Shown here: one piece after another, positions 1-25,599 of the stretch
Position numbering within the stretch: position 1 is the first letter of the stretch
Layout of the letters: the number at the start of each line of letters is the position of its first letter
NCBI GenBank assembly: GCA_051439505.1
Contig: JBFRWI010000129.1
Location: 1 to 25,599 of the forward strand
DNA length: 25,599 nt
Reading direction: 5' to 3'
Source: Hormoscilla sp.
GTDB lineage: Bacteria; Cyanobacteriota; Cyanobacteriia; Cyanobacteriales; Desertifilaceae
Position numbers and translations under genes: made by a program
Notes under the pieces: generated by a model
Databases searched by the model: none
What the model was told of the DNA's origin: nothing
Seen by the model: only the letters and a program-made list of their open reading frames with translations

Positions 1-2
1 CC

Positions 3-665
3 GTATCCAATGAAGGACTGATCCTGGACTACAGGGTAACGGGAAGTGCCACCCGGGACGCCGACTACAGTCTCAGTGCCGGGGCGGGAGTCACGAACAT
101 CACCGGAAACCAAATCACCTTGGCAGAAGGAAGCACAACGGCCACAGTCAACCTGATACCCATCACCGATGCCATAACCGACCCGGAAGAAACAGTGCGA
201 CTGGCCATAACAGGGAGTCCCCGCTACCAAGTAGGCAGCAACAATAGCGCCACCCTGAGCATAACCGACAGCGAAGGGGGAATCGAACCGCCACCGCCAC
301 CGCCATCCGATGATATTAATCTGGACATAGACGGAAATGGGGAAACCGACGCTTTAACAGATGGTATTGCCGCAATACGTTATCTCTTCCGGTTCAGTGG
401 CGACGTTTTAATTAACAATGTCATAGGGGAAGGAGCAACTCGTACTACAGCCTTAGAGATTACCAACTATTTAGATTTAGCGCAGGAGACAATGCTAGAT
501 GTAGATGGCAATGGGATGGCAGACGCCCTGACAGATGGCTTAATGATTGTACGTTATCTGTTCGGCTTTGGAGGCAACGCCGTGATTGATGGAGCCATTG
601 GCCCAAATGCCACCCGCTCCACAGCCGATGCAATAATAGCCCACCTGGAATCTTTCGATCTGTAA
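3..665 (+). CDS. C-terminal part of a large surface/secreted protein: Calx-beta-like domain, Pro linker and duplicated dockerin/EF-hand-like repeat (5' end outside window)
   Basis: Frame open from nt 3 (VSNEGLILDYRVTGSATRDADY...DAITDPEETVRLAI...ATLSITDSE, Calx-beta-like); PPPPPP linker; two repeats LD(I/V)DGNGxxDALTDGxxxxRYLF; stop TAA at 663-665. Confidence 0.8.
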   Translation, partial: VSNEGLILDYRVTGSATRDADYSLSAGAGVTNITGNQITLAEGSTTATVNLIPITDAITDPEETVRLAITGSPRYQVGSNNSATLSITDSEGGIEPPPPPPSDDINLDIDGNGETDALTDGIAAIRYLFRFSGDVLINNVIGEGATRTTALEITNYLDLAQETMLDVDGNGMADALTDGLMIVRYLFGFGGNAVIDGAIGPNATRSTADAIIAHLESFDL

Positions 666-727
666 ATTGCTCGTTCCCGGGCTCTGCCTGGGAACGCACA
701 GCAGAGGCTCTGCCTCCAGGAATGATC

Positions 728-736
728 TGCTATACT
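728..736 (+). promoter_or_regulatory. Extended -10 promoter motif TGcTATACT
   Basis: TGCTATACT downstream of the Calx-beta gene; identical motif at 2752-2760 in the duplicated copy. Confidence 0.4.
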
Positions 737-750
737 ATCTCCTAGGAGCT

Positions 751-786
751 TGATGTCCCCCGGACGGCGAAACCCGGGGGACATCA
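751..786. repeat. Perfect 13-bp GC-rich inverted repeat (REP-like hairpin or terminator)
   Basis: TGATGTCCCCCGG (751-763), 10-nt loop, CCGGGGGACATCA (774-786). Confidence 0.7.
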
Positions 787-903
787 TATTCGCACTACCC
801 AGGAGACACCGGGAGGCCCTACCTCAATTGTGCGATGCCATCCGGGAATATTTTGCTAGTATAAGTATATCAGAGAAATGCACTCAACTTTCAAAAACAG
901 TCG

Positions 904-1248
904 ATGGCTAATTTACCCGATGAAACATTAACCACTATTTTCAACTTGCAGCGCCGGCTGTTCCAAATTATAGATCTGGCGAAAGCAGCAGAGTTGAATT
1001 TAGTTAGACAGTATGGTGAGACAGAGGCAACTCTTTCTGAACTAGAACAAATCAACAATGCCCAAGAGCGTGCCAGGACTTCTTATACTCGTCTTAGTAG
1101 ACTTCTGCTGTTAGTTGCAGAATCCCAACCGACAGCTAGTTATGCTACCATGAATCTATTGGAGCAATCTCTAGAAAGAGCACAAGCCACTGCTGATGCT
1201 ACACAAGCAACTATCGAAGAAACAAAAAGGAATTATAATCTGCCATGA
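904..1248 (+). CDS. Hypothetical alpha-helical protein, first gene of a coupled pair
   Basis: 114-aa ORF; its stop overlaps the next start (ATGA at 1245-1248); helical, coiled-coil-like composition. Confidence 0.75.
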   Translation: MANLPDETLTTIFNLQRRLFQIIDLAKAAELNLVRQYGETEATLSELEQINNAQERARTSYTRLSRLLLLVAESQPTASYATMNLLEQSLERAQATADATQATIEETKRNYNLP

Positions 1249-1448
1249 ATAACCAACCCCAAATCCCCGATTTAGAGACGAGAACAAAATCGATTGCTCG
1301 GTGGCGAGAAGTTTGTCTCATGTTTGACGATCTGAACATGTTACTCGATGAAGCGATCGCCCTTGCAGAAGCGGATATTCGCAATAGTCCGATTCAGGTA
1401 GAACGACGAAAGAAGGCCAAAAAATTACTAGAAGCAAGGCGAACCTAG
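1245..1448 (+). CDS. Small hypothetical protein translationally coupled to 904..1248
   Basis: 67-aa ORF with ATGA overlap and a basic C-terminus. Confidence 0.65.
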   Translation: MNNQPQIPDLETRTKSIARWREVCLMFDDLNMLLDEAIALAEADIRNSPIQVERRKKAKKLLEARRT

Positions 1449-1450
1449 CT

Positions 1451-1667
1451 GACGGTGCGATCGGGCTCTGAAACGGGTGCATCCCAGATTTGCAAAGATA
1501 GCTGTAGGGGCGAAGCATTCGGGGGACAAATTATGACATAAGTTTACAAATTGACTCTCCGAATGCTTCGCCCGCCGCGTCGTGGGATGCACCCCTCTGA
1601 AACTGCCCGCACCACCCCTGATGCAATAATAGCCCAACTGGAATATTTCGCTCTGTAAATTGCTCGT
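1451..1667 (+). pseudogene. Displaced 3'-end remnant (copy 2) of the Calx-beta/dockerin-like gene, interrupted by a MITE
   Basis: Removing 1475-1594 and one TSD gives DGAIG(+1)SETARTTPDAIIAQLEYFAL* then ATTGCTCGT, versus DGAIGPNATRSTADAIIAHLESFDL* then ATTGCTCGT at 588-674. Confidence 0.85.
1475..1594. mobile_element. 120-bp MITE-like element
   Basis: 12-bp TIRs GGGTGCATCCCA (1475-1486) and TGGGATGCACCC (1583-1594); 9-bp direct repeat CTCTGAAAC at 1466-1474 and 1595-1603; internal GGGCGAAGCATTCGG...CCGAATGCTTCGCCC hairpin. Confidence 0.85.
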
Positions 1668-1780
1668 GGGTGCATCTCAATTGTGTCAGGGCGAAGCATG
1701 AGGGAAGGAAATTTGTCTATTTATAGCATAACTTATCGCCCTCATGCTAGCTGCTGCGCAGCTGCAACAACGCCCCTACA
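1668..1780. repeat. Related degenerate MITE/REP element with one TIR only
   Basis: GGGTGCATCTCA at 1668-1679, then GGGCGAAGCATGAGGG...CCCTCATGCT...CGCCCCTAC. Confidence 0.65.
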
Positions 1781-1807
1781 GCCGCCTCAACGGGTGGTTT
1801 GCCAAAT

Positions 1808-2281
1808 TCATTCTCCCGCCTGTTCTTTGAGAAACTCAACTAAATCATCAGCTAACCATAAACCAGCATTCCGTAATGTTTGAATGGGTGCTGAAATTGA
1901 GCTAATGAGTTGATTTTGCTTAGCGAGTAAGATTGTTCCTGCTGTCCCAATGATAGGAATACCTAAAGTTTTTGCAACTCGTCTTGCTGCCGCATCATCA
2001 ATAATTGCTTGATAGCCATTATTTTCCCACGCAAAACTCAAAACTTCCGACTCGCCAGGGTCTAACCCCCAAGCAGTAATGACAGGAGAAACATTTTCTA
2101 AATCAACTCGTTGCGGCCAAAAAACAGTTGGTAATTGTCTGGAAACTATATCATTTTTACCAGCTATTTCATCCCAAACCGCCCCAGGAACGATTATTTC
2201 AGTGAATAATTGGGGGAGTAAGTCATCAAGTTGGCTTTTGAACAAAACAATTAAAGGCGATGTGTCAATCACTACTTTCAT
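1808..2281 (-). CDS. DUF3368 family PIN-like domain protein (putative toxin)
   Basis: MKVVIDTSPLI...LDPGESEVL...IIDDAAARRVAKTLGIPIIGTAGTILLAKQ...LRNAGLWL. Confidence 0.88.
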   Translation of the reverse strand: MKVVIDTSPLIVLFKSQLDDLLPQLFTEIIVPGAVWDEIAGKNDIVSRQLPTVFWPQRVDLENVSPVITAWGLDPGESEVLSFAWENNGYQAIIDDAAARRVAKTLGIPIIGTAGTILLAKQNQLISSISAPIQTLRNAGLWLADDLVEFLKEQAGE

Positions 2282-2531
2282 TAATTCTGGCTAATTCCTC
2301 AGCGACTTCTTCGGGACTGTATTGAAAAGGAGAAACTCGATAACGAGAGAGAACGTTAAGAAACTCAAATCGGTTCATGCCCGCAATTTCTGCCGCCTTC
2401 CCCTGAGATATTTCTCCCAGTTCATACCATTTTACAGCGGCGGCGATGCGCATTTCCCGAGCAAATTCATCTGGATCTTTGCGCAGGGCTGAAAATACGG
2501 TTTCGGGAAGTTGGATAGAGATAGTTTTCAT
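2265..2531 (-). CDS. UPF0175 family protein (putative antitoxin)
   Basis: EMRIAAAVKWYELGEISQGKAAEIAGMNRFEFL motif; overlaps the DUF3368 start. Confidence 0.9.
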   Translation of the reverse strand: MKTISIQLPETVFSALRKDPDEFAREMRIAAAVKWYELGEISQGKAAEIAGMNRFEFLNVLSRYRVSPFQYSPEEVAEELARINESSD

Positions 2532-2590
2532 GCATTGAACTCCTGATACAATCTATTATCTAGCCCGCAGTCAGGTGGAATGGCAGTTCC

Positions 2591-2635
2591 GGTTGGTGGG
2601 CGGTGCCTCAGGTTGGTGGGCGGTGCCCACCCTAC
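2591..2635. repeat. GTAG-type REP GGTGGGCGGTGCCCACCCTAC with a partial tandem duplication
   Basis: GGTTGGTGGGCGGTGCC twice (2591 and 2611); full REP at 2615-2635; same REP at 7241-7261 and a variant at 16221-16241. Confidence 0.75.
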
Positions 2636-2652
2636 GAATTTTCTGCCCGGCG

Positions 2653-2762
2653 GATGGAGCCGCCCGCACCACCCCTGATGCAATTATAGCTCACCTGGAA
2701 TCTTTCGCTCTGTAAATTCCTCGTTCGGTGGGCTCTGCCTCCAGGTAGATATGCTATACTAT
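2653..2762 (+). pseudogene. Displaced 3'-end remnant (copy 3) of the Calx-beta/dockerin-like gene plus its downstream UTR and promoter motif
   Basis: DGAARTTPDAIIAHLESFAL* then ATTCCTCGTTC...GGCTCTGCCTCCAGG..GAT.TGCTATACTAT, matching 588-738. Confidence 0.85.
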
Positions 2763-2810
2763 AAATTACGTGAGGCAGAGTCAGGGAACCAGAGATGTTG
2801 AGTGGAGATA

Positions 2811-3023
2811 ATGGATATGTTGGATTTACTTGCAAGAATCACAGTTAATCCTAAACAATGGGTCAGTCGTCCCTGCATTCGGGGGATGAGAATTCCTGTA
2901 TCCGATGTGCTAGAGTTATTTGCTGTAGGTCTGAGTGCGGAACAAATCTTAGCCGAAATGCCCGATCTGGAAATGGAAGATATCCAAGCGGCACTTGTCT
3001 ATGCTGCACGTCAACTGCTATAA
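2811..3023 (+). CDS. DUF433 domain protein (orphan antitoxin-like, possibly degenerate)
   Basis: RITVNPKQWVSRPCIRGMRIPVSDVLELFAVGLSAEQILAEMPDLE; the usual xGGxP motif is altered to WVSRP; GGAG upstream of ATG 2811; start could be 2802, 2811 or 2817. Confidence 0.8.
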   Translation: MDMLDLLARITVNPKQWVSRPCIRGMRIPVSDVLELFAVGLSAEQILAEMPDLEMEDIQAALVYAARQLL

Positions 3024-3073
3024 AATCTGCTAGAGTAGATGGAAATTAGAGGTGGCACAGAGAGGCGATCGCC

Positions 3074-3352
3074 ATGATAAAATTAGAGGTATAAATCCAG
3101 AAAGATCCCTGGGTTAAAGCTACTTGGGACTCGTACATGCAAGCGCTAGAAGATGAAGTCGATGAAAAAGCAAAAGGTTACTATTACAACGGAGAACTGA
3201 GAATTGAAAGCTCACAAGTAGGTAGCGACCACGCCAGAGACCATGCTATGATTATATGCGCGATCTGGATATAATTTGGAAATCAAAGCATTAATTGCAC
3301 TAGCAAAAATAGCTGCATCTGCCGCAAAACCGGGGTGCTTGAAGCTCAAGCA
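3074..3352 (+). pseudogene. Uma2 (DUF820) family endonuclease pseudogene, truncated
   Basis: MIKLEV*IQKDPWVKATWDSYMQALEDEVDEKAKGYYYNGELRIESSQVGSDHARDHAMIICAIWI*...CRKTGVLEAQ; in-frame stops at 3092 and 3272; C-terminal half missing. Confidence 0.8.
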
Positions 3353-3454
3353 TTGGTTATTCACCCAATTTAAACAATATCCCGATCGGGCATGGTGGGC
3401 GATGCTACGCATTAGCAGAGTGTGGTAAAAAGTAGTTGTATAATCAGATAGCTT

Positions 3455-3520
3455 CAGAAACAGGGTTTCTGCGAGCAAATCAGGTGCTAGAAAGGGAAAT
3501 TTGGTCTTTAACCCGGTTTC
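3455..3520. repeat. Degenerate AGAAACCGGGTTTCT-type inverted repeat element
   Basis: CAGAAACAGGGTTTCTG ... AACCCGGTTTC. Confidence 0.45.
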
Positions 3521-3597
3521 AGGCCCCCACGCGATCGCCCCGGTGAACTTTTCTCTCCAACGGTCTATCCTTCCTAATTTACCAAATTTGAACTTGC

Positions 3598-5466
3598 ATG
3601 CTAGAAATGCTTACCTTCGTACCAGAGTTTGCCGATATCCAGCAACATTGGGCACAACCATGTATCACTCAGCTAGCATCCGAAAAGCTAGTGAGTGGTT
3701 ACCCCGGGGGAGTTTTTCGTCCTCGATCGCCCGTGACTCGGGCTGAATTTGCGGTGCTGATGGGCAATGCTTTCCCCGACGCTGAAGTTATCCAACAACC
3801 AATAACTTTTACCGATGTTCCTCCCAGTCACTGGGCTTACAAAGCCATTAAAAACGCCTCGGAAAAGGGATTTTTTGCCGGTTATCCCGACGGCACCTTT
3901 AAGCCCAACCAGTCTATCCCCCGGGTACAAGCTATGATCGTGCTAGCGGCCCACCTGAAGTTAAGGGTACCCCCAGATCCTCTAGAACTGCTGAGAAATA
4001 ACTTTATTGATGCTTCGGAAATTCCTGTCTATGCCCGTCAGATGATGGCTGCTGCTACTATGGGAGCGATCGTGGTTAACTATCCCGCCCAACCCCAATT
4101 ACAACCTCTGCAAATTGCTACCAGAGGTGAGGTAGCGGCGTTATTTTGCCGGGCCTTAAATATCTATGCCGTGCCGCCCCAATATATTGCGGGGGTTCAG
4201 GTCCGTCCCCAGTCTGTCCGGCCTTTGCCAGGAGGACTCGATCGGGTGCCGACCTTCAACAGTAACAGTCCGGAATTGGTGCGAACAGGGGGAATTTTGC
4301 TCTCTACTTTCCCGCGATCGGGAAAAGCAGTACCAGCAGCTCATTTAAACTTTCCTTTTGAAGGACGCTTCGATCTATTTTCTCATCATATTGTCAGGGC
4401 GGAAACTTCTCCACGCAGTTTTTATCAAGGGATAATTCTTCATAACCCGGGCCAGAAAGCCGTCACACTGCGGGTGTTGCAAGGGGCCAGTTATTTAAGT
4501 AATCCCGATGCCCCTTACATTGAGTTGCCCGATCGGATGGATAATCAGAATGGGACGGTTTATGCTGGTCCCGGGAGTCGGACCATGACCGAGGTGCTGC
4601 GGGGGGTACGCCAGGATATTTTCCCCCCAGAAATAGCGATCGGCCCCGGAGAGTTCGCCCTGTTAATGAATCAACCCTTGCCCATTTTGGGCGTGCCCTC
4701 CTCTAATGGTAGAACAACCATGATGCGCTTGTCCAGTAATGGGCCGATTTATGTAGCGAATTTAATCATGAATGCCCCCTTCACTGGCCGGGGCACCGAG
4801 AGAAAACCGACCTTACAAGAATGGCTAGATATGCTCAATCATGGGGGATTTGCCGGTCCCCGCGATCGCCCTCCCACGCCCTTAGATCGAGAAGGTATCG
4901 AACCGACAGTTTTCAGTCGGGTGGCCGGGGTTTCCCAAGGATCCCAATGGCAGACCCAAATAACCGATCGTCCCGAGAGTGAATATCTCACCATTCCTGG
5001 GGTAGGAGAGGAGTTTTCTTACGTACTGAGTACCATTCATAAGATTACCCTGGGGACCGATCAAGTTCAAAGTGCCCCGATGCTAGTGTACTATCCAGAT
5101 ACGGCCTATTTCGCCCATGCTAACTACGGCATTGAATATAGTTTAACCTTGCCCCTGTAAAATAATACTGGGGAAACCAAGAAGGTGATGATATCCTTTG
5201 CTTCCCCCTTGAAAGATTCCGAACCGAATGATAAGTTGCTATTTTTGCAGATGGGCGATCGGGTATTTTTTCGAGGCACAGTGCGGGTGCGGACTGCCGA
5301 CGGAGAACAACGCTACCTGCATTTAGTGCAGCGACGGGGACAGGAGGGTGAAACCTTAGTAACTTTGACAATAAAACCTTCCCAATTGCAGCGAGTATAT
5401 CTAGATTTTATCTATCCTCCTGATTGTACGCCGCCCCAGGTAATTACAGTTAGCACGGTTGAGTAA
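3598..5466 (+). pseudogene. S-layer homology (SLH) plus DUF3370-like protein with an internal in-frame stop at 5158-5160
   Basis: SLH motifs GYPGGVFRPRSPVTRAEFA, GYPDGTFKPNQSIPRVQA and ATRGEVAA; PTFNSNSPE...HANYGIEYSLTLPL*NNTGETKKV; ORF 5185..5466 is in the same frame and ends YPPDCTPPQVITV. Confidence 0.82.
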
Positions 5467-5500
5467 AGAAGGCAGGATCTTAATTTCTGCTGCCCTAACC

Positions 5501-6020
5501 GCGATCGCCCTTCACAAAAGTTGACATCGGGCCTACCCGATACTTTCGTTCCATACTTCGATCGCCCCATGCAACGTCAGGCCCAATACATGCGATCAGT
5601 CATCAACCACCGGGGCACGGCGTGACCGAATTTTCGGGTAAAGCAGTTAATTTGCCGATGCCGTGCCCCTACCATATCCGTTCGTTCCATACATGCGATC
5701 GCCCCATGCAACGTCATGCCCAATACATGCGATCGCCCCATAAACTGTCACCCCTTGTAGGGGCACGGCATCAACAGATTCTCGGTTCAGATGTAAAATG
5801 TAACAAGCGCCGTGCCCCGGCGCAACCCGATCGCCCCATACATGCGATCGCCCCATGCAACGTCATGCCCAATACATGCGATCGCCCCATAAACTGTCAC
5901 ACCTTGTAGGGGCACGGCATCAACAGATTCTCGGTTCAGATGTAAAATGTAACAAGCGCCGTGCCCCGGGGCGATCGCCTTTCACCAAAGTTTCCATAGG
6001 GCCAAATGCCAGATATCTCT
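5501..6020. repeat. Composite REP/HIP1 mosaic (BIME-like) with a 149-bp-period tandem duplication
   Basis: GGGGCACGGC...GCCGTGCCCC doublets; ATACATGCGATCGCCCCAT units; near-identical 134-bp copies at 5687-5820 and 5836-5969. Confidence 0.9.
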
Positions 6021-6044
6021 AGAGCCTCTAAATTCCTTGTTATA

Positions 6045-6122
6045 CTGAAGATAAACATCGGGGAGTTTTTCTCTTAGCATCAAATGCGATCGGGACATTT
6101 AGTAATATTTCGAGCCAGTTGC
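6045..6122. repeat. 78-bp direct repeat, copy A
   Basis: First 44 bp identical to 7038-7081; similarity continues to 7115. Confidence 0.9.
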
Positions 6123-6137
6123 TGAGACAGTATATGG

Positions 6138-6516
6138 CTAATCCTGAACAATAGACAAAGTCAATATTCCCTTGGGTTCATTCACTACTAGCTCCATTAT
6201 CTGCAAAAACTTTCGTCCCAACAATATTTCTGGGAGATTTTCTCCTACATGAACAGCTATTGTTAACTCATAACTGTCAATAATAACCCTCCCTGCATAT
6301 ATCAAAATACTTGATTCCCTGTACAGAAATCATTTCTACTTGCGATGCCAGTTTCGACCATCCCAATACCTCTACATCTTGAGCATCAACAGCTAGCCAT
6401 CCAGTAGTAAATCCCGTATCCAAAAGTCCCTCTACCGTGAACCTATCGCCCGCTGAATCCAATAATTCCAGTTCAAAGATTAGCTCCCCATTATCGCAAA
6501 ACTTCCCATCAATCAT
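6138..6516 (-). pseudogene. Clan AA (retropepsin-like) aspartic protease, frameshifted
   Basis: MIDGKF...GLLDTGFTTGWL catalytic DTG; frame shifts in the ATAT run near 6297-6302, then continues YAGRVIIDSYELTIAVHVGENLPEILLGRKFLQ...GILTLSIVQD* (stop 6138-6140). Confidence 0.82.
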
Positions 6517-6869
6517 ATTTTACCACAAGCTCCCGATTCGTTTAGTCGAAAAGCTGTTAGCTTTACTTCTCCGTCTGGATAAATACTACGTACTTTCTCC
6601 ATTAACTCTTCAAAATTGGGCGCCAGTAAATAATTACTACTATTGTCAGGGTCGATCGCAATAAACCAATTGTAATGGGTAGCGAGCAACTGCGGACGTA
6701 CTTGTTCAAAGATTTGGCGACAGTTATAAGCTAAAGCCTTTCGTTGCTCCTCACGTCTCGCTACCTCTTCTGGTGCTATAGTCCTTTCTGGAAATATTCT
6801 CCCACGGTCCGCGGACGGCCCGAAAAATCGATAAACTTTGCGTTTTTGTTCGGATACTTTCGTCGTCAT
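6513..6869 (-). CDS. DUF5678-like small protein coupled to the aspartic protease gene
   Basis: FEQVRPQLLATHYNWFIAIDPD...FRLNESGACGKI; ATGA overlap with the protease; ATG at 6869 preferred to TTG at 6881. Confidence 0.72.
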   Translation of the reverse strand: MTTKVSEQKRKVYRFFGPSADRGRIFPERTIAPEEVARREEQRKALAYNCRQIFEQVRPQLLATHYNWFIAIDPDNSSNYLLAPNFEELMEKVRSIYPDGEVKLTAFRLNESGACGKI

Positions 6870-6896
6870 ATCGATTGACAATTAAACTACTACCCT

Positions 6897-6905
6897 ATTA
6901 TAGCA
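6897..6905 (-). promoter_or_regulatory. Extended -10 promoter TGcTATAAT
   Basis: Consensus TGCTATAAT on the minus strand about 28 nt upstream of ATG 6869. Confidence 0.55.
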
Positions 6906-6991
6906 AGCAGAAGAGTCTTTGTGTTGAGCGCGCTAGCTGCAAGCAGGGGGTGCATCGGGTGCATCTACCAGTGCGCAAAAATATTAATGTC

Positions 6992-7020
6992 GTAGGTTGG
7001 GTTGACCCACGAAACCCAAC
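6992..7020. repeat. GTAGGTTGGGTT...AACCCAAC REP-type hairpin
   Basis: Related to the hairpin at 25218-25260. Confidence 0.65.
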
Positions 7021-7037
7021 ACCGTGCCGTGCGGCGC

Positions 7038-7115
7038 CTGAAGATAAACATCGGGGAGTTTTTCTCTTAGCATCAAATGCGGTCTGGACATTTCTTAATA
7101 TTTCAATGAAGTTGC
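7038..7115. repeat. 78-bp direct repeat, copy B
   Basis: Matches 6045-6122 (period 993 bp). Confidence 0.9.
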
Positions 7116-7240
7116 CAAATGTCTCTATCGCACTTAACGACAAGTTAAAGTATGAGTAATATTTCCACCCAAGGGAAAACGCCCATAGATATTTCGCCGT
7201 CTTTTATGTTTAAATGCCATTACTATATAAGTAGCAGTAA

Positions 7241-7261
7241 GGTGGGCGGTGCCCACCCTAC
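7241..7261. repeat. GTAG-type REP downstream of rbcS
   Basis: GGTGGGCGGTGCCCACCCTAC, identical to 2615-2635. Confidence 0.75.
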
Positions 7262-7297
7262 GAATCTTAACGCTTGATATCAGCTATCTGACGTTGT

Positions 7298-7636
7298 TTA
7301 GTACCGTCGGTTGCTATTCGGCTTGTGAACGATAAAGCTGAGCACCTGGCACTGCTTGACGTTGTCAAACCCCATGACGCGGACAAAGCAATCGCGGTAT
7401 TGTGTACGACACTCATCAATTTCTGCCATCACTTCATTGACAGTTTTCGCATGGAACAGGGGCAATTTCCACAGGGTCCAGTAGTGCATTTCTGGTGCAG
7501 AGCTTTCGCTGAATTCCACACCAGCGATGTAACCTTCATCCAGAATGTACTGGATTTGATTTTTCATCTGCGCGTCTGACAGCGGTGGCAGATAGGAAAG
7601 TGTTTCGTAACGACGTTCTTTGGGAAGAGTTTGCAT
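7298..7636 (-). CDS. rbcS: RuBisCO small subunit
   Basis: [19 protein letters not shown]...[10 protein letters not shown]...[18 protein letters not shown]; start set at ATG 7636. Confidence 0.98.
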
Positions 7637-7677
7637 AATTTGCGCTCTGATTGTTGTATTACATTTCAATGGGAACG

Positions 7678-8103
7678 CTAACCCGATTCCTTATCCGGGT
7701 CAGCTTCCTGTTCTGGATAAGAGCTGAGATCGGACCGCGGACGGTCCGAAAAATCGGATATATTCAGTTGCGTAATCCGCTCCAGATACTGACGGCGGTG
7801 TCCCATATTTGCCTGTTGAATGCCCGATCGCACCATTTCTGGTAAATACTCGGTCACCTCTTCAGCCAGATGTTGCCGCACCGTCATGATCCGGAACGCC
7901 AGTTCCTGGTGGTTGCTCGTGAGTAACTCTTCCAAGTAAGCTTCTCCATCCTGAATTTTTCCAGTTGTCGAAAAGCCATTTAGCCAAATTGCTATACCTG
8001 GATTTGTTTCCCGCAACTGACTGACCACAATGCGCACTGCTTGATAGGTCAAGTAACTAGCTAGCACGCGCGTCGTGTCTTTCGCAACTTGTTTAATATC
8101 CAT
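7678..8103 (-). CDS. rbcX: RuBisCO assembly chaperone RbcX
   Basis: [26 protein letters not shown]...QDGEAYL...[11 protein letters not shown]; lies between rbcL and rbcS. Confidence 0.97.
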
Positions 8104-8172
8104 GTGACCCCAGTCTCTTAACCGATGCTGTAGGGCGGGCCGGGTGCCTGCCCCGATCCCGTTGGGACTCTA

Positions 8173-9603
8173 TTAGACGGTATCCATGGCCTCGAACTCG
8201 AACTTGATTTCCTTCCACAGTTCGCAAGCAACGGCCAATTCCGGACTCCACTTGCAGGCTTCCCGGATCACATCGCCACCTTCGCGGAACAGGTTGCGAC
8301 CTTCGTTACGAGCTTGAATGCAAGCTTCCAAAGCCACCCGGTTAGCGGTAGCACCCGGAGCATTACCCCAGGGGTGGCCCAGGGTGCCGCCGCCGAATTG
8401 CAGGCAAGCATCGTCACCGAAGATTTCTACCAGTGCCGGCATGTGCCAGACGTGAATACCACCAGAAGCTACCGGCATGACCCCAGGCATGGAGGCCCAG
8501 TCTTGAGTGAAGTAAATGCCCCGTTCCCGATCGCGTTCGATGTGGTCTTCCCGCATCAAGTCCACAAAGCCCATAGTGATGCCTTTTTCGCCTTCCAGCT
8601 TACCCACCACAGTTCCCGAGTGCAGGTGGTCGCCACCGGACATCCGCAAGCACTTGGCCAGTAGTCGGAAGTGGATGCCGTGGTTCTTCTGCCGGTCGAT
8701 CACAGCGTGCATGGCCCGGTGGATATGTAGCAGGACACCGTTGCGGCGGCACCACTTGGCCAAGGTAGTGTTGGCTGTAAAACCACCGGTTAGGTAGTCA
8801 TGCATGATGATCGGGGTACCAATTTCCTTGGCGTACTCAGCCCGTTCCAGCATTTCCTCACAGGTGGGGGCGGTGACGTTCAGGTAGTGGCCTTTGATTT
8901 CACCGGTTTCCGCCTGGGCCTTCTCGATCGCCTCTTGCACGAAGGAGAAGCGATCGCGCCAGCGCATGAAGGGTTGAGAGTTAATATTTTCGTCGTCCTT
9001 AGTGAAGTCCAGACCGCCACGCAAGCATTCATAGACTGCGCGACCGTAGTTCTTCGCCGACAGACCCAGCTTGGGTTTAATCGTACAACCCAGCAGCGGG
9101 CGTCCGTACTTGTTGAGCTTATCCCGTTCTACCACAATCCCGTGGGGCGGACCTTGGAAAGTCTTCAGATAGGCGATCGGAATGCGCATATCTTCCAAGC
9201 GCAGGGCCCGTAAGGCTTTGAAGCCAAATACGTTCCCCACGATGGAGGTTAACATGTTGGTTACCGAGCCTTCTTCAAACAGATCCAGGGGATAGGCAAC
9301 AAAGCAGATGAACTGGTTGTCTTCACCGGGAACCGGCTCAATATCATAGCAACGACCTTTGTAACGGTCCAGGTCCGTTAATAGGTCCGTCCACACCGTC
9401 GTCCAGGTACCGGTGGACGACTCGGCTGCCACCGCCGCACCTGCTTCTTCTGGAGGCACTCCCGGCTGAGGCGTGACGCGGAAAGCTGCCAGAATATCTG
9501 TATCTTTGGGCGTGTAGTCCGGGGTGTAATAGGTGAGCTTATAATCTTTAACCCCAGCTTGATACCCTGCTTTTGTCTGAGTTTTCGTTTGAGCGTAAGA
9601 CAT
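8173..9603 (-). CDS. rbcL: RuBisCO large subunit, form IB
   Basis: [26 protein letters not shown] and C-terminal [14 protein letters not shown]. Confidence 0.99.
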
Positions 9604-9846
9604 GAAATCCCTTACCTTAACTTACTTTTTCTTTTTGCCTACTCGGCTAGTTTTCCGACTATATCAATATTGTGATCGCCCCGAGTTACCAACTTCTTAA
9701 TTCGCAAATAATCCTTACTTATCTTTACCTTTTTTTTTATATTTCGCAATATTCTTGACAAAAATCCCTTTTGCTGCATATGCAGAATTGGCTGGCATTC
9801 TGGAGATCTACCGGCGCTATGGGGACAGTTTGGGGGAAATCAATGC

Positions 9847-9876
9847 TTGACAAAACTTCATGAACAGTAATAAGAT
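9847..9876 (+). promoter_or_regulatory. Candidate sigma70-type promoter for panB
   Basis: TTGACA (9847-9852), 18-nt spacer, TAAGAT (9871-9876). Confidence 0.45.
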
Positions 9877-9932
9877 TGCCGATCACTGAGGGGCTAGGCA
9901 TTAGATTGCCGATCGCTGAGGGGTAGGGATTG
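9873..9932. repeat. 30-bp imperfect tandem duplication in the panB leader
   Basis: AGATTGCCGATC(A/G)CTGAGGGG twice (9873 and 9903). Confidence 0.75.
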
Positions 9933-9934
9933 AG

Positions 9935-10711
9935 ATGGCAGTGACAATCGCAAAATTGAAGCAATGGAAGCAGCAGGGACGGGCGATAGTCACCCTGACA
10001 GCCTGGGATTATGCCTTGGCCCGGCTGTTGGATGCAGCCGGTGTAGATGTAATTCTAGTGGGAGATTCCCTGGGGATGGTGGCCCTTGGTTATGAAACGA
10101 CGCTGCCAGTGACGCTGGAAGAGATGCTGCACCATGCTAAAGCAGTGCGACGGGGGGTGAAGCAAGCATTGGTTGTCTGCGATCTGCCGTTTTTGACCTA
10201 TCAGGAGAGTCCGTCACAAGCTATCCATTCAGCCGGTAGGGTGCTGAAGGAAACCGGTGCTGCGGCGGTGAAGCTGGAAGGGGGATATCCCGCGATCGCG
10301 GAAACTGTGGCCCGTCTGGTAAATGCTGGCATACCGGTGATGGGCCACGTGGGCTTGACGCCTCAATCCGTGCGTCAGCTGGGTTATCGCCAGCAAGGAA
10401 AGACCCCAGCAGAGGCAGAAAGAATCCTTCAAGAGGCGATCGCCCTGGCAGATGCCGGTGCTTTTGCAGTTATCTTAGAGCATGTTCCCAGCGAGTTGGC
10501 CAGAACCATTACGGAACAATTACCAATTCCCACTATTGGCATTGGTGCCGGTCCCCACTGCGACGGACAGGTCCTAGTTACTGCTGACTTGCTGGGCCTG
10601 TCCGATCGCCTGCCTCCCTTTGCCAAGTCCTATGCTAATTTGCGTCAGACTATTACCCAGGCGGTACAAGATTTTAGTTCCGAGGTGCGCGATCGGGAAT
10701 TTCCCTCCTAG
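9935..10711 (+). CDS. panB: 3-methyl-2-oxobutanoate hydroxymethyltransferase
   Basis: [26 protein letters not shown] and [17 protein letters not shown]. Confidence 0.98.
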
Positions 10712-10735
10712 TGGATCCCATGCTTTATCAGATAC

Positions 10736-10773
10736 CAACTAACAATTGACAACTGACAACGGACAACTGACAA
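10736..10773. repeat. STRR-like heptamer tandem repeat (CAACTGA), about 5 copies
   Basis: caactaa caattga caactga caacgga caactga between convergent stops; reverse-strand relatives near 19131-19152. Confidence 0.8.
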
Positions 10774-13700
10774 TTATTTTTTCGGCTTGATGGGGATCTC
10801 GATGGTAAAAGTCGCCCCTTTTCCCGGTGGAGAAACGCAACTCAACTGTCCGCCATGCTTGTCTACCACAATTTGATAGCTAACAGACAATCCCAAACCA
10901 GTACCAGAACCTACTGGCTTCGTAGTAAAGAAGGGGTCGAAGATCTTCTGTAGCACTTTCGGCGGCATACCAGGACCATTGTCAGCAATCTGAATTTGCA
11001 CGGAATTGGACTCAGTTACTTTGGTGCGAATGGTAATAGTTGGTGGTTCCGAAGAGTTTTGCTGTCCTCTGGCCGACTCCAAAGCATCAATGCCATTACC
11101 GAAGATATTCATAAACACTTGATTTAACTGATTGGCGAAACAAGTTACCTTAGGCAGTTGACCGTACTCTTTGACCACCTCAATACTAGCTTTCTGCCCG
11201 CTGCCTTTGAGTCGAGACTGTACAATTAGCAGAGTGCTATCAATGCTCTCGTTGATATCCGTTGGCTTCATGCCAGTTTCATGCAGCCCGGAGAAACTCC
11301 GCAGGGACAGGACAATATTGCGGATGCGTTCGGCCCCTACCTTCATCGACTTCAGCAGTTTTTGCAGGTCTTCAGTTAAGAATTCCAGGTCCAGGTCTTC
11401 GATCTCCTCTTGGATTTCTTCCACCGGTTCGGGATAATGCTCCTGATAGAGGTCGATCAAATTCAGCAGGTCTTGGATATAGTCACTAGCATGGTCCACA
11501 TTCCCATAGATGAAGCTGATGGGGTTGTTGATTTCATGGGCCACACCCGCTACCATCTGTCCCAGACCGGACATTTTTTCCGTTTGAATTAGTTGGGTTT
11601 GAGTGCGCTTCAGTTCTTCCAGGGTTTCCGAGAGGGATTCATTTTTCTCGTTTAATTCCTGGGTCCGTTCTGCCACTTTTTGTTCTAAGTTGGCATATAG
11701 TAGGGCATTTTCCAGAGATATTGCTGCCTGAGAAGATAGCAGTCTCAATACTTTCAGCCGCGCTGGCGTAAAGGCCCCCACTGTTAAATTATTCTCCAAG
11801 TACAGGATGCCAATCAGTTTACCTTGATTCAGAATCGGCATACATAGCAGAGACTTCAACTTCTTGGCCGCAATGTAGGGGTCGGTGGTAAATTGCCCCG
11901 ATCGGGCCGCATTGCTCAATACTACATCTTTGTGCGATCGCTCCACATATTTAATCACCGTCACCGGTAAATCCTGACTCGATTCTACTAAAGTAGATTG
12001 CTGCACAATTACTTCTTCTCCATCTACTGACGCCGAGGCGGCAATCAGCAATTCTCCGGACTCTGGCAAGATCAGGAAGCCTTGTTGGGCCCCAGCATTC
12101 TCGATCAGAATCTCCATCAAGGAAGCCAGTAACTTATCTAAGACAATTTCACCGGAAATGGCTTGTCCGGCCTTGACTACCGTGGCTAAATCTAGCGCCC
12201 CCGTACTCTGTTCTCCAGAGGCCCGGATAGTCGTAGTCAGGGAGTAGACATCGCCAGTATCCCGTGTCGTTTTGGTCAACAATTGGGGATATTGGGTCTC
12301 CAGTTCCGACAGTTTGCGCACCGCCCCCCAACGCTGGTAACCATAGTACGCTTCTATCAGATGCAGTTTCGCATATTTCTCTTTCCCTTTGCTTAACCAG
12401 AACTTGGCTGCTAATTCATTCCCTAATGCTTCATTCTGGGGAAACTCGCTTTCTCGGGCCGAGGCGATCGCCCGATCGATCAACTCTAATGACTCCAAGT
12501 CCCGACCGGATATCCGGGCCATGACAGAGGCCACCATCAGATACTTATGCTGGAAATTTGCCGGACAGTTGTCTGCCCAGATTTTCAGCTGCTGTTGATT
12601 GGCCTCTAACTTTTCCGCATATTGTTTTTGCGATTCTGCTGTCGCTGAAGGATAGGCTGCTGCCAGCACCAGTGAGGAATAAAAATTATATTCCGTCACC
12701 GGTAGTATTCCTAACAGATATTGCATCAGCCCTTCCGTAGCTAAAGCACATTTGAGGGCCTCATCTATATTACCGTACAAATAGAGAACCTGGAGTTTGA
12801 AAATCTGATATATCCCTAGGGAGTAAAAGTTTTGATGTTGCTGACAATTTTCTATGTACTCTGCTTCCCCGACTGTTTCACTCTGGAAATCCCATAAGGT
12901 AGGAGTTTTGTTATTCAAGTTCAACAGCACCAAATGCAGTCCCGTCAGAGTATCTGTCACCAGACTATTTTCCGTTTTTTTGCTGAACTGCAAATACTTC
13001 GGTGCTTCTGACAGGAGTTTGACGCAATCATAACCCTGCATGTATAAATTAAGTAACTTGTTCAGCAGCATGTAGCCACCATACTGCAAATCCCCCGAGT
13101 CCAAAGCCGACTGATACCCTTCATTGGCGATCTCGTTCCCCTCTTTTAAGTGATTCAACCAATAGTTCAAACCTACTACCAGTGTCGCACTGGCTTTATA
13201 TACTGGCTGTCCCCACTTCTGATTCAGTTTTAGTCCCAGCACCCCAAATTCATAGGCTGATTTATAATCCCCAAACATTACCGCCAGGAGCATACCATAG
13301 GTAGGGTAGAAAAAGGATGATTCCGGAGCATAACCTGATTTAATACAAATATTACTCCCTTTCAGGACAAGCACTGTCCACAGTTGGGGGTCGAGCATGT
13401 ATACAGAAGGAGCTAAATTATTTAACAGTTTTACTGTCGCTAAAGGCTGCCATGCTGTGATTTCTGGCACGTCCATTAACTCAGCAATTTCCCGATCGCC
13501 CAAATTTTCTTTAGCTAATGCCACTTCCGCACTAATGGCCCCTGGTAAATCCTCTGTTGGCAATTCTATTTCTAACAGCCTCAGAGCCTCTTTTCCTGCT
13601 TGCACGGCCTCCGAGTATTTAGCACGCAGATTATACTGCACCAGCAGCAGATTGTAAACTTCAATCTTTTCAGTAACCGATTTGGCTCGCGACAAAATCA

Positions 13701-16164
13701 GATTAATAAATTCTTCACTCTCGGAGAAATTCCCGTTGAGATATTCTATCTCTGCCCGTTCTTTATGCAAAGCAAAGGCCAAGTCATAGTCGGACTCCCA
13801 AATATCTTCCCTCAATAGATCCATACCAGCGGTCACGTAGGAGTATGCCGCTACGTAGGCCGTGGCATCTTTGGCTTTTTTAGCCGCGTCCAAATTCAAG
13901 TTTGCCAATTCTACCCGTTCCCCTTCCGGCTCGATCAATGACCGACCGATATTCAGATGATCTACCAGATCGAAGATTCTGTCGGCCCGATATTCCACCG
14001 GTGTCATTGCCAGCAATAGCCGGCCAATCTTCAGATGTACGGCCTGTTTTTGCGATTCATCAATCAGGGCATAAGCCGCCTGTTGCACCCGATCGTGCAG
14101 GAATTTATAATTGAGAATTAACAGCGGATAATTCATCAATGCTATGCCCTCTGCTTCCGCCTGGGAACTTGGTTGGATCAATCCTGACTCAATTGCTGGT
14201 AACATGTCACCGAAGGTCGAAAAGGATTCCTTTTCATAGATGAGAGAGAGGGTGTTTAAGTCAAATTGGTTGCCCAAACAAGATGCCAGGCGTAAAACCT
14301 GCTGAGTTGACTCCGGGAATTTCTTCAATTTCGATATCATCAATTCTACCACATTATCCGTAATCCCGATCGCTTCTATCTCTGCGATATCCCATGTCCA
14401 TCCGCCCATCTTTCCGGACTGAGGATCGTTAAAAGTGAGCAGATTTTCTTGATCTAGTGTTTGCAGGAACTGATTCACAAAGAATGGGTTTCCCTGAGTT
14501 TTCCGCACCACCAGTTCTGCTAAGGGTTTTACCGATTCTTGATTTTTACTCAAGGTTTGAGCGATCAACTGAGCAATATGCTCGATCTTCAAGGGAGCTA
14601 AGGGAATCTCATTAATTGTCGTGCCATCATCCCGTAGCCTGTCAATAGTCATCATCAACGGATGTGTGGGACTGACTTCATTATCGCGATAGGATCCAAT
14701 CAGAAACAGATATTGCGTCTCCTCATAGGTCATCATCAACTCTATCAACTTGAGGGTCGCAAAGTCCGCCCACTGGAGATCGTCCAGAAAGATCACTAAG
14801 GGATGTTCCCGATCGCAAAACACTCGGATGAAGTTTTGAAACACTAGATTAAATCTGTTTTGAGATTCAGATGGCTTTAAATCTGCTACGGTTGGTTGAG
14901 GTCCTACTATCAGTTCTACTTCGGGAATCACGTCGATGATAATTTGCCCATTCGGGCCAAAAGCTGCCAATATTTTTTGCCGCCATAATGCTAGCTTTGC
15001 TTCACTTTCTGTTAACAGTTGTCGGACCAGTTCTGTGAAGGCGCTGACTATAGCCGCATAGGGGATACCTCGCTGTAGCTGGTCGAATTTTCCCCAGATA
15101 AAATGTCCCTTCCTTTGGGTAATGGGTTGATAAATTTCCTGCACGAGTGCTGACTTACCGATCCCCGAATATCCCAATACCAGCATCATTTCTGTCTTTC
15201 CCCTCCTGACCCGATCGAACGCTGCCAGTAATGTTTCTATTTCTTGCTCTCTACCATAGAGTTTATGAGGAATTTCAAATTTATCAGAAATATCCTCACG
15301 CGCCAGCGGAAATTCTTCTATGTATCCCCTTGACTGTAACTGCTCCAGACATGCTGATAAATCGGCTTTAATTCCCCAGGCGCTTTGATATCGGTCTTCT
15401 GCGGTTTTTGCTAACAGCTTCATCACTATATTTGAAACAGATGAGGGAATCTCCCGATTTATTTTGTCTGGTGGCACCGGCTGTTTAGCAATATGAGCAT
15501 GTACTAACTCCATGGCGTCTGCGGCCTGAAAGGGCAGTTGCTGGGCTAGCAGTTCGTAGAATGTGACCCCTAGGGAGTAAAAGTCCGTGCGATAATCGAG
15601 CGATCGGTTCATTCTACCCGTTTGCTCTGGGGACATATAGGCAAGTGTCCCTTCTAAACCCTGATGTTGAGTGGTAAAATTCGATTTCTTTTCTGCTTTC
15701 GTTAATCTAGTGGAGATGCTAAAATCGATAATTTTTACCTGGCCTGTAACTGGGTTAAAAATTACATTTGACGGATTTATATCCTTGTGGATGATATTGG
15801 CAGCGTGAATCTCTCCCAAGCTTTCTGTAATTTTGAGCGCCAAATTGAGAAATCCTAAGATGGTCAACTTTTGGGAAGCCATTAACTGCCTTAACGATTC
15901 GCCGCCCAAATCCTCTAATATCATTATCAGAGTATTTTGATATTTTTGCAAGCTATATGCTTTGACAGAGCCTGATAAATTCAGACTCCGGGTAAGTTTA
16001 TATTCCTGCTTGTATCTGTTTATTTCTTCGGGGCTGGGATATTCTTGCTTGAGAATCTTGAGAATCACCGGGATATTATCATGCTCTTGGCGTCCCCGGT
16101 ATACTAGGCAATTGGCACTTTCATAGATTTTGGCGAGGACTTGGTAGCCAGGAATAGTAAGCAT
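10774..16164 (-). CDS. HstK-type hybrid kinase: Ser/Thr kinase, AAA ATPase, GAF, histidine kinase
   Basis: IIHKDINPSN, GTLAYMSPEQTGRMNR, Walker A GYSGIGKS, FLDDLQWAD, GAF (GILYLENN), H-box AHEINNP and FDPFFTTKPVGSGTGLGLS. Confidence 0.95.
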   Translation of the reverse strand: MLTIPGYQVLAKIYESANCLVYRGRQEHDNIPVILKILKQEYPSPEEINRYKQEYKLTRSLNLSGSVKAYSLQKYQNTLIMILEDLGGESLRQLMASQKLTILGFLNLALKITESLGEIHAANIIHKDINPSNVIFNPVTGQVKIIDFSISTRLTKAEKKSNFTTQHQGLEGTLAYMSPEQTGRMNRSLDYRTDFYSLGVTFYELLAQQLPFQAADAMELVHAHIAKQPVPPDKINREIPSSVSNIVMKLLAKTAEDRYQSAWGIKADLSACLEQLQSRGYIEEFPLAREDISDKFEIPHKLYGREQEIETLLAAFDRVRRGKTEMMLVLGYSGIGKSALVQEIYQPITQRKGHFIWGKFDQLQRGIPYAAIVSAFTELVRQLLTESEAKLALWRQKILAAFGPNGQIIIDVIPEVELIVGPQPTVADLKPSESQNRFNLVFQNFIRVFCDREHPLVIFLDDLQWADFATLKLIELMMTYEETQYLFLIGSYRDNEVSPTHPLMMTIDRLRDDGTTINEIPLAPLKIEHIAQLIAQTLSKNQESVKPLAELVVRKTQGNPFFVNQFLQTLDQENLLTFNDPQSGKMGGWTWDIAEIEAIGITDNVVELMISKLKKFPESTQQVLRLASCLGNQFDLNTLSLIYEKESFSTFGDMLPAIESGLIQPSSQAEAEGIALMNYPLLILNYKFLHDRVQQAAYALIDESQKQAVHLKIGRLLLAMTPVEYRADRIFDLVDHLNIGRSLIEPEGERVELANLNLDAAKKAKDATAYVAAYSYVTAGMDLLREDIWESDYDLAFALHKERAEIEYLNGNFSESEEFINLILSRAKSVTEKIEVYNLLLVQYNLRAKYSEAVQAGKEALRLLEIELPTEDLPGAISAEVALAKENLGDREIAELMDVPEITAWQPLATVKLLNNLAPSVYMLDPQLWTVLVLKGSNICIKSGYAPESSFFYPTYGMLLAVMFGDYKSAYEFGVLGLKLNQKWGQPVYKASATLVVGLNYWLNHLKEGNEIANEGYQSALDSGDLQYGGYMLLNKLLNLYMQGYDCVKLLSEAPKYLQFSKKTENSLVTDTLTGLHLVLLNLNNKTPTLWDFQSETVGEAEYIENCQQHQNFYSLGIYQIFKLQVLYLYGNIDEALKCALATEGLMQYLLGILPVTEYNFYSSLVLAAAYPSATAESQKQYAEKLEANQQQLKIWADNCPANFQHKYLMVASVMARISGRDLESLELIDRAIASARESEFPQNEALGNELAAKFWLSKGKEKYAKLHLIEAYYGYQRWGAVRKLSELETQYPQLLTKTTRDTGDVYSLTTTIRASGEQSTGALDLATVVKAGQAISGEIVLDKLLASLMEILIENAGAQQGFLILPESGELLIAASASVDGEEVIVQQSTLVESSQDLPVTVIKYVERSHKDVVLSNAARSGQFTTDPYIAAKKLKSLLCMPILNQGKLIGILYLENNLTVGAFTPARLKVLRLLSSQAAISLENALLYANLEQKVAERTQELNEKNESLSETLEELKRTQTQLIQTEKMSGLGQMVAGVAHEINNPISFIYGNVDHASDYIQDLLNLIDLYQEHYPEPVEEIQEEIEDLDLEFLTEDLQKLLKSMKVGAERIRNIVLSLRSFSGLHETGMKPTDINESIDSTLLIVQSRLKGSGQKASIEVVKEYGQLPKVTCFANQLNQVFMNIFGNGIDALESARGQQNSSEPPTITIRTKVTESNSVQIQIADNGPGMPPKVLQKIFDPFFTTKPVGSGTGLGLSVSYQIVVDKHGGQLSCVSPPGKGATFTIEIPIKPKK

Positions 16165-16194
16165 CGTTATTATCGGTGTGAACTAAACTATCGG

Positions 16195-16292
16195 TATCGG
16201 TAGCACGGGGTGGGCAGTGCGGTGGGCCGTGCCCACCCTACAATACTAGAACCACTATATCGGTAGCACGGGGTGGGCAGACTAGAACCACT
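16195..16292. repeat. Duplicated gnd stop region with REP
   Basis: 23-bp TATCGGTAGCACGGGGTGGGCAG at 16195 and 16258; ACTAGAACCACT at 16245 and 16281; REP at 16221-16241. Confidence 0.8.
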
Positions 16293-17697
16293 GAGTGTGG
16301 AAGAATTCTCTCCTAGGTTTGTCTATCCGCTCATAGGTGTGAGCGCCAAAGTAGTCCCGTTGGGCCTGGGTGAGGTTTTGGGGCAAGCTAGCCCGCCGGT
16401 AGCTATCAAAGTAATCTAGGGATGCACTGAAGGCTGGCACCGGTATACCCAGTTGGTTGGCTGTGGCCAGCACATCGCGCCATGATCCCTGTCGGTCAAG
16501 GATAGTCTGCTTAAACTCAGGAGCGAGCAGCAGATTAGCCAGTTGGGGATTTTCTTTGAAGGCTACTTTTATCTTATCTAAGAATCCGGCCCGAATAATA
16601 CAGCCGCCTTTCCAGATGCGAGAAATTTCGCTCAAGTTCAGGTTGTAGTTATATTCACTGGAGGCGCGCGCCAAGAGGGCCATGCCCTGAGCGTAGGAGC
16701 AAATCTTGGAGCAATACAGGGCGTCGCGGATCTTATTGATAAAGGCTTTGACATCCCCGTCATATTTACCAGTGGGGCCAGTCAGCTCCCGAGCAGCCGC
16801 CACGCGCTCGTCCTTGTAAGAAGACATGATCCGAGCGTTGACTGCTGCGGTAATTGTGGGAATAGTCACCCCTAACTCCAGGGCTGAGACTACGGTCCAG
16901 CGCCCGGTCCCTTTTTGGCCAGCGGCGTCCAGGATCAGATCCAGGAGGGGTTTATTGGTGTCTGGGTCGATCTTGGGGAAAATAGCGGCTGTAATTTCAA
17001 TCAAAAAGGAATTGAGTTCGTCGGTGGTATTCCACTCGGTAAACACCTCATGCAATTGTTTGTGATCCAGCCCGATCGCATTTTTGAGCAGGTCATAGGC
17101 TTCGGCGATCAGCTGCATGTCACCGTACTCAATGCCGTTGTGGACCATCTTCCCGTAGTGACCGGCACCACCAGGTCCGATAAAGGTGACGCAGGGTCCG
17201 TCATCCACTTGAGCGGCGATCTTGGTGAGTATGGGCTCTAATTCTTTGTATGCTGCTGGGGTTCCCCCGGGCATGAGGCTGGGGCCATTGAGGGCTCCTT
17301 CTTCGCCACCGCTGACGCCCATGCCCACAAAACCCAGTTTTTTGGCTTCCAGGTCTTGGGTGCGCCGTTCGGTGTCTTCGTAGAGGGAGTTGCCACCGTC
17401 TATGATCGTGTCTCCCTCTTCCAGCAAGGGTTTGAGCTGGTCGATGACGGCGTCTACTGGCTTGCCAGCTTTCACCATCACCAGGATCTTGCGGGGGCGA
17501 TCGAGGAATTTGACAAATTCTTCAATGGTACGGGCGGCTTTGAAGTTCTTGCCCTTGGCCCGCGTGGCCATAAACTCGTCAGTTTTGGCGGTTGTACGAT
17601 TGTAAACTGTCACGGGAAAACCATTGCGCTCGACATTGAGGGCCAGGTTCTCACCCATGACGGCTAGTCCAATTAGGCCAAAGCTTGGTTGTGTCAT
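16282..17697 (-). CDS. gnd: NADP-dependent 6-phosphogluconate dehydrogenase
   Basis: GLIGLAVMGENLALN, GVSGGEEGA, KMVHNGIEYGDMQ, GQKGTGRWT and QAQRDYFGAHTY. Confidence 0.98.
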   Translation of the reverse strand: MTQPSFGLIGLAVMGENLALNVERNGFPVTVYNRTTAKTDEFMATRAKGKNFKAARTIEEFVKFLDRPRKILVMVKAGKPVDAVIDQLKPLLEEGDTIIDGGNSLYEDTERRTQDLEAKKLGFVGMGVSGGEEGALNGPSLMPGGTPAAYKELEPILTKIAAQVDDGPCVTFIGPGGAGHYGKMVHNGIEYGDMQLIAEAYDLLKNAIGLDHKQLHEVFTEWNTTDELNSFLIEITAAIFPKIDPDTNKPLLDLILDAAGQKGTGRWTVVSALELGVTIPTITAAVNARIMSSYKDERVAAARELTGPTGKYDGDVKAFINKIRDALYCSKICSYAQGMALLARASSEYNYNLNLSEISRIWKGGCIIRAGFLDKIKVAFKENPQLANLLLAPEFKQTILDRQGSWRDVLATANQLGIPVPAFSASLDYFDSYRRASLPQNLTQAQRDYFGAHTYERIDKPRREFFHTQWF

Positions 17698-17925
17698 TTG
17701 ATTGTTTGCTCGTCTTACTATTGTTTTGGGTAAATCACCTCTCAGGTTAGCTCGCTCTCCCTATATCTACCGTAAAGAAGACATTAAGCATTGCCATCCC
17801 TCTGCACAGGGGGGGCGCGAAAGGATAAAATAACTTAACGAAAGTGCGACCTGGGGAGCTAGGGGCGGCACCCGAAGATATGTAAGCAGTAAGTGTTACA
17901 CCAGTACGGAGGAAGCTAGAGTAAA

Positions 17926-19122
17926 ATGGCATACATATTGGCTTTGGCTATTGGTATGGGAAGTTTGGCCCTTTATACAGCAGCCTTCTTTTTTCCTGAA
18001 GTATATCGCAAAGGCGATTTCTTCTGGAGCGGCGTGGGCATGTTTTATGCTTTGATTCTATGGTTCTGTGCTGGGCGGATTACGGGAGCTGTATTGCTGG
18101 GTCAATTGGCGGCGGCGACGATCGTGCTGTGGTTTGGCTGGGAAAATCTGAGGTTACGACGCTATTTGACACCGGTGGCGGAACAGACTCAGATCAAAGA
18201 GGATGTCAAAGAACAGCTAGCAGAGGGTCTATCTGGACTGCCAAAGCTAGTGAAAACTGGACTGAAGAAGGACGAAGAATCTACGGTTGCGCCATCGACT
18301 ACGCCTGATGGGACAGCAGCACAAGCAGAGTCACAGCTCGAAACTGATTCCGATCGCGCACCAGAGAAAATCAAGAGTGATGAGTTAGGGACAACAGAGG
18401 CACCCCAGACAGATGACGCCTCGCAGTCCCAGACAGATGAGGTACAGTCCCAGACAGATGAGGTACAGTCCCAGACAGATGAGGCAGAGTCCCAGACAGA
18501 TGAGGTACAGTCCCAGACAGATGAGGCACAGTCCCAGACAGATGAGTCAAGGGACGCTAACGCCTCGGCAGAAGCACTGAGGAAGAAAGAATCCGAACCG
18601 GTGAAACCAGAAAAGCAGAAGTCAAGCGGATTTCTGGGGCTCGGTAAGATATTCGCATCGGTCAAAAGCAGATCGAAAAAGCAGCGGCAAAGTCAGCCAG
18701 ACCAGAAAATCACTTCCAGTGACAGTGTTGCTGATGAGACGGCAGAGACTCCGGGGACAACAACTTCAGCACCAGTTCCTGATGTGACGACTTCCCAAAC
18801 GAGTGGGTCATCAGTAGTGGAGACCGAAGAAGCGATAACTCCACTAGAGCAGACAACAGTACCGGAGGTAGAAGAAACTCCGGGTGCATCAGCAGTGGAG
18901 AGCAAAGAAGCGGAGACGGAACTAGAGCAGGCCGCACCGCCAGAGACCTCGGAAACGAGTGGGTCATCAGCAGTGGAGAGCAAAGAAGCGGAGACGGAAC
19001 TAGAGCAGGCCGCACCGCCACAGACAGAAGAAACATTGACAGGGTCTTCGGCGGTGGAGGAAGGGGAAAATGAGTCAAGTCCAGGGTCGGCAGAAATAAA
19101 AGCCAAAACTGACGAGAGTTAG
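17926..19122 (+). CDS. Ycf66 family membrane protein with a long acidic, repetitive C-terminal tail
   Basis: N-terminal LYTAAFFFPEVYRKGDFFWSGVGMFYALILWFCAGRITGAVLLGQ; low-complexity E/S/T tail. Confidence 0.85.
   Translation: MAYILALAIGMGSLALYTAAFFFPEVYRKGDFFWSGVGMFYALILWFCAGRITGAVLLGQLAAATIVLWFGWENLRLRRYLTPVAEQTQIKEDVKEQLAEGLSGLPKLVKTGLKKDEESTVAPSTTPDGTAAQAESQLETDSDRAPEKIKSDELGTTEAPQTDDASQSQTDEVQSQTDEVQSQTDEAESQTDEVQSQTDEAQSQTDESRDANASAEALRKKESEPVKPEKQKSSGFLGLGKIFASVKSRSKKQRQSQPDQKITSSDSVADETAETPGTTTSAPVPDVTTSQTSGSSVVETEEAITPLEQTTVPEVEETPGASAVESKEAETELEQAAPPETSETSGSSAVESKEAETELEQAAPPQTEETLTGSSAVEEGENESSPGSAEIKAKTDES
18424..18549 (+). repeat. In-frame 21-bp tandem repeat, 6 copies (QSQTDEx)
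   Basis: CAGTCCCAGACAGATGAGG(T/C)A units. Confidence 0.9.
18889..19020 (+). repeat. In-frame 78-bp-period duplication (SAVESKEAETELEQAAPP twice)
   Basis: Identical 54-nt cores at 18889 and 18967. Confidence 0.85.
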
Positions 19123-19254
19123 GAAGTTATCAGTTGTAAGTTGTCAGTTGACTGGTTCTGTGGCTCGGGGCCACGGAATGCATCTGGGAGGATCTGCCTG
19201 GTGGATTCGGGATTCCCTAAAAACGAGATCGAGTAGAATAAATAGGGGGTATAA

Positions 19255-22140
19255 ATGAGCGAAAATAAAAGTTACAAGGATACTGTCAACCTGCCCAAGA
19301 CAAGCTTTGATATGCGGGCCAATGCAACGAAGAGAGAGCCGGAGTTGCAAAAGTTTTGGGCGGAAAACCAGATTTACGAAGAACAGGCCCGGCGATCGCC
19401 TGAGTCGGACAGGTTCGTGTTGCACGATGGACCTCCCTATGCTAACGGTTCTTTGCATATGGGTCACGCTCTGAATAAAATCCTCAAGGATATTATTAAT
19501 AAGTACCAATTGCTGCAAGGGCGATCGGTGCGCTATGTTCCAGGTTGGGATTGCCATGGGTTGCCGATCGAGCTGAAGGTTCTACAGAAGATGTCTTCTT
19601 CAGAGCGACAGTCTTTGACTCCGTTAAAACTGCGGCAAAAGGCCCGGGAGTTTGCTCTCAAAGCGGTAGAGGAACAGCGTATTGGTTTCCAGCGCTATGG
19701 GGTTTGGGGTGACTGGACAGATCCTTATTTAACCCTGAAACCGGAGTATGAAGCGGCTCAAATTGCTGTATTTGGTGAAATGGCCCTGAAGGGCTATATC
19801 TATCGCGGTTTGAAGTCGGTTCACTGGAGTCCCAGTTCGCGAACGGCTCTGGCGGAGGCGGAATTGGAGTATCCTGAAGGTCATACTTCTGATAGCATTT
19901 ATGCGGCTTTCAAGCTGACGGCGCTTAACTCAAAGGCGGAACTGGAACCTTTTTTGTCGGAACTATGGGTGGCAATTTGGACGACGACTCCTTGGACAAT
20001 TCCGGCGAATTTGGCGGTGGCTGTGAATCCTGAGTTGACTTATGCTGTGGTCCAGTATAAAGTTGAATCGACAGCACAGAAATATTTGTTGGTAGCAGCA
20101 GAGGCGATCGGGCGCTTGTCGGCAACCCTGGGAACGGAGTTGCCGATTTTGGCAAAGGTAAAGGGCTCTGATTTGGAGTATTGTAAGTATCAGCATCCTT
20201 TATTCGATCGGGAAAGTCCCATAGTTCTGGGAGGAGATTACATTACCACAGAATCGGGGACGGGTTTGGTTCATACGGCTCCGGGTCACGGTCAAGAAGA
20301 TTTTATCGTGGGTCAGCGCTATAATCTAGCTGTCCTGTCTCCCGTGGATGAGAAGGGGAATTTTACTGATGAGGCGGGTCGGTTTGCTGGTTTGAATGTT
20401 TTGGGTGATGCTAATAAGGCGATAATTGAGGCGCTGCAAGAGGCGAATGCTTTGCTGAAGGAAGAACCTTACGTTCACAAGTATCCTTATGATTGGCGGA
20501 CGAAAAAGCCGACGATTTTCCGGGCGACGGAACAGTGGTTCGCTTCGGTGGATAAGTTCCGGGATGAGGCGATGCAGGCGATCGCTTCAGTAAAATGGAT
20601 TCCCGCTCAGGGGGAAAACCGGATTACTGCTATGGTGAAGGGGCGATCGGATTGGTGTATTTCTCGCCAACGTAGCTGGGGTGTTCCCATCCCGGTGTTT
20701 TATGATGAGGAAACGGGAGAACCCCTGCTGACGAAAGAGTCGATCGCCCAGGTGCAGGCAATTATTGCCCAAAAGGGTTCGGATGCTTGGTGGGAGTTGT
20801 CTGTAGAAGAATTGTTACCCGAGTCCTATCGCAACAATGGCAAAACCTACCGCAAGGGGACGGATACGATGGATGTCTGGTTTGACTCGGGTTCCTCTTG
20901 GGCGGGGGTGGCCCAAACTCGCCCAGAATTGTCCTATCCTGTGGATATGTATCTGGAAGGGTCGGACCAACATCGGGGTTGGTTTCAGTCCAGTTTGCTC
21001 ACCAGTGTAGCGAATAATGGCATGGCTCCTTACAAAAAGGTGTTGACTCACGGTTTTGTGCTGGATGAGAACGGACGCAAGATGAGTAAGTCCCTGGGCA
21101 ATGTGGTGGATCCGGCAAGCATCATTGAGGGGGGTAAGAATAAAAAAACTGAACCTGCTTATGGGGCGGATGTGCTGCGCCTGTGGGTGTCTTCGGTGGA
21201 TTATTCTTCGGATGTGCTAATTGGTAAGAATATTATCAAGCAGCTGGGGGATGTCTATCGCAAGATTAGAAATACGGCCCGGTTCTTGCTGGGTAATTTG
21301 CACGATTTTGACCCGGAAAAAGATGCGATCGCCTACTCGGACTTGCCAGAACTAGACAAGTATATGCTGCATCGGATCTCTGAGGTGTTTGAGGATGTGA
21401 CAGACGCTTTTACTCATTATCAGTTCTTCCGATTTTTCCAAACGGTGCAGAATTTCTGCGTGGTAGACTTGTCGAACTTCTATCTAGATATTGCCAAGGA
21501 CAGACTTTACATTAGTGCGCCTGGGGCTTTTCGCCGTCGCAGCTGTCAGACTGTGCTGGCAGTGGCCCTGGAAAATCTCGCTCGGGCGATCGCGCCAGTG
21601 CTGTGCCACATGGCGGAGGATATCTGGCAAAATATCCCCTATGCTACAGCTTACAAATCTGTATTTGCATCGGGTTGGATCGAGCTAAACCCCCAATGGC
21701 AAAACCCCGAACTGGCAGTATCTTGGCAACAGTTGCGAGAACTGCGCGCTGAAGTCAATAAGGTGCTAGAACAGGCCAGAACTGATAAGGCGATCGGTTC
21801 TTCTCTGGAAGCGAAGGTGTTACTCTACGTTGGGGATGTCAACTTGCGGCAAAAACTAGCATCTATGCTTCCCTCTCAGGGGATGTTGAATGGAGTGGAT
21901 GAGTTGCGCTACCTGTTTATTACTTCGGGCGTGGAACTGCTAGAGGATCCAGCAGTTTTTAGTGAGGCAGGGTTGCAGCATAGCTTGCAGTCGGAAATTT
22001 TGGGTGTAAGCGTGGGTGTGGTTAAGGCCGATGGCGAAAAGTGCGATCGCTGCTGGAACTACTCGACCCATGTTGGGGAAGATCCCGAACATCCGATTAT
22101 ATGCGATCGTTGTGTTGCGGCCCTGGCAGGGGAGTTCTAA
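19255..22140 (+). CDS. ileS: Isoleucine--tRNA ligase
   Basis: HDGPPYANGSLHMGH, KMSKS, GSDQHRGWF and C-terminal Zn finger CDRCW...CDRC. Confidence 0.99.
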   Translation: MSENKSYKDTVNLPKTSFDMRANATKREPELQKFWAENQIYEEQARRSPESDRFVLHDGPPYANGSLHMGHALNKILKDIINKYQLLQGRSVRYVPGWDCHGLPIELKVLQKMSSSERQSLTPLKLRQKAREFALKAVEEQRIGFQRYGVWGDWTDPYLTLKPEYEAAQIAVFGEMALKGYIYRGLKSVHWSPSSRTALAEAELEYPEGHTSDSIYAAFKLTALNSKAELEPFLSELWVAIWTTTPWTIPANLAVAVNPELTYAVVQYKVESTAQKYLLVAAEAIGRLSATLGTELPILAKVKGSDLEYCKYQHPLFDRESPIVLGGDYITTESGTGLVHTAPGHGQEDFIVGQRYNLAVLSPVDEKGNFTDEAGRFAGLNVLGDANKAIIEALQEANALLKEEPYVHKYPYDWRTKKPTIFRATEQWFASVDKFRDEAMQAIASVKWIPAQGENRITAMVKGRSDWCISRQRSWGVPIPVFYDEETGEPLLTKESIAQVQAIIAQKGSDAWWELSVEELLPESYRNNGKTYRKGTDTMDVWFDSGSSWAGVAQTRPELSYPVDMYLEGSDQHRGWFQSSLLTSVANNGMAPYKKVLTHGFVLDENGRKMSKSLGNVVDPASIIEGGKNKKTEPAYGADVLRLWVSSVDYSSDVLIGKNIIKQLGDVYRKIRNTARFLLGNLHDFDPEKDAIAYSDLPELDKYMLHRISEVFEDVTDAFTHYQFFRFFQTVQNFCVVDLSNFYLDIAKDRLYISAPGAFRRRSCQTVLAVALENLARAIAPVLCHMAEDIWQNIPYATAYKSVFASGWIELNPQWQNPELAVSWQQLRELRAEVNKVLEQARTDKAIGSSLEAKVLLYVGDVNLRQKLASMLPSQGMLNGVDELRYLFITSGVELLEDPAVFSEAGLQHSLQSEILGVSVGVVKADGEKCDRCWNYSTHVGEDPEHPIICDRCVAALAGEF

Positions 22141-22143
22141 ATT

Positions 22144-22180
22144 TGTCGCTTCAAAACTGTCGCTTCAAAACTGTCGCTTC
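22144..22180. repeat. 14-bp tandem repeat, about 2.6 copies, right after the ileS stop
   Basis: TGTCGCTTCAAAAC at 22144 and 22158, partial at 22172. Confidence 0.8.
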
Positions 22181-22200
22181 GTTGTGAGGGTTTGGCTGTC

Positions 22201-22220
22201 TTGGGGGGTGTAACCCCCCA
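22201..22220. terminator. GC hairpin downstream of ileS (possible terminator or REP)
   Basis: TGGGGGGTGTAACCCCCCA; no clear U tract. Confidence 0.35.
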
Positions 22221-22320
22221 GTCTATTGCCCCACAGTATCTTGCAAACCCTTCCAAGGACAACTTATGTTAAAGTGAGTTGGACAGACATCAAACGCTAT
22301 ATGCCTTAAAGGAGGGAAGT

Positions 22321-22803
22321 ATGAGCAGCGAAAAAAAACTACAGCCGAATGTATATACCGAGCGGAAATATAACTCCACGGTAGAGGTTGATTTTGATAT
22401 GGGGGTGAAGTACAGTGCCGCGTTATTGGCGATCGCCGGAGCAGATGGCGAGCTGGCGGAGGGTGAATTACAGTGGTATATTGACGAAGTAACTTTGATG
22501 GGAGCAAGCCTTGAGTACATTGACGCGATCCGTAACATCGACTGGAAGAGTGTTAACATTGAGGAGGTATTGAGCGAGGTTAAATTTGATTGTCCCCTCA
22601 ATATACGGCGAAGCCTGTTATACCAAGCAATCAAGATGAGTAGGGCTGATGGAGTATACCACGAACAGGAAAAAGCGGCTGTTGCGCGAGCTGCCCAGAT
22701 TTTAGAGGTGTCCCAGAGCGTGGTCCAAAGCCTCGAGTCCGTGGCGGAAATGGAAGATGCCTCGGAACGACTGCTGAGGCTCATACTTAGCAGCGAAGTT
22801 TAG
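22321..22803 (+). CDS. TerB family (tellurite-resistance-like) protein
   Basis: Two TerB motifs AIAGADGELAEGE and MSRADGVYHEQEK; RBS AAGGAGG before ATG 22321. Confidence 0.8.
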   Translation: MSSEKKLQPNVYTERKYNSTVEVDFDMGVKYSAALLAIAGADGELAEGELQWYIDEVTLMGASLEYIDAIRNIDWKSVNIEEVLSEVKFDCPLNIRRSLLYQAIKMSRADGVYHEQEKAAVARAAQILEVSQSVVQSLESVAEMEDASERLLRLILSSEV

Positions 22804-23084
22804 GGTTGCACCTGTAATGATGCTCCGTTCAACCTCTTTGAGAACAGTTCCAACTCGGCCTGTGCCATTGACAGATCGGAGCGTTCATCGGCTACCAACT
22901 TAAGCCGGGACAGCCCTAGATGGCCAGGCTTTCAGCCCACAGGAATTGCAGCTGTTCGCTAGGCCGAATTTGTCCCGCTTTACGTTGGTGGTCCGTTCTG
23001 ATGGCAACCAACTCCAACCTCGAAGAGTTAAAGATTGCTGGCCAATAATAGGCGAAAGTAAAAAACCTTAATAAGGAATAAGTA

Positions 23085-23765
23085 GTGATTTCGATACCCT
23101 CACAATACAAACCCAGAGTATTAGATCTAAAAACCCAAGAAGGTTGGCTTAATTGGTCCTTAGATTTTTTTACGAATCCAAATATCATTCAATCACCTTA
23201 TCTGCATATAACAATTCAACTGGATGTGACCAATGCTTATCAAAGTTATCAAAAAAATCTCGTTGAAGGAGCAACTTTTTTTAGTTTTTTAACTTGGCAT
23301 TTAGTGCAAACGTTAAAAAAACATTTTTGCTTTAATCTAAGATTAATTGAGAATCAATGGGTTATTCTTGACAATCCTCCTATAGTTATTCCTGTTGCGG
23401 TAGGAGGAGTAGAACGGTTTTGCGAAATTACTTTAGAAAATGTTAGCGAAATAAGTTACGAAAAATTTATTGGCCAATATCGTCAAAAATTAGATGGAAT
23501 TAGACAAAAAAAAGGTAGAAGAGTAGGAGCGGAAACTTTTTTGTTTTCCTGTGTATTCGGAAATTTACCTAATTTACAATTCACCGGATTCACTCTGATT
23601 TGGCAACATACGGAAATAACAGGTCAACCTTTTTTCTATTTTGGCAAACGCTATTGGCAAAATAATCAACTTTTGATTCCTTTTGTAGCTAGATTACATC
23701 ACGCTTGTACCGATCCTTTTGTCTTGGATTTATTACTGCAAGATTTTCAACAACGATTTGTCTAA
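23085..23765 (+). CDS. CatA-like O-acetyltransferase (chloramphenicol acetyltransferase fold)
   Basis: ITIQLDVT, FNLRL, NLPNLQFTGF, PFFYFGK and LLIPFVARLHHACTDP (HHxxxD catalytic motif); AAGGA RBS before GTG; AT-rich. Confidence 0.8.
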   Translation: MISIPSQYKPRVLDLKTQEGWLNWSLDFFTNPNIIQSPYLHITIQLDVTNAYQSYQKNLVEGATFFSFLTWHLVQTLKKHFCFNLRLIENQWVILDNPPIVIPVAVGGVERFCEITLENVSEISYEKFIGQYRQKLDGIRQKKGRRVGAETFLFSCVFGNLPNLQFTGFTLIWQHTEITGQPFFYFGKRYWQNNQLLIPFVARLHHACTDPFVLDLLLQDFQQRFV

Positions 23766-23787
23766 GAGAAAATTGTTGGGTACAACA

Positions 23788-23940
23788 GTCCGGACAGGAA
23801 CGAGATATATTTAGCAGTAGATGAAAAACCTTATGATGGAATATGAGCGCGAACCCATGGGCGAACTAATGCTAGAAAACCACCGCTTAAATTTAGTATT
23901 TTTCAACAAATCCGAGGAGATAATTGTCCAATGGATACAG
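23788..23940 (+). pseudogene. xisH: XisH family C-terminal remnant, frameshifted
   Basis: PDRNEIYLAVDEKPYDGI, frameshift, then REPMGELMLENHRLNLVFFNKSEEIIVQWI overlapping the xisI start. Confidence 0.7.
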
Positions 23941-24273
23941 AGAGTAAATATCAACAAATAATTGAGAAAATAATCGGAGATTATGCTCAATTGCGCTATT
24001 CCCATGGGCAAGTAGAAAGACAAACGGTTTTCGACCGAGAACAGAACCAATATTTATTAATGTTCCTGGGAAAAGAGGGTAATAAAATGGTTCATGGTTG
24101 CATAAATCATCTGGAAATTAGAGGCGATAAAATTTGGATTCATCGCGACGGAAGTGCAGATGGTATGGCAGGAGAATTGTTGGCAGCAGGAGTGCCAAAA
24201 GCCAAAATAAAAAATTGTTTTAGGATTTTATCTCCCAGAAACACGCGAGTTAACAGATTTTGCTGTTTGTTAA
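23931..24273 (+). pseudogene. xisI: XisI family protein with a 3' frameshift
   Basis: HGCINHLEIRGDKIWIHRDG...ELLAAGVPK; canonical tail KIVLGFYLPETRELTDFAVC* lies in another frame after the A-rich run near 24204-24214. Confidence 0.82.
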
Positions 24274-24351
24274 TTTGAGGTGCGATCGCCTCTTTTCCCA
24301 TGCGATCGCCTTAATGATTTCAGTCTGTTTTCAACCAACCGACCGAAACTT

Positions 24352-24397
24352 GTGGGCGTGGTCAAGCCGATGGCGAAAAGTGCGATCTCCCCATGTC
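24352..24397 (+). pseudogene. Displaced fragment of the ileS near-3' region
   Basis: GTGGGCGTGGTCAAG-CCGATGGCGAAAAGTGCGATC versus ileS 22012-22048 GTGGGTGTGGTTAAGGCCGATGGCGAAAAGTGCGATC; CCCATGT also follows in both. Confidence 0.8.
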
Positions 24398-24402
24398 CGG
24401 CC

Positions 24403-24444
24403 AATGATAGCTTCATAATTTTCATTGACTATACCAAGCATCAT
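24403..24444 (-). pseudogene. 5' stub of a clan AA aspartic protease gene
   Basis: MMLGIVNENYEAII starting at the ATGA overlap with the upstream gene; similarity ends at the ileS fragment. Confidence 0.55.
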
Positions 24445-24716
24445 AGGACTTTTTTCAGACTCCGGGATCCAAAACGATAAACAGCAGAATGTCCAATCCG
24501 AATCACCCAAGGTTGAGCATCGGGATATCGCTCGTAAAGTCGCTCTGTTGCTGTTATAGTATTTTCGGCAAGTTCAAACGCTCCCGTCTCTATGTCGATC
24601 GCGACTATTTTGCCGTGATTTCCTGCTTCTACTTGCGATCGCACCTCGGTTTCGTAGATGCGATCGCCACGTCGAGCAAATTCTTCTTTGCTGTATCGGG
24701 GTTGTCGGACTGTCAT
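24441..24716 (-). CDS. DUF5678-like small protein
   Basis: RYSKEEFARRGDRIYETEVRSQVEAGNHGKIVAIDIETGAFE...PDAQPWVIRIG; RBS AAGAGG; extended -10 TGGTAAAAT at 24747-24755. Confidence 0.8.
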   Translation of the reverse strand: MTVRQPRYSKEEFARRGDRIYETEVRSQVEAGNHGKIVAIDIETGAFELAENTITATERLYERYPDAQPWVIRIGHSAVYRFGSRSLKKVL

Positions 24717-24790
24717 CGGCTTGCCCTCTTTAACCTTTGCCCTGCTATTTTACCATTAAAGTATTATCCTCTCTCCTTTTCCTCGTTTCC

Positions 24791-24838
24791 TCGTTCCCTG
24801 ACTCTGGCAGGTAACGGAATTTCGAGGCTCTGCCTCCC
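24791..24838. repeat. CTCGTTCCC...GAGGCTCTGCCTC repeat family
   Basis: Similar to 670-716 (CTCGTTCCCGGGCTCTGCCTGGGAACG...GAGGCTCTGCCTCC). Confidence 0.6.
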
Positions 24839-24883
24839 ATCGCTGTTCAATAGCGAGACTCTATCCCGATTATAATCAAGGAA

Positions 24884-25195
24884 AGAGATATCTGGCCAAA
24901 TGCCCCAGGTAAACTTTTGTGAAGGGCGATCGCACATAAGGAGATCGGGTTGCGCCGGGGCACGGCGGTTGTTACATTCTACATCTGAACCGAGAATCTG
25001 TTGATGCCGTGCCCCTACAGGGTGTGACGGTTTATGGGGCGATCGCATGTATTGGGCATGACCTTGCATGGGGCGATCGCATGTATGGAACGAACGTATC
25101 GGGTAGGGGCACAGCGTCAGCGTATCGGCAAATTAACTGCTTTGCCCGAAAATTAGGTCACGCCGTGCCCCGGTGGTTGATGACCGATCGCATGT
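24884..25195. repeat. Inverted copy of the composite REP/HIP1 mosaic at 5501-6020, with a single unit
   Basis: Reverse complement matches 5588-5832 and 5971-6020, including spacer ATCAACAGATTCTCGGTTCAGATGTA and end GCCAGATATCTCT. Confidence 0.9.
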
Positions 25196-25217
25196 CTGAA
25201 ACGATCCCGATCGCCAA

Positions 25218-25260
25218 ATATCGTAGATTGGGTTTCGTGGAAAAACCCAACCTACGATAT
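25218..25260. terminator. REP-type long hairpin just downstream of the PEP-CTERM gene
   Basis: ATATCGTAGATTGGGTTT, loop, AAACCCAACCTACGATAT. Confidence 0.55.
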
Positions 25261-25286
25261 TACGAGATTACTGTTTGAGTAAAACT

Positions 25287-25598
25287 CTATTTCTTTTTCT
25301 TCTGCAAAACCGTTCCTAGTCCGAGAGCTACAACCATGCCAAAGATAGTGTTAGGTTCAGGGACACTTGTAGGCGTAGGCTCGAAACTTGCACCAATTAG
25401 CGAAACTTTATTGCCATTGGAGTCCAATGAAAATAAGTTCTCATAGATTTCGATAGTCCGATTTCCACCGTTAGCATTGAGAACATGCGTTCCTAGAGGA
25501 ACTTTAGAAGTTGTTAGAGTTCGCATATTATCAAAAAAGTCAGGTTCAACGGTTTCTGGTTCCAGGAGTAGGTCTCCAACAAAAGAACCATTAGATGT
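25287..25598 (-). CDS. PEP-CTERM sorting domain protein, C-terminal part (5' end outside window)
   Basis: ...TSVPEPNTIFGMVVALGLGTVLQKKKK*; frame open to the window edge. Confidence 0.88.
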   Translation of the reverse strand, partial: TSNGSFVGDLLLEPETVEPDFFDNMRTLTTSKVPLGTHVLNANGGNRTIEIYENLFSLDSNGNKVSLIGASFEPTPTSVPEPNTIFGMVVALGLGTVLQKKKK

Positions 25599-25599
25599 C

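What the first reader, a model, noticed from the sequence alone, without database searches (positions are those of the whole stretch)
22012..24397. Island behind ileS closed by a displaced, synonymously diverged ileS fragment
Seen: ileS 22012-22048 (VGVVKADGEKCD) recurs at 24352-24387 with two third-position changes (GGT>GGC, GTT>GTC) and a 1-nt deletion. The match breaks at the HIP1 site and resumes briefly at CCCATGT. Between the copies lie TerB-like, CatA-like and xisH/xisI genes. Inference: the same process as at the left end of the window, here acting on an essential gene whose C-terminal Zn-finger coding segment may have been replaced.
Basis: partly seen in the sequence, partly recalled or inferred. 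Interest (0 to 1): 0.72.

Follow-up and report, generated by a model that had tools for sequence, protein, structure and literature searches.

The report
Recombination scar behind cyanobacterial ileS gene
A 36-base leftover copy of part of an essential tRNA-synthetase gene lies 2.2 kb behind the gene and matches the version found in sister species; it is likely the scar of two versions of this chromosome region being joined out of register without an integrase, a known way for bacteria to gain genes, and there is no clear sign that the enzyme's zinc finger was swapped.

Summary
The repeat is real: ileS 22012-22048 recurs once in the genome at 24352-24387 (34/37), and an unbroken contig bridges it. 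Three parts of the reading fail or are unsupported. CCCATGT belongs to another repeat. The stretch is not one island: xisI sits at this site in 2 of 4 congeners without any fragment, and TerB/CAT truncated xisH separately. No zinc-finger swap is shown (p=0.16); a sister lineage shares this genome's ileS tract but has the ordinary flank, so the fragment is more likely incoming DNA than the displaced old end. The footprint is general: 19 of 2211 genes in this genome, 6 of 88 other cyanobacterial ileS loci, no integrase, no fixed crossover point. It resembles the published 'insertion with long target duplication' (PMC2853133); this scan already noted it in this genome and in other phyla. An ileS/HIP1 hotspot is possible (6/81 vs 1/307 neighbours) but a matched valS control was not significant (2/34 vs 0/36).

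The parts
19255..22140 (+). ileS, intact isoleucyl-tRNA synthetase gene (961 aa), the anchor gene
   Evidence: 92.4-93.5% identical to four congeners
21956..22024 (+). Tract with two 6-nt in-frame insertions and 7-8 substitutions against the congeners; shared with a sister lineage seen in runs X5 and X7
22012..22048 (+). Repeat copy 1 inside ileS (GGT/GTT allele)
22043..22050 (.). HIP1 octamer spelled by the Cys-Asp-Arg codons of the zinc finger; the match between the copies ends here
22033..22116 (+). zf-FPG_IleRS coding segment (aa 927-954); 3-4 differences in 92 nt (22049-22140) from G001, G002, G004, 16 from G003
22321..22803 (+). TerB-domain gene; paralogs at 60-77% aa elsewhere in the genome; not behind ileS in 4 of 4 congeners
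23085..23765 (+). CAT-fold acyltransferase-like gene, 33% G+C (genome 48%), far below the CatA cut-off (42 vs 270 bits); single copy
23808..23961 (+). 3' remnant of xisH with a 1-nt insertion; 5' part lost where the TerB/CAT block begins
   Evidence: full XisH in the congener at this site
23931..24278 (+). xisI with a 7-nt insertion near 24202 that shifts its last codons; 93-95% identical to xisI at the same site in G001 and G002
24302..24309 (.). HIP1 site at which the match to G001 and G002 ends
24312..24343 (.). Half of a genome-wide small repeat (core motif 64 copies), directly left of the fragment
24345..24387 (+). ileS fragment: congener allele at 3 of 3 diagnostic substitutions, lacks the second 6-nt insertion, carries a 5-nt and a 1-nt deletion and no substitution against G001, G003, G004
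24382..24403 (.). Piece of a HIP1-linked repeat that replaces the rest of ileS (source of CCCATGT)
24403..24716 (-). 91-aa gene plus the first codons of its truncated 124-aa partner; this module lies elsewhere in the congeners

Best explanation
The 36-mer is a piece of the sister-clade version of ileS that likely arrived with incoming DNA and was joined out of register behind this genome's own, unchanged ileS by ordinary recombination without an integrase. Inferred steps: (1) DNA from a congener-type haplotype (ileS end, small repeat, xisH-xisI in that order, as in G001/G002) was taken up, probably by natural transformation; (2) it integrated by one homologous crossover just behind ileS after circularising, or by an offset illegitimate joint, which places the donor's ileS piece downstream of xisI; (3) later deletions at HIP1 and small repeats trimmed the piece to 43 nt and attached an unrelated module on its right; (4) TerB and CAT were added in a separate event that removed the 5' part of xisH. 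Shown: the repeat, its allele, the patchwork, the absence of an integrase and of a fixed crossover point. Not shown: direction of transfer, the circle, the order of events.
For: Fragment equals the congener allele (36/37 columns in 3 of 4 congeners, 35/37 in the fourth, 34/37 for the genome's own gene). This genome's tract is its lineage's own: contigs in runs X5 and X7 cover 21709-22093 with 7 differences and no gap, against 16-24 differences plus 12-13 gap columns for the congeners, and an X5 contig leaves the window at 22152 into the congener-type repeat flank (X5 and X7 may be one campaign). Order in G001/G002 is ileS, repeat, xisH-xisI; here the ileS piece follows xisI. Breakpoints lie at HIP1 or repeat halves. 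No integrase between the copies nor among the ORFs between the copies at the other 6 ileS cases (six of those ORFs scanned). Genome-wide asymmetry: of 2211 ORFs of 300 aa or more, last-250-nt copies lie downstream in 19 and upstream in 2, first-250-nt copies upstream in 10 and downstream in 2, opposite strand 0. ComEC and DprA genes are present in 5 of 5 genomes of the genus. In E. coli conjugation 56 of 60 recombinants with one-sided homology were partial duplications from a single crossover of a trimmed circle (PMC3240628, passages).
Against: xisI is only 93-95% identical to the congener copies, no closer than the ileS body, so it does not look recently imported with the fragment. The rest of the donor ileS end, expected right of the fragment, is absent and must be explained by a later deletion. 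The diagnostic signal is 3 substitutions and one indel in about 43 nt. The X5/X7 difference table is truncated, so their bases at 22017 and 22023 are inferred from not being listed. At 10 loci of this genome compared with congeners, 32 of 52 differing sites have a base seen only in the fragment's absence from congeners (gene base found, fragment base not), as plain decay of an old copy would give. ComEC and DprA also occur in 10 of 14 control genomes, so their presence is weak evidence.
Confidence: 0.5

Rival explanations
1. Displaced resident end: the ancestor had the GGC/GTC allele; incoming DNA carrying a new ileS 3' tract (from 21956 or earlier to the stop) plus cargo recombined in the gene body and re-joined upstream of the old end, which survives as the fragment. 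The replaced part would be longer than the zinc finger.
For: Fragment is congener-like and the short form without insertions is also seen in outgroups. At other genes the fragment plus its flank matches the post-gene sequence of congeners (C220 gene 2036: scores 49 and 59 vs 12; recJ-like gene 1788: 32-41 vs 13-18). In 11 of 26 loci with the ParA-like neighbour it ends 57-189 nt behind ileS, while L112 and L070 have cargo and a fragment 84 and 66 nt before it. G003 has a diverged last 60 nt of ileS (16 differences in 92 nt), so ileS ends are exchanged in this genus.
Against: The genome's tract is shared with a sister lineage that has the ordinary flank and is also closer upstream (17 vs 19-29 differences in 344 nt), so an extra earlier replacement is needed. 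The DNA right of the fragment is not the ileS neighbour in any of 4 congeners.
Confidence: 0.27
2. Tandem duplication inside one chromosome followed by insertion, deletion and drift; no second haplotype.
For: Five of the 19 genome-wide cases are short tandem copies without cargo and two share 300 nt or more of flank. Gene-only versus fragment-only sites are 32 to 10 at ten loci, near the ratio expected from decay.
Against: At ileS all three substitutions and the insertion fall on the gene side and none on the supposedly neutral fragment. Over 25 cases 55 of 103 differences are synonymous, above the roughly 41% that I estimate for duplication plus decay (p=0.007).
Confidence: 0.1
3. Site-specific integration into the ileS 3' end by an integrase acting in trans, or at HIP1 by a dedicated recombination route, with later decay of the island.
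For: ileS loci carry fragments more often than neighbouring genes (6/81 vs 1/307, p=4e-4). Inner edges fall at HIP1 in L112, L043 and, loosely, L057 and the 17-nt piece in L076. HIP1 has been linked to site-specific recombination (PMC4390886, passages).
Against: Inner edges range from -214 to -39 nt and L038 (-214 to -125) shares no core with L043 or L057. No integrase in any cargo listed. The scar occurs at many unrelated genes. Matched control: ileS 2/34, valS 0/36, not significant.
Confidence: 0.1
4. Chance match or assembly chimera.
For: The match is short and includes a HIP1 site (1 per kb); the genome is a 232-contig assembly.
Against: E=1.7e-5 genome-wide, 2.2 kb from the gene, same strand, congener allele; bridged by a 395-nt contig with no difference; controls gave 0 of 89 on the opposite strand and 0 of 68 upstream.
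Confidence: 0.03

Closest known systems
Insertion with long target duplication (Furuta et al. 2010, PMC2853133: passages and sections 15 and 18 read; Nobusato et al. 2000 not read, cited there)
   Same: Small insert, direct repeat longer than 30 bp and unique in the genome, no mobile-element genes; reported there also in the cyanobacterium Microcystis, mostly in competent species, with repeats often spanning a start or stop codon.
   Different: No restriction-modification genes here; the repeat is internal to the gene end (it stops 92 nt before the stop codon); no clean empty site at this locus; the copies are two alleles rather than near-identical copies.
Single-crossover (Campbell-type) integration of a trimmed, circularised donor, and homology-facilitated illegitimate recombination (PMC3240628 and PMC2884548, passages read)
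   Same: One homologous side plus one illegitimate joint, no dedicated enzyme; partial gene duplications of 109-950 bp were obtained experimentally.
   Different: Classical HFIR gives a deletion, not a duplication; the experimental duplications are longer and untrimmed; no such experiment in cyanobacteria was found in my searches.
Integrase-mediated genomic island with regenerated target and displaced fragment (Islander, PMC4383910, passages read)
   Same: 3' fragment downstream of the gene in the same orientation with cargo between.
   Different: No integrase, protein-coding target, internal fragment, no fixed crossover point across cases.
HIP1-associated recombination in cyanobacteria (PMC4390886 passages; 10.1101/2024.09.10.611283 abstract, introduction and part of methods; PMC13756078 abstract only)
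   Same: Breakpoints at GCGATCGC; homologous HIP1 sites raise integration efficiency in Synechococcus PCC 7002.
   Different: Those reports do not describe gene-end duplications in the parts I read; most scars in this genome have no HIP1 at the inner edge (read by eye).

Membership tests
Insertion with long target duplication | Direct repeat longer than 30 bp, unique in the genome, flanking the insert | tested here: met
   36-37 nt, two places only
Insertion with long target duplication | Insert under 20 kb with no integrase or other mobile-element gene | tested here: met
   2.3 kb; TerB, CAT, xisH remnant, XisI only
[quoted passage not shown]
   4 of 4 congeners have one copy but not the right flank; they are other species and the site is reworked; no conspecific genome was available. 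Met at another gene of this genome (C220 gene 2041 in G001) and for ileS in Nostocales-type loci.
Insertion with long target duplication, as searched by Furuta 2010 | Cargo includes restriction and modification genes | tested here: not met
   so this is not one of their R-M cases, only the same structure
Integrase-mediated genomic island (Islander definition) | Encodes an integrase | tested here: not met
Integrase-mediated genomic island (Islander definition) | Fragment is an end fragment of the target, and the target is a tRNA or tmRNA gene | tested here: not met
   fragment stops 92 nt before the ileS stop codon; target is protein-coding
Integrase-mediated genomic island (Islander definition) | 3' fragment downstream, same orientation | tested here: met
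Integrase-mediated genomic island (Islander definition) | Fixed crossover core shared by independent insertions | tested here: not met
   inner edges at -214, -129, -118, -98, -68, -43, -39
Homology-facilitated illegitimate recombination | Host can take up DNA | tested here: inconclusive
   ComEC and DprA genes present in 5 of 5 genomes; competence itself untested
Homology-facilitated illegitimate recombination | Product is a deletion of resident DNA at the illegitimate joint | tested here: not met
   product here is a partial duplication (definition from PMC3240628)
Single crossover of a circularised donor | Donor order is circularly permuted around the crossover | tested here: met
   congeners: ileS piece then xisH-xisI; here xisI then ileS piece with the congener allele. 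Also compatible with other histories.
Single crossover of a circularised donor | Downstream copy runs on to the gene end and the old flank | tested here: not met
   copy is cut at HIP1 and followed by another repeat; a later deletion must be assumed
Single crossover of a circularised donor | Circular intermediate | not testable with these tools
   no excised or joined form among the joints listed (9 further joints not shown)

The most novel reading that the evidence does not exclude
The 3' end of cyanobacterial ileS is a phylum-wide, integrase-free landing site for accessory genes because the Cys-Asp-Arg codons of its zinc finger spell HIP1 (present in the last 130 nt of 88 of 95 ileS loci), so HIP1-guided strand joining during natural transformation stacks cargo behind the gene and leaves gene-end relics; the roughly 30 outward-facing relics in this one genome would be a fossil record that makes HIP1's long-sought role in gene acquisition testable.
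Probability: 0.2. Interest if true: 0.6.

Novelty: new member of a known kind. Interest (0 to 1): 0.3.

Why it matters
As a single case it is an ordinary recombination scar. Its use is as a marker: outward-facing gene-end relics map where integrase-free gene gain happened, occur at about 1% of long genes in this genome and at about 7% of cyanobacterial ileS loci sampled, and are invisible to island finders that demand an integrase. If the ileS/HIP1 enrichment holds in a larger sample, it gives a direct genomic test of whether HIP1 guides the joints of incoming DNA. The claim that an essential enzyme's zinc finger was swapped is not established.

Tried and rejected
Two exact-pattern scans of metagenome contigs for the ileS region found 0 matches. 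Runs X5 and X7 show little or no cover over TerB, CAT and the fragment; lack of cover proves nothing and was not used as evidence. Runs X9 and X13 added only congener-like pieces. No joint that skips the cargo appeared among the joints listed (lists truncated). A distinct phylogeny for the last 130 nt could not be shown: sliding identities and private-site counts were used instead of a tree, p=0.16. Two values of the 'internal segment' control (L081, L098) were slicing artefacts and were dropped, leaving 0 of 87; 7 of 96 loci were dropped there for under 1 kb of downstream DNA; L117 (score 41) and L048 (39) were not counted as fragments. The valS control did not confirm an ileS hotspot (3 of 39 valS and 6 of 40 ileS loci unusable; one valS end is premature because of an internal stop). 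'Fragment base seen in a congener' (19 of 52 sites) looked like proof of two haplotypes but 10 of these are also expected from later change in the gene, so it was not used as such. The 10 upstream cases include paralog remnants; only 3 have a cargo ORF. Congeners gave no usable orthologous locus for the left-end gene or for C217. Literature searches for ileS as an integration site and for integrase-free gene-end duplication in cyanobacteria (listings only unless stated) returned no paper on this locus; two HFIR papers were not held. PMC3119063 (passages) describes other indel classes and was set aside. No supplements were read; those of PMC2853133 may list the Microcystis cases in detail.
Full report
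Setting. The window is the whole contig C129 of a 6.47-Mb, 232-contig assembly. The four best genome hits for the IleRS C-terminus are Hormoscilla records at 89-91% amino-acid identity, so the organism is likely a filamentous cyanobacterium of that genus. HIP1 occurs once per kb.

Observation. ileS (19255-22140) has a second copy of 22012-22048 at 24352-24387: 34 of 37 columns, two synonymous changes and a 1-nt gap, E=1.7e-5 against the genome and no third copy. Seven more bases match across a 5-nt deletion (24345-24351). A 395-nt contig from run X2 spans 24124-24518 without a difference (possibly the source sample). TerB, CAT and XisI are confirmed by Pfam. xisH is a frameshifted 3' remnant and xisI has a 7-nt insertion. 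The bases after the fragment's HIP1, including CCCATGT, match a different repeat at 18 of 19 nt in three congeners, so they are not ileS.

Which allele. The fragment matches the intact ileS of G001, G003 and G004 at 36 of 37 columns and G002 at 35, better than its own gene. All four carry GGC/GTC and the third diagnostic base, and lack both 6-nt insertions of this genome. All differences fall on the gene side; the fragment has deletions but no substitution. Plain duplication and decay predicts the opposite.

Was the zinc finger replaced? Private substitutions are 13 in 253 nt (21772-22024) and 2 in 116 nt (22025-22140), Fisher p=0.16; the gene differs from congeners fairly evenly along its length. 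Contigs from runs X5 and X7 (two study codes, possibly one campaign) cover 21709-22093 with 7 differences and no gap, where congeners show 16-24 differences and 12-13 gap columns; an X5 contig leaves the window at 22152 into the repeat flank seen in congeners. So this genome's tract is a lineage allele that also exists with the ordinary flank. That makes the fragment more likely foreign DNA of the sister clade than the displaced old end, though the signal is a few sites and the table is truncated. G003 does have a diverged last 60 nt (16 differences in 92 nt).

Is it one island? No. G001 and G002 have xisI (93-95% identical) behind ileS with no fragment; G003 and G004 have neither. The match to G001/G002 stops at the HIP1 site 24302-24309; 24312-24343 is half of a genome-wide repeat; the module from 24403 lies elsewhere in congeners. 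TerB has paralogs elsewhere and CAT is 33% G+C. The sequence after the fragment does not match the post-ileS flank of any of 4 congeners (scores 13-14), and their shared downstream gene is on contig C9 here. The site is a layered patchwork with joints at HIP1 and small repeats.

Generality. Of 89 ileS loci with at least 1 kb downstream (96 examined), 7 including the window have a same-strand fragment scoring 57 or more; controls gave 0 of 89 on the opposite strand, 0 of 68 upstream and 0 of 87 for an internal segment (two artefact rows dropped). Cargo is varied (WD40/KAP NTPase, Uma2, caspase-domain, AAA ATPase, UPF0175) with no integrase; inner edges scatter from -214 to -39. A ParA-like gene ends 57-189 nt behind ileS in 11 of 26 loci that have it, and L112 and L070 show cargo closed by a fragment just before it. 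In this genome, among 2211 ORFs of 300 aa or more, non-coding near-copies of the last 250 nt lie downstream in 19 and upstream in 2; of the first 250 nt upstream in 10 and downstream in 2; of the middle in 2; none on the opposite strand. Fourteen of the 19 have a cargo ORF, 11 of them ending in the anchor's orientation, 8 within 50 nt of the fragment; 5 are short tandem copies. At several, the fragment's flank is a congener's post-gene flank. Differences are 55 of 103 synonymous, above my decay estimate of 41% (p=0.007), but 32 of 52 sites at ten loci look like decay of the fragment, so the set is mixed. The left-end triple (605-674, 1598-1667, 2655-2724) is the same kind of structure; copies 2 and 3 share bases that differ from the gene. 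ileS is richer than neighbouring genes (6/81 vs 1/307, p=4e-4), but a matched test gave ileS 2/34 and valS 0/36, so a hotspot is suggested, not shown.

Mechanism. Best reading (0.5): congener-type DNA entered, likely by natural transformation (ComEC and DprA in 5 of 5 genomes), and was joined out of register behind the resident ileS, by a single crossover of a trimmed circle or an offset illegitimate joint; later HIP1- and repeat-bounded deletions cut the piece to 43 nt and TerB/CAT came separately. Uptake, circle, direction and order are inferred. Rivals: displaced resident end (0.27), duplication and decay (0.1), trans-acting or HIP1 site-specific integration (0.1), artefact (0.03).

Comparison with what is known. 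The structure fits 'insertion with long target duplication' (PMC2853133; passages and sections 15, 18 read), reported in Microcystis among others, without its restriction-modification cargo and without a clean empty site here. It fails the Islander definition (PMC4383910, passages). Partial duplications from one-sided homology were obtained in E. coli (PMC3240628, passages). HIP1 is linked to recombination and transformation (PMC4390886 passages; 10.1101/2024.09.10.611283 first quarter; PMC13756078 abstract). Earlier notes of this scan report the same footprint in this genome and in unrelated prokaryotes; one gave me the lead to the long-target-duplication papers. Gene labels such as thiC, mutS, mutS2, recJ, valS, CAAD and 'aspartyl protease' are recalled from the sequences and come from no call.

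Verdict. Real feature, known kind, interest 0.3; the zinc-finger swap is unproven and the single-island picture is wrong. The remaining prize is the possible HIP1/ileS hotspot (probability 0.2, interest 0.6).

Noticed in passing
window 605-674, 1598-1667, 2655-2724: Three copies of the 3' end of the gene at 3-665, separated by small gene pairs (DUF3368/UPF0175 among them); copies 2 and 3 share an allele that differs from the present gene.
   Followed up: partly
window 6045-6122 and 7038-7115: A second unique 78-nt direct repeat (90%) bracketing a two-gene module; its source gene was not identified.
   Followed up: no
window 23085-23765: Low-G+C CAT-fold gene that keeps an HHxxxD motif (catalytic role recalled), far from the CatA family cut-off; one homolog at 68% nt in G032.
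   Followed up: partly
L032 (G003) last 60 nt of ileS and flank: Diverged ileS end (16 differences in 92 nt) ending in a tandem repeat; looks like a real replacement of the gene's tail in that genome.
   Followed up: partly
ileS of G005-G013 and other relatives: An insertion of roughly 600 nt near the ileS 3' end that the window's genus lacks; probably the CAAD membrane-anchoring domain (recalled, not tested). Run X13 shows a 425-nt insertion at a similar place.
   Followed up: no
L076, 3355-3372 nt behind ileS: A 17-nt ileS piece starting at HIP1, 85 nt before the ParA-like gene, the same position as the fragment in L112; below the score threshold.
   Followed up: partly
G001:C5:597713-598126, G004:C41:45492-45831, G003:C139:13032-13188: Longer displaced copies (157-414 nt) of one gene's 3' or inner part in three congeners, each with different edges.
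   Followed up: no
window 5500-6020 and 24884-25195: Large inverted copies of a composite repeat of 149-nt units rich in HIP1, part of a family with many copies in the genome.
   Followed up: no
window 22141-22180: A 14-nt unit repeated directly after the ileS stop codon, with copy number varying among congeners.
   Followed up: no
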